Assembly: GCA_965224245.1 (NCBI GenBank)
Contig: OZ245046.1
Location: forward strand, 3,232,001-3,296,000
Direction of reading: 5' to 3'
DNA from: Candidatus Eiseniibacteriota bacterium
GTDB lineage: Bacteria; Eisenbacteria; RBG-16-71-46; CAZAMP01
Length of the DNA stretch: 64,000 bases
How positions within the stretch are numbered: the stretch's first letter is position 1; the number at the start of each line of letters is the position of its first letter. Below, piece after piece: positions 1-64,000 of the stretch. A model generated the notes under the pieces. That model saw only the letters and a program-made list of their open reading frames with translations, did not search any database and was not told the origin of the DNA. The position numbers and the translations under genes were made by a program.

Positions 1-1572
1 CCCGCCGCCGTCATCACGACGTCGGGGACCGCGGTGGCGAACCTCCTGCCCGCCGTCACCGAGGCCGACGCGGACGGCGTGCCGCTGGTGCTGCTGACCG
101 CCGATCGCCCGCCCGAGTTCACCGCCACCGGCGCGAACCAGGCCATTCACCAGCCCGGCATCTTCGGATCCCGGACCCGGTGGGCGGCGGCTCTGCCCTG
201 CCCGACCGACGCGATGCCGGCGCGCGTCGTGCTGACGACGCTGGACCAGGCGGTCTCCCGGGCCCGGGCGCCCCACGCGGGACCGGTTCACCTGAACTGC
301 GCATTCCGCGAGCCCCTGGCGCCGATCCCGGCGGCCTGGGATCGCGCGTGTCTGGCGGGAACCGAGGCCTGGCAGGCGGGCGAACGCCCGTTCACGCGCA
401 TCGTGACGCCCCGGCCCACACCCGACGCCCGGGAGGTCGACGAGATCGCCGGCGTCGTCGGCACCGCTCGTCGGGGCCTCGTGATCGCCGGAACCCTGGC
501 CTCCGAGGAGGATCGCGATGCGGTGTGCGCGATCGCGTCGGCCCTCGGGTGGCCCCTCCTGACGGACGTCCGCTCGGGTCTCCGGCTCCGGCGAGAGGTG
601 TCGGGCCGGCTCCTCTTCGGCGATCGACTGATCGGGCGCGCACCCGATCCGCATGGCGGACCGGACCGGTGGCGGCCGGACGTCGTGCTGCAGCTCGGCT
701 CCCGCACGACGTCGCCCCGTCTCTCGCGGGCGCTCGCGGCCGCGCCGCCGGCGACTCACGTTCTGATCGCGCCGTCCGACGAACGACTGGACCCCGAGCA
801 TCGGCTGACACACCGGGTCCGGGCGTCGACCCGCGCCGTCGGCCCCGCCCTCGCCGACAGGATCGCGCGATCCGGTCCGCCATCGCGGGAGGTCGCCTCC
901 GCCACGGCCAAGCTCGTGGAGCTCGATCGACGTCTGGGGGCCGCGATGTCCACGGCGCTCTCGGAAGATCCGGATGCGCTCGAGGTCCGCGTCGCACATG
1001 CCCTCACCCGACACGCCGCGGGCGGCCGGGCCCTCGTCGTCTCCAACAGCCTGCCCGTGCGCGACGTGGATGCCTACGGCGCCACCGACGGCGATCACGC
1101 GCTCGTCGCCACCAGCCGCGGGGCCAGCGGCATCGACGGCATCCTGGCCACCGGGGTCGGCGTGGCGATCGGCGCGGATGCACCGGCGACCGTGCTCATC
1201 GGTGATCAGGCCATGCACCACGACCTCGGAAGCCTGACCCTCGCCGCCGCGTGCCCGGTCCCGATCACCGTCGTCGTCGTCAACAACGGGGGCGGCGCGA
1301 TCTTCCACGGACTCCCGATCGCCGCGCACCGGTCGATCTTCTCGCCGTGGTTCGACGCGGCGCACTCCAGGCGATTCGAGGGCGCCGCGCGCGACGTGGG
1401 CCTCGACTACGCGCGCGTGACGGACACCGACGCCTTCGCGGACGCCTACGGCCGTGCGTGCGCCTCGGGTCGATCGACGATGATCGAGGTCGTCGCCGAC
1501 GGCGCGGCGGGTGTCGGTGCGCGCGAGCGACTGGAGAGCGCGCTCGCGCGAGCCCGGGACTCGCGGGCGTGA
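1..1572 (+). CDS. menD: SEPHCHC synthase (ThDP-dependent), 5'-truncated by window edge
   Basis: Frame is open from base 1: [58 protein letters not shown]...HDLGSL, VNNGGG; first gene of men operon. Confidence 0.95.
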
Positions 1573-2444
1573 TCTGGTCGCGGGATGCGACGCTGTCCCG
1601 AGTGCCCGATCCGTCGATGCGCGCGCCCGGACCCGCGGTCGTCTACCTCCACGGCTTTCTGGGGTCGGCCGAGGACTTCCGCGAGGACGTCGAGCGCCTC
1701 GGCGCGCGGCGTCCGGCTCACGCCCTGACGCTCCCCGGACACGGTCCCGGGGCCGCCCCGATCGGGTTCGAGGGCGGCGCGACTCCCGGCCCCCGCATCG
1801 ACATCGCGTTCGACGACGTCGTGGATGCCCTCGCCGGCGAGCTGGCCCGGCTCTCGGAGGCGCCGCCATGCGTGATCGGCTACTCGATGGGGGGTCGCCT
1901 CGCGCTGGCGCTGGCGGCGCGGCATCCCGCGAGCGTGGATCGGGTCGTCGCGATCTCGGCGTCGGCCGGCATCCCCGACGCCGAGGCGCGCGCCCGGCGG
2001 GCCGGCCGGGACCGGCGCCTGGCCGACCGGCTCCGTGCGTGGGACTTTCCGGCCTTCGTCGCGGCCTGGTACGCTCTGCCGCTGTTCTCCGGCATTCGAG
2101 ACGATGCGGGCTTCGACGCGCTGGTCCGCCGGCGGCTGTCGGGCTCGCCGGGGCGCCTGGCCGACGCGCTCGACGTGCTGACGCCCGGGCGCCAGCCGTA
2201 CGTCGCGCCGCTTCTGGCCCGGCGGGACGTCCCGGTGCTCCTCGTCGCCGGAGATCGCGATCGACACTACGTGGCGCTGCACCGCGAGATCGCGGCGGGG
2301 CGCCCGGGGATCACCGCGCGCGTCGTCGCCGGCGCGCACCACGCGGTACACGTGGCGAACCCGCGCGCGACGCGCGCCCACATCGACGAGTTCCTGACCA
2401 CTCCAACCGCGCCGCCCCGATCACGGGCGCTGGAGGACACATGA
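1569..2444 (+). CDS. menH: SHCHC synthase, alpha/beta hydrolase
   Basis: LHGFLGS, nucleophile motif GYSMGGR, HAVH; GTG start overlaps menD stop (GTGA); lies between menD and menB. Confidence 0.88.
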
Positions 2445-3274
2445 CCACGACCGGCCATGACCTCACGTGGACGCCGGCGGCCTCGTACGCCGACATCCGA
2501 TACGAGAAGGCCGACGGCATCGCGAAGATCACGATCAACCGACCCGAGGTCCGCAACGCGTTCCGTCCGCAGACGGTCACCGAGATGCGGCACGCGCTGA
2601 ACGACGCGCGCGACGACGCGACCATCGGTGTGGTGATCCTCACCGGCGAAGGCGAGAAGGCCTTCTGCTCGGGCGGCGACCAGCGCGTCCGGGGCGAGGC
2701 CGGCTACACCGACGCCGACGGCACGCATCGACTGAACGTGCTCGACTTCCAGCGCGACATTCGCGTGTGCCCCAAGCCCGTGATCGCGATGGTGGCCGGG
2801 TACGCAATCGGGGGCGGGCACGTGCTCCATCTGGTCTGTGATCTGACGATTGCGGCCGACAACGCGGTGTTCGGCCAGACGGGACCGAAGGTGGGCTCGT
2901 TCGACGGCGGCTACGGCGCGAGCTACATGGCGCGCATCGTCGGTCAGAAGAAGGCGCGCGAGATCTGGTACCTGTGCCGCCAGTACTCGGCCGCGCAGGC
3001 GCTGGAGATGGGGCTCGTGAACGCGGTCGTCCCGCTGGCCGATCTCGAGGCGGAGACGATCCGATGGTGTCGCGAGATCCTGGCGAACTCGCCCCTGGCC
3101 ATCCGCTGTCTGAAGGCGGCGTTCAACGCGGACTGCGACGGACAGGCCGGTCTGGTGGAGCTGGCCGGCAACGCGACGATGCTCTATTACATGAGCGAGG
3201 AAGGCCAGGAGGGACGCAACGCGTTCCTCGAGAAGCGGCGTCCCCGGTTCGACACGTTCCCGCGGCGGCCCTAG
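2441..3274 (+). CDS. menB: 1,4-dihydroxy-2-naphthoyl-CoA synthase
   Basis: [59 protein letters not shown] overlap. Confidence 0.97.
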
Positions 3275-3276
3275 CC

Positions 3277-4224
3277 GTGGCCGAGCCCGCCGCCTCGCCG
3301 TCGAAGCCGGCATCGCCGGCGGAGAGCTCCCGGGCGCCGGCGACGCCGTCGGGGGCCCGCGTGTGGATCGCGGCGACGCGACCCCGCACGCTGCCCGCAG
3401 CGGCCGCTCCGGTTCTCATGGGCACGGCGATCGCGATGCGGGACGGTGCCCTCCACGTGCCATCGGCGCTCGCCGCGTTCACGGCGGCCATCTTCATCCA
3501 GATCGGGACGAACTTCGCGAACGACTATTTCGACTACGTCAACGGCGCCGACACCGAGGCCCGGCTCGGCCCCACGCGCGCGACCCAGGCCGGCCTGGTC
3601 TCGCCGGCCGCCATGCGACGCGCCTTCGTCGGCGCGTTCGCGATCGCGTTCGCGATCGGCGTGGCGCTCATCGTCCGGGGCGGCTGGCCCATCGCGCTGA
3701 TCGGGCTCTCGGCCATCGCCGCGGGCATCCTCTACACCGGCGGACCGAGGCCACTGGGCTATCTCGGGCTCGGCGACGCTCTGGTGCTCGCGTTCTTCGG
3801 CCCGATCGCGGTGGCCGCGACGTACGGCGTGCAGGCTCAGTCGCTGAGCACGGTGGCCATCGTCGCCGGTCTGGGACCCGGATGCCTGTCCACGGCCCTG
3901 CTCGCGGTGAACAACCTGCGCGACGTGGACACCGATCGGGCCGCCGGCAAGGGCACGCTCGCGGTGAGGCTCGGGCCGCGGTTCGCGAAGACCGAGATCC
4001 TGGCCATGATCGCGATCGCCGCGGCCGTCCCGATCGTGCTCGCGGCGTCCGGCGCCGCTCCGCCCGCGGCGGCGCTGACCGCGGGGACGATGATCGGGGC
4101 GGTCCCGATCGTCGGGAGGGTCGTACGCGCCCGGCCGGGAGATCGACTCCTCGACACGCTCGCGGCCACCGGGCGACTCCTCGTGCTCTACTCGGTGGCG
4201 TTCGCGGTCACCTGGATCGCATGA
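3277..4224 (+). CDS. menA: DHNA polyprenyltransferase
   Basis: RPRTLPA, NFANDYFD, NNLRDVDTD...GKGTLAV; multi-TM; start codon uncertain. Confidence 0.93.
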   Translation: MAEPAASPSKPASPAESSRAPATPSGARVWIAATRPRTLPAAAAPVLMGTAIAMRDGALHVPSALAAFTAAIFIQIGTNFANDYFDYVNGADTEARLGPTRATQAGLVSPAAMRRAFVGAFAIAFAIGVALIVRGGWPIALIGLSAIAAGILYTGGPRPLGYLGLGDALVLAFFGPIAVAATYGVQAQSLSTVAIVAGLGPGCLSTALLAVNNLRDVDTDRAAGKGTLAVRLGPRFAKTEILAMIAIAAAVPIVLAASGAAPPAAALTAGTMIGAVPIVGRVVRARPGDRLLDTLAATGRLLVLYSVAFAVTWIA

Positions 4225-5654
4225 CCACCCGGCCCGCGCTCGGTGTCGACACCCGACTCGCCTATCCGAGGATCCTGACGCCCGAGGGCGTGATCGAGCC
4301 GACCGACGTCGCCGCGCGCGTGCGAGACGCGGTGCGGTCCCCATCGCGTGATGCCGCGCGCGTCAGCGGCCCCGGGGCGATCCTCGCGTTCGACGCGACG
4401 GCCGACGCCGACACGATCGTCACGCTTCTGGCAACCTGGGAGCGTGGCGCGATCGCGTGGCCGCTCGACCCGCGCCTGCCCGACGCCGCCCGCAAGGGAC
4501 TCCTGGCCGGCGTGCCGGGAGTCACCGTCCTTGGCGACGGCGCCGTCATCGGGGCATCGGACGCGAGTGCCGACACCCGCGGCTCGCCGGCGATGCCGGC
4601 GGGCGCGGCGACCGTCATCGCGACGTCGGGATCGGCCGGCGCTCCCACGCGCGTCGTCCACACCGTCGACAACCACGTCACGAGCGCCGACGGGGTTCTC
4701 GCGTACGCCCCGATGTCGGCCGAGGATCGGTGGCTTCTGTCGCTTCCGCTCCATCACGTCAGCGGTCTGGCGATCCTGATCCGGGTGATGCGCGCCGGCG
4801 TCACGCTTGCGCTGCCGCGAGCCGGCGCGTCGCTCTCGAGCGCGCTCGCCCACAGCGGGGCCACGCACGCCTCGGTGGTGGCGACCCAGCTGAAGCGCCT
4901 CCTCCGCGAGCCGTCGTCGGGGGCACGCCCGCGCCACGTGCTGGTCGGCGGTGGCCCCTGTCCGCCCAGGCTGGTCGGCGACGCCGCGCGAGCCGGGCTG
5001 CCGGTCTCGGTGACCTACGGCCTGACCGAGATGGCGTCGACGGTGACGGCCGCCCGGGTGGACGCCGACGCGACCGCGTCCCCCGACGCGCCGCGCCACT
5101 CGGGCCGGGCGCTCGGCGGCCGGCGGGTCGCGATCTCGCCCGACGGCTCGATCGTCGTGGGAGGGGCCATGCTGAGCCCGGGTGCGCTCTCGACGTCGGG
5201 CTTCGTGGCGCACACCGGCGACGATCTCGTGACGGACGACCTGGGGTCGCTCTCGCCCGATGGGCTCCTGACGGTGCTCGGCCGGCGCGACGAGATGTTC
5301 GTCTCCGGTGGCGAGAACGTTCACCCCGAGGAGATCGAGATGGCCCTGCTGGCCTCGAGCCGCGTGGAGCGCGCGACGGTCATCGGTCGACCCGACCCCG
5401 AGTTCGGCCGGCGCCCGGTGGCGTTCGTCACGCTCTCGGCTCCGGCGCCCTCGACATCCGCCATCCCCCCGATCGAGGTTCGGCCGGGCGAGCCCCTCCC
5501 CCCTTCGGCCGCGTCCGAGCTCCGCGCGGAGCTCGCCGGGGTGCTCCCGGCGTTCAAGCTGCCGGTCGCGTTCCTCGCGCACCCGGAGGCACGGGGCCTG
5601 AAGCCCGGCCGACGGGCGCTCGAGCGCTGGCTGGAGCGCCACGACCGGGGTTGA
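4221..5654 (+). CDS. menE: o-succinylbenzoate-CoA ligase
   Basis: TSGSAG P-loop, LSLPLHHVSG, TYGLTE, GRRDEMFVSGGENVHPEEIE; ATGA overlap with menA. Confidence 0.88.
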   Translation: MTTRPALGVDTRLAYPRILTPEGVIEPTDVAARVRDAVRSPSRDAARVSGPGAILAFDATADADTIVTLLATWERGAIAWPLDPRLPDAARKGLLAGVPGVTVLGDGAVIGASDASADTRGSPAMPAGAATVIATSGSAGAPTRVVHTVDNHVTSADGVLAYAPMSAEDRWLLSLPLHHVSGLAILIRVMRAGVTLALPRAGASLSSALAHSGATHASVVATQLKRLLREPSSGARPRHVLVGGGPCPPRLVGDAARAGLPVSVTYGLTEMASTVTAARVDADATASPDAPRHSGRALGGRRVAISPDGSIVVGGAMLSPGALSTSGFVAHTGDDLVTDDLGSLSPDGLLTVLGRRDEMFVSGGENVHPEEIEMALLASSRVERATVIGRPDPEFGRRPVAFVTLSAPAPSTSAIPPIEVRPGEPLPPSAASELRAELAGVLPAFKLPVAFLAHPEARGLKPGRRALERWLERHDRG

Positions 5655-5680
5655 CGCCCGCGGCTTCTCTTCCTGCCCCC

Positions 5681-5731
5681 TCGACACCGCCGATCCGATG
5701 CGCTATCATGTCTAGAAATTAATCAAGACAT
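5681..5731 (+). promoter_or_regulatory. sigma70-type promoter with overlapping palindromic operator candidate
   Basis: TCGACA(5681)-N17-TATCAT(5704), then AT-rich ATGTCT-N12-AGACAT inverted repeat (5708-5731); AAGGAG RBS before ATG 5754. Confidence 0.7.
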
Positions 5732-5753
5732 TCACGCTACCAAGGAGACCGCC

Positions 5754-6692
5754 ATGCCACGGAAATCGAAGCGCCAGCGGTACAAGGAGCTCCTCGCCAA
5801 CCAGCGGGAGTACTACAGCATCGGTCACGCGGCCGAGCTGTCGGGGATCTCGTCGGATACGATTCGCATCTGGGAGCGACGGTACGGACGCCCGGTGCCC
5901 GTCCGTCTGGACTCGGGCCACCGGCGATACACGGTCGACCAGATTCGCTGGCTCCGGCAGGTCGCCGAGGCGTTGTCGCGGGGCTATCGCCCGTCCAAGG
6001 TCGTGCACCTCTCCCCGTCGGAGATGATGCGCCTCCTGGAGGACACGTCGACCCTGTCCACACCCGACGCCAACGTGGAGCGCGTCATCGAGCTGGCGCT
6101 GGAGCAGGACTCGGTCAAGCTCCGGGGGTTCCTGAGCTCGGCCCAGGTCGAGCTGGGGGCGAGGCGCTTCCTGATGGAGCTCCTCGGCCCCACGCTCGAG
6201 CGCATCGGACGCGCCTGGGCGGATGGCGAGATCCACATCCGGCACGAGCACTTCGTCTCGGAGATCATCGACGACGAGCTCCGCCGCCTGCGCACGTCGC
6301 TGTCACCCAACACCGAGGGGCCGGCGATCTGCTTCGCCTCGCTGAGCGGCGAGCTGCACGGCCTCGGCATCCAGATCGCCGCCCTGTGCGCGGTGATGTC
6401 CGGAGCCCGCGCGCACGTCCTCGGAATCGACGTGCCCATCTACGAGGTCGACGCGGCCGCCCGGGACGTCGGCGCGACCGCGGTGGGCATCAGCGTGTCG
6501 CTGGCCACCGGCGGCGTGGAGACCGACCGTCACATCGCCGAGCTGCGCACGCGGCTCCCCGATTCGGTTCGCGTGATCGTCGGCGGACACGGCGCGCGCG
6601 GCGTGCGCCGCGGTCCGCGGGACGTGGAGTACGTCGAGTCCCTGGAGGCGTTCGAGGAGGTCGTCCGGGCGATGGTGCGGAAGACGGCCTGA
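5754..6692 (+). CDS. MerR-family regulator with cobalamin-binding domain (CarH/LitR-like)
   Basis: MerR HTH (IRIWERRYG, GHRRY), W-x9-EH motif (WADGEIHIRHEH), ExHxxG (ELHGLG), VGG Rossmann tail. Confidence 0.88.
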   Translation: MPRKSKRQRYKELLANQREYYSIGHAAELSGISSDTIRIWERRYGRPVPVRLDSGHRRYTVDQIRWLRQVAEALSRGYRPSKVVHLSPSEMMRLLEDTSTLSTPDANVERVIELALEQDSVKLRGFLSSAQVELGARRFLMELLGPTLERIGRAWADGEIHIRHEHFVSEIIDDELRRLRTSLSPNTEGPAICFASLSGELHGLGIQIAALCAVMSGARAHVLGIDVPIYEVDAAARDVGATAVGISVSLATGGVETDRHIAELRTRLPDSVRVIVGGHGARGVRRGPRDVEYVESLEAFEEVVRAMVRKTA

Positions 6693-6713
6693 GCCGGCCG
6701 GCGCGCGGTGCGC

Positions 6714-7139
6714 TCAGTCCCCGTCGCGAGCGCCGCCCGCGTCACGGGCGCGCACGAGGATCGCCCGCCACTCGTCGGGGATCGGGACCCCGCGACCCGT
6801 GACCGGCTGCATTGAGGCGTGCACGATCCGGACCTCGGCCGCCGGGCGTCCATCGGCCTGCGTCATGTCGTAACGCATCGTGTAGCTCTTCTCCCCCACC
6901 GCCTCGACCGCGACGTCGATCGTGACGCGGTCTCCCAGACGCAGCGGCGCGCGGAAGTCCGCCTCGGCGTGAACGACGGGCGTCATGACGTCGACGCGAG
7001 AGAGGTCCGGGGACAGAGACATGCCCACCGCGTCCAGCCACTCCTCGTACACGTCGTGGGCCAGCTCGAAGAACCGCTCGAAGAAGACGACGCCGGCGGC
7101 GTCGGTGTGATGGAGTCGGATGGTCCGGGTCACCGTCAT
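6714..7139 (-). CDS. Hotdog-fold acyl-CoA thioesterase, probable DHNA-CoA thioesterase
   Basis: HTDAAGVVFF 4-HBT motif, ADFRAPLRLGD; close to men operon. Confidence 0.8.
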   Translation of the reverse strand: MTVTRTIRLHHTDAAGVVFFERFFELAHDVYEEWLDAVGMSLSPDLSRVDVMTPVVHAEADFRAPLRLGDRVTIDVAVEAVGEKSYTMRYDMTQADGRPAAEVRIVHASMQPVTGRGVPIPDEWRAILVRARDAGGARDGD

Positions 7140-7141
7140 CG

Positions 7142-7471
7142 TCAGCTCACCACGCGGTAGATGGCCCGGTGCGCGACGAAGCGCCCCTGGAAGCGCTCGA
7201 TGCCCTCGGCGCGCATCCGGGCGGCGTGCTCGTCGAAGTACGTCTGGAGGGCGGCGCGATCGCGCACGCGGTACTGAACCGTCCACGACACGTGGTCGCT
7301 CTCGCCGGGGTCGGCGTCCGGCTCGCGTTCGAGCCACTCGGCCCCGAGGAACCCGTCGATCTCCAGCATCTCGGCCACGTGGCCCCGGAGCCACGTGCGG
7401 TAGTCGGCCGCGATGGCGGCGTCAACCTCGAGTGTCACCTGGTAGACGATGCGCGAGTCGTGATCGGTCAT
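7142..7471 (-). CDS. DUF4286-like small protein
   Basis: IVYQVTLEVD, WLRGHVAEML..GF, VQYRV..L..YFDEHA.RMRAEG..RF. Confidence 0.7.
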   Translation of the reverse strand: MTDHDSRIVYQVTLEVDAAIAADYRTWLRGHVAEMLEIDGFLGAEWLEREPDADPGESDHVSWTVQYRVRDRAALQTYFDEHAARMRAEGIERFQGRFVAHRAIYRVVS

Positions 7472-7543
7472 GCTCGGCTCCTTCCCGGTGGTGCGTCCGT
7501 CGTCACGTCCGTTCCCTCGTGAGCGCCCGGCGCGAGCGCGCGG

Positions 7544-9199
7544 CTAGTTGCCGACCAGTCGGTCCACGAGGACGACGAGTGATGCGATCTGCACGACCAG
7601 CGCCGTGGCCTCGCGCGCGCGCTGCCAGGTGCTGATCTTCTCCTTCGTGGGCACGTGGATCACCGTGCCCGAGCGCACGTCGTCGTCGTCGCGCGCCTTG
7701 CGGAGCGGTCCTCCGAAGAACGGCGCCACGCGCGTGCGACCCTTGTCGGCGTCCTTGTCGTAGCCGCCGGCCAACGCCACGTAGTCGCCGACGTCTCGTC
7801 CCGGCACGTAGGCGTAGGATCCGGGCGCCCGCACCCGACCGATCACCCGCACCTCGGCGCGATCCTCGGGAATCTGGACGACGTCCCCGTCGTACAGCAT
7901 CACGTCCTCGTCGTCGTCTCGGCCCATCAGCGCGGCACGAAAGTCGCTGGCGACGAGGATGGAATCCACCGCGGTCTGCAGCTCGACGTCGTCGCGGTTC
8001 TCGAGAATGTCCGAGAGCTCCACCGACGGCGGCGTCGGCTTCTCACGCGGGCGCATGACGTGCCCCTGGTCGAGGTTCGCGCGCACGGTCACGCCGCCGG
8101 CCATCGCGACGACGGTCGACAGCGGCGTGCCCGCCGGTGAGATCGGATAGCGCCCCGGACGCTGGACGGCCCCGTAGACGAAGACCTCGGCGCCCCGGTG
8201 CCAGTCGGGGATCGGGCGGACGTAGACCCGATCCCCGTCCAGGAGGATCGGGTCGGACGCGTCGTCGCCGCCGGGCACGTACGCGAACGTTCGCTCCTCG
8301 GTCTCACGGTGCGAGACGAATCGCGAGAGCACGACACGATGGGAGTCGGCCGCCGCGGTGAACCCGCCGACGGCGCTCAGCATCTCGCTGAGTCGTTCGC
8401 CGGGCAACGGCTCGTAGTTGCCGGGATGCTGAACCTCACCGGACAGCAGGACCGACTCGGTCCGGGGTACGACCTCGATCACGGCTCCGTCGACGACGTG
8501 CGGGTTCAAGTCGAGTCGTCCGGTCAGCACGAAGCCGACGATGTCGGCCTCCACGGTGCCGGACGCGGTGTGCATGCGCACGCGGCGACCCGACGCGCCC
8601 TCGGTGAGCCCTCCGGCCATGGCCACCGCCTCGGACACGCGGGTGGTGGCGGTGGCCGGGTAGCTCCCCGGGAACATCACCGACGTCGCTCCGACCACGT
8701 GCACCTTGAACTGACGCATCCGGGCCAGAAGCACGTCGATGGTGACGTTCGAGTAGATTTCTCCCGCGCGGCCGCGGATGGTCTCCCGCGTGGACTCCAG
8801 CGTGCGGTGCGCGACGTCGACGACACCCACGTTCGGGACGAAGACGCGTCCCTCGGGATCGATCGGGATCTCCTCGAGCACCTCGGCCGCGCCCGACACC
8901 ACGAACAGCAGCACGTCTCCGGGTCCGACCCGGTACTCGTGCGGGTCCACGGGACCTTCCGGCAGCTCCACCGCGCGCTCGGCCACGGCCCGCGCCTCGG
9001 CCTCCCGGCGCCGGCGCTCGGCGCCGTCGGGATCGCGATCCCGGTCGCGATCGTCGTCGGTGGCGAACATGCGATGGCGGAGGCCGGCGTCACCTGTGGC
9101 GTTGCCGTCGGTGAGCTGCGCCGACGCCGCGCTCGCGACTGCGAGCACGCCGACGAGCGCGAGGACGAGCGCGTTCAGGCGATCCTCCGCGGATGACAT
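7544..9199 (-). CDS. Polysaccharide export protein with SLBB repeats (Wza/KpsD-like)
   Basis: Signal peptide, YRVGPGD Poly_export motif, repeated G.V..PG.Y ... AGG SLBB units. Confidence 0.88.
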   Translation of the reverse strand: MSSAEDRLNALVLALVGVLAVASAASAQLTDGNATGDAGLRHRMFATDDDRDRDRDPDGAERRRREAEARAVAERAVELPEGPVDPHEYRVGPGDVLLFVVSGAAEVLEEIPIDPEGRVFVPNVGVVDVAHRTLESTRETIRGRAGEIYSNVTIDVLLARMRQFKVHVVGATSVMFPGSYPATATTRVSEAVAMAGGLTEGASGRRVRMHTASGTVEADIVGFVLTGRLDLNPHVVDGAVIEVVPRTESVLLSGEVQHPGNYEPLPGERLSEMLSAVGGFTAAADSHRVVLSRFVSHRETEERTFAYVPGGDDASDPILLDGDRVYVRPIPDWHRGAEVFVYGAVQRPGRYPISPAGTPLSTVVAMAGGVTVRANLDQGHVMRPREKPTPPSVELSDILENRDDVELQTAVDSILVASDFRAALMGRDDDEDVMLYDGDVVQIPEDRAEVRVIGRVRAPGSYAYVPGRDVGDYVALAGGYDKDADKGRTRVAPFFGGPLRKARDDDDVRSGTVIHVPTKEKISTWQRAREATALVVQIASLVVLVDRLVGN

Positions 9200-9244
9200 C
9201 CTCGAGGCACGGCTGGTCGATTGAACCGGAAGCGAAGCGCGGCC

Positions 9245-9333
9245 ACTATAGGCAAGCCGCCACCAGGGCGTCAACCGGCCGCCAGTGGGTGATCGGACAA
9301 AGACTTGCGCACTCGCGGGGGCGTTTCTATGCT
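9245..9333. promoter_or_regulatory. Back-to-back divergent sigma70-type promoters
   Basis: Minus strand TTGACG-N18-TATAGT (9274-9245); plus strand TTGCGC-N17-TATGCT (9305-9333). Confidence 0.6.
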
Positions 9334-9425
9334 ACGCGACGTTCGTCTCCCGCCTCTCCGGCGCTCGGGACGCGGTCGCGCGTCATCATCCGCCGACGGC
9401 GTGCACACACGGGCCGAGAGTACCG

Positions 9426-10523
9426 ATGGACCCATCGACCGAATCGAAACCGTCCGGACTCGTTCGGGAGATCGCGCTCCTGGTCCGCCATCGCCGTGCG
9501 TTCGTGGCAACGGTGGCATGCCTCACCGCGGCCGCGATCGTGTACAGCCTGGTCGCCCAGAAGCGTTTCGAGGCCCACACCACCGTTCTCCCGGCCGGGG
9601 ACGAGTCCGCCGCCGGGTTCGGCGGGCTCGCCGCCCTCCTGTCGAGCGTCCCCCTCCAGGGCGCCAACCTCCCCGGCGTCTCGACGACGACCGACCTCCT
9701 CGCCGGGCTGCTCCGCAGCCGGAGGCTTCTGCAGCCGATCGTCGAGGAGTTCGATCTCGTGGCGCGCTACGACGCCGATACGATGGACGAGGCGCTGTAC
9801 ACCCTCGACGAGCAGCTCGTCACCGGCGTCGGCGACGAGGGCATCCTGCACGTCCGGTTTCGCGATCGGGATCCCGAGTTCGCCGCGACCCTCCTGAACG
9901 CGCTCATCGACGCGCTCGACGCGTACAACGTCATGGTGGCCACCACGAACGGCCGCCGGCACCGGGAGTTCCTGGAGAGCCGGGTGGCGGAGACTCTCAA
10001 CGCACTGCGCCGCTCGGAGGACGCGCTGACCGAGTACCAGAAGACGAACGCGATTCCGATCGGTCCCGAGCAGATGGCGTCCGCCGAGTCCGTGGGTGGG
10101 CTCATCGCGCGAAAGCTGACGCTGCAGATCGAGCTGGATGCGCTGTCGCAGTTCCTCAATCGAGAGAGCCCTCCGATCGTGCAGCGCCGCGCGGAGCTCG
10201 AGGCGCTGGATCGCGAGATCGGCTCGCTGCCGGCGATCGGCATCGAGGCGGTGCGGCTCTATCGCGACCTGAAGGTGCAGGAGCAGCTGTACCTGCTTCT
10301 GAGCGCGCAGCTCGAGCAGGCCCGCATCGACGAGAACCGCGACCTGCCGCGCGTGCAGGTCATCGACCGGGCCATCCCCCCCGAGCTCCGGTACTGGCCC
10401 AAGCGAAAGCTGATCGTGGTGTCGGCGTTCGCGCTGAGCCTCGCCCTCGGCGTGTTGCTGGTGCACCTGCTCGACTTCCTCGAACGCGAGAGGGAGACGT
10501 TGCGAAAACTGGTCGACTCGTAG
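9426..10523 (+). CDS. Wzz/GumC-type polysaccharide co-polymerase (no kinase domain)
   Basis: N-terminal TM, coiled coil, QVIDRAIPPE...PKRKLIV plus C-terminal TM. Confidence 0.85.
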   Translation: MDPSTESKPSGLVREIALLVRHRRAFVATVACLTAAAIVYSLVAQKRFEAHTTVLPAGDESAAGFGGLAALLSSVPLQGANLPGVSTTTDLLAGLLRSRRLLQPIVEEFDLVARYDADTMDEALYTLDEQLVTGVGDEGILHVRFRDRDPEFAATLLNALIDALDAYNVMVATTNGRRHREFLESRVAETLNALRRSEDALTEYQKTNAIPIGPEQMASAESVGGLIARKLTLQIELDALSQFLNRESPPIVQRRAELEALDREIGSLPAIGIEAVRLYRDLKVQEQLYLLLSAQLEQARIDENRDLPRVQVIDRAIPPELRYWPKRKLIVVSAFALSLALGVLLVHLLDFLERERETLRKLVDS

Positions 10524-10527
10524 GCGC

Positions 10528-12096
10528 ATGAATCCCCTGAAGCGTCTCCTCCGCCACTCGTCGGTGTACGGGGCCGCGCTGATCCTCAGCAAGTCCCTGG
10601 TGCTCTTGCTGCTGCCGGTCTACTCGCGACAGCTCTCGGTGTCGGAGTACGGCATCTACAGCCTGCTCCTGACGAGCGTGGCCGTGCTCACCGGCGTGGT
10701 CAGCCTCGGCCTGGGGAGCGCCGTCGCGCGTCACGCCGTGCTCCGGAACGACGCGTCCCCCGGCAGCTTCTACGCGACGTCCCTGGCCTGGCACGCGGTC
10801 ACCGGCGTCGCCGTGCTCGCGCTCGCGTGGGTGCTGGCGCCGGCGATCGCGGCCGCGCTCGTCGGGGACCCCGCGCGCGCGGTGTGGGTGCGACTGGCCG
10901 CCGCCACGTCGATCGTGACCGTGCTCAATCTCACGCCGGGGTCGTACCTGCGGCACCGCGAGCGCTCCAGGGCGTACTCGGTCATTCGCGTGCTCCAGTT
11001 CGCCGGCCTCGGGGGCGCGAACGTCGTCGCGCTCGTCGTGTTCGACGCCGGGATCACCGCACTCCTCGCGAACGAGCTCGCGGTCGGGCTCGCGGCGTTC
11101 ATCGCGCACGCGATCGTCACCCGGGACGGGCTGCGCGACGGCGTGGTGTTCGCAACGCTGTCCCCGCTCCTCCGCTTCGGACTTCCGCTGGTCCCCGCGA
11201 CGCTGGCCATGACGGCGCTCTCCGCCATGGATCGCTACGTGCTGAACGCGCTCGGCTTTCACGAGCAGCTCGGGCTCTACGCGATGGCGTATCGATTCGG
11301 GTTCCTGCTGTATCTCCTGGTCAGCGCGATCCAGACCGCATGGCCGCCGATCATGTACGCCGCGGCGGAACGCGAGGACGCACCCGCCCGGTTCGCCGTG
11401 CTGTACACGACGCTCATCGGCGGCTTCCTGTGGATCGGCGTGGCGTTGACGGTCGTATCGCCGCCGCTGGTCGCGCTCCTGACCCCCCGCGAGTACTGGC
11501 CCGGAACGGTGGTGATCCCGCTCGTGGTCGCGGCGTACGTGCTGCACGGCATCCACGCCGTGCTGGGAAACGCGCTCTATCAGAAGAACCGGACCTGGCT
11601 CCTGGCGCTGGCGCTGGTGGCGGCCACCGGGGCGAACCTGGTGGCGAACCTGTCCTGGATCCCCCGGCACGGCATGCTCGGCGCCGCATGGGCCACGCTC
11701 CTCGCCTACGGCGTGCTGGTGGGGCTGACGTACGCGTTCGCCCAGATGGTGTTTCCGGTCCGGCTCGAGTGGTCGCGACTCTGCCGGCTCTCGATCGCGG
11801 CGGCGGCGGCGGTCGGTCTGAGCCGCGCCGTCTCGGGCGAGCTTGACGCCCTTCGAACGTGGTTCGGCGCCGCGCTCGGCATCTGCGCGTTTCCGGTCGG
11901 GGTCGTCCTGCTGCGGGTCCCGTCCGCCGAGGAGAGGGCCGCGCTGGTCAAAATCTCGTCAAAATGCCTGTCACGAGTGGGTTTGCGAAACCGGACGTCT
12001 CGCGCGAGCGTCGAAAGATCAGAGTCCACACCGGTCGGATCCTCCGCAGTCGGTCCGGGCTCCTCGGAGCTCGGTCACCAACGACGGGACGTCTGA
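10528..12096 (+). CDS. Wzx-type oligosaccharide flippase
   Basis: LLLPVYSRQLSVSEYG, LLRFGLPL, DRYVL, LGLYAMAYRF, IPRHGMLGAAWAT; about 14 TM. Confidence 0.88.
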   Translation: MNPLKRLLRHSSVYGAALILSKSLVLLLLPVYSRQLSVSEYGIYSLLLTSVAVLTGVVSLGLGSAVARHAVLRNDASPGSFYATSLAWHAVTGVAVLALAWVLAPAIAAALVGDPARAVWVRLAAATSIVTVLNLTPGSYLRHRERSRAYSVIRVLQFAGLGGANVVALVVFDAGITALLANELAVGLAAFIAHAIVTRDGLRDGVVFATLSPLLRFGLPLVPATLAMTALSAMDRYVLNALGFHEQLGLYAMAYRFGFLLYLLVSAIQTAWPPIMYAAAEREDAPARFAVLYTTLIGGFLWIGVALTVVSPPLVALLTPREYWPGTVVIPLVVAAYVLHGIHAVLGNALYQKNRTWLLALALVAATGANLVANLSWIPRHGMLGAAWATLLAYGVLVGLTYAFAQMVFPVRLEWSRLCRLSIAAAAAVGLSRAVSGELDALRTWFGAALGICAFPVGVVLLRVPSAEERAALVKISSKCLSRVGLRNRTSRASVERSESTPVGSSAVGPGSSELGHQRRDV

Positions 12097-13910
12097 TGTA
12101 CGCGATCCTCTCCTCGATAGCGCCGCACGGCCTCGTCCCGGGGACCGCCGTCATCCTGTGCGCGATGGCGATCGGCGTCGCGTCCGGGGAGCCCGTCACG
12201 ATCTGGGATCTCCGGGACGTCGACGAGCCCGGGTGCTACGAGCGTGCGTTCACGCTGAACGAGGACGCCACCGTGGCCGTTCTCGCGGTGGGCGCCGGCG
12301 TGCTGACGGCCGATCCCCGCACCGCCGGCGAGGACGAGCCCGATCCGGTCATGCACGTGTACGCGTGGATCGTCGACGACGACCGTCGCGAGGTGGCCTG
12401 GATGATGACGCCGGCCAACACGCAGCCGTTTCGCCGCGAGAGCGAGGACCGCGTCTTCGAGGGCCGGATCGATCTTCCGTCCGGCGCGTACACGGCGTAC
12501 TTCACCGCGATGGGACTTCACTTCGGCACCGCGACCCGCCTGAAGATCTTCGGCTACGACATCGGCAAGTTCCGCTCGCGTGCGGGACGGTACGTCCCGT
12601 GGGACGCGTTCGGATCTCCCGAGAGGTGGCGCTGCCGGCTCCGGATCGTGGACGCCGACTTTCCCGCGAGCGGACTCGTGCTCGGCGGCGAGCATCCGTC
12701 GGACGCCGCGATCTCGATGGTGCCTCTCGGCGATCTCGAGTATCGCGAGCAGCCGTTCGAGGTCACCGCGCCGGTCACCGTCGAGCTGTCGGGGGCCGGC
12801 GAGCTGGACTACGACGGAGAGCGGTTCGTCGACAACGCGTGGCTGGCCGACGCGACCACGCGCGAGCCCATCTGGCGTCTGACCCCGGGCGACGCCGACC
12901 CCGCCGGCGGCGCGCTGAAGAACCAGCGCTATCGCCGCCTGATCGATCTGGACCCCGGGCAGTACGTGTTGATCGCACAGACCGACGATTCGCACTCCTA
13001 TCCGATCTGGAACGAGACGCCCCCGTTCGATCCCAAGCGCTGGGGCGTCGAGCTCCAGGCCGTGGACCCGGCGGAGCGGGGTCGCATCGTGCTGCGGGAC
13101 GCGATCACGTCGCGGTCGATCGCGGTCATCGATCGGGTCGGCGATTCCCGCTACGAGCGCGTCGCCTTCGAGGTCACCCGCTCGCTGCCGGTTCGCATCG
13201 TGGGCCTCGGCGAACGGCTTCCCGGGCGGCCTTTCGTGGACTATGGCTGGATCGAGCGCGCACCCTCGAAGCGCATCGCGTGGTCGATGCGCGATCGAGA
13301 CAGCTCACCCGCGGGTGGTCACATCAAGAACCAGCGCGTCGTGGATGCCTATACGCTGGAGCCGGGCACCTACATCGTGTGCTACATCACCGACAGCAGC
13401 CACAGCTTCCCCCGCTGGAACGTGGCGGAGCCCGACGACCCCCGCGCGTGGGGCATCGCCGTCTACCCCACGGACCCGGATCTGCCCGAGGGCGTGGTTC
13501 GGCCGGTCGACGTGAGTCGGGCCGATCCCGCTCTCATCTCGCTGGCTCCGACCGGAGACGACACGCACCGAAGCCAGGTCATGGAGCTCCCCCGCACCTA
13601 CCACTTCCGCGTCGTCGCACTGGGCGAGGGCTTCCGCGGCCGGATGTACGACCGCGGCTGGATCGAGAACGCCGACACCGGACGGACGGTCTGGGACATG
13701 ACGTACGGCCGAACCCAGCACGGGGGTGGCGCGGCGAAGAACCGCTATCTCGAAGAGCTCATCGAGCTCCCGAAGGGCAAGTACCGCGTGCACTACGAGA
13801 CCGACCCCGAGCACTCGTTCGAGCACTTCAACGAGGCGGCACCCACGCATCCGGAGCTGTGGGGGATCACGCTGTATCCGGGTGACATGCCGCCCCTCTG
13901 GGGTCGCTGA
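12096..13910 (+). CDS. Secreted hypothetical protein with four ~135-aa tandem domains
   Basis: Signal-like N-terminus; repeated D.gWI...W.M...GG..KN.....L.pG.Y...TD.SHSF..WN...P..P..WGI; TGATG overlap with flippase stop. Confidence 0.8.
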   Translation: MYAILSSIAPHGLVPGTAVILCAMAIGVASGEPVTIWDLRDVDEPGCYERAFTLNEDATVAVLAVGAGVLTADPRTAGEDEPDPVMHVYAWIVDDDRREVAWMMTPANTQPFRRESEDRVFEGRIDLPSGAYTAYFTAMGLHFGTATRLKIFGYDIGKFRSRAGRYVPWDAFGSPERWRCRLRIVDADFPASGLVLGGEHPSDAAISMVPLGDLEYREQPFEVTAPVTVELSGAGELDYDGERFVDNAWLADATTREPIWRLTPGDADPAGGALKNQRYRRLIDLDPGQYVLIAQTDDSHSYPIWNETPPFDPKRWGVELQAVDPAERGRIVLRDAITSRSIAVIDRVGDSRYERVAFEVTRSLPVRIVGLGERLPGRPFVDYGWIERAPSKRIAWSMRDRDSSPAGGHIKNQRVVDAYTLEPGTYIVCYITDSSHSFPRWNVAEPDDPRAWGIAVYPTDPDLPEGVVRPVDVSRADPALISLAPTGDDTHRSQVMELPRTYHFRVVALGEGFRGRMYDRGWIENADTGRTVWDMTYGRTQHGGGAAKNRYLEELIELPKGKYRVHYETDPEHSFEHFNEAAPTHPELWGITLYPGDMPPLWGR

Positions 13911-13943
13911 TCCCGAGCGCCGGTCCACCCGGCGACGCACGTG

Positions 13944-15479
13944 TCAGTCGAAGGCGAGGCGTCGCCGGAACAGCGCGTCGGGCCCGTCGCCGAGCGTCAC
14001 CGCGACGGCGCCGTCTTCTCCGTCCTCGAAGGCGATGCCCACCTGACCGGCTCGCTCCGGAAGCTGATCGGTGAGATCTCCCCGCACGAACGCGCTGACC
14101 AGCAGTCGTCCCCGCAGCCCGAGCACGGTGTTGAGCGCATCGGCGAGCTCCGCCTCGCTGTAGAACGCCCCCAGCGTTCGATCCCGCATGAACGCCGCGA
14201 AGAACATCCGCCGGAGCGCGGTTCCGATGTCATGGCCGCCGTCCGGCGCGCGCAGGAGCTGCGTGTCGAGGAGAAAGCAGATCAGGGGCCCCTTGGCCAG
14301 GACGAGCCGGCGAACGTCGGCGTCGCCGTAGTACGTCGACGCGTCCACGGAGACCGACTCGGCCCGGTTCTCCAGCCCGTGGTATCGGCGGATCGTGTCC
14401 CCCAGATACGAGAGCACGCTCTCGGCGGGCGCGAGCCCGGTGGCGGCCAGCGCCAGCGCACCGACGTAGTCCGCCGCGCCCTCGTTGAGCCAGTACACCT
14501 CGGCGCCCAGAGGCACGACGAGCCCGTCGACACCCATCCAGCGGTGGAACAGCTCGTGCGCGAGCTTGTGATGAAACGCGTACACGTCGCTTCCGAAGAC
14601 CCGCTCGGACGGGTCGGCCAGCGCGAAGCGCTCGGGACAGCGCACGCGCAGGAAGGGCCCCGACGCGTCGACGTCGGCCGGACCGTCCTCGAACTCCACG
14701 ATCATGCAGAGCGCCTCGTCCCCCGCGGTGGAGAAGACGCTCATGTAGTAGCGTGTCAACGTGTCGAACACCCGCCCCAGGGCGTCGGCGGCCGCCGTCT
14801 CCCCGCCGGTGAACAAGCGCAGCATCGGAGACGTGAGCTCGAGGTCGTTCCGGACGTCGAAGGCACCCGCGGCGATCATGCCCACGCGGAGCCGCTTCAT
14901 GCCGTCTTCGGTGTCGAACGTCACCAGGCCGTCGTACGATTGCCACGGGGACAGCAGCTCCCAGCCCTCCGGCATCCGGAAGCGCGCCTCGAGACGGGTG
15001 AGCTCGAGGCCCTTGCGTCCGATCTCGGTTGGAAACGGCAGGACCGCGGCGATCGGGATCACCAGGTGATCGTCGGTCACGACCGGAAACGACGTGCGGT
15101 GACCGAAGGCCGCCACCAGCTCGCCGGCGAGCACCCGGAAGGAGCCGGTGACGGTCCCGTCGATGCCCGTCAGGGCGACCAGACCGTTGCCGCTCCGCGA
15201 CGGCACGAGGGGTGCTCCGTCCCGGCCGGCGAACCGCTCTCCTTCGACGAACGTGAAGTACTCGGTGGCATCCATCGGCGGATCGGCCAGGAGCAGCTCG
15301 CAGGTGTCGTATGGGTACTCGTCCATCGTGAACGAGACGTCGACGACGCCCGACGCGGGGTCGGACACGGTGATCTCGTAGCTCAGCGTGGCCGCGCCCG
15401 CGGAACCGGCCACGAGGCCGGTGGCGAGGAGCGCACACGCGCGTCGAATGGGGTCGAGGTGCGTCCCCGAGATGGTCAT
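13944..15479 (-). CDS. Secreted gluzincin metallopeptidase (M1/M61-like)
   Basis: AHELFHRW (HExxH) and downstream WLNEGAADY; KG.LI..LLD; signal peptide. Confidence 0.78.
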   Translation of the reverse strand: MTISGTHLDPIRRACALLATGLVAGSAGAATLSYEITVSDPASGVVDVSFTMDEYPYDTCELLLADPPMDATEYFTFVEGERFAGRDGAPLVPSRSGNGLVALTGIDGTVTGSFRVLAGELVAAFGHRTSFPVVTDDHLVIPIAAVLPFPTEIGRKGLELTRLEARFRMPEGWELLSPWQSYDGLVTFDTEDGMKRLRVGMIAAGAFDVRNDLELTSPMLRLFTGGETAAADALGRVFDTLTRYYMSVFSTAGDEALCMIVEFEDGPADVDASGPFLRVRCPERFALADPSERVFGSDVYAFHHKLAHELFHRWMGVDGLVVPLGAEVYWLNEGAADYVGALALAATGLAPAESVLSYLGDTIRRYHGLENRAESVSVDASTYYGDADVRRLVLAKGPLICFLLDTQLLRAPDGGHDIGTALRRMFFAAFMRDRTLGAFYSEAELADALNTVLGLRGRLLVSAFVRGDLTDQLPERAGQVGIAFEDGEDGAVAVTLGDGPDALFRRRLAFD

Positions 15480-15607
15480 GCCGGCGCCTCCAGACGAAAA
15501 CACGGAATCGGGCAGCACGCGCCGCGAACGGCACGGCCGAGACGAAGCGGGGGTAGCGTGGAGGAAGTCGGAGGGCGCTTCAAGGCCATCGTCGCCCTGG
15601 CGAGCGA

Positions 15608-15982
15608 TCAGGCGGCCGTGGCCGTCCCCAGCGCGCCGCGCAGCTCGGTGTCGATACGCCCCGGGGTGACGGTCTTGGGCAGAAGACAGTGCACACCGTC
15701 CGCGAGGAGCTTCCGCAGCTCGGCGGAGTCCGGTCTCGGCGAGAGCATGATGACGGTTCCGTCGTATCCCGCCTCGCGCAATCGAGCGTAGGTCTCCGGT
15801 CCACTCCAGTCGGGCATGACCTGGTCGAGAAGAACCGCATCGGGACGCACGTCGCTCGCGATCCGACACCCCTCGACGCCGCTGCCCGCCTCGAACACGA
15901 CATACCCCATCTGCCTGAGCAGGTTCCGGATGCGGGCCCGGTAGAAGGCGAGGTCATCGATGACGAGAATCGTGCGAGACAT
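15608..15982 (-). CDS. Single-domain response regulator (CheY-like)
   Basis: ILVIDD, VLLDQVMP phospho-Asp, conserved S and K; GGAGG RBS. Confidence 0.88.
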   Translation of the reverse strand: MSRTILVIDDLAFYRARIRNLLRQMGYVVFEAGSGVEGCRIASDVRPDAVLLDQVMPDWSGPETYARLREAGYDGTVIMLSPRPDSAELRKLLADGVHCLLPKTVTPGRIDTELRGALGTATAA

Positions 15983-16132
15983 GGCGTCCTCCGTGGTGCC
16001 GTCGTGATCGCGCTACTGGAAGCTTCGGCGCGCCCCGTCCCGAACTTTCGTCGGTTGTTGAGGGCGGCGTCACGCCGCTCCGAGACCGCCGGACCTGCGG
16101 GCGTGGGGCGGCATCGAACGTCGCTCGTGCCA

Positions 16133-18343
16133 TCACGACAGCGGCGGAGATGCGACCTCCTGGGAGACGGTCTCCGATGCGGGCACTCGCAGCAGCAGGA
16201 GCGTCATGTCGTCGGCCTCGAGCTCCGCGTCCACGACGCGCTCGATGCGGCGGCGGAGCGAGCCGATCTGGCTGAGCGCGGTCTCGTCGGGACTGACCGA
16301 CCGGAACAGCTCGATGAGGCCGTCCGCCCCCAGCATGCGCTCGCCGGCACGTGATCCCCGGAGGGTGGCTTCGCTGATCCCGTCGGTGAACAGCATGATC
16401 CGATCGCCCTCGCACAGATCCACCGAGATCTCCCGGTACTCGACCGCGGGTGAGACGCCGAGGATGAGATCGGAGTGCTGGATGCTGCGTGCTTCTCGCG
16501 AGCGATTGACCACGATCGGGAACTCGTGTCCCGCGTTGGCGAACGTGAACCGGCGCTGCGCGATGTCGTAGCGTCCCACGAGCAATGTGGCGAACTGGTC
16601 GTCGGCGGTGCCGGCGCAGACGAGTCGGTTCAGCCGATCCACGATCCGCCCCGGGCTGGATTCCGAGCTGACCTGGGTGCGCAGGGACGCTTGCAGCATC
16701 GAGGCCAGGAGCGCGGCGGGGATGCCCTTTCCGGAGACGTCGGCCACCGCGACGATGACGGTGTCGTCTCCGCACTCGACCACGTCGTAGTAGTCGCCGC
16801 CGACCTCGCGGCTGGGCACGTTCTCGCCGAAGATGTCCACGTCACCGCGCTGCGGAAACGTCGCCGGCAGGAACGACTCCTGGATGCGGCGCGCGTTCTC
16901 GAGATCACGTTCGAGTCCGACCCGGGCCATCGCCTGCTCGTGCAGCTCGGCGTTGTGGAGCGCCACCGAGACCTGATTGGCGATCGTCGAGAGGAGCACC
17001 TGATCTTCGCGGGTGTACCGGCTGCCGGTCACCTTGGGGCCGAGCACCAGCGCGCCCCGCACCCGATCCCCGTCGCGGAGGGGGAGCAGGAACAGCGTCC
17101 CGGCGGACGTGACGATCGGCGACAGCGGCTCCGCGTCACGTATCGTCGATTCGTCGGGCATCTCGCTCGCCAGATCGGCGTTGGCGATGGGCAGTCCTTC
17201 CGACACGGCCACCTGCGCGCCGGACGAATCGTCGAGCCGCACGAGCGCGAGACGATCGGTCAACAGGCACTCCCGAAGCGCGGTCACCACGAGCTGGCCG
17301 AGCTCGGTGCTGTCGAGACGCGTGACGATCTGCTCGGAGAGCGATCGCAGCGCGCTCCGGTAGTCGGTGCGTTCGGCCAGAAGCACGCCCTCGAGGAGCT
17401 CCTCGGTCTTGGCCAGGAGCGGCTGGTACAGGACCAGCGCCACCACCAGGATCAGCGCCTGGAAGACCGGCGTGTCGATTCCGGTCGCCCGCTGGACGAG
17501 CTGATCGAGGCGAACCACGAGGAAGAGGTACACCCCCACGATCACCGCGGTGCTGATCGCGTAGAGGATGGCTCGCCGCGCGATCAGCGTGGCGTCCAGG
17601 AAGCGGTACCTGACCATCGCGAACGCGATCGTACCCGACCCCGCCAGGAGTGAGAGGAGACGCGCGGCGGCCGGAAGGAGACCCGCGTCGGCATCTGTGG
17701 CGCCGTCGTCGGCGTACAGGATCGAGACGAGAAAGAACCCGGCGGCGATCGACGTGCCCCATCCGAGCACCCGCAGCTGCTCGCGGTGCAGGCCGGCCAC
17801 CTCCCGGCGGGCGCGGTCCATGATCACGCCCACCGCCGACACCGCGTAGATCAGGTTCACCCACGCGAAGAGCTGCTGGTGCAGCCCGTAGGCCAGCGGC
17901 ACGATCGCGCGCGGCACCGCCCAGGCCACGCTCTGCCGGGACTCGGTGGGGATGCCGAAGGTGTCCCCGAGGGCTGCGTTCGCGGCCAGGAGGATCGCGT
18001 GGGCGACGTGCGGAAGGAACAGGGCGAAGATCACCGCGCCCCGGCGCGCGAACCCGCGCCAGGGCGTCGGATAGGACATCGCGAACAGAAGCAGCGTCGG
18101 GAAGTAGAACTCCCACAGGTAGCCGAAGTCTCGGACCAGATCCACGCGCGTCGCGCGTTTCGGGTCGACCTGCGGGATCAGGAAGTCCGATGATCCCAGC
18201 GTGGCGCCCAGGCCCACGAACAGCAGCATCGACGCCACGATCCGGTTCAGGCGACCGCGAGGGTTCTCGCGGAGCAGCACGAGGCCCAGGATGAACACGA
18301 GCCCGGCGATCACGAAGTGCAGCGAGGCCAAGAAGTTGTTCAT
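16133..18343 (-). CDS. Membrane-bound GAF + PP2C/SpoIIE (RsbU-like) phosphatase
   Basis: Multi-TM N-terminus, GAF-like region, VGGDYYD, ADVSGKG, NAGH, FTDGI, DDMT. Confidence 0.92.
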   Translation of the reverse strand: MNNFLASLHFVIAGLVFILGLVLLRENPRGRLNRIVASMLLFVGLGATLGSSDFLIPQVDPKRATRVDLVRDFGYLWEFYFPTLLLFAMSYPTPWRGFARRGAVIFALFLPHVAHAILLAANAALGDTFGIPTESRQSVAWAVPRAIVPLAYGLHQQLFAWVNLIYAVSAVGVIMDRARREVAGLHREQLRVLGWGTSIAAGFFLVSILYADDGATDADAGLLPAAARLLSLLAGSGTIAFAMVRYRFLDATLIARRAILYAISTAVIVGVYLFLVVRLDQLVQRATGIDTPVFQALILVVALVLYQPLLAKTEELLEGVLLAERTDYRSALRSLSEQIVTRLDSTELGQLVVTALRECLLTDRLALVRLDDSSGAQVAVSEGLPIANADLASEMPDESTIRDAEPLSPIVTSAGTLFLLPLRDGDRVRGALVLGPKVTGSRYTREDQVLLSTIANQVSVALHNAELHEQAMARVGLERDLENARRIQESFLPATFPQRGDVDIFGENVPSREVGGDYYDVVECGDDTVIVAVADVSGKGIPAALLASMLQASLRTQVSSESSPGRIVDRLNRLVCAGTADDQFATLLVGRYDIAQRRFTFANAGHEFPIVVNRSREARSIQHSDLILGVSPAVEYREISVDLCEGDRIMLFTDGISEATLRGSRAGERMLGADGLIELFRSVSPDETALSQIGSLRRRIERVVDAELEADDMTLLLLRVPASETVSQEVASPPLS

Positions 18344-18523
18344 GCGCCGCAACCAGTGGTCTCCCGACCGTCAGGCAGGGAGACGTCCGCGTGGGGATTT
18401 CACGCTCCCGAGCCGGTTCCGTCGGAGGGCCTCGGGGGGGCGGCACCGGACGGACTTTCTAACTCGAACGCCAGAACTAACTTACGTGGAACCGCGCGAC
18501 CGTGGTGGCGTACGCTTCCACGG

Positions 18524-18553
18524 TTGACGGCCCGATTCACGGATCGGTAAGAT
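18524..18553 (+). promoter_or_regulatory. sigma70-type promoter for acidic ORF
   Basis: TTGACG-N18-TAAGAT. Confidence 0.55.
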
Positions 18554-18641
18554 CGCGCCCGTTTTCGGCGGATTCGGTTCGACAGACGGGGACGAGCATA
18601 GGAGCCGGTCCCGGCAAGTTCAAGTGCGCAGGGGACGTACG

Positions 18642-18884
18642 ATGCTGATAGCCGCAAGCGTGTTCGACGCGGCCGACGCGGGCGTCGGCCATCCGGAACG
18701 CGTGTCGTTCGGCGACCCGAGCGGCCTCGTGGATCGGATGATGCTCCGTGGAGACGACGACGACGATGACGACGACTTCGATGACTTCGACGAGGAGGAT
18801 CTGGACGAGGATCTGGATCTCGAGGACTTCGACGAAGACGACATCGACGAGGACGACGACGACTTCATCGACGACGACGAGTAG
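18642..18884 (+). CDS. Small highly acidic protein (80 aa)
   Basis: GGGGA RBS, upstream promoter, host-like GAC/GAG codon use; 34 of last 43 residues are D/E. Confidence 0.6.
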   Translation: MLIAASVFDAADAGVGHPERVSFGDPSGLVDRMMLRGDDDDDDDDFDDFDEEDLDEDLDLEDFDEDDIDEDDDDFIDDDE

Positions 18885-18981
18885 GGATCGACGCTCCGCG
18901 GGCTAGCGCGGCGGTGTCACGAGCCGGTGACTGCCGGTCGCGGCACTCGGCCCCGTGTCCCGGACCCGAGGCTCCGGTCGC

Positions 18982-19311
18982 TCACGCATCGGGAGTCGGC
19001 TTGGAGCCGGTCGCCTTCTTCGGTGCCGCCTCCCCTTCGCTGGACGAGGATGACGACTTCTCGGACTTGCTCGCGCCCGCGGGCTTCTCGTCTCCGCCCT
19101 TCTCGGACTTTGCCTTCTTGCGGTAGTCGTCGCTGCGGTAGTCCGTCTCGTAGAAGCCGCTTCCCTTGAAGACGATCCCCGCCCCCGTACCGATCAGGCG
19201 GCGCACCTTGCCCGCGCACTCCGGACAGCGCTCGAGCTTCTTCTCGAGCATGCCCTGGAACATCTCGAACGAGTAGCCGCAGTCGTCGCAGACGTAGTCG
19301 TATGTCGGCAC
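18982..19311 (-). CDS. FmdB-family zinc-ribbon protein
   Basis: MPTYDYVCDDCG...CPEC...FKGSGFYETDY; AGGAGG RBS; GTG start. Confidence 0.92.
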   Translation of the reverse strand: MPTYDYVCDDCGYSFEMFQGMLEKKLERCPECAGKVRRLIGTGAGIVFKGSGFYETDYRSDDYRKKAKSEKGGDEKPAGASKSEKSSSSSSEGEAAPKKATGSKPTPDA

Positions 19312-19374
19312 CTTCCCGACCTCCTGGCGAGTCGACTCGACGAACGAGAAACCGTACAACGCACGTTCAGTCCA

Positions 19375-19391
19375 TGCAAAGGCGATTCCAG
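19375..19391 (-). promoter_or_regulatory. sigma54 (-24/-12) promoter candidate
   Basis: Minus strand CTGGAATCGCCTTTGCA: GG-N10-GC with TTGCA, 64 nt upstream of the FmdB start. Confidence 0.65.
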
Positions 19392-19773
19392 CTCCCGACG
19401 GGGGAGTACACCCCCTTGCCGCGGCCGTCTGTCGGGCATCACAAGTCGTTCGTGCGTGGGACGTTCCATCTTCCGCCAGCGGCATCGCCGGCGTCGTGGC
19501 GGAACCCCACTTGGTTTCACGATGAAACGCCGCCGTCTCGAAACGAGCCGGCTCCACGCCGTGCGTCCGGGTCCGACGTTTGCCCCGGCAAGACGCAACC
19601 TTTCTGGAACCGCATGCAATCGACAGTGTTCTAACGACCGATGACGCCGAGCAAGTTCGGGATATGGCTCCCGGCCTCAATGGTTACCGTTTACAAACGT
19701 GTCCGGGGTCTAGGGCAGGTAGCCGGGGCTGGGAGCTTCTTCGTTCGTGCGTCGCCGCTCTCGCCGGGCGGCC

Positions 19774-20562
19774 TCACGTGCCCGCATCGAGCACGTCGGC
19801 CATCGTGAAGAGACCGGGCGCGCGGTCGATCACGAAACGAGCGGCATCGATCGCACCCCGCGCGAAGGCGGATCGATTCCCCGCGCGGTGCGTCAGCTCG
19901 ATGCGCTCTCCATCCCCCGCGAACACGACCGTGTGCTCACCCACGACGTCCCCACCTCGCACCGCATGCACGCCGATCTCGTCGGCCGCGCGCGCGCCGG
20001 CGGCCGCGTCGCGGCCGACGCGCGCGACCAGATCGGCTCGCTCGTCGCGGATCGCGCGCACGATCGCGTGGGCGGTGCCGCTGGGCGCGTCGCGCTTGTG
20101 ACGGTGATGCATCTCGACGATCTCCACGTCGGCGTCGGGGCAGAAACGCGTCGCGGCTCGCGCGAGCGCCATCAGGGCGGTCGCGCCACGGGACAGGTTC
20201 GGGGCGAGAACGATCGGGATGCGGCGGGACGCATCGTGAATCCAGGAGTCCGCCTCGCCGGACAGCCCGGTGACCCCGATCACGAGACCGCGCCCCGCGT
20301 CGGCCGCGACGGAGACCGTGTCGAGGACGGCCTCGGGCGTCGAGACGTCGACGACCACGTCCACGTCGCGGGCCGGAATCTCCGCCACCACGGGGACGCC
20401 GCCGAATGGATCGGCGGCCCGGCGGTGAACGATCACCGTGATCGCCACGCGTCCGTCCGCTCGAGCGCACGCGACGATCTCCCGGCCCAGCCTGCCGAGC
20501 CCGCCGACGAGCGCGACGCGCGGTGTCCGCGGCGAGGCATCGCCGGAAGGCCCGGCGCTCAT
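19774..20562 (-). CDS. dapB: 4-hydroxy-tetrahydrodipicolinate reductase
   Basis: G.GRLG, VIGVTG, APNLS, EMHHRHKRDAPSGTA, GDVVGEH, FARGA. Confidence 0.95.
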   Translation of the reverse strand: MSAGPSGDASPRTPRVALVGGLGRLGREIVACARADGRVAITVIVHRRAADPFGGVPVVAEIPARDVDVVVDVSTPEAVLDTVSVAADAGRGLVIGVTGLSGEADSWIHDASRRIPIVLAPNLSRGATALMALARAATRFCPDADVEIVEMHHRHKRDAPSGTAHAIVRAIRDERADLVARVGRDAAAGARAADEIGVHAVRGGDVVGEHTVVFAGDGERIELTHRAGNRSAFARGAIDAARFVIDRAPGLFTMADVLDAGT

Positions 20563-21461
20563 GCCGGAAGCGTCGCCGACGACGCGGCCGTGAGACCGAG
20601 ACGCTCGATCAGACGATCCAGCCGGGCCGCGCTCTCGGGTCGAAGCGGCGCGAGCGGGGGCCGCACCGGGCCCGCGGGCAGACCGAGCCTCGACATCACG
20701 TGCTTGACGGGCACGGGGTTGCTCTCGACGAACATGGCCTGGGCCAGCTCGTAGAGCGCGAGGTGCTCGCAGCGTGCGGCCGTCATGTCGCCGGCCGCCG
20801 CGGCCCGGACGAGCGCGCACATGCGCTCGGGCACGACGTTGCCCAGCACCGACACGACCCCCTTGCCGCCCACGGCCATGATCGGCAACGTCAACGCGTC
20901 GTCACCGGCGAGCACCCCGATCCGATCCCCCACGCTCGCGACGATCTCCGAGCTCTGGTTGACGTCTCCGGACGCTTCCTTGATCGCGACGATGTTCGGC
21001 ACGTCGGCGAGCCGCGCGACCGTCTCCGGGCGCATGTTCACGCCGGTCCGACCGGGAACGTTGTACATCACCAGCGGAAGAGACGTCGCGCCGGCCACCG
21101 CGCGGAAGTGCGCGACGAGACCGTCCGGCTGCGGCTTGTTGTAGAACGGGGTGATGACGAGGAGCCCGTCGCAGCCGGCGCGCTCGGCGCCCTCGGCCAG
21201 CGAGACGGCCTTCGAGGTCGCGTTGCTGCCCGCGCCGCCGATGACCGTCAGGCGACCGGCCGCCGCCTCGACGACGATCGACAGCACACGTTCGTGCTCT
21301 TCGGGTGTGAACGTCGGGTTCTCGCCCGTCGTGCCGCAGGGCACGAGTCCGTCGGTGCCACGTGCGACGTGAAACTCAACCAGCTTCCGCAGTCCGGCCT
21401 CGTCGATCTCACCGGACGCCGTGAACGGCGTCACGATCGCGACGTACATTCCCTCGAACAT
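20559..21461 (-). CDS. dapA: 4-hydroxy-tetrahydrodipicolinate synthase
   Basis: GTTGE, PFYNKP, YNVPGRT, IKEASG, ESNPVPVK. Confidence 0.97.
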   Translation of the reverse strand: MFEGMYVAIVTPFTASGEIDEAGLRKLVEFHVARGTDGLVPCGTTGENPTFTPEEHERVLSIVVEAAAGRLTVIGGAGSNATSKAVSLAEGAERAGCDGLLVITPFYNKPQPDGLVAHFRAVAGATSLPLVMYNVPGRTGVNMRPETVARLADVPNIVAIKEASGDVNQSSEIVASVGDRIGVLAGDDALTLPIMAVGGKGVVSVLGNVVPERMCALVRAAAAGDMTAARCEHLALYELAQAMFVESNPVPVKHVMSRLGLPAGPVRPPLAPLRPESAARLDRLIERLGLTAASSATLPA

Positions 21462-21514
21462 GGCGCTTCCTCCCGTGCGCGGCGCATGGACGTTCCGCGT
21501 CTCTCACGCGGGTC

Positions 21515-21543
21515 AGTGTAGACGGGTGCGCGTCCGCGCACAA
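21515..21543 (-). promoter_or_regulatory. sigma70-type promoter for dapA
   Basis: Minus strand TTGTGC-N17-TACACT. Confidence 0.5.
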
Positions 21544-21562
21544 ACCGCGATGCCGTCGGGCG

Positions 21563-23284
21563 CTACTCGAGGCTCGAGCCGAAGCGCCCGGGGATCGGCA
21601 CCGTGAAGTCGAGCGACGGGATCGCCGAGAAAAACTGGCCGCTCGTGATGGACAGGCGCCACGGGTCGCCGCGCGTCGTGTCGCGGGCGAGGTCGATGCG
21701 AAGGGGGATCGGCAGCAGATTCGGATCGGATAGTCGCAGCCCGAACCCCACGTCGACCTCGACGTCGGCGAGCCGGACCGGATCGTCCGCCGGCCACACG
21801 TTGCCTGCGTCCACGAAGCCGACCAGGCCCAGATTCACCACGCCGAGCCGGAGGCCGGTGTTCCATCGCTGCTCGAGATTCACGACCACCGCGCGGGTGC
21901 CCCGGAGCGCCCGGAACCGGTGCCCGCGGAGCGCGGACCGGGCGCCGAGGTAGAGGATCTCCTCGGGCGCGAAGTCCCATCCCGCATGCCACAACGCGCG
22001 CGCGACGGTCACCGTGCCCCGACTGGGTCGCATGAACGTCTTGAGCACCGCGCTGGCCTCGCGGCCCGAGGGAGCGCCGTGTCGGAAGTGTCCGGCGGCG
22101 TGCAATCGTGCGCTGACCACGCCATCCCGCCAGGGCGTGGTGCGGAGCAACGTCACCGCCGCGTAGGGCCGATCCCGGGTCGATCCCAGCGCCTCCAGCT
22201 CCATGCCGACGACAACGCCGGCACGCGTGCCCAGCGGAACGTCCTCGATCGTGCCGCTTCGGTCGATGCCGCGCGTGCGCGTGAAGCGGCGCGCGAGCCA
22301 CGTGGCGCCGACCGACACCTGACGCCGGCGGTCGTGACGGAGTGCGAGCCCGGTGATGTCCTCGAGCGCCAGGGAATCGGCGATGGCTCGTGAGCGCCGG
22401 TCGTCGAGAAACAGCGACGCTCCGAGCCCCCAGCGTCGAATCCGACGTGAACCTGCTCGCGCGGCGCCGGTCGGGGCACCCTCGGAGATCCGGAGTGACG
22501 TGGCCACGTCCCCGTAGATCGATAGATAGCCGTAGGCGTAATCCGAGTTCGTGTCGTAGCGCGCGCTCTTGTCGCCGCCGACGTAGAAGTACACGTCGCC
22601 GTCGTACGAGCTGCCGAAGACACCGCCGCTCCAGCGTGTGAGATCCGAGTAGTAGCCCCGCGATAACGATGCGCCTCGCCCGTAGCCGTCGTCGCCCTCG
22701 AAGTAGGAGACCGACAATCGGCCCCGGGGTCCCAGGAACCGCCGGCGCGTCAACGCGAATGCGAAGCGATCCTCCTCGTCGGACCAGGTGTGGCTTCCCG
22801 CGAGCGCATCGCCCCGGCCCAGGAAGTTGGTCTCCACGCCGCCGAGAACGAACGTGTCGTTGTCGGCGTCGCGGCTGTAGCTGACGATCAGCTGCGTGGA
22901 CCACGCGTCACGCGTGGTCACGACGACGTCGACGCTGTCGCCCCGCGCGATCAGCCGCACGTCGGCATCCACGAAGAGACCGCTCTCGCGCAGCACGCGT
23001 GCGCTCTCGGCGGCCAGCGCCGGGGTGGCGAGATCGCCCTCTCGGAACAGGAGGAGATCGCGGATGACGCCGGCGCGCGTGTCGACGTGCACCCAGTTCG
23101 CGGCGCGTCCCAGCGGAGCCAGCGGACCGAGCTCGGACGGGTCGAACACGGGCGCACGTTCGATCCGGATGGCCGTGATCGGCCGGGGGGTCTCGATCTG
23201 GGGCGTGGCGCCCGAGGTCGCGGAGGGCTCGACCGCGAGCACGGCCAGGGTCGTCGCGAGGAGACTCCAGGACGCCACGCGCAT
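21563..23284 (-). CDS. Omp85/BamA-TamA-family outer-membrane protein with single POTRA domain
   Basis: Signal peptide, TRAGVIRDLLLFREGD/ESARVLR POTRA, ETNFLGRG, LG....LRGH loop-6 motif, FVDAGNVW, GFGLRL. Confidence 0.82.
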   Translation of the reverse strand: MRVASWSLLATTLAVLAVEPSATSGATPQIETPRPITAIRIERAPVFDPSELGPLAPLGRAANWVHVDTRAGVIRDLLLFREGDLATPALAAESARVLRESGLFVDADVRLIARGDSVDVVVTTRDAWSTQLIVSYSRDADNDTFVLGGVETNFLGRGDALAGSHTWSDEEDRFAFALTRRRFLGPRGRLSVSYFEGDDGYGRGASLSRGYYSDLTRWSGGVFGSSYDGDVYFYVGGDKSARYDTNSDYAYGYLSIYGDVATSLRISEGAPTGAARAGSRRIRRWGLGASLFLDDRRSRAIADSLALEDITGLALRHDRRRQVSVGATWLARRFTRTRGIDRSGTIEDVPLGTRAGVVVGMELEALGSTRDRPYAAVTLLRTTPWRDGVVSARLHAAGHFRHGAPSGREASAVLKTFMRPSRGTVTVARALWHAGWDFAPEEILYLGARSALRGHRFRALRGTRAVVVNLEQRWNTGLRLGVVNLGLVGFVDAGNVWPADDPVRLADVEVDVGFGLRLSDPNLLPIPLRIDLARDTTRGDPWRLSITSGQFFSAIPSLDFTVPIPGRFGSSLE

Positions 23285-23344
23285 CATCTCCTCACATACC
23301 CCGAAAACCACCAAAATCAACGACTTCAGCCACTTCGCGCCCGG

Positions 23345-23373
23345 TTGCCAGCTTCGCGACTCTAGTGTACGAT
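23345..23373 (+). promoter_or_regulatory. sigma70-type promoter for C25 protease
   Basis: TTGCCA-N17-TACGAT. Confidence 0.55.
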
Positions 23374-23474
23374 TCCGCAGTTGGCAACGTCCCAGACCCT
23401 CGCATCATCTCGAGTTGCACGCGCCGCCGGGAGCGTGCGCGAGCTGGCACTCTCTTCTTTCCACGGGAACGACC

Positions 23475-26400
23475 ATGAAGGCGACTTTGATCCGTATCCT
23501 GGCGGTAGTGTCCTCGATCGCGGCTGCTCCTGCGGACGCGACGATGCATCGAGTCGACTGGCCGGCTTCCGCCACCTTCGGCGAGCACCTCACGGCCACC
23601 GGCCCCACGCTGGATGTCCGCGGCGGCGTCCTGGCGACCGGCTCGAGCTGGCCGGTGCGCGTCGCCCGCGTCGAGATCCCCGGAGATGCTCGCGTGTCGG
23701 AGGTCGCGATCCACGCGCTGCGCGAGGACGTGCTGGACCACCCGGCCCACAGCTACCGGTTCGACGGAGACGAGGTCGACCTGGGCGAGCCCGACGGCGT
23801 GTCGGGCGGCTACGCGTACTGGATCCTCCCCGAGGGCAGCGTCGTCGGGTATCGCTTCGCGCAGATCGCCGTCGCACCGTTCCGGAGCGTCGACGGAGAG
23901 GCGCGGTTCCTGGCGTCATTCGATCTCGAGATCGAGACCACGGGGGGCGGACAGCCTCCCCTCCGGCGGATCAGATCCACCCCGTCGGCCGACGCGTCCG
24001 ACGCGCGGCGCCTTCGCCAAACGCTCGACGCCGAGCCGATGTTCTACCCCGCGGTGGACGCCGGTCGACTCTCGGTGCCCCCGGAGTTCGGCACCGAGAC
24101 CACCGAGTACGTCGTGATCACGAGCGCCAGCCAGGCGCCGGTGTTCGAGGACTTCGCCGACATCAAGACGCGCGAGGGCATCCCGACCGTCGTGACCACG
24201 ATCGACTGGATCCTGGCCAACTACGAGGGGATCGACCTGCCCGCGCGGTGCCGCGCGTACATCCGCGACCTGTATCTGTACCAGGGCCTGAGGTTCGTGA
24301 TGATGGCCGGTGACGCCGACGTCGTGCCGATCCCGCTCGCGGTGAACCGCTTCCAGTTCCCGGCCGGCCAGGAAGTCATGACGGACAAGTACTACGCGTG
24401 CCTCGACGGCAACTGGAACGGCGATGGCGACGCCGAGCGGGGCGAAGCACCGAACACGATCCTGGAGATCGAGGGAGACGACGCGGACCTGTACTCCGAG
24501 GTGCTGGTGGGTCGCGTACCCACGGGTACCGCCGCCGAGGCCACCTGCTGGCTGGACAAGTGGAAGAGCTACACCGGCTACGACGTGGCCAACTTCCGCA
24601 CCGACTACCAGGCGCGCGTTCTCGCGCTCGGTGAGGTGCTGTTTCCCGACGACTGGACACCCGATCAGGATCCGGCGCTCATCGTGCAGGACGGAGCCGA
24701 TCTCTGCGAGTCGACGCTCACGTACTTCCCGCCGCACTTCTTGAAGTACCGGATGTACCAGTACTCGGAGAACCCGGAGTATCCGACCGCCGTCCCGGAG
24801 ATCAAGGACTCGGTCGTCGTCGAGATCAACGAGGGCTACGGCTGGGTCGATCACGTGGGTCACGGATTCCGGACCAACATGTCGGTCGGTGACGGCAAGC
24901 TGGTCAACCTCGACGCGGATCAATTCAACAACACGAACGCCTACTCGCTCATCTACGCGGTGAACTGCACCTCGGGCGCCGTGCTCTACGACTGCATCAT
25001 CGAGCACGCCATGCTCAACTGCTCGGGCGGAATCGTGGGCGGCATGGCGTCGACCGACCTCGACTACCCGTCCATCTCGGACAACTTCAAGTTCGAGTTC
25101 TTCCGCTTGCACTTCGACGAGGGTCTCACGACGATCGGCGAGTGCTTCTACGCGGCCGACCTCCCCTGGATCCCGGTCGCGGAGCTCTCGGAGAACTCCT
25201 ACCGCTGGACGATCATGACGCTGATCCTGTTCGGCGACCCCTCGCTCCGCATGTGGCAGAACACGCCGCGCTTCCTCACGGCCACCCATCCCGCCACGAT
25301 GGAGCTCGGGGCGGGAACGTTCACGGTGACCGTGACCAACTCGCTCGGGGGCTCCCCGTTCGAAGGCGCCACCGTGTGCCTGCGCAAGGACGACGGCTAC
25401 GCCATCGGGACCACCGACGCCTCGGGCGTGGCCACCATCGACTTCCTGCCGGGCAGCACCGGCGAGTTCGACGTGACCGTGGTGGGCGTGGACCGGGCCC
25501 CCGTCGTGCAGACGGCCCAGGTCGTGGCACCCACCAGCGCGGCACTCCGCGTGGATGGATGGGTCGTACACGACGGCGACGGCATGGGCGGCACGGGCAA
25601 CGGTGACAACCGCCCCGACGCCGGCGAGTCCATCCTGATCGACCTGACGATCCGGAACGACGGCGCGGTGACGGCGACGAACGTGGCCGCCACCCTGAAC
25701 GCCAACAGCCCGTTCATCGTGCTCTCCGACGACACCGAGGCCTCATCCGACATCCCCGCAGGCGGGATGATGACGCTTCCCACGGCGTTCGCGGGGGACA
25801 TCACCGCGGCGCTCCCCGACACCACCCGGCACGTCGTCGCCCCGGCCACGCTCGATCTGTCCTGCGACCAGGGCAGCTGGACCGAGGACGTCCCGTTCTC
25901 GCTCTATCAGCGCCTGATCGATCTGGTCGACATGAGCTGGAGCATCGTGGACGACGACGGAAACGGCACGCTGGAAGCCGGCGAGACGGCCGAGCTGGTG
26001 ATGACGCTGTTCAATCGCGGCGAGGCCGAGGCACAGGATCTGGTCGGGGTCGGCACGTACACCGGTACGGAGTTCTTCATCGCCGACCCGAACATCACGT
26101 TCGGGACGCTCGCCCCCGGCGCGACGGTGACCGGCTCGCCGCTCGCCGTGCTCTCGACCGGCGGCAACCGGCTCACCCTCAAGGTCGACGTGACGGTGTC
26201 CGACCTCTACGCGAGCTCGCTCCTGTCGCGCCGCGTCGACGTGCTCGCGCCCCCCAAGCCCGACACCCTCGTGTCCGACCCCGAGGCGACGTCGATCAAG
26301 CTGACGTGGCCGCCGGTGACGTCCCTGGACGTCCGCGGCTATCTCGTGCAGCGGGCCGACGACGTCGGCGGGCCGTACACCGAGGTGTCGGGCGACATCA

Positions 26401-28232
26401 TCGAGGACGGGTCGTTCTACGTGGACGAGAACCTGACCCCCTTGACGTCGTACTACTACAAGGTCGCCAGCGTCGACTCGTCGGGCAACGTGGGCACGTA
26501 CTCGGCACCGGTCGCGGCGACGACGTCACCACCGGTGCTCGAGGGATGGCCGGTTCCGCTGCCCCCGGGCGAGAGCAAGGGCTCACCCACGTTCGCGGAC
26601 GTCGACTACGACAGCAACTACGAGGTCGTCCTGGGCTGGACGAACCCGATGGTGTTCCGCGCCGACGGCGGCGACTTCGTGGACGGCGACGGCGACGGGC
26701 TCACGTCCGGCATCTTCGCCACCCCCGAGGGCGGCAACTCGCAGTTCTGGAACTCGCCCGTCGTGTTCGACATCGATCGCGACGGCGTGAACGAGACGAT
26801 CTTCGCGGCCTGGCACACGACCGACGAGGGCCACCTCTACGTGATCGACGCCACCGGCGCCATCGAATCGGGCTGGCCGCAAGAGATCGGCAAGGCACCG
26901 TGGTCCAGCCCGGCGATCGGCGACGTCGACGGGGATCCGTACTTCGAGATCTTCGTGGGCTCGGGAGCCGGAAGCGGCGCCTACCAGGGTGTGCTCTTCG
27001 GATTCAACGACCACGGCAGCGAGGTCCGGGACGGCGACTCGAACCCCGCCACGCACGGGATCTTCTACAAGTCCGCGTCGACCGAGGCGAAGTTCATGTA
27101 CAGCTCGCCCGCGATCGCCGACCTCGACGACGACGGGAAGGACGAGATCGTCTTCCATGAGAAGACGAGTCACCAGGGTCCGAGCCAGAGCACGATCTAC
27201 GCCTTCGAGGGAGACGGCTCGGTGATGCCCGGGTTCCCGGTCGGCGATTCCACGACGCGCGCGACGACGTCCAGCCCCGCCATCGCCGACATCGACGGCA
27301 ACGGCGACCTGGAGATCATCGCGGTGACCGAGACTCAGGTCTTCGTTCTGAACCACGACGGGTCGGTGTACCCGGGCTGGCCGAAGACCCTGACCGCGCT
27401 GCCGTCGTCCGGCGGCGGGCTGCGCGACTTCATGAGCTCGCCGGCCGTCGGCGACCTCGACGGTGACACGAACGTGGAGGTCGTGGTGGGATGGCTCGAC
27501 GGACTCGTCTATGCGTGGACGGCGTCCACCGCGACGCTGCTGCCCGGCTTCCCCGCCGACGTGTCGAACACGGGCACCGAGTTCGACGACTACCTGAGGA
27601 GCCCGATCGTCGGCAACATCGACGCGGATCCCGAGCTCGAGGTGGTGATCTCGGGCGGTGATGCTCGACTGCACGCGGTCAACCACGACGGAACCGTCGT
27701 CGGCGGCTTCCCCATCTCGACCGGCGGAATCGTGTTCGGGTCGGCGGCGATGTGGGACCTGGACCAGGACGGCAGCGTCAATCTGATCGTCCAGACCAAC
27801 GCGCCGGAGCTGTCCGTCTACGACTTCACCAACGTCACGTTCGATCACACGCAGTATCCGTGGCCGATGTTCCGGAACAACCGGCGCAAGAACGGTCTCT
27901 ACACCCCGCCGAATCCGCTCGACACCGGTGGCGGGCCCGGCAGGACCCCGGTCGTGGCGGCGGTCCACGCGGCCCGTCCGAACCCGTTCACGCCGCGCAC
28001 GACGTTGCCGTTCGACGTTCCGGACGGCGGGGCTCCGGTCTCCGTGCGGGTGTTCGACGTCAAGGGCCGCGAGGTGCGCGTGCTGGCCGACGGCACGTTC
28101 CCGTCCGGTCAGTTCCAGATCAACTGGGACGGCCGCACGTCCACCGGTCAGCGCCTGGCGCCCGGGGTGTACTTCGCCCGCGTCGAGATTGGATCGGAGG
28201 CCTTCGTCCAGAAGCTCACGCTGGCCCGATGA
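23475..28232 (+). CDS. Gingipain-like C25 cysteine peptidase with Ig/FN3 domains, FG-GAP repeats and FlgD-Ig/T9SS-type C-terminal domain
   Basis: YVVIT, TDKYYACLDG, VGRVP, HVGHG and NCTSG catalytic dyad, LFGDP; FN3 (LTW...YYYKVASVD); SSPAIADLD repeats; PNPF...WDG...GVYF CTD. Confidence 0.9.
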   Translation: MKATLIRILAVVSSIAAAPADATMHRVDWPASATFGEHLTATGPTLDVRGGVLATGSSWPVRVARVEIPGDARVSEVAIHALREDVLDHPAHSYRFDGDEVDLGEPDGVSGGYAYWILPEGSVVGYRFAQIAVAPFRSVDGEARFLASFDLEIETTGGGQPPLRRIRSTPSADASDARRLRQTLDAEPMFYPAVDAGRLSVPPEFGTETTEYVVITSASQAPVFEDFADIKTREGIPTVVTTIDWILANYEGIDLPARCRAYIRDLYLYQGLRFVMMAGDADVVPIPLAVNRFQFPAGQEVMTDKYYACLDGNWNGDGDAERGEAPNTILEIEGDDADLYSEVLVGRVPTGTAAEATCWLDKWKSYTGYDVANFRTDYQARVLALGEVLFPDDWTPDQDPALIVQDGADLCESTLTYFPPHFLKYRMYQYSENPEYPTAVPEIKDSVVVEINEGYGWVDHVGHGFRTNMSVGDGKLVNLDADQFNNTNAYSLIYAVNCTSGAVLYDCIIEHAMLNCSGGIVGGMASTDLDYPSISDNFKFEFFRLHFDEGLTTIGECFYAADLPWIPVAELSENSYRWTIMTLILFGDPSLRMWQNTPRFLTATHPATMELGAGTFTVTVTNSLGGSPFEGATVCLRKDDGYAIGTTDASGVATIDFLPGSTGEFDVTVVGVDRAPVVQTAQVVAPTSAALRVDGWVVHDGDGMGGTGNGDNRPDAGESILIDLTIRNDGAVTATNVAATLNANSPFIVLSDDTEASSDIPAGGMMTLPTAFAGDITAALPDTTRHVVAPATLDLSCDQGSWTEDVPFSLYQRLIDLVDMSWSIVDDDGNGTLEAGETAELVMTLFNRGEAEAQDLVGVGTYTGTEFFIADPNITFGTLAPGATVTGSPLAVLSTGGNRLTLKVDVTVSDLYASSLLSRRVDVLAPPKPDTLVSDPEATSIKLTWPPVTSLDVRGYLVQRADDVGGPYTEVSGDIIEDGSFYVDENLTPLTSYYYKVASVDSSGNVGTYSAPVAATTSPPVLEGWPVPLPPGESKGSPTFADVDYDSNYEVVLGWTNPMVFRADGGDFVDGDGDGLTSGIFATPEGGNSQFWNSPVVFDIDRDGVNETIFAAWHTTDEGHLYVIDATGAIESGWPQEIGKAPWSSPAIGDVDGDPYFEIFVGSGAGSGAYQGVLFGFNDHGSEVRDGDSNPATHGIFYKSASTEAKFMYSSPAIADLDDDGKDEIVFHEKTSHQGPSQSTIYAFEGDGSVMPGFPVGDSTTRATTSSPAIADIDGNGDLEIIAVTETQVFVLNHDGSVYPGWPKTLTALPSSGGGLRDFMSSPAVGDLDGDTNVEVVVGWLDGLVYAWTASTATLLPGFPADVSNTGTEFDDYLRSPIVGNIDADPELEVVISGGDARLHAVNHDGTVVGGFPISTGGIVFGSAAMWDLDQDGSVNLIVQTNAPELSVYDFTNVTFDHTQYPWPMFRNNRRKNGLYTPPNPLDTGGGPGRTPVVAAVHAARPNPFTPRTTLPFDVPDGGAPVSVRVFDVKGREVRVLADGTFPSGQFQINWDGRTSTGQRLAPGVYFARVEIGSEAFVQKLTLAR

Positions 28233-28302
28233 ACGCGCACGCCCACTCGCCCGTCGCGAGACGGACGGGTGGGCGTCCTCTGCCCGGGCGGCCGCCGCTC
28301 GA

Positions 28303-28602
28303 TCAGGACGGCGAGGATCCCGGATCCTCGAGCCCCAGGAACATTCTCAGCTGGCTCACGAACAGGGCATAGTGTTCGCGGTTCGCCATGCTGAGGCGAT
28401 ACTCGTTCACGATCTTCACGCTCACGTCCTGCCACTCCGCCCAGCACGTGGAGCAGATCTCCCGTGTGATCACCGAGCCGAGCTCACCTCCCCAGGTCAC
28501 GGTCGACGCCGGAGGCGGGGTGCCCGCGTTGCCGCAGCGGCGGCACGTGATGGCGCCTCCGGCCGCCGTGGTCTCGTCTCGTGTCTCGTCCCGATCGCTC
28601 AT
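28303..28602 (-). CDS. Fe(II)-trafficking / oxidative damage protection protein (YggX-like)
   Basis: C..C..., ELG..I...IC..CW.EW......VNEYRL...FL. Confidence 0.85.
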   Translation of the reverse strand: MSDRDETRDETTAAGGAITCRRCGNAGTPPPASTVTWGGELGSVITREICSTCWAEWQDVSVKIVNEYRLSMANREHYALFVSQLRMFLGLEDPGSSPS

Positions 28603-28707
28603 CGTTCGCTCCTTCTCGGCTCGTCCGCCGGTGAGCTCTCATCGTTTCGAGCCGGCAAGCCACGTGGGGAACGCCGGTTCCAGCGCCATCCGGGCTGGTG
28701 CCCGAGG

Positions 28708-28737
28708 TTGACACCCAAGGTGGCCGACGGCTAGCAT
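28708..28737 (+). promoter_or_regulatory. sigma70-type promoter for spt operon
   Basis: TTGACA-N18-TAGCAT. Confidence 0.55.
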
Positions 28738-28789
28738 TCCGCGCTTACGGGTAGATCCGACTCCCCACGAAACGAGCCAACCGACATTC

Positions 28790-29974
28790 ATGGATCTCTT
28801 CAAGAAGTGTCGTGAGTATAACGAAGCGCGCGCCGCGCGCGCGGCAGGGCTGTATCCGTACTTCCAACCGATCGAGGGATCGAACGACACCGAGGTATCC
28901 ATCCGGGGTCGCAAGCTGATCATGATCGGTTCGAACAACTACCTGGGCCTGACTCACGACCCGAGAATCATCGAGGCCGCGGAGGCCGCCAGCCGTCGCT
29001 ACGGCTCGGGGTGCACCGGCAGTCGGTTCCTCAACGGCACCCTCGATCTTCACGAGAAGCTAGAGGCGGATCTGGCGGAGTTCACCCGCAAGGAGGCCGC
29101 CCTCGTCTTCTCTACCGGGTACACGGCCAACGTTGGCTGCATCGCGAGCCTGGTCGGGCGCGGTGACCACGTCGTGATCGACAAGTACGACCACGCCAGC
29201 ATCTTCGACGGCTGCCGGATGGCGGCCGGACACGCGCTCCGCTACCGGCACGCCGACCTGGCGGACCTCGATCGCATCCTGGCCCGTCTCACCGAGAAGT
29301 CGCGCGGCACGCTGGTCGCCGTGGACGGCGTGTTCAGCATGGAAGGCGACATCGTGGATCTGCCCGGTCTCCTGGAGGTCGCACACCGCTACGGGGCCCG
29401 CGTGCTCTGCGACGACGCGCACAGCTTCGGCGTGCTCGGAGAGACCGGTGCCGGCACGGCCGAGCACTTCGGCGTGCAGAAGGAGACCGACCTCATCACC
29501 GGGACGTTCTCGAAGTCCTTCGCGTCCATCGGCGGCTTCGTCGCCGCCGACGCCGACGTGATCGACTTCATGAAGCATCACTCGCGCCCGTTGATGTTCT
29601 CGGCCAGCATGCCGCCCTACGCGGTGGCCACCGTGCACGCCGCGCTGGAGATCATCCGGTCGGAGCCCGATCGGCGCAAGCGACTGTGGGACATCACCGA
29701 GCGCATGATCAGCGGTTTCCAGTCGATGGGCTACGATCTCGGTCCGGCCGAGACCCCCATCGTGCCGCTCGTCATCGGACACCGGGAGAAGACCTTCGCG
29801 CTCTGGCGCGCCCTGTTCGACGCGGGCATCTTCACCAATCCCGTGGTGTCGCCCGCGGTGCCCGAGGCCGCGTGCCGGCTGCGAACGAGCTACATCGCCA
29901 CGCACACCGACGATCAGCTCGACTACGTGCTCGACACGACCCGGAAGGCCGGCAAGGCGCTCGGCCTCATCTGA
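28790..29974 (+). CDS. spt: PLP alpha-oxoamine synthase, probable serine palmitoyltransferase
   Basis: YPYFQPI, GSNNYLGL, GSGCTGSRFLNGT, DDAHS, GTFSKS; context of GNAT and reductase genes, no bio genes nearby. Confidence 0.75.
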   Translation: MDLFKKCREYNEARAARAAGLYPYFQPIEGSNDTEVSIRGRKLIMIGSNNYLGLTHDPRIIEAAEAASRRYGSGCTGSRFLNGTLDLHEKLEADLAEFTRKEAALVFSTGYTANVGCIASLVGRGDHVVIDKYDHASIFDGCRMAAGHALRYRHADLADLDRILARLTEKSRGTLVAVDGVFSMEGDIVDLPGLLEVAHRYGARVLCDDAHSFGVLGETGAGTAEHFGVQKETDLITGTFSKSFASIGGFVAADADVIDFMKHHSRPLMFSASMPPYAVATVHAALEIIRSEPDRRKRLWDITERMISGFQSMGYDLGPAETPIVPLVIGHREKTFALWRALFDAGIFTNPVVSPAVPEAACRLRTSYIATHTDDQLDYVLDTTRKAGKALGLI

Positions 29975-29989
29975 TCGCGGAGGGTCCTC

Positions 29990-31126
29990 GTGACCGTCAC
30001 GGCGGCAACGGACATCCGACCGGTCTCGACACGCCGGGACCGCGACGCGTTCGTCAAGCTCCCCTGGACGATCTACCGGGCCGATCCTCACTGGATCCCG
30101 CCCTTGATCGCCGACGAGAAAAAGTTCATCGATCCCGACCACAACCCGTTCTTCCATCATGGCAACGTCGAGCACTTCCTGGCCTGGCGCGACGGGACGC
30201 CGGTCGGACGGATCGCGGCCATCCACAACCATCTGCACAACGAGTTCCACGACGATCGCGTCGGGTTCTTCGGCCTCTTCGAGAGCATCGACGATCCCGA
30301 GGTGGCCCGAGCACTCTTCGATGCCGTGGCCGACTGGCTCGGCGCCCGCGGTCTGACCACGATGCGCGGCCCGATGAACTACTCCACCAACGACACCTGC
30401 GGCCTACTGGTCGACGGCGAGCCCGGGCCGCCGTTCATCATGATGACGCACAACCCGCCTTACTACCCGGCGCTCGTCGAGTCGGCGGGGTTCGGCAAGG
30501 CGAAGGACCTGATCGCCTTCATCATCACCGGCGACGACGTGGATCACGAGCGCCTCACGCGCGTCGAGAAGGTCCTGACCCGTCGCATTCGCGCCGACGT
30601 GCGCATGCGCACGATGGTCAAGAAGTGCTGGGACGAAGAGGTCGAGCTCATCCGTCACGTGTACAACAACGCCTGGGAGCGAAATTGGGGCTTCGTTCCG
30701 TTCACGGAGGCCGAGTTCGATCACATGGCCAAGGAGATGAAGCCCGTCGTCGACCCCGATCTCGTGGGCATCCTCGAGGTCGACGGACAGACGGCCGGCT
30801 TCGTGTTGGGCCTGCCCGACATGAACCTGGCCATCCGCAAGGCGAACGGCCGGCTGTTCCCGTTCGGGCTCATCAAGATCCTGATCGCCGCTCGCGGGAT
30901 CAAGCGGTTTCGCGTCCCCATCCTCGGCCTGCTTCCCGAGTATCGCGGGCTCGGCTACGACACGCTCCTGTACTTCCACATGGTGAAGACCGGGCTGGCG
31001 AAGGGGTACGAAGCGGCGGAGATGTCCTGGATCCTCGAGGACAACCTCCCGATCCGCCGGGGGCTGGAACGCCTGGGCGGCCGGCTCTTCCGCACGTATC
31101 GCATCTACGACCGCTCGCTACGCTGA
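29990..31126 (+). CDS. GNAT-fold N-acyltransferase, bacterial ceramide synthase (bCerS)-like
   Basis: PWTIY..DPHWIPPL, NPFF, GRIAA, GFFGLFE, MRGP, HNPPYY, AWERNWGF, SWILEDN. Confidence 0.72.
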   Translation: MTVTAATDIRPVSTRRDRDAFVKLPWTIYRADPHWIPPLIADEKKFIDPDHNPFFHHGNVEHFLAWRDGTPVGRIAAIHNHLHNEFHDDRVGFFGLFESIDDPEVARALFDAVADWLGARGLTTMRGPMNYSTNDTCGLLVDGEPGPPFIMMTHNPPYYPALVESAGFGKAKDLIAFIITGDDVDHERLTRVEKVLTRRIRADVRMRTMVKKCWDEEVELIRHVYNNAWERNWGFVPFTEAEFDHMAKEMKPVVDPDLVGILEVDGQTAGFVLGLPDMNLAIRKANGRLFPFGLIKILIAARGIKRFRVPILGLLPEYRGLGYDTLLYFHMVKTGLAKGYEAAEMSWILEDNLPIRRGLERLGGRLFRTYRIYDRSLR

Positions 31127-32097
31127 TGCCGACCGCATTCGTGACGGGCGGCAACGGGTTCATCGGCTCGCACCTCATCGAGCGGCTCGTGGAATCGGGC
31201 TACTCGGTGTCCGCGCTGGTGCGCGACCCGGCCAGCACGCGCTTTCTTCCGACCCATCTGGTCGACGTCATCCCCGGCGACCTCGCGGACCCCGACGCGC
31301 TCTCGGTGGGTGCTCGGTCCGCCGACGTGGTCTTTCACGGCGCGGCCCTGACCCGCGCCCCCAGCGAGGCCGAGATGAATGCGGTCAACGTGGAGGGGAC
31401 CCGGCGGATGATCGCGGCGTGTCTGGCGCCCACGACACCGCCCAAGCTCGTGTTCGTCTCCAGCCAGGCCGCGGCCGGCCCGAGCCCGGACGGGCGCCCG
31501 ATGACCGAGACCTCCGCCCCCCGGCCCACGTCGTGGTACGGAAGGAGCAAGCTCGCCGCGGAAGCACTGGTGAACGCGCACGCCGATCGGCTCGAGGTCG
31601 CATGCGTCCGTCCGCCGTCGGTCTACGGACCCCGCGACGACGCGTTTCTGGCCCTCTTTCGCTGCGCGGCCCGGGGCTGGCTTCCGCTTCCAACCGGGGC
31701 CCGCGGGCTCTCGATCGTTCACGTGTCGGATCTCGTCGAGGGGCTTCTCGACGTGGCCCACCGCGGCCGGGGAACCTACTACCTGACCGACGGCGAGACC
31801 CGCCCGCTCGCCGAGGTGCTCGGCGCCATCGCGAGCGCCGTGGGACGACGCGTTCGCTTCGTGCGCATTCCGGCCGGGCTGTTCGTCGGCATCGCGTGGA
31901 TCGTGGAGCGCCTGGCCGCGGTGGCCGGCGCGCGGCCGCCGATGACGTACGACCGTGCCCGCGACGCCGTGGCCACCGACTGGATCTGCAGCGACGCGCG
32001 GGCGAGAGCCGAGCTCGGATACCGCAGCCGGATCCGCCTGGAGGACGGCATGCGCGAGGTCGCCAGGTGGTATCGCGAAGCGGAGTGGCTCCGGTGA
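31126..32097 (+). CDS. NAD-dependent epimerase/dehydratase-fold reductase (CerR-like candidate)
   Basis: TGGNGFIG, VSSQAA, YGRSK (YxxxK), RPPSVYGPRD; TGATG coupling. Confidence 0.8.
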   Translation: MPTAFVTGGNGFIGSHLIERLVESGYSVSALVRDPASTRFLPTHLVDVIPGDLADPDALSVGARSADVVFHGAALTRAPSEAEMNAVNVEGTRRMIAACLAPTTPPKLVFVSSQAAAGPSPDGRPMTETSAPRPTSWYGRSKLAAEALVNAHADRLEVACVRPPSVYGPRDDAFLALFRCAARGWLPLPTGARGLSIVHVSDLVEGLLDVAHRGRGTYYLTDGETRPLAEVLGAIASAVGRRVRFVRIPAGLFVGIAWIVERLAAVAGARPPMTYDRARDAVATDWICSDARARAELGYRSRIRLEDGMREVARWYREAEWLR

Positions 32098-33014
32098 CCA
32101 CGCACGCGGGGCCGACCCCCGAGCGCGTGGGACCCGCGTTCGCGCGGCGAGAGCGCGGCCTGTTCGCGATGGACTGGGCCGTCATCGTGTATCTGGCCGT
32201 GACCGGGATCCTGATCCTCGTCACGCGGCCGGCGCACAGCCCCACGTTGCTCCTGATCCGGGCGTCGGTGTTCGTGGTGATGGTCGCGCTGGCCCGGCTA
32301 CCGCGGCCACGCAATCGATTCTGGCTCTTTCTGCGGCTGGCGTATCCGGTGACGTTCTACGGGATGTTCTACGCCGAGCTGTCGGACCTGAACACGATGT
32401 TCACCAGCAAGCGTTTCGATTCCATCGTGGTCGGGTGGGAGCGGGCGGTCTTCGGTACGATGCCCAGCGTCACGCTTCGCGACGCGTGGTCCTGGACGCC
32501 GCTCTCGGAGTTCCTGCACTTCGCATACGTCTCGTACTACGCGATTCCGACGTTTCTCCTCGTGATGCTGCTGCGCGGGTTTCGCATCGACGCCATCGGC
32601 GAGACGGTCACCGTGGTGACGGTGACGTTCATGACCTGCTACGTGTTCTTCATCGGCTTCCCGGTGGTGGGGCCGTTCCACTACCTGACGCCGCCGGACC
32701 CGACCTCGCTCGGGGCGGTGTTCCCGCCGCTCGTGCACCGGATCCTCCACGCGGGATCGTCGCCGGGCACGGCGTTTCCGAGCTCTCACGTGGCGATTGC
32801 CACGGCGGTCTGGATCCAGGCGTGGCGGCACGATCGGCCGGCGGCGCTGGTGCTGACGGTCATCGTGCCCGCGCTGGCTCTCGGGGCCGTGTACGGCGGC
32901 TTCCACTACGGGATCGATGCGCTATGTGGGTTCGTGCTCGCCCTGCTCGTGAACCCGCTCGGCCGCCGCCTCTGGCGCCTGCGCCCGGTGGTTCCGACCC
33001 GACCGGCCGCGTAG
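32094..33014 (+). CDS. PAP2-superfamily membrane protein (AUR1/IPC-synthase-like)
   Basis: AY.SYY, FPVVGP, AFPSSH, HYGID (HxxxD); multi-TM; GTGA coupling. Confidence 0.82.
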   Translation: MTTHAGPTPERVGPAFARRERGLFAMDWAVIVYLAVTGILILVTRPAHSPTLLLIRASVFVVMVALARLPRPRNRFWLFLRLAYPVTFYGMFYAELSDLNTMFTSKRFDSIVVGWERAVFGTMPSVTLRDAWSWTPLSEFLHFAYVSYYAIPTFLLVMLLRGFRIDAIGETVTVVTVTFMTCYVFFIGFPVVGPFHYLTPPDPTSLGAVFPPLVHRILHAGSSPGTAFPSSHVAIATAVWIQAWRHDRPAALVLTVIVPALALGAVYGGFHYGIDALCGFVLALLVNPLGRRLWRLRPVVPTRPAA

Positions 33015-34256
33015 CAGTCGATCGCGCAGCACCCGGGCCTTTCGCTCCGAGCGCTCCTCGCGCCGGCGGGCGATCTCGACCCGGAACGGACTGGGAAGCC
33101 AGAGCGACCAGAGCGTCCACAGCGTGAGCGCCGCGGTCAGGATCGCGAACAGCGTCACGAGCCCGAAGTCGAGCGCGTTGCCTCCGAGGAACCCCCCCGC
33201 GAACGAGCCCGCGAACTGGTGCACGTTGAACACGCCGGTGGCGGTTCCCCTCATGTCCGGAGGTGCGAAGCGCGTGACGAGCGCGGGCAGGATCGGCTCG
33301 ATGGCGGCGATGCCGATGATGAACAGCGCGATGCCGAGAACCAGCGGGGTCAGCCGCGTGGTGCCGAAGACGGCCAGGATGAAGCAGGCGGTCGCCAGCG
33401 CCATGCCCCCTGCGCGCATGATCGGGCGCGCCCATCCCGGATGATCGGCACGGCGCACGGTGGCGAACATGACCAGGAGAGCGCCCACGATTACCGGTGG
33501 ATAGAGCCGCCACAGCTGACCCCAGCCGAGGTGGCGCTCGATCTCGAACGGAAGCACGACGAACACGCACGTGATCGCCAGGTGCACGACGAAGACGCCG
33601 ACGTCGACGATGACCAGCTCTCGCCGGCGCAGGACGTCCCATGCACGCGCGAGCGTGAGGTCGCGGGTGTCGCCGGGCGGCGGCGGATGCCGGAAGAAGA
33701 CCAGTACGTACACGATGCCGATCATCGACAGCACACCGGTCAGTGCGAAGAGCCGCGACACGCCGACGTGGGAGGCCACCAGCGGCCCGAAGCCCATCCC
33801 GAGGGCCAGCGAGCCACCGATCGCCAGCCCCAGAAAGCCCATCGCGCGCGTCCGGGCCACCGGCCGGGTCAGGTCGGCCGCGAACGCGATCAGCACCGAC
33901 GCCACCGCGCCCGATCCCTGGAGCAGGCGGCCCACCAGGAGCCACCAGATGTTGCTGGCCGCCGCGGCGGTGAACGATCCCGCGGCGAAGACGAGGAGCC
34001 CGACCACGATGGCCCGGGGGCGCCCGAGCCGATCGGACATCAGTCCCAGCGGAATCTGGAAGATCGACTGGGTCAGCGCGTACACGCCGACCGACATGCC
34101 GATCAGGATGGACGTGGCGCCGGGCAGGCTCGCCGCGTACGTGCTGAGGATCGGGAGCACCGCGTAGAATCCGAGCATGCGAAGCGACAGAATCGCGGCC
34201 AGCGCGGTGACCGCGCGCCGCTCGGCCGGCAGGAGATGCTGACGTTCGCGCGCCAT
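32922..34256 (-). CDS. MFS transporter (YajR-like)
   Basis: SLRMLGFYAVLP, QIPLGLMSDRLGR, GRLLQGSGA, RGTATGVF; about 12 TM. Confidence 0.9.
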   Translation of the reverse strand: MARERQHLLPAERRAVTALAAILSLRMLGFYAVLPILSTYAASLPGATSILIGMSVGVYALTQSIFQIPLGLMSDRLGRPRAIVVGLLVFAAGSFTAAAASNIWWLLVGRLLQGSGAVASVLIAFAADLTRPVARTRAMGFLGLAIGGSLALGMGFGPLVASHVGVSRLFALTGVLSMIGIVYVLVFFRHPPPPGDTRDLTLARAWDVLRRRELVIVDVGVFVVHLAITCVFVVLPFEIERHLGWGQLWRLYPPVIVGALLVMFATVRRADHPGWARPIMRAGGMALATACFILAVFGTTRLTPLVLGIALFIIGIAAIEPILPALVTRFAPPDMRGTATGVFNVHQFAGSFAGGFLGGNALDFGLVTLFAILTAALTLWTLWSLWLPSPFRVEIARRREERSERKARVLRDRLLRGRSGRNHRAQAPEAAAERVHEQGEHEPT

Positions 34257-34444
34257 CGCGCTCCCTTTCACCCGGAATCTCGTACCGGCCGGTCACCCGC
34301 AGGGACGGCGGCCGCGGGCGCCGCGTCGGACCGGCGGACCTTACCGGTCCGCCCGCGGCGCGTCACCCCCCTTGTGGACCGCCGGAATCCGCCCGTACAC
34401 TGCGCCTCGTGGAGTTCGGTGCGTCCAGAGGCATGCTCGGAGGG

Positions 34445-35761
34445 ATGGTGGCCCGTCGTCGGATCCTCGTTCCCGTGCTCGTCGGCGTGGCTCTCGGGCT
34501 GGGGGCACTGGTTGCGTGCTCACCCCGCCCGCCGGGCACCTGCAACGTCATCCTGATCTCGCTGGACACCCTCCGCGCCGATCGGCTCGGGACCTACGGC
34601 TACCCGCGCGGCACGAGCCCCTCGCTCGACGCGTTCGCCGAGCGGGGCGTCGTGTTCGAGACGGCGATCGCCGAGTGCTCGTGGACGCTCCCCTCGCACG
34701 TGACGATGCTCTCCGGACTGTCCCCCCGCTCGCACGGCGTCGTCCTGCCCACGCTCCGGCCCTCGGTCGAGACGCGGCTGCTCGCCGAGATCCTCGACGA
34801 CGCGGGATACGCCACGCTGGGGCTGACCGACGGGGGCTACGTGGCCGGACACTACGGGTTCGATCGAGGCTTCGACGTGTTCGACGACACCGAGAAGGGT
34901 CTGGCCGCGACGCTCGACCTGGCCCGTGCCTTCGTGGACTCGTTGCCGCCCGACGAGCGGTTCTTCCTGTTCCTGCACACCTACGACATCCACTGCCCGT
35001 ACACTCCCGGACCGGAAGCGGCCGCGGCGTTCCGGTCCGAGGGCGCGATCCCCATCACCACCGAGGGACGTTGCGGCAACCCCGAGTACAACTCGATGCA
35101 CCTTTCACCGGGACAGGTGCGCCACGTCTCGGACATGTACGACGCCGAGATCCAGGAGGCGGACCGGGATCTCGAGCCGTTCCTCGCGTTTCTGTCGAAC
35201 ACCGGGCGTCTCGAGGACACGATCGTCATCATCACGTCCGATCACGGCGAGGAGTTCGGCGAGCACGGGCAGATCGGTCACGAGCGCTCGCTCTACCGCG
35301 AGCTCGTCGAGATCCCCCTGATCGTCGTCGCGCCCGGCCTCTCACCCGCCCGGGAAGCTCGGTCGGCCGGACTCGTGGATCTCACCCCGACGATCCTCGA
35401 CCTCGTCGGTGTGCGCACCGAGGCGCCCTTCGAAGGACACGCGCTGTTCGGGCCGGATGCGCCGGCGCCGGACACGCCCCGCTTCAGCGAGCTCGTGTGG
35501 AAGCGCCGGCTGCGCTCGGTGGTGGCCGAGGATCATCACGCCGTCGTCAACCCCGACACCGACGCGTTCGAGCTGTATGATTGGACGCACGATCGACTCG
35601 AGCGACACGACCTCGGGGCCGAACGGCCGGACGTCGCGGAGGCGCTCGACGCGCTCCTCGACGCCCACGCCGCGGCCCCGGTGTCGCGGCGCGCCCGCCC
35701 GATCGAGCAGCTCTCGGAGGAGTCACGCGCGCGGCTCCGCGCGCTCGGATACGTGAACTGA
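34445..35761 (+). CDS. Sulfatase/alkaline-phosphatase-superfamily protein, probable lipoprotein
   Basis: ISLDTLRAD, SWTLPSH, FLHTYDIHCPY, TSDHGEEFGEHG, LRALGY; LVAC lipobox; start uncertain. Confidence 0.85.
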   Translation: MVARRRILVPVLVGVALGLGALVACSPRPPGTCNVILISLDTLRADRLGTYGYPRGTSPSLDAFAERGVVFETAIAECSWTLPSHVTMLSGLSPRSHGVVLPTLRPSVETRLLAEILDDAGYATLGLTDGGYVAGHYGFDRGFDVFDDTEKGLAATLDLARAFVDSLPPDERFFLFLHTYDIHCPYTPGPEAAAAFRSEGAIPITTEGRCGNPEYNSMHLSPGQVRHVSDMYDAEIQEADRDLEPFLAFLSNTGRLEDTIVIITSDHGEEFGEHGQIGHERSLYRELVEIPLIVVAPGLSPAREARSAGLVDLTPTILDLVGVRTEAPFEGHALFGPDAPAPDTPRFSELVWKRRLRSVVAEDHHAVVNPDTDAFELYDWTHDRLERHDLGAERPDVAEALDALLDAHAAAPVSRRARPIEQLSEESRARLRALGYVN

Positions 35762-35792
35762 ACGGCGCTTCCGCCGACGGAGTGGATCCCAG

Positions 35793-37331
35793 ATGGTACC
35801 TTCGCAGACCACGCTCGGACGTCTCGTCGCCGATCGAGGCGTGGACTCGGGCTCCGAGCCCGCCGTCTTCTTCGAGGACGAGGTCATCTCGTACGCCGAA
35901 CTCGCCGACTCCGTCCGGAGCGTGGCCAGCGGCTTCCTGGCCGCGGGGCTCCGTCCCGGGGATCGGGTCGGTCTGCTCCTGCCCAACACGCCCGACTTCC
36001 TCCGGGCGTGGCTGGGCGCAGCCGCGGCGGGGCTGGTCACCGTCCCGATCAACCCCGCGTACAAGCCCGACGAGATCCGGTACATCCTGTCCGACTCCGC
36101 CGCGGCGGGTCTCGTCACCGTCGAGGGGCGCGTCGGAGACGTCGAGTCGGTCTCCGTCCAGCTCCCGGAGCTCTCGGCGCGCTTCGTGACCGACGGCCAC
36201 GCGAGGGGCTGGACCCCGTTCGCCGACCTCTCGGGAGACACCGATGCCGACTGGCCGCCGGACGCCGGTCCGGGCGACCCGGCCGCCATCATCTACACCA
36301 GCGGGACCACCGGTCGGCCGAAGGGCGTCGTCCTTTCGCACCGCAACTACCTCTTCGACACGTGGAGCCTCGTCACCCACATCGGGGCCACGGCATCCGA
36401 TCGGTTCCTGTGCTTTCTGCCGCTGTATCACGTGAACGCGCAGGTGGTGTCGGTGCTGAGCGCCTTCTACGTCGGCGGCGCCCTCGCGCTCCTCCGGGAG
36501 TTCAAGCCCCAGACGTTCTTCGAGAACGTCGCACGCTACCGCGCCACGACGTTCAGCGCCGTCCCCACCGTGTACGCGATCCTGAACACGCTGCCCGACG
36601 TGGAGCGGTACGACCTCTCCTCGCTCCGATACTGCGTCTGCGGGGCGGCGCCGATGCCGGTGGAGGTGTTCAACACGTTCGAGGAGACGTTCGGCGCGAA
36701 GATCTGTGAAGGATACGGGCTCTCCGAGGCCACGTGCGGCAACTGCGTCAATCCGCTCGGCGAGGGCGCGCAGAGGAAGATCGGGTCGATCGGGGTGCCG
36801 CTGCCCGGACAGCGCATGGCCATCCTGGACGACGAGGGTCGCGAGCAGCCCGACGAGACCGTGGGCGAGATCGTCGTGGGCGGGGACGCGCTGATGCAGG
36901 GGTACTTCAACAACCCGAAGGCGACCTCAGCCGCGTTCACCGGCGACTGGCTCCGCACCGGCGACCTCGGGTATCGCGACGCCGACGGCTTCTACTTCAT
37001 CGTCGGGCGCAAGAAGGAGATGATCATCCGCGGCGGAGTGAACATCTACCCGAAGGAGATCGAGGAGGTCCTCTACCGCCACCCGTCGGTGCAGGAGGCC
37101 GCCGTGGTCGGGCTCCCCGACGACGTCTGGGGCGAGACGGTGTGCGCGTGCGTGGTCCCCAAGCCGGGAGCCGGCGTCTCCGACGAGGAGCTGGTGTCGC
37201 TCTGCGCGGAGCATCTCGCCGACTACAAGGTGCCCGAGCGCGTGGAACGCTTCGACGCCTTTCCGAAGACACCCACGGGCAAGATCCAGAAGAACGAGAT
37301 CGTCCCGCTGGTCCTCGCGCGAAGGACGTGA
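35793..37331 (+). CDS. Acyl-CoA ligase (long-chain fatty acid/CaiC-like)
   Basis: YTSGTTGRPKG, EGYGLSE, RTGDLG, GRKKEMIIRGG, PKTPTGKIQK. Confidence 0.93.
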   Translation: MVPSQTTLGRLVADRGVDSGSEPAVFFEDEVISYAELADSVRSVASGFLAAGLRPGDRVGLLLPNTPDFLRAWLGAAAAGLVTVPINPAYKPDEIRYILSDSAAAGLVTVEGRVGDVESVSVQLPELSARFVTDGHARGWTPFADLSGDTDADWPPDAGPGDPAAIIYTSGTTGRPKGVVLSHRNYLFDTWSLVTHIGATASDRFLCFLPLYHVNAQVVSVLSAFYVGGALALLREFKPQTFFENVARYRATTFSAVPTVYAILNTLPDVERYDLSSLRYCVCGAAPMPVEVFNTFEETFGAKICEGYGLSEATCGNCVNPLGEGAQRKIGSIGVPLPGQRMAILDDEGREQPDETVGEIVVGGDALMQGYFNNPKATSAAFTGDWLRTGDLGYRDADGFYFIVGRKKEMIIRGGVNIYPKEIEEVLYRHPSVQEAAVVGLPDDVWGETVCACVVPKPGAGVSDEELVSLCAEHLADYKVPERVERFDAFPKTPTGKIQKNEIVPLVLARRT

Positions 37332-37497
37332 CGGGCGAGCGGTCCGCCCCGGCGACTCCGACGGAGGTCCGGCGTCGGAACGTGGGCGGGACGCGACCTC
37401 GAAACGTCGCAAGCACATCCCGAAGGGACGCTCCGCGGGGTGATCCCTCGATCACCCCGCGGCCATCACCGCCGGGGCCGTCCCTCGACTCGCCCCG

Positions 37498-40400
37498 CTA
37501 CGGCAGAACCACGAGCTTGCGGGTCGCGTGGTGCTCACCGGCCCGCAGGTCGTAGAAGTAGACGCCGCTCGGCACGCGCTTGCCGCCGCCGTCGCGACCG
37601 TCCCACGCGGCCGTGTGGCGGCCGGCGGTCACCTTCTCGTTCACGACGACGCGCACGAGACGTCCCGAGACGTCGAAGATCCCGAGGCGTACGTTCTCGT
37701 CGGACGGCAGGTCGAACCCGATGACCGTTCCCGCGCGGAGCGGGTTGGGCTTCGCACCGTGGACCGCGAACGTGCGCGGCCGCGTCGGGTCGACCGTCTC
37801 CACGGCCACCACCGAGCAGTCGACCGCGTCGCGAGCCCCGACCAGTCCGCATCCGGCGGGCGACTGGTCCGGCGCACACGGTGAGGTGAGCGCGATCCGG
37901 AAGTCGTCGGCGGCCACGTCACAGAACTCGGGGTCGGCCGAGAAGTCGTTCGGTCCGCCGGTACACCCCGCAGTGTCCTCGGTGTTGTTCCAGAGGTCGT
38001 TGCAGTCGAGCGTGACCGTGCCCCCGTCGCACCAGATTCCGCCCGCGCTCGGGGCCAGGCCCGACGCGACGATGTTGTTGAGCAACGAGACCGTGGCCGA
38101 GCCCGTGATCTCGATCGCGCCACCCGCCGTTCCCGCCTCGTTGTCGTGGAACGTGTTGCTCGTCACGTCGGCGTCCCCGGAATCGATCGAGATCGCGCCC
38201 CCCGACACCACGGCCTCGTTCGCGAAGAAGACCGAGCCGGTGATGTCGGCACCCAGGGGCTGATCCAGTCCGATGGCGCCCCCGCGGATCTGCGAGAAGC
38301 AGCTGTCGAACACGCAGGACTCCAGCGTCATGCGCGACTGCAGACCGTACACCGCTCCACCGGCATTCTGGGCCACGCACTCGCGAAACGTGACGTTGCG
38401 GATCGTGGGCGAGACGTTCTGGGCGAAGATGCCGCCGCCGTACCCGTTCGGGAAGCTACCGAACGAGATGCCCTGATAGATCGTCAGGTTCTCGATGTTC
38501 GCGTCGGCCTGGACCTCCATCGCGCGCTGGAACGAGGGCGCCTGCAGCGTGGTCAAGCCCGGACCCGAGCCGATCAGGAAGATGCGCTCGGAGATCGTCA
38601 CCTGCTCCTGGAACGTCCCCGGCCCCACGAACACCGTGTCGCAGAAGTTGGCCGCGTTCACGGCGGCCTGGATCGTCGCGTACTCACCGGGCACGTTCAG
38701 CGTGATGCCCACGCACGGCGGCTCGGGCGACGTGCCCGCGATGTGAAACGTCTGGGGTCCCTCCGGAAGCGCGGTCGCGCTGACCCTGGCCGTCCACAGC
38801 CCCGCCATCGGGGACGTGACGGTCACCTGCTCCATCGGATCGCGGTGGTTCGGACGTTGGACGGCATCAAGCGTGGGGATGCTGGGGGTCAGATCCCACG
38901 GGGAGTACTCGGTTCCGATCGGCGAGACGAGCACGAGGTCGAGGTCGTTGATGAGCGTCGTGAGCGCCCCCGGGCTCGCCGCCGGATCGTTCCAGGCGAT
39001 CGTGACCTGCGCGACCGCTGCGCCGGACGGCACGTCGAACGCGAACTCGGCCGTGTCGCTCGCGTCGTCCAGCGTGCCCTCGCCCCACGCACCGTCCAGG
39101 TACTGGTCGACGGCCGCGTGAACGTCGATCGCGCCGAAGCCGAACGAGTAGTCCGGTCCGACGTTTCCGAGATCGCGCGCCGTGTTGAACAGGAGCGCGC
39201 GCACCAGCGACACCTCGGGCAGGGTGCCGTGGTCGTCGAGATAGGCCCCCTGGACGAGCGCCACGCAGCCCGAGACGGCCGGCGTCGCCATGGACGTCCC
39301 GCAGAATGTGCCGTACGTGTCGCCGGCCTGCGTGGACGTGACGCCGCCGTCGCCGCCGCTCTGGCACCCGGGGCCGACCAGCTCGGGCTTCAGACGCCCG
39401 TCGTCCACCGGCCCCCAGCCCGAGAAGCTCGTCATCGAGTCGTTGTTGGAGTTGATCGCCCCCACCGTGATCGTGTTCTTCGACGCGGACGGCGGCGTGA
39501 TCGTGCCGTAGTCGGGGTTGCCGCAGTCGCTGTCCTGGCGCTCGTTGCCCGCGGAGTGCGCGACCAGGATGATGCCGCCCGCGGCGCCGTTGATGATGTC
39601 GTCGTACTCGGCACTCCCGAAGTCGTAGTCGCCGTAGGCGTCGCAGTTGCCGAGCTCCTCGGAGATCTGGCTGCTCCACGAGTTCTGCGAGATCGACGCT
39701 CCGTAGGTCGCGATCGCCAACGCATGCTCGTCGTACGTCACGTCCCAGTCGTAGCTCGCGAGACCGGCCTGGGGCGCCATTCCGGCCCACTGGAGCGCGG
39801 AGCCCCCCTCGCCCGAGCTGCCGGTGCCGTTGCCCGCCACCGTGCCGCCGACGTGCGTGGCGTGGAAGTCGGGCGTCGCACCGTCGCCGATGCTGAGTCG
39901 TGCCCCGAAGTCGACGTGGTCGGCCACCGCACCGCCGTCCCAGACCGCCACGGTGATCCCGTTGCCGGTCAGGCCGTACGGCGCGTCGTTGACGACGTCG
40001 GCTCCGGTGTTCGCGCGGCATCCGTCGTTGTCTCCGACCTTCGGTGGAGCGGTCTCGCGCACCCAGTAGACGCGGTCGTCCGCACCGATCGCCGCCAGCC
40101 CGGCCGCATCGGTCTGGATCTCGAACGCCCGCAGGAAGCCGGTCTCCTCCAGCACCGTCGCGCCGGCGGCCTCCAGAACCGATCGGGCGTCGGACAGCTC
40201 GACGTCCTCGAAGAAGCGCACGAACAGCCGCCAGTGCCCCTCGGGGGTGACGGCCCAGCCTCGCGGCCCGGCGTCCCGGAGACGAGGGTGCACGCGATCG
40301 TCGGTCAGGATCGGACCGGCCCAGCGCACGAGCAGGCCGGTGGTCGGGCGCGCGAACACGTCGCGCGGCACCGAGACCATCCACGTGTCCTCGGGCAGAT

Positions 40401-40671
40401 ACTGGAGGAAGCGGACACCCCGTTGCTCGAGTAGATCGCGCTCGACCGCGTCGTCCGGCCGCGCCATCTGCAGGAGCACGTGCCCGCGCTCGGTGGGAAG
40501 CGACTCGAGATACCGTTCGGCCTCCGCGGTGCCCGGCTCGGGCGTGAGCGTTCGCGACCGGAGACGAAGCTCGAAGGCGTTCGCCGTCGCGGCGCCGAGC
40601 GCACACCCGATCAGCCCCAACACGGTCACACGGCACACGAGGGTGCGAATCGCTACTCTCGACGAGCGCAT
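37498..40671 (-). CDS. S8 subtilase with beta-helix (GGAI/FxxN repeats) and FlgD-Ig/T9SS-type C-terminal domain
   Basis: WDGG, HATHVGGT, SAGN, GTSMATP triad; repeated GGAI; PNP...WDG...SGVYFY CTD; AGGAGG RBS. Confidence 0.92.
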   Translation of the reverse strand: MRSSRVAIRTLVCRVTVLGLIGCALGAATANAFELRLRSRTLTPEPGTAEAERYLESLPTERGHVLLQMARPDDAVERDLLEQRGVRFLQYLPEDTWMVSVPRDVFARPTTGLLVRWAGPILTDDRVHPRLRDAGPRGWAVTPEGHWRLFVRFFEDVELSDARSVLEAAGATVLEETGFLRAFEIQTDAAGLAAIGADDRVYWVRETAPPKVGDNDGCRANTGADVVNDAPYGLTGNGITVAVWDGGAVADHVDFGARLSIGDGATPDFHATHVGGTVAGNGTGSSGEGGSALQWAGMAPQAGLASYDWDVTYDEHALAIATYGASISQNSWSSQISEELGNCDAYGDYDFGSAEYDDIINGAAGGIILVAHSAGNERQDSDCGNPDYGTITPPSASKNTITVGAINSNNDSMTSFSGWGPVDDGRLKPELVGPGCQSGGDGGVTSTQAGDTYGTFCGTSMATPAVSGCVALVQGAYLDDHGTLPEVSLVRALLFNTARDLGNVGPDYSFGFGAIDVHAAVDQYLDGAWGEGTLDDASDTAEFAFDVPSGAAVAQVTIAWNDPAASPGALTTLINDLDLVLVSPIGTEYSPWDLTPSIPTLDAVQRPNHRDPMEQVTVTSPMAGLWTARVSATALPEGPQTFHIAGTSPEPPCVGITLNVPGEYATIQAAVNAANFCDTVFVGPGTFQEQVTISERIFLIGSGPGLTTLQAPSFQRAMEVQADANIENLTIYQGISFGSFPNGYGGGIFAQNVSPTIRNVTFRECVAQNAGGAVYGLQSRMTLESCVFDSCFSQIRGGAIGLDQPLGADITGSVFFANEAVVSGGAISIDSGDADVTSNTFHDNEAGTAGGAIEITGSATVSLLNNIVASGLAPSAGGIWCDGGTVTLDCNDLWNNTEDTAGCTGGPNDFSADPEFCDVAADDFRIALTSPCAPDQSPAGCGLVGARDAVDCSVVAVETVDPTRPRTFAVHGAKPNPLRAGTVIGFDLPSDENVRLGIFDVSGRLVRVVVNEKVTAGRHTAAWDGRDGGGKRVPSGVYFYDLRAGEHHATRKLVVLP

Positions 40672-40950
40672 ACGGTCGTCCTCCTGATGCAGGGCGCGCG
40701 TGCGATCACGCGCGCCACTGAGAGACCGTCACCGCGGGTGACGGTCGATGGTCGTGTGTCGGGCGCATCCGACCGAGCGCGCCCGTTGGCCGAGACCGGC
40801 CACACCGCTGGATCGTTGACTTCGTCGCGGGGCGCTCCGTAGAGTCGCCGACGCCCTTCACATGCGGGGCGCCGAAGCCGCGAGGCCGTCGTGTGAACGA
40901 TCCGGGAGTGACCACAGTCCGGGGGAAGTCCGCTGAGAGACGAGCATACC

Positions 40951-43116
40951 ATGACTCGCCGTGGCCATCGCGGCTGCTGTTCCGGACGCCCGCCGGTGCC
41001 GCTCGAGGCCCGCCCGGCCGCCATTCTCGCCTCCGTGCTCGCCCTCCTCTCGGTGGGCCTCGGGTGCGCCCGATCCCCGGATGCCCCGACGCTGGAATGG
41101 CTCCGGCGAGGAACCGCCTATGTGGTCGTGACCGACCCCGTCGAGCTCCGGATCAGCGTCGAGCCGACCCACGGGGGGGCCGACTACGCCTATCTCTACG
41201 GCCCCGACGGTCGCACGCTCGTGCGCCGCCGGCTGTCTCCCGACTACGCCGGCACCGTGGTCAGGCGGCTCACGACCCCCGGCGTCTACACGGTCGTCCC
41301 GAGCCCGTCGCATCGCATGCGTCTGCGGGCGGACGGAGCCCGACTCGTGTATCGGCCGGAGACCGAGTTCCCGTCGCTCCACCAGCGCGACGGCGGGGCC
41401 GGGTACACGTTCCGGGTTCCCGAGGGAACGGAACGGATGACGGTGGCGGCCACCAATCAGCACGACTGGTCGGGATCCGCCGCTCGCGTGCGGATCTTCG
41501 ATCCGGACGGTCGACTCGCGCACACCTTCGAGCTGGACGATCTCGACGAGGCGACGATCCTCGAGCGCGTCGGCGTCTCGGCCGAGCAGCTGGCGTTCTA
41601 CCGCGCCCAGGGCGACACCGCCGTCGTGCCGGAGTTCCGGCTCGTGATCGAGCGGTGGACCGCGACCGACCCCGCGCCCGGCTCCTGGCGGGTGGAGGCG
41701 GGAACGACGGGGCTGGAGGCCGACGACGTCGGGTTCTGGCTCGAGGGCATCGACAACCTGATCGCCCCGGTCGGCGAGTCCCCCGAGCTTCCGGGCTGGA
41801 CCGACGTGGACGTGAGTGCGACCGTGGATGCGGCCCGCGTCGTGGGCCCCACCGGCGACGTCGGCACGGTCTGGGGCTGGACGGTTCACGAGGCCGAGTC
41901 GGAGGCCGCGTATCGCGAGATGGGGTTGTCGGCCAGCAAGCACTTCTATCCGCAGATCGACATGGAGGCCATCAACGACGACGACGACCCGCGTCACATC
42001 GATCCGGCCGGGTTCGATTTCGCGCCGTACGTCTCGCGGCTGGACGCGTACGCCGATCAGCGCATCCCGCTCACGGCGCTGATGGCGATCACGCGCCCCA
42101 CCGCGTGGGCCACGAAGAACCTGGAGGAGATCGCCGAGTTCGCCGAGGCCGCGGTGTCCTACCACCAGATCGACCGCGACCTCTCGCCCGACGCGCTCTA
42201 CTGGCAGTTCCTGAACGAGCCCAACCACGACGTGCACGAACGCGACTACGTCCTCGCGTACCAGAGCGTGGGACGGCGCCTCGCCGAGCGGATCGAGGCC
42301 GGTGGCGTTCCCGTGCACTTCGGGGGGCCGGCCACCGGCAACGCGGCCGGGGACACGCGCGCCGTCCCGTGGTCGTGGATCGAGTCGCTTCTCCGCCATG
42401 CCGACGACGTCACGGACTTCGTCGTGTGGAATCAGTACCGGCTGCCCAGGCTCGAGGACACGTGGCGCTATCGTGCCCACGTGGCGCGCGCCGATTCGCT
42501 GATCCGCGCGCTCGACAGCGACGGCCAGCGCGAGGAGATCCTCATCGGCGCGACGAACCTGCGCGGCGGCATCGTGCTTCAGAACGAGCGTCAGGACGGA
42601 CCCTACTCGGCGCTGTGGTGGCCGTCGGTGCTGTGCCAGACGCTCGGCACCGGGCGTTGCCGGCTGATCAACTACTTCTTCCTGATCGATCACGGCGCCC
42701 GGCGAAAGGGTCTCCTTCACGGCGACTGGCGGCGAAAGCCGGTCGCGCACGCGACCGCGTTCGTGACGTCCCATCTGGGCACCCACGTGATCGGGGCCGA
42801 GATCGACCACGACGGACTGGACGTGCTCGCGACGCGCGGACCGGTCGGTCGCCGCGGCGACGCGGCGACGGCCGTCTCCGACGCCGACCCGTTACACGTG
42901 CTCGTGGTGAACCGGCTCGACCGTGCGGCGCGCTTGCGGCTTCTCGTGGCCGGCGCCCCCGCTGCCGCCCGCGTCGAGGCGAGCCTGTTCGTGACCGACA
43001 CCGGCGAGGTGCGCGCGCTCGACACGCGTTCGAACGCCGACGATGCCGGGTCCCGCTTCGAGGTCCGCGTGCCGCCGCGCACGCTGGCCGCGTGGCGCCT
43101 GCTGCCGGGAGGGTGA
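40951..43116 (+). CDS. Putative lipoprotein with GH39/clan GH-A-like TIM barrel
   Basis: LGC lipobox; YWQFLNEPN, FGGPA, DFVVWNQY, KGLL...RKP; start uncertain. Confidence 0.55.
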   Translation: MTRRGHRGCCSGRPPVPLEARPAAILASVLALLSVGLGCARSPDAPTLEWLRRGTAYVVVTDPVELRISVEPTHGGADYAYLYGPDGRTLVRRRLSPDYAGTVVRRLTTPGVYTVVPSPSHRMRLRADGARLVYRPETEFPSLHQRDGGAGYTFRVPEGTERMTVAATNQHDWSGSAARVRIFDPDGRLAHTFELDDLDEATILERVGVSAEQLAFYRAQGDTAVVPEFRLVIERWTATDPAPGSWRVEAGTTGLEADDVGFWLEGIDNLIAPVGESPELPGWTDVDVSATVDAARVVGPTGDVGTVWGWTVHEAESEAAYREMGLSASKHFYPQIDMEAINDDDDPRHIDPAGFDFAPYVSRLDAYADQRIPLTALMAITRPTAWATKNLEEIAEFAEAAVSYHQIDRDLSPDALYWQFLNEPNHDVHERDYVLAYQSVGRRLAERIEAGGVPVHFGGPATGNAAGDTRAVPWSWIESLLRHADDVTDFVVWNQYRLPRLEDTWRYRAHVARADSLIRALDSDGQREEILIGATNLRGGIVLQNERQDGPYSALWWPSVLCQTLGTGRCRLINYFFLIDHGARRKGLLHGDWRRKPVAHATAFVTSHLGTHVIGAEIDHDGLDVLATRGPVGRRGDAATAVSDADPLHVLVVNRLDRAARLRLLVAGAPAAARVEASLFVTDTGEVRALDTRSNADDAGSRFEVRVPPRTLAAWRLLPGG

Positions 43117-43120
43117 ACAG

Positions 43121-44056
43121 GTGGATATCCGCACCCCCGGTCTCCACGAGCTCGACGCGATCCTGGCCATGTTGACACGAGCCTACCGCGCCGCACGCGC
43201 CGACTTCCCGGACGATCCCCGCGTGCTCGGCGCCTACGGGGCCCACGATCCCGGCGGCGGCCCCGCGAACTGGGTCGTCGCGTTCGACGACGACCGCCCG
43301 CTGGCGGCGCTTCGGTTGTTCTTCCGGACGATCCACACGTCGATCGGTGATCTCGAGATCGGGGGCATCGGCAACGTGGGCACCGACCCGGACGCCGGCG
43401 GCCGCGGCCTCGGCTCGACCGTGATGCGCGCCGCACACGACCGGATTCTCGAGCGCGGCTGCCGTGCGGCGCTCCTCGTCACCGACATCCCCGACTTCTA
43501 CCGGCGTCTCGGCTACGAGACCGTGCGACAGCCGGAGCTCCGGGGTACCGTCGTCCCCGAGCGCGAGACCCCGGTCGCCGCCCGGCGCCTCCGGGCCCCG
43601 GTCGCCGACGAGGTCGACCGGTGGCACGCCCGGCTCGTGGCCGAGACGTCGGGACGGGTCGTACGCTCCGAGGCGCTCTGGACGCGATGGATCCTCGACT
43701 TCAAGGTGGCCGGGACGTCGCTCGACGCCGTCCACGGCGAGGGTGCGTACCTGATCGGCAGACCCGAGAATGAGGGCCGACACTACCGGGTCTTCGAGGC
43801 GGGCGGCGACCCGGCGGCCGTCCTCGCCCTCGTCAGGGCGCACGCGGGCCGCGCGGTGCTGTGGAAGATGCCCGACGACTCGGTGTGTCGTGCGGTGCTC
43901 GCCTCCGCGGACGCCGATGTGTCCACGCGCGAGCGAACGGGTATCATGGCCGCCGTCATGGACGGTGCCGCGGCCGTCGGAGACGGCGCGGCCGCCACGC
44001 ACGACCAGGTCGACGCGTCGCTGTTCTCGGGCTTCCTGGAGCTCGACGCGTTCTAG
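43121..44056 (+). CDS. GNAT acetyltransferase (Eis-like)
   Basis: IGGIGNVGTDPDAGGRGLG, DFYRRLGY. Confidence 0.8.
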   Translation: MDIRTPGLHELDAILAMLTRAYRAARADFPDDPRVLGAYGAHDPGGGPANWVVAFDDDRPLAALRLFFRTIHTSIGDLEIGGIGNVGTDPDAGGRGLGSTVMRAAHDRILERGCRAALLVTDIPDFYRRLGYETVRQPELRGTVVPERETPVAARRLRAPVADEVDRWHARLVAETSGRVVRSEALWTRWILDFKVAGTSLDAVHGEGAYLIGRPENEGRHYRVFEAGGDPAAVLALVRAHAGRAVLWKMPDDSVCRAVLASADADVSTRERTGIMAAVMDGAAAVGDGAAATHDQVDASLFSGFLELDAF

Positions 44057-44099
44057 AGAGCGGCATCGCGCCGGGGCGCGATCGACGAATCGAGGTGAT

Positions 44100-44906
44100 G
44101 TGGTCTCCGACGCGCACGTCCACACGCTCGGGCACGAGCGGGCCGACGCGATCATGGCCGCGATGGACCGGATCGGCCTGACGCACACGTGTCTCCTGTC
44201 GCCCCCGGAGCTGGCCTCGACCGAGGCGCAGCGCGACGCCCTCCGATGGATGGCCTCGCTCACGCGCACCGCCCCCGATCGGCTGCTCGGCTACTTCTGG
44301 CTCAACCCCCTCGTGGACCGGGCACCCGAGCTCGTCGCCGAGGCCGCGGCGACCGACGGCATCCGCGCGTTCAAGCTGATGAGCGACCACTGGTACCCCC
44401 ACGACCCGGGCGTCCGGCGCACGCTCGACGCGATCGCGAGGACCGGGATGCCGATCCTCTTCCACGCCGGCATTCTCTGGAGCCACATGGACTCCTCGCG
44501 CTTCTGCCGTCCGGTCGACTTCGAGGTCATGCTGCACTACCCCACGACGCGATTCTGCCTGGCGCACGTCGCCTGGCCCTGGGTGGACGAGTGCCTGGCC
44601 GTGGCCGCGCGCATGCGTGACGGCATCGAGAAGCTGACCGGGGGGCCGAACACGATGTACATCGACCTGTCGCCGGGTACGCCGATGGAGGTCCGGGAGG
44701 AGGCGTTCCGGAAGGTCTTCCTGATCGGCGAGACGAACCGGATCCTCTGGGGAAGCGACGACGCCGAGCCCGAGACGTTCGAGAAGGCGTCTCGCGTGCT
44801 GGCGTTCGATCGCGATCTCCTCGATCGGATCGGCGTTCCGTCGGCGGTGCAGTCTCGCGTGTTCGGCCTCAATCACCTCGAGTTCCTGGGAATGACGACA
44901 TGTTGA
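44100..44906 (+). CDS. Amidohydrolase family 2 protein
   Basis: DAHVH, FKL, PILFHAG, LAHVAWPW, ILWGSD; GAGGTG RBS. Confidence 0.88.
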   Translation: MVSDAHVHTLGHERADAIMAAMDRIGLTHTCLLSPPELASTEAQRDALRWMASLTRTAPDRLLGYFWLNPLVDRAPELVAEAAATDGIRAFKLMSDHWYPHDPGVRRTLDAIARTGMPILFHAGILWSHMDSSRFCRPVDFEVMLHYPTTRFCLAHVAWPWVDECLAVAARMRDGIEKLTGGPNTMYIDLSPGTPMEVREEAFRKVFLIGETNRILWGSDDAEPETFEKASRVLAFDRDLLDRIGVPSAVQSRVFGLNHLEFLGMTTC

Positions 44907-46288
44907 CCCGTCCCTGCTCCGCCGGCCGCGCCTCCTGCGCGCACGTCCTGACCGCTCTCGTCGCGGCTCTCGCCCTCGGCGGTGGATGCCGCGGATCGAA
45001 CGACACGGGGGGCTCCTCCGCGGAGGGCGACCGATCGGGGGGCGGCACCTCGGCGGGCGATCAGGTGGCCATCCGCTACTTCCGATGGGCCGACCCCTCC
45101 GAGCTGGACGCGACACGCGCCGCGCTCGATGCGTTCCAGGCGGCGAACCCCGACGTGAAGGTCACGCTCGAGTACACGAACTTCGGCGGATACGGCTCGA
45201 AGCTCCAGACACTGATCGCCGGACGCGAGGCCCCCGACGTGTTCGCCCTGTCCGGTGCGTGGCTCCACGACCTCCACGCGCGCGGCGTGCTCGCGGATCT
45301 GGGTCCGTTCGTGGACGCCGACGCCTCGGTGGATCTCCTCGACTTCTACCGGGCACCGGTGACGGTGTTTCAGATCGGCGACGGGCTCTACGGGCTCCCG
45401 CGCGACTTCAACGTGGTCGCGCTGTTCTACAACACCGCGCTCTTCGACGCCGCCGGCGTCGATTACCCGGACTCGACGTGGGACTGGGACGACCTCCGCC
45501 GCGCGGCGCGCGCGCTGACGCGCGACGCCGACGGTGACGGTCGCACCGATCAGTGGGGGCTTCAGGTCTCGAACGACATGGAGGTCTCCTGGGGGAACTA
45601 CGTGTACCAGAACGGCGGCCGCATCCTGACCGAGGACCGCCGCCGCTTCGCGCTGTCCGAGCCGCCCGCGGTCGAGGCGCTCGACTTCCTGACGTCGCTC
45701 ATCTACGAGGATCACGTCTCGCCGTCGCCGCTCGACATGGAGTCGCTCTCGGGGACGCCGTTCCGCAACGGCCGCATCGCGATGATCACGAGCGGCTCGT
45801 GGACGCTGGGCACCCTCGACGCGACCGAGGGCTTCACCTACGGCGTGGCCGCCCTCCCGAAGGGACGCCGGCGCGCGGCGGTCGCCAACGGCGTGGCCCA
45901 CGCGATGTCGGCGAGCACGGCCCACCGGGACGCGGCCTGGCGGCTCATCGCGTTCCTGTCCGGCCCCGAGGGCCAGCGCCTCCTGGCGCGATCGGGCACG
46001 TCCATCCCGGCTCGACGCTCGGTGGCCGAGTCCGAGGACTTCCTCGGCGCCGGCCGGCCGGGAGTGGACCGATCGGTCTTCCTGTGGAGCATGGAGTTCG
46101 CCCGCACGCTGCCGTTCACGCCCGGCCTGGCGCGCTGGGGCGGTGAGGTGATCCAGGCCCTCGACCGGGTCTGGCTCCAGGAGCGCACGCCCCAGGGGGC
46201 CATGCGCGAGATCCAGCCCACGGTCGATGCGATCCTGGCCCGGGAGCGCGCCCGCGCCGGCGACGACGAGCGGACTCCCGCTCCGTGA
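44900..46288 (+). CDS. Sugar ABC transporter substrate-binding lipoprotein
   Basis: Lipobox Cys, APDVF, YGLP...LFYN..LFDAAG, F.NGRIAM...GSW. Confidence 0.93.
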   Translation: MLTRPCSAGRASCAHVLTALVAALALGGGCRGSNDTGGSSAEGDRSGGGTSAGDQVAIRYFRWADPSELDATRAALDAFQAANPDVKVTLEYTNFGGYGSKLQTLIAGREAPDVFALSGAWLHDLHARGVLADLGPFVDADASVDLLDFYRAPVTVFQIGDGLYGLPRDFNVVALFYNTALFDAAGVDYPDSTWDWDDLRRAARALTRDADGDGRTDQWGLQVSNDMEVSWGNYVYQNGGRILTEDRRRFALSEPPAVEALDFLTSLIYEDHVSPSPLDMESLSGTPFRNGRIAMITSGSWTLGTLDATEGFTYGVAALPKGRRRAAVANGVAHAMSASTAHRDAAWRLIAFLSGPEGQRLLARSGTSIPARRSVAESEDFLGAGRPGVDRSVFLWSMEFARTLPFTPGLARWGGEVIQALDRVWLQERTPQGAMREIQPTVDAILARERARAGDDERTPAP

Positions 46289-46301
46289 GAGCCCTCGCGC
46301 G

Positions 46302-47228
46302 ATGAGAGCCTCCGAGCGACGCGAGCTCGCCGCCGCCCTGGTCTTCCTGAGCCCGGGGCTGGTCACGTTCACCGCGTTCGTGCTGCTGCCGGTGCTTGCG
46401 TCCCTCGGGCTCAGCCTCACCGAGTGGGACCTCCTCTCGTCGCCGCGCTTCGTCGGGCTCGCGAACTTCGAGCGGCTCCTCGGCTTCACCCGCGACGGCG
46501 GCGCATGGGCGGCGCGGGACCCGGAGTTCTGGTCCAGCATGGGCAACACGCTCTTCTACATGCTCACGATCCCGGTGAACCTGATGCTGGCGCTGTTCGT
46601 GGCGCTCCTGATCAACACCGTGGTCCCGATGAAGTCGCTCTTCCGGACGCTCTACTTCCTGCCCGTGGTCTGCACGCTGGTGGCGGTGGCGATCCTCTGG
46701 CGGTGGATCTTCAATCCCAACTACGGACTCTTCAACTGGGCGCTGTCCACGGTCGGCATCGACGGGCCCGCCTGGCTGCTGAGCCGCGCGTGGGCCAAGC
46801 CCGCGATCATGCTCGTGATGCTGTGGAAGGGGCTCGGCTACAGCGTGATGGTGTACCTGGCCGGCCTCCAGACGGTGCCCGACGACCTCCACGAGGCCGC
46901 GCGAATCGACGGCGCCGGCCCCTGGAGTCGGTTCTGGAGGATCACGTTCCCGCTCCTGGCCCCGACGCACTTCTTCCTCGCCGTGATCGGCGTCATCTGG
47001 GGCTTCCAGACGTTCGACACCGTGTTCCTGATGACGGGCGGCGGACCGGCGGGCTCGACCGAGCCGGTGCTCCTGTACCTGTATCAGAACGCGTTCGTGT
47101 GGTTCGAGATGGGCTACGCGTCGGCGATCGCGTGGATCCTCTTCCTGTTGATGATGGCGGCCACGCTTCTGCAGTGGCGGGCCGCGGGCAGCCGCGCTCG
47201 GGGCGGCGCGTCAGAGGAGGCCCTGTGA
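46302..47228 (+). CDS. Sugar ABC transporter permease
   Basis: FVGLANF, YLAGLQ, EAARIDGA (EAA loop), MGYASAIA. Confidence 0.95.
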   Translation: MRASERRELAAALVFLSPGLVTFTAFVLLPVLASLGLSLTEWDLLSSPRFVGLANFERLLGFTRDGGAWAARDPEFWSSMGNTLFYMLTIPVNLMLALFVALLINTVVPMKSLFRTLYFLPVVCTLVAVAILWRWIFNPNYGLFNWALSTVGIDGPAWLLSRAWAKPAIMLVMLWKGLGYSVMVYLAGLQTVPDDLHEAARIDGAGPWSRFWRITFPLLAPTHFFLAVIGVIWGFQTFDTVFLMTGGGPAGSTEPVLLYLYQNAFVWFEMGYASAIAWILFLLMMAATLLQWRAAGSRARGGASEEAL

Positions 47229-48073
47229 CGACCCGGCGCATCCTGGCCACGGCGTTCGTCCTGGTGGGCGCGGTGCTGATGGTGTTGCCGTTCGTGTGGC
47301 TCGTCTCGTCCTCGCTGAAGGGACCGGCCGACATCCTGGCCCTCCCGCCGGACTGGATCCCCGACGATCCGAGGTGGTCGAACTACGCGACCGTGTGGGA
47401 AGGCTCCGGCGTGGACGACGGTCCACTCGGGGTGACCGGTCCACTTCTCGCCGCCTACCTGAACAGCCTCTTCGTGACGTTGTCGGTCACCGCGCTCCAG
47501 CTTCTGACGTCCTCGGCAGCCGCCTTCGCGTTCGCGCACCTCCGGTTTCCGATCCGGGACAAGCTCTTTCTCGGGTACCTGGCCACGATGATGATCCCCG
47601 CGCAGGTCACGATCATCCCGGTGTTCATCATCCTCCGGCAGCTCGGGTGGCTCGACTCGTATCAGGCGCTGATCGTGCCGTTCGTCTCGTCGGCCTACGG
47701 GACGTTTCTCCTGCGGCAGTACTTCCTGACCATCCCGCGCGACCTGGTCGACGCGGCCGTGATCGATGGCTGCGGGCATCTCGGCGTGTTCCGGCACGTG
47801 TTCCTGCCCCTGGCCAGGCCGGCGCTGGCCACGTTCGGGATCCTGGCGTTCCTGGCCACCTGGAACGACTTCATGTGGCCGCTGATCGTCATCAGCTCCC
47901 CGGGCAAGATGACGTTGCCGGTCATGCTGAACCACTACCTGGGACAGTACGGAACGGACTGGACGCGACTCCTGCCGGCGACGGTGATTGCGCTGGTCCC
48001 GGTATTGGTCGTTTACTTGATCGGGCAGCGTCACGTGACCCGGGGGTTCGTGATGAGCGGAATCAAAGGATGA
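47225..48073 (+). CDS. Sugar ABC transporter permease
   Basis: LNSLFV, FLLRQYF, DAAVIDG, WNDFMWPL; GTGA coupling. Confidence 0.95.
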   Translation: MTTRRILATAFVLVGAVLMVLPFVWLVSSSLKGPADILALPPDWIPDDPRWSNYATVWEGSGVDDGPLGVTGPLLAAYLNSLFVTLSVTALQLLTSSAAAFAFAHLRFPIRDKLFLGYLATMMIPAQVTIIPVFIILRQLGWLDSYQALIVPFVSSAYGTFLLRQYFLTIPRDLVDAAVIDGCGHLGVFRHVFLPLARPALATFGILAFLATWNDFMWPLIVISSPGKMTLPVMLNHYLGQYGTDWTRLLPATVIALVPVLVVYLIGQRHVTRGFVMSGIKG

Positions 48074-48085
48074 GGAGCTGACGCC

Positions 48086-48946
48086 ATGCGAACGGCGATC
48101 AACCGATGGGCGTTTCCGGGCAAGTGGTCGCTCGACGAGGTCATCGAGGCCACCGTGCGTCACGGCTTCGACGGCCTGGAGCTGAACCTCGAGGAGAAGG
48201 GCGACGTCGCCGTGGACACCGACCTCGACGATGTCAGGCGGGTCGCGGCGAGGGTCCGGGAGGCCGGACTCGACATCCCGGCGCTCGCCACCGGTCTCTA
48301 CTGGACGCGCTCGCTCTCGTCTCCGGACGACGCCGAGCGCCGCGCGGGACTGAACCTGGCCCGGGCGCAGATGCGCCTCGCCGACGCGATGGACGTCGAT
48401 CACCTTCTGGTGGTGCCGGGGGCCGTGGACGTGTTCTTTCTTCCGGACAAGCAGGCGGTCCCCTACGAGATCGCGTACAGCCGGGCGCAGGAGTCGCTCC
48501 GGATCCTGACCGCCGAGGCGGAGGCCCGGAAGATCGTCCTCTGCCTGGAGAACGTCTGGAACCGGTTCCTTCTGAGCCCGCTCGAGTTCCGCCGCTTCGT
48601 GGATGAGATCGATTCGCTCCTGGTGCGCGCGTACTTCGACGTCGGCAACGTGTTCGCGTTCGGCCAGCCGGCCGACTGGATCTCGATCCTGGACGCGCGG
48701 ATCTCCCGGGTCCACGTGAAGGACTTCAGCCGGAGCGTGGGCACCGCGGACGGGTTTCGCGATCTCGAGGAAGGCGAGATCGACTGGCCGGCGACCATGG
48801 GCGCGCTCGCGCGCGTCGGGTACGACCGATGGCTCACCGCGGAGCTGTTTCCGTCGAAGGGCGCCGATCCGGATGCGTTTCTCGCGAAGACGAGTGCGAG
48901 CTTGCGGCGGTTCGTCGAGATGCACGCCGGGGCGAAGACGTCCTGA
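48086..48946 (+). CDS. Sugar phosphate isomerase/epimerase (xylose-isomerase-like TIM barrel)
   Basis: GFDGLEL, LENVWNRFLLSPLE, YFDVGN, VHVKDF, GEIDW, LTAE. Confidence 0.9.
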   Translation: MRTAINRWAFPGKWSLDEVIEATVRHGFDGLELNLEEKGDVAVDTDLDDVRRVAARVREAGLDIPALATGLYWTRSLSSPDDAERRAGLNLARAQMRLADAMDVDHLLVVPGAVDVFFLPDKQAVPYEIAYSRAQESLRILTAEAEARKIVLCLENVWNRFLLSPLEFRRFVDEIDSLLVRAYFDVGNVFAFGQPADWISILDARISRVHVKDFSRSVGTADGFRDLEEGEIDWPATMGALARVGYDRWLTAELFPSKGADPDAFLAKTSASLRRFVEMHAGAKTS

Positions 48947-49156
48947 CTCCCGGTCGGCACTCTCTCGGAACTTCCGCGTGAGGTATCGACTTCTTCGAGT
49001 GTCGCGGCCCGGGCACGGCGAACACCTGGCGTCGTGCCGCGACTCGATGGTGGCAAGCGAGGTCATGCGTGTACATGGATGCTTCCGAGCGCGAGCCTCG
49101 GCTGACGAGAGCTCCGACGCCGTTGGTCGACTTCACCCGGGGATCTGAAGGCGATC

Positions 49157-49830
49157 ATGCTCGTGTGCCTGCTGATGACCGGGGCGGTCTCGTGTGCCGA
49201 TCGTGAGCCGACTCGCGAAGAGCATCAACCCTTCGGTGGCCCCGTCTTCCTGCCCCCCACCAGTCCCGAGAACGTGCTGCCAACCTCGAGGAGGCCTACC
49301 GCGATCGCATGCTCGATCGGATTGCGTCGTGCCTTGCACCCGGGTACACGTTCGTGCCGGCCGACGAGGACTCTGTGGAGTTCGATGCGCTGACGAGGCA
49401 CGAGGATCTGGGCGCGACGCAGAACATGCTCGAGAACGTCGACGACGTGGCGACCACGATCGACCACGATCAACCACGATGGGTCGGTGCCATCGGAACT
49501 TGCCGCCTTCCCCGGATCTGCGGGCTACCGGATGATCCTGGTCCCACACGTCCGCCTCGACGTCCTCTCCCGCTTCATCGACGAGGATTCGGGCGACCCC
49601 ATCACCTACCACGTCCCCGGCATCTCGTCCCGGTTCGTGTTCGAGCCCGACTCGTCCCGGTCTCCCCCCACCTTCACGATCGTCCTCCACGAGGAGTTCC
49701 CGCCCGACCCGGTCGGGACGTCACCGACCGCGGACTCGAATCCGGTCGAGCACACGCAGGCGAACGCCGCCAGCATCCCGATCATCGACACGACGTGGGC
49801 CGCCCTCAAGGCCCTCTACGCCGACCGATC
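49157..49830 (+). pseudogene. Frameshifted lipoprotein gene (two frameshifts)
   Basis: Lipobox AVSC; PTSPENVL continues as ANLEEAY only after adding 1 nt near 49279; removing one 10-bp unit at 49451-49480 joins the frame ending TTWAALKALY. Confidence 0.6.
49451..49480 (+). repeat. 3 x 10-bp tandem repeat
   Basis: CGACCACGAT CGACCACGAT CAACCACGAT. Confidence 0.9.
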
Positions 49831-50021
49831 CCCGTTCCCCCACCCCGAGGTTCTCGTTCAGCGATGGAGATGCCCCCGACGCAGCGAGCCGGGATGGGGG
49901 CATGGACCCCGGCGAGTTCCGCAGGGAATCAGGCCGGCCCTTCGAGGGGCCGGCCGCCCGAGGACTGTCCGAGCAGAGGGGTTCATGCCCCCATCGCGGC
50001 TCGCGGAACGACAGGGAGACG

Positions 50022-52034
50022 TCAACGCTCAGGAAGAACCTCGAACCGAACGTCCCGCCAGTCCGACTCCCGCGTGATGGTGTCCCGCGCCTCGAGGACG
50101 AGGCTGTACGTGCCCTCGCGGAGATCGGTCAGATCGATCTCGAGCTCGCGCTCCCACACCCAGCCCGTGGCCTCCTCGGTCAGCTCGGCGGCCACGAACG
50201 GCTTGGCGCCGCGTCCCACGATCGCACGGCCGAAGCCGCGGCGCTCGCCCTCCTCGGGCACCACCGACAGCCGGAGCTCGAGGTAGCCGAGACCCACGGC
50301 GTCGGTGTGATACGCGTACACCTCGAAGCGCACCACGAGCGGCGTGTCCGGCCGGTAGCCCGCCCCCGGGTTCGACAGGAAACCGTCATCGGTCCGATAG
50401 CCCAGCCAGAGATCCGAGACCGCGAACCCGGTCTCGGCCACGGGCCGGTTCAGCTCCAGCGACGCGCTGCCCCGGCGGCCGATGGTGGCGCGGAGGGTGG
50501 CCGCCGTCGGCCCGGGGAAGTACGTCGTGCGGAAGAGACCCGGCTCGACGATCGGGAGCCCGCGGGGAACGGTCGTGGGCGCGATCACGCCGACGCTCTC
50601 GTACACGGGCACCCACGACGTGTCCGAGACGACCACCTCGGCGACGTGCGACCTGCGCTCCCCGGCGAACGTGACCTCCAGGCGGGGCGCCCCCGATTCC
50701 TCGCGGAACCACGCCGCGGCGCATCGGAACGGCGCGGTGTCGACACGTCCGCCGAGGTGCGGGTCATCCGGGAGGTTCGCGCGCAGCCAGTGGTGCTGCT
50801 TCATGCCCCGCTCGATCGGGAACTCGAAGCGACCGTTGTGGAACTCGTCGACGAAGCCGAATCCCTGCGCCTGACCGTTGACGTTGAACCAGTGCAGCCA
50901 GGCCATCGTCTCGTAACGTCGCTCGAGCGGCTTTCCGTAGCGGATGTAGAACTCGCCGGGCGCGATCTCCCAGCCCCGGAAGCCGAGATCGGGTCGGCCG
51001 TACGAGAAGTCCGCCATCGCCACGCGGGATGCGTGGATCACGAACCGCTCGTTGACGGGGGTCCCGGGCGTCGGATCCCGCTCGGCCCAGAAGCCCTTCT
51101 CGGGGGGATACAGGTCGAGCTTCGAGAGCGCGTCCCCGACCGACGTGAAGAGCATCGCGGCATCGGCGTCGAGGTAGATCGGCTCCTCGTACGCCGCCCG
51201 ATCGAACCCCGGCATCATGGCCAGCGCGGAGCGGAAGTGGGCCTCGGCCCGCCCGAAGTCGTCACGGTACTCGTGGAACACACCGGCGATGAGCTGGGTC
51301 TCGACGTCGTTCGGATGGTGCGTGAGGAGCGCCTGCACGTGGGGGGCCGCCACGTCGACGGAGTCGGCGTCCAGCGCGAGCACGGCCATTCGCAGATGCG
51401 AGCGCGCGTCGGTCGGCTGCACGCCGAGGAGACGTCCGTAGAGCGAACGGGCGCGTTCGAGATCCTCCAGGCGATAGTGCCGCCACCAGTCGCGTTCGGC
51501 CAGGACGGCCAGCTCCCGCAGGAGATCCCGGTCGTCCGGGAGCCGCGCCAGCGCCTCCTGATATGCGTTGCGCGCCTCGCTGTAGAATCGGCGCTCGCTC
51601 CGGACCTCGCCCAGATTGCGCTGGTACTCGGGATTGTCCGGCGCCACCAGCGTCAGATCGAGAAGGACGTCCTCTGCGGCCTCGCGTCCCACCGGAGTGC
51701 CGCGTGCGCGGTAGGCCTCCGCCAGATACAGTCGCGCGATCTCGTCGGACCGGTCGAACATGACCGCACGCTTGAGGACGCGCTCGGCGCGCCTGAGATC
51801 GCCCGCGATGTAGGCGCTGATGCCGACCGCCCGGAGGCTGGATCCCTGGGAGATCGCGTCGAGCTCGTCCGCCTCGTCGTCGACGAAGAGCGTGTCAGTG
51901 TCGGCGATCGCGCCGTCGGCGAGCGCGGTGGGTGTGATCGCCGAGTGGAGCGGCCGGAGCAGCGCGATCGCCGTGACGAAGCCCGACACGAGCAGCCGGG
52001 ACCGGATCGCGCGTGCTCCGGAGCGGGTCCTCAC
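50022..52034 (-). CDS. TPR + GWxTD-family domain protein
   Basis: TPR helices; FWAERDPTPGTPVNE, RVAMAD, GWEIAPGEFYIRYGKP; C-terminal Ig-like strand GTYSLVLEARD. Confidence 0.72.
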   Translation of the reverse strand: MRTRSGARAIRSRLLVSGFVTAIALLRPLHSAITPTALADGAIADTDTLFVDDEADELDAISQGSSLRAVGISAYIAGDLRRAERVLKRAVMFDRSDEIARLYLAEAYRARGTPVGREAAEDVLLDLTLVAPDNPEYQRNLGEVRSERRFYSEARNAYQEALARLPDDRDLLRELAVLAERDWWRHYRLEDLERARSLYGRLLGVQPTDARSHLRMAVLALDADSVDVAAPHVQALLTHHPNDVETQLIAGVFHEYRDDFGRAEAHFRSALAMMPGFDRAAYEEPIYLDADAAMLFTSVGDALSKLDLYPPEKGFWAERDPTPGTPVNERFVIHASRVAMADFSYGRPDLGFRGWEIAPGEFYIRYGKPLERRYETMAWLHWFNVNGQAQGFGFVDEFHNGRFEFPIERGMKQHHWLRANLPDDPHLGGRVDTAPFRCAAAWFREESGAPRLEVTFAGERRSHVAEVVVSDTSWVPVYESVGVIAPTTVPRGLPIVEPGLFRTTYFPGPTAATLRATIGRRGSASLELNRPVAETGFAVSDLWLGYRTDDGFLSNPGAGYRPDTPLVVRFEVYAYHTDAVGLGYLELRLSVVPEEGERRGFGRAIVGRGAKPFVAAELTEEATGWVWERELEIDLTDLREGTYSLVLEARDTITRESDWRDVRFEVLPER

Positions 52035-52263
52035 GTGTGCGTCTCCCTCGTTCGTGGCTGGCGTCGGTCCGATCCGATCGGCGTTCGTCCCACGCATTGT
52101 CCGACGACCGGCGGTGCTCCTGTCAAGTGTCGCCTACTCCTCACGCCGATCCGCGACCGGATCGGGAGCGACACGTGCGCGTCCCTCCCCGCGTTCGCGT
52201 GGGGTCGCTGTGCTAGACTCGCCGGGTTCTCTTGAGTGTCCGGCGTCCGTCCACGGAGGAATC

Positions 52264-53271
52264 ATGCTGCGCGTGGGGCTGATCGGCGCGGGTGTCATCG
52301 CGGACATCCACACGGCGAGCTTCAAGAACCGACCCGACGCCCGGGTCACGAGGATCTTCGCGACGTCCGAGGCCGATCGCAACGCGCTGGCCCACAAGCG
52401 CGGCGCGGAGGCCGTGGCCGACGCCGACGCGATCCTGTCCTCGGACGAGATCGACGTCGTGCTCGTCTGTACCCCCACCGAGTCTCATGCGGACTACACC
52501 GTCCGGGCCCTCGAAGCCGGCAAGCACGTCTTCTGCGAGAAGCCGATGGCGCTCACGCTGGCCGACGCCGACCGGATGTGCCGGGCCGCCGAGGCATCCG
52601 GACACACGCTGATGATCGGGCTCGTCCTCCGGTGGTTCCACGAGTTCCGAAAGCTCCGGGACGTCGTCGTCTCCGGCGCCATCGGGGAGACGCGGGTGGT
52701 CCGGACCACGCGAGCGGCGGGGTTTCCGCGGGGTCGTGACGACTGGTACGCCGACTTCGCGCGTTCGGGCGGCCTCGCGATGGACATGATCACCCACGAC
52801 TACGACTTTCTCCGCTGGTGCTTCGGCGACGTGGCGCGCGTGATGGCGCGCGGTCTGGCCACGCGGTCGCTCGACCATCTCGACTACTGTCTGGTGCTCC
52901 TTCGCTTCCGTTCGGGCGTCATCGCGCACGTGGAGGGGTCCTGGGCTCATCCGTCGGGCACGTTCTTCACACGAGCCGAGATCGCCGGCACCGAGGGACT
53001 CGTCAGCTTCGACAGCCGCCGTGCGGTTCCGTTCGCGCTCTCGCGGCGCCGGGAGCAAGGAGACGCCCCGAGCGTGGCCGTCCCCGAATCACCGGTGGAG
53101 GAGAGCCCGTACCTTCAGGAGATGAACCACTTCCTGTCCGTCGTGCGCGGCAAGGCGGAGCTCCTCGTGACGCCGGCGGACGCGCGCGACGCGCTCCGGG
53201 TGGCCCTGGCGGTGAACGAGTCCATTCGCACCGGCGAGCCGGTCGTGCTCGCCGAGGGAGGTGCGTCGTGA
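52264..53271 (+). CDS. Gfo/Idh/MocA oxidoreductase
   Basis: IGAG, CTPT..H, GKHVFCEKP, SGG...DMITHDYD; GGAGG RBS. Confidence 0.93.
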   Translation: MLRVGLIGAGVIADIHTASFKNRPDARVTRIFATSEADRNALAHKRGAEAVADADAILSSDEIDVVLVCTPTESHADYTVRALEAGKHVFCEKPMALTLADADRMCRAAEASGHTLMIGLVLRWFHEFRKLRDVVVSGAIGETRVVRTTRAAGFPRGRDDWYADFARSGGLAMDMITHDYDFLRWCFGDVARVMARGLATRSLDHLDYCLVLLRFRSGVIAHVEGSWAHPSGTFFTRAEIAGTEGLVSFDSRRAVPFALSRRREQGDAPSVAVPESPVEESPYLQEMNHFLSVVRGKAELLVTPADARDALRVALAVNESIRTGEPVVLAEGGAS

Positions 53272-54263
53272 TCGGCATCGGCATCATCTCGTTCGCCCAC
53301 ATGCACGGCTGGTCGTACGCGAGCGCGGTGTCGCGCGGCCCGGACACGACGCTGGTGGCGGTCGCCGACCCCGACGCCGGCCGCCTCGAGAAGGCCCGGG
53401 CCAAGCACGAACCGCCGCTTGCCACGCCGGATCCTCACGAGCTCCTCGCGCGCCCCGACGTCGATGCCGTGATCATCTGCTCCGAGAACGCGCATCATGC
53501 CGAGCACGCGGTGGCCGCAGCCGAGGCCGGCAAGCACATCCTGTGCGAGAAGCCGCTGGCCACGAACGCCGACGATGCGGCACGGATGGTGGCCGCCGCG
53601 GCGGCTCGGGATGTACGGCTGATGACGGCGTTCCCGTGCCGGTTCCATCCCGCGGCCCGGCGCACGCATGCCGCGATCGAGTCCGGCTCGGTGGGCCGCG
53701 TCCTGGCCGTGAACGGCACGAACCACGGGAAGAACCCCGGCGGGTGGTTCGTGGATCCGGCGCTCTCGGGTGGCGGCGCGATCACCGACCACACCGTGCA
53801 CGTGGTCGATCTCCTGCGCTGGATGACCGGGCAGGACGTCGAGGACGTCTACGCCGAGTCCACCAGCTTCGACGCGTCGCTCCCCTGTGAGGACGGCGCG
53901 ATCCTGTCGCTGCGCTTCCAGGACTTCATCGCCACGCTCGACGCGTCGTGGTCGCGTCCGCCATCCAACCCGGTGTGGGGCGACGTGACGCTCGAGGTCA
54001 TCGGGGACGGCGGCGTCCTGTCGATGGACCTCTTCGCCCAGGAGCTCACCGTGGTCACCGAGCGCGATCGCCGCGTGGCGCACGAGAACTGGGGCGACGA
54101 CATGGATCGCGGCCTCGTGCGGGCGTTCGTCGAGTGTGTGCGTGACGACGGCGAGCCTGCCGTGACCGGCGTCGACGGGCTTCGCACGGTGGAGGTCGTC
54201 GAGGCGGCGTACCGCTCGGTCCGCTCCGGACGGCCCGAGCGCGTCGTGCGTCGCACCCCGTGA
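53268..54263 (+). CDS. Gfo/Idh/MocA oxidoreductase
   Basis: SFAHMH, GKHILCEKP, GGGAITDHTVHVVD; GTGA coupling. Confidence 0.93.
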   Translation: MIGIGIISFAHMHGWSYASAVSRGPDTTLVAVADPDAGRLEKARAKHEPPLATPDPHELLARPDVDAVIICSENAHHAEHAVAAAEAGKHILCEKPLATNADDAARMVAAAAARDVRLMTAFPCRFHPAARRTHAAIESGSVGRVLAVNGTNHGKNPGGWFVDPALSGGGAITDHTVHVVDLLRWMTGQDVEDVYAESTSFDASLPCEDGAILSLRFQDFIATLDASWSRPPSNPVWGDVTLEVIGDGGVLSMDLFAQELTVVTERDRRVAHENWGDDMDRGLVRAFVECVRDDGEPAVTGVDGLRTVEVVEAAYRSVRSGRPERVVRRTP

Positions 54264-54308
54264 CCACACGGGTCACGACTTGACGCCGGGTCACGAGATG
54301 CGACGACG

Positions 54309-56753
54309 ATGAGCGGCCCGCCGTTCGAGCCGTTGCCGGCCGCGGCGTGGTCGGTGCCGTGTGATCGCACGGCCCCCCGGGAGTTCGTTCCCAATCACGA
54401 CAAGTCCGAGGTCGTGGACCCGCCCTACGCCGGGGCACCGCTGGGCGGTCTCGGCGCGGGCACGGTGACCCGGAGCCACCGCGGCGACTTCGTGCGCTGG
54501 CATCTCGCACCCGGCGTGCACCGCTATCACCGACTGCCCGCGTGCGCCCAGGCCATCGCCGTGCATCGGGACGACGACACCCGCGCGTGCATCGACGCGT
54601 TCGCGCTGGGCACGCCTCCGGACGACGGCACCCTGGGAACGTGGTCGTTCCGCCACGCCGGCTTCCGGTACGCTGCGCTGTATCCCCGCTCGTGGTTCGA
54701 CGGAACGGCCGCCGGCGGGCGGATCCGGTGGAGGCTGACCCAGCTCTCGCCGGTCCTCCCCGGCAACTACGTCGAGACCAGCTATCCGGTCGGCGTCTTT
54801 CGCGTCACGTTCCGGAACGACGGAGACGACGCCATGATCGTGTCGTTCCTGACGTCCTGGGAGAACCTCGCCCCGCCGAGCCCCGGGGTCGCGACCGGCG
54901 GCCGCCCGACGCACGCGGTCGCGCCGGAGGACGGCATCCTCTGGCTCGGACGCGCCTCGGAGGACCCCAACGACTCGGGCGCGGTCGCGATGGCCGTGAC
55001 CGGAGGCGACGCCTTCGCGATCGCGGACTTCCCCGCCGACGGCGATGGACACGCGGTCTGGAGCGGCCTCACGGGCGTCGGCCCGGATCGGGAGCCGGGC
55101 CATCGGGAGCCGGGCGGGGACACCACCGACCATCGGCCCGGTGGGGTCCGGCGCGCGGGGGCCATCGGGGCCCGGATCCGGCTCGCCCCCGGGGAGCGCC
55201 GCGACGTCACGTGCGCGATCGCCTGGCACTTCCCGGTGATGCGGTTCGGCGCCGGCCGCGCCTGGTACCGGCGTCACACCGCGTTCGTGGGCCGACACGT
55301 CGGTGGCGGACCGTCCGATCCGACCGACCCCGCCGTCCGCCTCGCCCGCGAGGCTCTGACGTCGGCCACGACGTGGATGACCGCGATCGCAGCCTGGCAA
55401 CGGCCGTATCTCGAGCGTCGCTCGCCCGAGCTGACCCGCGCGCTCTTCAACACGCTCTACATCCTCGCCGACGGCGGAACGATCTGGCAGTCGGGTCCGG
55501 AGGCCACCGAGCACGCCGGCGACGGTGCGCCGGCGGGCGCGGCGCCCGCGGTGCCGGGGTGTCGCGACGTGGGACGCTTCGCGGTGCTGGAGTGCTTCAC
55601 GTACCCCTACTACGCGACGCTCGACGTGCGCTACTACGGCTCCCTGCCGCTCCTGTTCTTCTGGCCGGAGCTCGAGCGGCAGGTGCTGCTCCAGTTCGCC
55701 CAGGCCGCCCTCGCCGAGGACGTGGAGACGCGCGACATGGTCCACGTGGAGGAGCGCGCGGTCCGCAAGCGCCGGGGAACGCTCCCGCACGACCTCGGCC
55801 GCGCGGACGAGGACCCCTGGGTGAAGATCAACGCGTACGACGACATCGATCCGAATCGCTGGAAGGACCTCGGCTCCAAGTTCGTGCTCCTGATCGTTCG
55901 GTACATGGGGCGCGTCCGCTGGGAGGATCGGGGATTCCTCCGGGCCGTCTGGCCCGCGGTGGAGGCCGCGATGGCCCACCTGGCCTCGCAGGACCGCGAC
56001 GGCGACGGGCTGCCCGACAACGAAGGCATCCCCGATCAGACCTTCGACAAGTGGCCGATGACCGGGCTCAGCGCCTACTGCGGAGGGCTGGCGCTCGCCG
56101 CCCTCCGGGCCGCCGAGACGCTGGCCGAGTGGTGCGGCCGGCCGGGCCAGGCTCGCGAGTACGAGCGCTGGCGACGCCGCGCGACCGGCCGGTTCGTGAG
56201 CGCGCTGTGGCGCGGGGACCATCTCGCGTACGACGCGGCACCCGAGAACGCCGAGATGGTCATGTGCGGGCAGCTCTCCGGCGACTGGGCGTGCGCGCTC
56301 GCGGGCTTTCCCACGGTGCTCTCGGAGACCCAGACGCGCGACACGCTGGACACGATCTGGCGATCCTGCAGGGCCGAGCGGAACGGCGTGCTCTGGGGAC
56401 TCCACAACGGCGCGGCATACGTCGCGCCCGACGGCCAGCGGGTCGGACCCGCTCCCGACAATCGACACGCGAAGGAGATCTGGTCCGGCATCAACTACGC
56501 CGTCGTGTCCCAGCTCGTCCTGGCGGGCCTCGACGATCCGGCGGCCCGTCTGGTCGAGGCGCTCGATCGCGTGATCGGTGTGGACTGTCCGTTCGCGTTC
56601 GGCGTGCCCGAGGCGTGGGAGCCTGACGGTCGATTCCGCGGCGCGCTCTACGTGCGACCGCTGGCGGTGTGGGCCGTCGAGGAGGCGCTCCGGCGCCGGC
56701 GGCCCGACGACGGCGCGCCGCCGTTCCTCGTGGGACCGGAGGCCTCCGGATGA
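54309..56753 (+). CDS. GH116 beta-glucosidase / GBA2 glucosylceramidase-like
   Basis: GAPLGGLGAG, ETSYPV, ALFNTLY.L.DGG, LECFTYPYY.TLDV.YY, PHDLG, WKDL.SKF, PDQTFD.W, EIWSG, PEA, YVRPLAVW. Confidence 0.92.
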   Translation: MSGPPFEPLPAAAWSVPCDRTAPREFVPNHDKSEVVDPPYAGAPLGGLGAGTVTRSHRGDFVRWHLAPGVHRYHRLPACAQAIAVHRDDDTRACIDAFALGTPPDDGTLGTWSFRHAGFRYAALYPRSWFDGTAAGGRIRWRLTQLSPVLPGNYVETSYPVGVFRVTFRNDGDDAMIVSFLTSWENLAPPSPGVATGGRPTHAVAPEDGILWLGRASEDPNDSGAVAMAVTGGDAFAIADFPADGDGHAVWSGLTGVGPDREPGHREPGGDTTDHRPGGVRRAGAIGARIRLAPGERRDVTCAIAWHFPVMRFGAGRAWYRRHTAFVGRHVGGGPSDPTDPAVRLAREALTSATTWMTAIAAWQRPYLERRSPELTRALFNTLYILADGGTIWQSGPEATEHAGDGAPAGAAPAVPGCRDVGRFAVLECFTYPYYATLDVRYYGSLPLLFFWPELERQVLLQFAQAALAEDVETRDMVHVEERAVRKRRGTLPHDLGRADEDPWVKINAYDDIDPNRWKDLGSKFVLLIVRYMGRVRWEDRGFLRAVWPAVEAAMAHLASQDRDGDGLPDNEGIPDQTFDKWPMTGLSAYCGGLALAALRAAETLAEWCGRPGQAREYERWRRRATGRFVSALWRGDHLAYDAAPENAEMVMCGQLSGDWACALAGFPTVLSETQTRDTLDTIWRSCRAERNGVLWGLHNGAAYVAPDGQRVGPAPDNRHAKEIWSGINYAVVSQLVLAGLDDPAARLVEALDRVIGVDCPFAFGVPEAWEPDGRFRGALYVRPLAVWAVEEALRRRRPDDGAPPFLVGPEASG

Positions 56754-58027
56754 CCGCGTACCGGCGTGAGGACCGCGTCGACGTCGGCGCGCTGCGAGAC
56801 CGCGTGGCCGCGATGACCGGGGCACACTCGTCCGAAGTGCGCGTCGTGCGCGCACCCTATCGATTCTGTCCGCTCGGGGCCCACGTCGACCACCAGGGCG
56901 GACCGGTCACCGGTGTGGCGCTCGACCGCGCGACGCACCTCGCCTACGTCGGCTCCGAGGATCTGCGCGTGCGACTTCGCTCGGACGACGCGAGCGGCCT
57001 CGTCGACTTCGCGCTGGACGCCGTCCCCGACGCGATCGCCGGCGACTGGGGAAACTACGTGCGCGGCGCCGCGCGGGCGCTCGGGGCCGAACGACCGCTC
57101 TCGCGGGGGCTCAGCGGGATCGTCGCCGGCGAGATGTCACCCGGCGGCGTCAGCTCGTCGGCGGCGCTCGGCGTGGCCTGCCTCCTCGCGCTCGAGGACG
57201 TGAATGGCCTCGACGTGTCCGTGGTCGAGAACGTCGAGCTGGACCGGCGGATCGAGAACGACTACCTGGGGCTGGCGAACGGGATCCTCGATCCGTCGAT
57301 CATCCTCCGTGCGGTCGAGGGCGCGCTCGTGCACCTCGACTGCGGCACCGGCGCGTTCGAGGTGGTGCGCTCGCCGGTCGCGAACGACCTGGCGCTGGTG
57401 GCGGTGTACTCGGGCATCACGGTCGCGCTGGCGGGAACCGGCTACAACCGCCGGGTCGCCGAGTGCCGCGATGCCGCCGCCGCGTTGCTCGCGATGGGGG
57501 GCGATCTCGGCCCTGCGTCCGGAGCCGGCACGGTGGCCGGGCACGCGAGCGACGCCTCCTCGGCACCCACCCTCGGCGACGTACCGCGCGCACACTTCGA
57601 CGCCCACGGGAACGCGCTCCCCGACCCGCTCCGCAAGCGAGCGACCCACTACTTCGGCGAGGTCGAGCGGGTGCGCCTGGGCGTGGAGGCCTGGCGGCGG
57701 GGCGATCTGGCCGAGCTCGGACGGCTGGTCACCGCGACCGGAGAGAGCTCGGTGACCCACTACGAGTGCGGGTCCCCCGAGCTCACCGCGCTGTTCCGGC
57801 AGCTCGTGGAGACCGACGGCGTCATCGGCGCGCGGTTCTCGGGAGCGGGCTTCCGGGGCTATGCGATGGCGCTGGTGCGCCCCGCCGACGCCGAGGCGAT
57901 CGGCGAATGCGCCGCTTCCGCGTTCGCCGAGGCCCATCCCGACCTCGCCCCGCGCGTGCACTGGATGGTGTGCCGCTCGGCCCGCGCGGCCGGCCTGGTC
58001 GACGACGCGGGTCGAGCTCTCTCCTGA
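56750..58027 (+). CDS. GHMP sugar kinase, galacturonokinase-like
   Basis: APYRFCPLGAHVDHQGG, GVSSSAA, NGILD, YECG, GARFSGAGFRG; ATGA coupling to GH116. Confidence 0.85.
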   Translation: MTAYRREDRVDVGALRDRVAAMTGAHSSEVRVVRAPYRFCPLGAHVDHQGGPVTGVALDRATHLAYVGSEDLRVRLRSDDASGLVDFALDAVPDAIAGDWGNYVRGAARALGAERPLSRGLSGIVAGEMSPGGVSSSAALGVACLLALEDVNGLDVSVVENVELDRRIENDYLGLANGILDPSIILRAVEGALVHLDCGTGAFEVVRSPVANDLALVAVYSGITVALAGTGYNRRVAECRDAAAALLAMGGDLGPASGAGTVAGHASDASSAPTLGDVPRAHFDAHGNALPDPLRKRATHYFGEVERVRLGVEAWRRGDLAELGRLVTATGESSVTHYECGSPELTALFRQLVETDGVIGARFSGAGFRGYAMALVRPADAEAIGECAASAFAEAHPDLAPRVHWMVCRSARAAGLVDDAGRALS

Positions 58028-58037
58028 CGGGCCGCCC

Positions 58038-59705
58038 TCAGCGGAACGGGCGGTGCTCGCGAGAGAAGTACTCGCGCGTCATCTCCACCGTCCTCGGCAA
58101 GAGGAGCAGGATCGCGATCAGGTTCGGGAACGCCATCATTCCCAGCGCGGCGTCCCCGAGCTGCCACACGAACTCCAGCGCCGCCACCGCCCCGATGAAA
58201 TGCATGGCGCAGAAGAGCAGCCGGTACGGCAGCACGGCGCCGTCCCCGAACAGGTAGACCGCGCAGCGATCGCCGTAGTACGACCAGCTGATCGCCGTGG
58301 ACAGCCCGAACAGGAACACGGCCAGCGTCACGATGTAGCGCCCATACGTGCCGGCGATGGGTGCGAGGCCGCGCTCGAAGCCCCACGCGGTGAGGGGCGC
58401 GCCGTTCTGTACCATGTTGCCCGAGAGCCAGACGTCGTCCAGCCCGGTGAAGTCGATCACTCCGGCCTCGACGGTCACGGTCCCCGTCCACGGAGCCCCG
58501 CCGGACTCCAGCCGTGCCTCCTCCACCGTGGCGTGGTTGCGGACGAACGTCGCGCCCTCGACCCGGCCGTCGACGACGCTCAGCGTTCCGTCGAAGAGAT
58601 CGGCGTCGGCGACCTCGCCCTCGGCCTGGACCCCCGCGCCCGCGTCCACGACGGTGATGTCGGACTGCGTGGACAGCACGACGGACTCGGCCCGCCGCTC
58701 GTGCCAGACGTCGGTGGTCAGGATCACGAGCCCCGTGATCGAGCAGATGATGAGGGTGTCGATCAGGGGCCCCATCATGGCCACGACGCCTTCTCGCACG
58801 GGCTCGTCGGTCTTGGCGGCGGCGTGGGCGATGGGGGCCGACCCCTGGCCGGACTCGTTCGAGAAGAGCCCCCGCTTGACGCCCCAGGTGAGCATGAAGA
58901 TGAAGCTGCCGCCGGCGAACCCTCCGATCTGGGCCGCCGGCTCGAACGCCGACGACACGATCGCGGCCAGCGTGCCCGGGATGTGCTCGATGTTCAGGAT
59001 CAGCACGATCAGGCCACCCGTCACGTACGTGGCGGCCATCCAGGGCGCCAGCTTGCTCGTGACCGCCCCGATGCGCTTGATGCCGCCCAGGATGACCGAG
59101 GCCACCAGCGCCGTCATGATGCTGCCGGTCAGAACCGTCGGAAGCCCCAGATCCGCACGCATCGCGTCGGCGACTGTGTTCGCCTGGATGCCGTTCCCCG
59201 AGCCGAAGCTGGACAGGATCGCGCAGAACGCGAACAGGACCGCGAGCGGCTTCCAGGCCGGCCCGAGGCCGCGCTCGATGTAGTACATGGGCCCGCCGGC
59301 CGCCGTCCCGTCCGGTCGGATCACCCGGTACTTCATGGCGAGGGTGCACTCGGAGAACTTGAGCGCCATGCCGAACACCGCGGTGACCCACATCCAGAAC
59401 AGCGCACCGGGTCCACCGTAGTGAATGGCGGTGGCCACGCCGCCGATGTTGCCGATCCCGACGGTCGCCGAGAGCGCCGTGGACAGGGCCTGGAAGTGAG
59501 AGATGTCCCCTTCGTGAGAGGGGTCGTCGTACTTGCCGCGTGTGACGTCGAGGCTGTGCTCGAGGCGGCGCACCTGTATGAAGCGGAGCGCCACCGTCGT
59601 GATCAGCCCGGTGACCAGCAGCACCGCCACCATCAACGGGAACGTCTCCGGACGCGCCCAGATCCAATCGGCCAGATTCGTCGCGATTCCGGTCAGTGCG
59701 TCCAT
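58038..59705 (-). CDS. Alanine/glycine:cation symporter (AgcS family)
   Basis: SATVGIGNI.GVA.AI..GGPGALFWMW, GGPMYY, RGLFSNESGQGS, WSYYG, PNLIA. Confidence 0.95.
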   Translation of the reverse strand: MDALTGIATNLADWIWARPETFPLMVAVLLVTGLITTVALRFIQVRRLEHSLDVTRGKYDDPSHEGDISHFQALSTALSATVGIGNIGGVATAIHYGGPGALFWMWVTAVFGMALKFSECTLAMKYRVIRPDGTAAGGPMYYIERGLGPAWKPLAVLFAFCAILSSFGSGNGIQANTVADAMRADLGLPTVLTGSIMTALVASVILGGIKRIGAVTSKLAPWMAATYVTGGLIVLILNIEHIPGTLAAIVSSAFEPAAQIGGFAGGSFIFMLTWGVKRGLFSNESGQGSAPIAHAAAKTDEPVREGVVAMMGPLIDTLIICSITGLVILTTDVWHERRAESVVLSTQSDITVVDAGAGVQAEGEVADADLFDGTLSVVDGRVEGATFVRNHATVEEARLESGGAPWTGTVTVEAGVIDFTGLDDVWLSGNMVQNGAPLTAWGFERGLAPIAGTYGRYIVTLAVFLFGLSTAISWSYYGDRCAVYLFGDGAVLPYRLLFCAMHFIGAVAALEFVWQLGDAALGMMAFPNLIAILLLLPRTVEMTREYFSREHRPFR

Positions 59706-59860
59706 GCGCTCTTCCTGTCGTTGCCGACGTTGAGTCCCGAGGCCGCGCGGACGTCACGCGCCCGCTAACTGTTACTGGATCGATGGAACGGGCGGCAAGC
59801 GCTTTCCCGGCCGACGTGGCGTGAGACCGCACTCGCGGTCTCGCCGATCGCTCGCTCGCG

Positions 59861-59889
59861 TTGACCCGATCGACGCGTCGTGCTAGCCT
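59861..59889 (+). promoter_or_regulatory. sigma70-type promoter (extended -10)
   Basis: TTGACC-N17-TAGCCT with TGn before the -10. Confidence 0.55.
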
Positions 59890-60080
59890 TCGACAACTCC
59901 GCACACCGCTCCGCTCGACCCATCCGATCGGGAGCGCCGCCGTCGTCGACGGCGAGCCCGTCATCGTATTCGCGCCGTTCGTACCGACCAGCCGTCGCAC
60001 CGGCACGACTGGCCGTGCCCGATGTCGATTGACGCGACATCTCATCGTCTCGATGCGCGTCACCCAAAAGGAGGTTCGTA

Positions 60081-60389
60081 ATGCGGTCCCTCGTGTCCCC
60101 CTTCGCGCGGCTCGGCGCGCGAGGCTGCGCGATCGCCGTGGCGTTCGCGCTCGGCGTCTCGGCCACACAGGTGGCCGTGGCCATCCCAGAAGACCCGTAT
60201 CCGATGGTCACGATCTCGAGCGACTTCATCCCGATGGGCGACGACTGGCAGGAGGACTACATCTCGCACGAGACGACCTCCGACCCGACGGTGTCGTCCA
60301 CCGAACGATCGGCCGACACCGATCCGATCGCGGACGAACGTTCCGTGCTCCAGCTCATGCTCACCACGTTGCGTCTCTTCATCCGATAG
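60081..60389 (+). CDS. Small secreted protein / peptide precursor
   Basis: AAGGAGG RBS; Sec signal ending AVA; acidic mature part; stop 18 nt before the TPR-sigma54 activator. Confidence 0.72.
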   Translation: MRSLVSPFARLGARGCAIAVAFALGVSATQVAVAIPEDPYPMVTISSDFIPMGDDWQEDYISHETTSDPTVSSTERSADTDPIADERSVLQLMLTTLRLFIR

Positions 60390-60407
60390 CCAGGGAGCCG
60401 AAACGAC

Positions 60408-62669
60408 ATGTACGATTCATTCGAACATACGCACGTCGATGGCGGCGCCCCGGAGGAGGTCCGACTCGCACTGGCGTACCTGAACGTCGTCGGAAGCGAC
60501 GACACGCCGGCCTCCGATGATGCGACCGAGCACGACGACACGCCGGAGATCGACGAGGACGAGCTGATCCGACGCGCCCGCATCGCGATTCGCTGGCTCC
60601 ATCACCAGGGTCGGGTCGACGAGGCCCGACAGCGGCTCACGGGGCTGATCGCCCGGTGCTGTCCCGACGCGACCCGGTCCTGCCGGCTGGCCGCCACGCT
60701 GCACCGGTTGCTGGGCGTGACATACCGTCTGGATGGACGACCGATGCTGGCCGCCGACGAGCTGATGAAGGCGAAGGTCCTGTACGAGTTCGCGCACGAC
60801 CGCCACGGTGTCGCGATGTCGTTGAACGCGCTGGGAAGCCTCTACGGAAGCCTCTACCAGTGGACGATCGCCGAGGAGTGCTTCACCGCCGCACGCCAGC
60901 TCGGTCGCGAGATCGGCATGGTGTCGATTCAGCGGAAGGCCAGCCGGAACCTCGAGTTCGCCTACCTGCGCCAGGGGCGTCTCGTCGAGGTGAGTGCGCT
61001 CTGGCACGAGAGCCGCGCGCTGCCCCCGATGGACGCCGTCGACGATCCCTACCCGCTGTCTGGAGCGATCACGCTGGCGCGTTTGATGCGGACGCGCGGA
61101 TTCCCCGCCTTCGGGCGCCGGGTGGCCGAGCGCGCGCTCGAGGGGGCCGAGCAGGGCGGGTTTCGACGGACCGAGGCGTACGTGCTTCACGTGGTGGGGC
61201 AGTGCGTACTCGACATGGGGGACGTCGACCGCGCGATCGCGCTGTTCAAGCGCGAGCTCCAGCTCGGGCTCGACATGGCGCCCGTGTCCGACGTCGTCTC
61301 GGAGGCCTACCTGGGCCTGGCCCGCTCGTACGCGGCCCGTGGCGACACGACGCGGACCCGGCGCGCGATCGAGGAAGGGCTCCGCATCTCGGACGAGATC
61401 CAGGACGATCAGACCCGGGTGGGATTGCTCTCCGTCCGCGGCATGCTGGCGTTCAACGACGGTGACGTCGCCGCGGCCGATCGCGACCTCCGCGAGGCCC
61501 GCTCGATCGCCGCGCGGTGTGACTTCCAGCTCGACCTGGCGCTCTGTCTCGAGACCGAGGCGTTCCTGCGGCGCGAGGCCGGCGAGGCACCGCTGGCCGA
61601 CTCCCTGATGGCGGACGCCGCGTACGCCTATCGCCGCATCGGCGCTCCCCGGCTGGCTCGCCAGCTCGAACGAGGCCGACGCGCCCTCTCACGGGGCATC
61701 CCTCATCGCCGCCGCGTCGTCGCGGCCGATGCGCGAGCCGAGCGCTGGGAGGCGTTCGGACTGGTCACCCGGGACAAGACGTTCCTGGACGAGCTGGAGC
61801 GCACCGCCCTCATCGCCGAGACTCCGTTGCCGATCCTGATCTGCGGCGAGAGCGGCGTGGGCAAGGAGCTCGTGGCCGGGGCGATACACGAGCTGAGCGG
61901 CCGCCAGGGCGTCCTCGTCGACATCAACTGCCCGGCCATCCCCGAGACGATGCTCGAGAGCGAGCTGTTCGGTTGCCGGCGCGGGGCGTTCACCGGCGCC
62001 GAGGACCGGCCCGGGCTCGTGTCGTCCGCCGACGGCGGCACGCTGTTCCTGGACGAGATCGGCGACATGCCGCTGGGGCTCCAGTCGAAGCTCCTCAGGT
62101 TCCTCGAGACGTCGCGCTACCGCCGCGTCGGCGGCCGCACGCCGCATTCGGTGAACACCCGGCTGGTGAGTGCGACCAACTCGAACCTCGAGGACCGCGT
62201 CCGTAGCGGCGCCTTCCGGGACGATCTCTTTCACCGGATCGCCGGAGTGGTGGTCACGATCCCCGCACTCAGGGATCGACCGACGGACATCGATGTGTTG
62301 ACCGATCACTTCGTGCAGACCTCGGGCGGGAATCCCGCGGCGCTCTCGGCGTCCGTCCGGAGCGCGCTGCGCGGATACGCGTGGCCGGGCAACGTGCGCG
62401 AGCTGAAGCACGTGATCCAGCAGATGGTGTGGAGTGCGTCCGGTCCGGTGGAAATCGGTCTCGACCTCGTGCCCGAGCGCATCCGAACGCGGGTGTGCTC
62501 GCCCCCCTCCGATCCCCTCGATCATGAGACGCTCACGTCGACCTTGGTCGACACGCGCGGCAGTGTTGCCGAGTCCGCGCGTCGTCTCGGCCTGAGCCGC
62601 CAGCAGATCTACCGCCGGATCGAGGAGATGGGCCTCGATCTATCGGAGCTGCGGGGGGCCGGGTCCTAG
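60408..62669 (+). CDS. TPR-domain sigma54 enhancer-binding protein (AAA+ and Fis HTH)
   Basis: About 430-aa TPR region; [30 protein letters not shown]-terminal HTH; no receiver domain. Confidence 0.92.
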
Positions 62670-62753
62670 GGGCTCGGGTCATGCCCGCGGTCGCGGACGT
62701 CGCCCCCGGGCGGCGTCCGCGCCGCGGCATGGTCTCCCCGGATGCACCACGTC

Positions 62754-62782
62754 TTGACAGCGTTCCGGGCGCCTTCGAGAAT
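62754..62782 (+). promoter_or_regulatory. sigma70-type promoter for HD-like gene
   Basis: TTGACA-N17-GAGAAT. Confidence 0.5.
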
Positions 62783-62890
62783 CCTCCGCCGCGCCGGCAG
62801 CGGCCGCAGCACCGGCGGCGGCGCCACCCCGGCGTGCGGCTCCCGACGCCGACGCCACCGGAGAGCGCGCGACGCGCGCGAGGAGGAACC

Positions 62891-63433
62891 ATGCGGGACG
62901 CGGTCAACCGCCTCTGGCCCGAGCTGGAATGGATCACCGACGAGAAGCTCCGTGAGCAGGTCGCGCTGACCTGGCAGCGCGCCCTGGAGCGGAGTCCCCT
63001 CACACCCGAGGACCTGGAGCGCATCCCGTTCACACTCCTGGTGCCCGACTGCCCCGCGACCTTCATGGAGCACAAGCGCTGCGTCGTTCACGTGGCCCGC
63101 GACGCGGCGCGGGCCATGGAGACGTTCCTGGGGCGCGCGCTCCCCATCGACCACGACGTCGTGATCGCGGGCGCGATCCTCGCCGACGTCGGAAAGCTGC
63201 TCGAGTACGAGATGGTCGACGGAGAGGCCCGGCAGAGCACGAGAGGTCGCTACGTGCGGCACCCCTTCACCGGGGTCGCGCTGGCCATGGAGTGCGGCGT
63301 GCCGGACGCCGTCTGCCACATCATCGCCGCGCACGCGGCCGAAGGTGATCTCGTCGCGCGCACGACGGAGGCGTACGTCGTCCACCACGCGGACTTCATG
63401 ACGTTCCTGCCGTTCAAGAACCTGAAGCGGTAG
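62891..63433 (+). CDS. HD/HDIG-superfamily protein
   Basis: AGGAGG RBS; EH...V, AILADVGKLLEY, RHPFTG, HIIAAH, VHHAD. Confidence 0.8.
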   Translation: MRDAVNRLWPELEWITDEKLREQVALTWQRALERSPLTPEDLERIPFTLLVPDCPATFMEHKRCVVHVARDAARAMETFLGRALPIDHDVVIAGAILADVGKLLEYEMVDGEARQSTRGRYVRHPFTGVALAMECGVPDAVCHIIAAHAAEGDLVARTTEAYVVHHADFMTFLPFKNLKR

Positions 63434-63594
63434 CGATGTGCCTCCGCCCGACCCGATCGAGCCCGATCAGATGATCGCGCCGACCGGATGTCGCCCCGGT
63501 GAGGCGCGGTGGGCGTGGGCACAACAAAGGAGGCCCGCGCGTCCGCACGCGCGAGCCTCTGCCTCCGGGGTCTCTGCAGATCGTGCACGGGAGG

Positions 63595-64000
63595 CTAAGC
63601 GTCCTGCTTGTGGATCCCTTCGACGGCGATCGTGATCTCCACGTCGTCTCCGACCAGGAAGCCCCCTGCCTCGAGCGCCTTGTTCCAGGTGAGTCCGAAG
63701 TCCCTGCGATCGATCTTGGTCGACGCGGAGAACGCGACCTTCTGGTTGCCCCAGGGATCGACCGCGGCCCCGCTGAACGCCGCGTCCAGCGTGACGGCCT
63801 TCGTGACGCCGGCCATGGTCAGATCGCCGGTCAGCGTGAACTCTCCATCCCCGGTGACGTTGGCCCCGGTCGACTTGAAGGTCAACGTGGGGTGGCTCTC
63901 GACGTCGAAGAACTCTGGCGACCTGAGATGGTCGTCACGCTGGTCGTTGCCGGTCGTGATGCTGGCCACGCTCACCGTGACCTCGGCGGTCGTTTCGCCG
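63595..64000 (-). CDS. YceI-family polyisoprenoid-binding protein, 5'-truncated by window edge
   Basis: SITTGNDQRDDHLRSPEFF, GDLTMAGVTK, DPWG, IDRRDFGLTWN. Confidence 0.93.
   Translation of the reverse strand, partial: GETTAEVTVSVASITTGNDQRDDHLRSPEFFDVESHPTLTFKSTGANVTGDGEFTLTGDLTMAGVTKAVTLDAAFSGAAVDPWGNQKVAFSASTKIDRRDFGLTWNKALEAGGFLVGDDVEITIAVEGIHKQDA

Follow-up and report, generated by a model that had tools for sequence, protein, structure and literature searches.

Two adjacent genes on the forward strand of the 64,000-nucleotide stretch of DNA analysed here (the window) appear to form an operon-like cassette, a divergent copy of one that is conserved across the class. The first gene encodes a small, predicted exported protein and the second a sigma-54 activator with a TPR sensor. 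We regard the cassette as real, conserved and previously undescribed, and a signal-receptor reading of it as plausible; its recurrence across a poorly known, uncultured bacterial group suggests that the two genes are a signal-receptor pair not yet described. TPR receptors that sense the peptide of a neighbouring exported precursor are regarded as characteristic of Bacillota and the mobile elements of these bacteria, and the inputs known for sigma-54 activators come through receiver, GAF, PAS, V4R and similar domains. If the reading is true, the cassette would add a new input class to sigma-54 control across a whole uncultured lineage, and diderm bacteria would gain a concrete case in which peptide-type cell signalling, or the monitoring of export or the envelope, can be put to the test. 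A near-obligate pairing would still call for an explanation were the small protein to have no effect on the sensor. A preliminary description of this DNA had taken the architecture to be undescribed, which fits our literature searches: full-text searches, together with passages of PMC10075063 and PMC12316311 (whose supplementary architecture tables might list it), yielded no TPR-sensor sigma-54 activator with an adjacent exported small protein.

The features of the window pair are as follows.

60068..60074, + strand: AAGGAGG ribosome-binding site of the small ORF, 6 nt 5' of the ATG, read from the sequence
60081..60389, + strand: small ORF, 102 aa, predicted exported protein; putative divergent member of the class-wide small-ORF family
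60081..60182, + strand: predicted Sec signal peptide, residues 1-34, with cleavage after AVA; positive n-region, hydrophobic core and AxA site in the translation (heuristic)
60234..60260, + strand: acidic Trp motif MGDDWQEDY, window counterpart of the class-wide G-D-P-D motif; aligns with the GDPWENE of a paralogue
60318..60341, + strand: second, degenerate motif copy TDPIADER; aligns with the second repeat, GDPWENER, of the paralogue
60345..60386, + strand: C-terminal tail VLQLMLTTLRLFIR, hydrophobic with basic residues, ending the protein (translation)
60393..60397, + strand: GGGAG, ribosome site for the activator, within the 18 nt that separate the two genes, read from the sequence
60408..62669, + strand: sigma-54 enhancer-binding protein with TPR sensor, 753 aa (Pfam; own paralogues and G001 orthologue)
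60555..61757, + strand: TPR superhelix, residues about 50-450 (20 helices, H50-449), from the AlphaFold2 model, Foldseek and the class-wide profile
61764..62492, + strand: AAA+ sigma-54 interaction domain and lid (Pfam)
61845-61868, + strand: Walker A GESGVGKE, residues 480-487 (motif position)
61983-62000, + strand: GAFTGA, residues 526-531 (motif position)
62043-62066, + strand: Walker B LFLDEIGD, residues 546-553 (motif position)
62523..62627, + strand: Fis-type HTH_8 DNA-binding domain, residues 706-740 (Pfam E 7e-6)

The downstream product has the parts of a sigma-54 enhancer-binding protein, namely an AAA+ domain with Walker A, Walker B and GAFTGA motifs and a C-terminal Fis-type HTH, and its genome encodes sigma-54 (rpoN; Sigma54_DBD match, E 4.5e-65). 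Pfam placed TPR families, including TPR_12 and TPR_2, at residues 95-320, Sigma54_activat (PF00158, E 4.8e-57) at 453-615 and AAA_lid_14 at 622-695, and gave no match to REC, GAF or PAS at E<=0.01. Modelled with AlphaFold2 (pLDDT 88.9), residues 1-460 fold into 21 helices and no other secondary structure, and the N-terminal 450 residues are predicted to be one TPR superhelix. The preliminary description had given the TPR region as the only input domain, reported an intact GAFTGA and placed the gene 18 nt after the small ORF; all three points hold, the small ORF ending in TAG at 60387-60389 and the activator starting on the same strand with the ATG at 60408.

We compared the sensor model with known structures using Foldseek. 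The best superpositions were with MalT domain III (1hz4) and a peptide-bound Rap (8rsv_A), each at TM 0.60/0.74, and the lowest E-value fell to a peptide-binding TPR of LGN/Pins. The model thus shows a Rap/MalT-like overall shape, a likeness that is in part generic to long TPR solenoids. At the sequence level the similarity to Rap is of the generic TPR kind, with RapJ (E 1.9e-11) ranking behind LGN, KLC and OGT. The window TPR region matched profile A1 at E 5.5e-167, its own sequence being one of the profile's 8 rows. Close relatives of the activator are few, only about 6 among 1.84 billion representatives, and two profile searches of metagenome contigs for the genomic context of the closest ones gave no relative.

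The preliminary description had proposed looking for a conserved signal-peptide ORF beside homologous TPR and Sigma54_activat proteins, and the survey bore this out. The loci surveyed were the window pair, its two in-genome paralogues, the 20 best TPR-profile matches and 40 more picked by hand to span families. A leader-bearing small ORF lay just upstream of the TPR regulator, on the same strand, at 58 of the 60 assessable loci (56 genomes of the same class, 12 families), and this is also the arrangement in the window, where the downstream gene matches the TPR profile. The small ORFs of the paired loci encode 75-126 aa and end between about 100 nt before and about 330 nt inside the regulator's open frame, the true start of which is not known. 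Under a fixed rule requiring leader, motif and tail, in which the tail (at least 10 hydrophobic and at least 2 basic residues) was scored together with the motif, 51 of 57 family members passed, compared to 1 of 600 random long genes of the same genome. The converse search in five genomes gave 11 small-ORF-profile matches (E<=0.01), nine of them directly upstream of a TPR-profile match; the two exceptions were the weakest matches.

The small ORF also precedes paralogues that lack GAFTGA or Walker A (L135, L139, L141 and L142) as well as 1030-aa TPR-GAF-Sigma54-HTH_8 proteins. These loci show that its constant partner is the TPR domain and not the output domain. The genome of the window holds three such pairs, those of the window and of the two in-genome paralogues, and one in-genome copy of the small ORF is convergent to its TPR gene. 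Nearest neighbours agreed between sensor and small protein in 27 of 57 cases, which is no more than expected from shared descent alone, co-inherited gene pairs being non-independent observations. We also considered read-through or fusion of the two genes and rejected it: the window ORFs are in frame with a single TAG between them, but 23 of 58 pairs are in frame, close to the third that chance alone would give, and in other pairs the genes overlap in different frames.

Codon bias shows that the small ORF and the activator are both real genes. GC content by codon position is 0.60/0.50/0.88 in the small ORF and 0.72/0.49/0.88 in the activator, the neighbouring genes are alike, and the alternative frames that overlap the small ORF lack this type of pattern. 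Such coding-type GC marks the small ORF as more than a chance frame of GC-rich DNA, and the AAGGAGG just before the ATG agrees with the preliminary description of a 102-aa ORF with a strong ribosome-binding site. Sequence searches, taken by themselves, would favour a chance frame of 102 codons. The window small ORF recovered only itself among 5.8 billion proteins and had no sequence relative in 60 related genomes. Set against this are the genome's own coding pattern, the strong ribosome site, counterparts both in the corresponding position of G001 and next to each of the two in-genome paralogues, and a detector that fires at just 1 of 600 control genes; we therefore consider a chance frame highly improbable. 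The class-wide small-ORF profile, which recovers 89 proteins, does not pick up the window copy either, and no Pfam or NCBIfam family matched it at E<=1 except for one chance-level FlgD_ig match. In single comparisons it aligned collinearly with the in-genome paralogue L112:5621-5905 (30% identity, E 0.002) and more weakly with the G001 counterpart (24% identity, E 0.019). Its assignment to the family is thus a putative one, drawn from architecture, position and these weak pairwise similarities. Relatives of the small protein are labelled Candidatus Eisenbacteria or Eiseniibacteriota, as anticipated by the placement of the host in the preliminary description as an FCB-like diderm. The stretch itself is present in four DNA-type runs of one sample.

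The leader of the window small protein has three Arg residues, a 12-residue hydrophobic core and a putative AVA|IP cleavage site, and from these features, judged by eye and with a hydrophobicity rule, we infer Sec export. The predicted mature part is strongly acidic (14 acidic residues to 4 basic), with the core elements IPEDPYP and MGDDWQEDY; leader and core both appear in the translation much as the preliminary description had them. Within the family, the acidic motif is the sole well-conserved part and is nearly invariant across the class. GDP occurs in 50 of 57 members, and 10 of 57 carry two or more G[DE]P motifs. The window copy departs from the G-D-P-(D/T) form, having GDDW and DPIADER in its place and lacking the Pro of GDPD. 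Between close pairs the small protein is 59% identical and the sensor 87%; by region of the small protein, identity is 92% in the motif, 62% in the leader, 63% in the tail and 46% in the linker. A fast-changing protein that keeps its motif alone would fit the pattern of a short linear recognition element. Like the nearest-neighbour agreement, these regional identities fit co-evolution and shared descent alike.

The tail lies 30-70 residues beyond the motif and has no invariant column in the family alignment. In the window it satisfies the tail rule given above, and in this respect the hydrophobic C-terminal helix of the preliminary description stands as a hydrophobic tail. An amphipathic helix as a family trait does not: the hydrophobic moment of the last 18 residues was not above that of shuffles (median z 0.21; 10 of 57 members above 1), with a z of 1.73 for the window. 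We therefore term the tail hydrophobic with basic residues, not amphipathic. Two other readings were discarded. Most members lack, by eye, the lipobox Cys of a lipoprotein, and a PEP-CTERM or sortase-type sorting signal fits neither the distance between motif and tail nor the basic residues that interrupt the tail, and had no NCBIfam or Pfam match.

In many relatives the activator is followed by a likely target. A sigma-54-type promoter lies within 500 nt downstream of the activator at 30 of 53 loci overall and at 24 of 25 in families f9 and f17, and is probably the activator's target; in f9 this promoter drives a conserved non-coding stretch. With the activator followed by its probable target promoter, the cassette in these relatives looks like a complete input-output unit. 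No such promoter was present within 500 nt downstream at the three loci of f1, the family of the window, the window included. The window also has no sigma-54 site scoring at least 10 of 12 within several kb downstream of the activator, and a sigma-70-like promoter precedes the next gene. Genome-wide there are 39 sigma-54-like sites scoring 11 of 12 and 42 Sigma54_activat matches, numbers at which no single site is attributable to this activator. The f9 non-coding element had no nhmmer match in the window genome, and an Rfam search brought up no family apart from tRNAs. As to autoregulation, the 350 nt before the small ORF contained no sigma-54-like site in 56 of 58 pairs. Isolated sites of this kind were seen at L117 and L152 only.

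From these observations we propose the following model. The first gene would give a small protein of about 100 aa that Sec exports and from which the leader is cut off, leaving a mature part made of the acidic G-D-P-D-type motif (in one copy or, at times, two), a linker that diverges quickly and a hydrophobic-basic tail. The second gene would give a cytoplasmic activator with the roughly 400-residue TPR superhelix as its sole sensor. The TPR groove would take up the small protein, or a piece around the acidic motif of that protein, and groove occupancy would control AAA+ ring assembly and, with it, the opening of sigma-54 promoters. It could reach the cytoplasmic sensor either as a processed peptide that is re-imported, as in RRNPP systems, or by binding as a precursor that has not yet been exported. 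Export, processing, binding and the direction of the effect are all inferred. Of the readings considered, the likeliest is the one in which the small protein, or a fragment that includes its acidic motif, serves the TPR sensor as cognate ligand or regulator, and we judge it to be an evenly balanced proposition; that the small protein acts on the sensor as an extracellular, re-imported peptide signal is a more tentative one. The genome encodes four SBP_bac_5 (Opp/Dpp-type) binding proteins, which together with rpoN make both peptide import and sigma-54 output possible. A complex prediction with TPR residues 1-450 and the mature small protein (residues 35-102) scored 0.00 against a mark of 0.32, in a run without controls and with an uncertain partner fold, and weighs neither for nor against binding. 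Because the sensor is cytoplasmic and the small protein has a typical cleavable leader, the two are predicted to reside in different compartments, and this predicted mismatch would count against the ligand reading. Near-invariance of the motif across the class also sets it apart from strain-specific peptide signals.

The same compartment mismatch is accommodated by export-coupled regulation, following FlgM or secretion-monitor logic, in which the unexported precursor binds the TPR sensor and Sec export removes it, the activator reading protein export or the state of the envelope and no outside signal. We consider this unlikely, though re-import becomes unnecessary and the pairing of a cytoplasmic sensor with a Sec substrate is explained. 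The conserved pairing with the TPR domain agrees with it, as do the leader n-region, which is unusually alike within f9 (M-R/P-R-F-x-x-N-R-W-W), and the closer conservation of leader and tail than of linker in close pairs; PspA/PspF is a precedent for an activator under trans control by a partner protein. Conservation, however, is highest in the acidic motif, which belongs to the exported part, and lower in leader and tail; Sec substrates also normally leave quickly. Different compartments would also be natural if the two products never interact, the small protein then having its place in the envelope or outside the cell and being co-transcribed with the activator, or being an output kept adjacent by inheritance. 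Adjacency can indeed persist by descent, and kin are non-independent. It is nevertheless kept where the cassette has moved (its neighbour is cysS in f9 and f17 but a symporter in the window), where a genome carries several paralogous pairs through duplication, where the ATPase has decayed and where a GAF domain has been added. In the five genomes searched the small-ORF family was not found away from TPR genes save for the two weak matches, and an absence of interaction seems improbable to us.

The position of the small ORF also calls to mind a cis-acting upstream ORF of the SecM/VemP/MifM kind, whose C-terminal peptide would stall the ribosome and set translation of the activator. Such an ORF would have an N-terminal leader and, at its very C-terminal end, a tail of conserved type; the small ORF shows both and ends 18 nt (in the window) to about 70 nt ahead of the downstream start, or overlaps it. 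The tail, however, has no invariant residues and differs even between close pairs, whereas known arrest peptides are sharply conserved and precede genes for export machinery, not regulators. Moreover, the in-genome copy that is convergent to its TPR gene cannot act in cis, and we hold this explanation to be very unlikely. Relatives of the window pair offer material on which to examine the ligand-receptor model: a defined promoter just downstream that can serve as reporter, a short invariant motif, and naturally occurring forms whose ATPase is dead or that have gained a GAF domain.

Several known systems share parts of this arrangement. PspF/PspA, FlgM/sigma-28 and SecM/VemP/MifM illustrate regulation by a partner protein in trans or by the export of a partner; PspF has no sensor domain, and FlgM leaves through the flagellar export apparatus. 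None of them is related in sequence to the cassette. SecM, VemP and MifM resemble the small ORF in combining an N-terminal export signal and a C-terminal tail just upstream of a downstream gene, but the cassette has no sharply conserved C-terminal arrest motif and its downstream gene is a regulator, not export machinery. MalT likewise fuses a TPR-type superhelical sensor to a nucleotide-driven, oligomerising activator, and its domain III shares with Rap the place of best structural match; relatives of the window activator also give weak TPR_MalT Pfam matches. MalT itself is a STAND NTPase with a LuxR-type HTH, binds maltotriose as its ligand, acts at sigma-70 promoters and is inhibited by cytoplasmic proteins; it is not known to have an exported partner gene.

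The RRNPP(A) pairs Rap-Phr, NprR-NprX, PlcR-PapR and AimR-AimP belong to Bacillota, their phages and plasmids. As in these systems, the gene for a cytoplasmic TPR receptor adjoins one for a small, predicted Sec-exported precursor, the short conserved element of the precursor is sometimes duplicated, and the window sensor model matches peptide-bound Rap in overall shape. The signature as set out in passages of PMC10075063 comprises a receptor of 250-500 aa, a propeptide of 10-100 aa (the detector range; 21-50 aa for validated ones), Sec export of the propeptide, peptide-binding TPRs in the receptor and genes that are direct neighbours. By the signature in that form, the window pair agrees in its predicted receptor TPRs and direct adjacency (18-nt gap) and departs on two of the five points, with a receptor of 753 aa (TPR module about 400 aa) and a precursor of 102 aa (75-126 in relatives). 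The window output is a sigma-54 AAA+ ring with a Fis-type HTH, in contrast to the HTH or phosphatase proteins of 250-500 aa that serve as RRNPP receptors. The window pair comes from another phylum, in a host predicted to be diderm; the family motif hardly varies, where RRNPP peptides are pherotype-specific, and the hydrophobic tail has no RRNPP counterpart. The RRNPP-like reading of the preliminary description is thus partly supported, by conserved adjacency and the Rap-like TPR shape, and weakened by the lengths of receptor and propeptide and by the near-invariant motif.

On the output side there is a likeness to the LuxO-Qrr arm of Vibrio quorum sensing (bioRxiv 10.1101/2021.07.01.450815), in which a sigma-54 activator converts a cell-signalling input into transcription from an adjacent sigma-54 promoter. 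The adjacent promoter of the f9 relatives similarly drives a conserved non-coding stretch, whereas the window copy has neither an adjacent sigma-54 promoter nor a non-coding element. LuxO also differs in sensing through a phosphorylated receiver domain fed by membrane kinases, and not through TPRs. Taken as a whole, the cassette of Candidatus Eisenbacteria could possibly be signalling of the RRNPP kind rebuilt for a diderm, a hybrid of Rap/Phr-type sensing and LuxO/Qrr-type output in which a processed acidic G-D-P-D peptide is re-imported and gates a TPR-sigma-54 motor that fires a non-coding RNA promoter in most lineages, the window representing a diverged dialect.

We examined a short gene for a predicted exported protein and the adjoining TPR sigma-54 enhancer-binding protein, which are arranged as follows.

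60081-60389, plus strand: small ORF of 102 codons with a TAG stop; the ribosome site AAGGAGG is read 6 nt 5' of its ATG
Spacer of 18 nt, plus strand: from the small-ORF stop to the activator ATG, containing GGGAG by sequence reading
60408-62669, plus strand: activator, a 753-codon frame

By codon position, the G+C content of the small ORF is 0.60/0.50/0.88 compared with 0.72/0.49/0.88 for the activator, which is the same coding signature as that of the neighbors, and this pattern is absent from frames overlapping the small ORF. The translated leader has three Arg residues, a 12-residue hydrophobic core and an AVA/IP site, features that make Sec export likely. The mature part is acidic (14 D/E vs 4 K/R) and contains IPEDPYP, MGDDWQEDY and TDPIADER. 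Its C-terminal tail, VLQLMLTTLRLFIR, is moderately amphipathic (hydrophobic moment z 1.73); the family median of z 0.21 is not significant. Sequence and codon bias thus bear out the preliminary description of a 102-aa ORF with a strong ribosome site, leader, acidic core and 18-nt gap. No relative of the small protein turned up among 5.8 billion proteins, nor when 60 related genomes were searched in six frames, where the best foreign match had E 0.016. The two genes (60081-62669) share a reading frame, with one TAG and five sense codons between them. Across relatives 23/58 pairs are in frame, which is near chance and gives no hint of programmed read-through from small ORF into activator.

The activator matches TPR families at residues 95-320 and Sigma54_activat at 453-615, followed by AAA_lid_14 and HTH_8, and a Pfam search gave no REC, GAF or PAS match. 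Walker A, GAFTGA (526-531) and Walker B are all intact, and the 753-aa protein has every sequence hallmark of sigma-54 activators. Residues 1-460 were modeled as 21 helices and nothing else (AlphaFold2, 58-row alignment, pLDDT 88.9, pTM 0.85). Pfam, motifs and model together confirm the earlier account of a TPR input with intact GAFTGA and none of the three other sensor domains. The sensor profile matched PDB sequences of designed consensus TPRs, LGN/Pins, kinesin light chain and OGT most strongly, with AfsR (2.8e-15) and RapJ (1.9e-11) further down. In fold comparison, LGN/Pins gave the lowest E-values (3e-8) and phage phi3T Rap with its pheromone the best superposition (8rsv_A; TM 0.60 query/0.74 target, rmsd 4.6), and MalT domain III (1hz4) superposed equally (TM 0.60/0.74). 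LGN/Pins, Rap and MalT domain III are all ligand- or peptide-binding superhelices, and the likeness of the modeled sensor to them is in part generic to long TPR solenoids. The module itself is rare. Among 1.84 billion representatives, searched exhaustively, six proteins reached E<=1e-30, including the query, an in-genome paralogue (P0005) and a fragment (P0007) of the orthologue from G001, the only other genome in the window's family. Generic TPR proteins lay below these six.

A profile of eight TPR modules, searched against the 206 genomes of the class, relatives in which are labeled Candidatus Eisenbacteria (cut-off E<=1e-25), matched in 156 of them, mostly open frames of 740-890 aa. We examined 62 loci from 56 genomes and 12 families: the 20 best matches (including the window and G001), 40 more hand-picked from roughly 150 listed and spread over families (frames of 734-926 aa), and two in-genome paralogues. 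Two loci without upstream DNA (L129 and L154) left 60 assessable. At 58 of these, a same-strand, leader-bearing ORF of 75-126 aa lies just upstream of the TPR regulator; it ends anywhere from about 100 nt ahead of the regulator's open frame to about 330 nt into it, as measured against the open frame and not the true start. The exceptions are L157 and L112, where the small ORF is convergent. One locus (L123) comes from an unpublished genome, G053; without it the count is 57/59, and it is excluded from the small-protein and TPR alignments. Nearly all small ORFs encode a G-D-P-(D/T) motif roughly 15-40 residues past the predicted cleavage site and, at the extreme C-terminus, a hydrophobic tail with basic residues. 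A fixed rule (leader, motif within residues 26-85, and a tail of 10 or more hydrophobic and 2 or more basic residues) was passed by 51/57. As a control, the same detector was applied at 600 random long coding-type ORFs from the window's genome: a leader-like ORF was present at 33, the motif at 2 and both motif and tail at 1. The conserved adjacent signal-peptide ORF that the preliminary description proposed to look for is therefore present (58/60 assessable loci vs 1/600 control genes). Conversely, 9 of 11 small-ORF-profile matches (E<=0.01) in five whole genomes lie directly upstream of a TPR-profile match, and the remaining two are the weakest.

The small ORF is kept upstream of the family f8 paralogues L135, L139, L141 and L142 despite their loss of GAFTGA and Walker A. 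This degenerate branch has its own motif variant, GDPTGDD[LV]PSPTPKP, in the upstream small ORF; f8 genomes carry several TPR-regulator/small-ORF pairs, each with its own motif flanks. A small ORF of the same exported family also directly precedes 1030-aa TPR-GAF-Sigma54_activat-HTH_8 proteins of relatives.

L190, minus strand: TPR-GAF cassette, regulator 784-3876, small ORF 3982-4300
L191, minus strand: TPR-GAF cassette, regulator 675-3779, small ORF 3801-4160

The motifs in these two small ORFs are SGEPDVG and DGADPDD, and the tails are W/R-rich. The constant partner of the small ORF is the TPR domain. The pairing also persists in changed surroundings, with cysS upstream in f9 and f17 vs a sodium:alanine symporter in the window. 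Upstream in the window (54309-59705) are a GH116 beta-glucosidase-like gene, a galactokinase-like GHMP kinase and the symporter, which is divergent from the small ORF; none is conserved beside the cassette in relatives. The 89 proteins found by the small-ORF profile are all unnamed or "hypothetical" (one is labeled Candidatus Eisenbacteria), the closest clusters in the ESM Atlas also lack names and come mostly from Candidatus Eiseniibacteriota, and neither Pfam nor NCBIfam has a family that matches the small ORFs.

The small proteins change quickly around the motif. Where TPR modules are 80-97% identical (12 locus pairs), overall identity between the small proteins is 59%, with 92% in the motif, 63% in the tail, 62% in the leader, 55% before the motif and 46% in the linker; where TPR identity is 60-80% (77 pairs), overall identity is 27% and that of the motif 83%. 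At least two G[DE]P motifs occur in 10/57. A short invariant element inside a rapidly evolving, predicted exported protein fits a site of linear recognition or processing, and such invariance does not fit strain-specific "pherotype" peptides.

Three TPR-regulator members are encoded in the window's genome: the activator itself and those of two further cassettes, L112 (contig C1, about 3299620-3302040, 3.6-6 kb past the window's end) and L113 (C1, about 4951940-4954420).

L112:5621-5908, plus strand: small ORF, 95 aa, with leader, two GDPWENERL repeats and tail AWLTLAIR
L112:5983-8040, minus strand: regulator P0005, 685 aa, convergent to the small ORF, its stop 74 nt away
L113:5945-6226, plus strand: small ORF with leader and SDGEPWDDPEE, without hydrophobic tail
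L113:6216-8423, plus strand: intact activator, 735 aa, its start overlapped by the small ORF

P0005 has only weak Sigma54_activat matches and lacks GAFTGA, Walker A and HTH_8; response-regulator and histidine-kinase genes lie downstream on the same strand. In G001, a 111-codon ORF with leader, DDWGDPDDDQW and hydrophobic tail overlaps the orthologue's start by 4 nt. The window's own motif is GDDW, without the Pro of G-D-P-(D/T). In a whole-genome search, a class-wide small-ORF profile built without the window's family (f1) missed the window's ORF; its best match there was the L112 small ORF (E 0.007 among 64,486 frames). The window's ORF is therefore placed in the family on four other grounds: position, architecture, weak collinear similarity to the L112 copy (30% identity, E 0.002 in a single comparison) and homology of the TPR partner. 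On these it is best described as a divergent member. Identity to the G001 counterpart is 24% (E 0.019).

The window's genome (6.94 Mb, 27 contigs) encodes rpoN and an unusually large sigma-54 regulator repertoire, with 42 Sigma54_activat matches, about 35 of them strong. Only 39 promoter-like sites score 11/12, vs these 42 matches, and its sigma-54 promoters may deviate from the enterobacterial consensus used for scoring. Sigma-54-like sites are absent within 350 nt upstream of the small ORFs, save two isolated cases among 58 pairs (L117 and L152), so autoregulation of the cassette by way of sigma-54 is not apparent. Downstream of the activator (at least 10/12 vs TGGCACG-N4-TTGCW, within 500 nt, same strand), a site is present in 30/53 assessable loci: f9 18/19, f17 6/6, f18 2/2, f11 2/3, f10 1/3 and f3 1/2, and none in f8 (0/11), f15 (0/2), f2 (0/1), f4 (0/1) or f1 (0/3). 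The background is 323 such sites in the 6.94 Mb, both strands counted. In f9 and f17 the promoter is TGGCACG-N4-CTGCT, 110-420 nt past the activator stop (L117-L134, L161-L172, L175-L179; e.g. L176:765-1200). In f9 the DNA beyond this promoter is conserved but keeps no common reading frame (CGGATACGGGG close to its start and AATACGCCCGGTCAACGAAGCCGGGAG further along), which suggests a candidate sigma-54-driven non-coding RNA. This sequence had no Rfam match except tRNAs further on; beyond it lie a tRNA cluster, tuf, secE and nusG. Nhmmer found no copy in the window's genome, and the window locus has neither a downstream sigma-54 site nor an f9-type element. Downstream of the window's activator lie the following.

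62754-62782: sigma-70-like promoter TTGACA-N17-GAGAAT, preceding the next gene
62891-63433: gene after the activator, no Pfam match at E<=0.01

The start of the annotated-length frame, at 62681, is probably placed too far upstream; the ATG at 62891 has GAGGAGG in front of it.

Our favored reading, to which we give about even chances, is that the cognate regulator of the TPR sensor is the small protein itself or a piece of it containing the acidic motif. An RRNPP-like route, in which the small protein would be exported and processed and the peptide re-imported to bind the sensor, is possible because four Opp/Dpp-type binding proteins are encoded; it requires crossing two membranes, and we hold it only tentatively. 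Re-import would be unnecessary if the precursor instead held the sensor until Sec removed it, a coupling to export that we judge rather unlikely. It is similarly doubtful that small protein and activator act independently of each other. That the small ORF encodes a cis-acting arrest peptide seems improbable. Long chance ORFs are plentiful at the window's 70% G+C, but this frame carries its neighbors' coding signature (GC3 0.88), and a chance origin is very improbable.

Both genes of the window pair are real, and together they represent a divergent form of a cassette that is conserved and undescribed. The peptide-signaling interpretation first proposed is supported in part: the adjacency is conserved, and signaling is a plausible role. 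Full-text literature searching turned up no description of a TPR sigma-54 activator with an exported small partner. The five-point RRNPP signature (PMC10075063) consists of adjacent genes, a receptor with TPRs, a receptor length of 250-500 aa, a propeptide of 10-100 aa (validated range 21-50) and propeptide export by Sec. The cassette shares with this signature the adjacency of small-ORF and receptor genes and the TPR content, and Sec export of the small protein is likely; in contrast, the window's receptor (753 aa) and propeptide (102 aa) both fall outside these lengths. Because the likeness is partial and both lengths differ, the cassette may function in RRNPP fashion, yet it is not a member of the RRNPP family.
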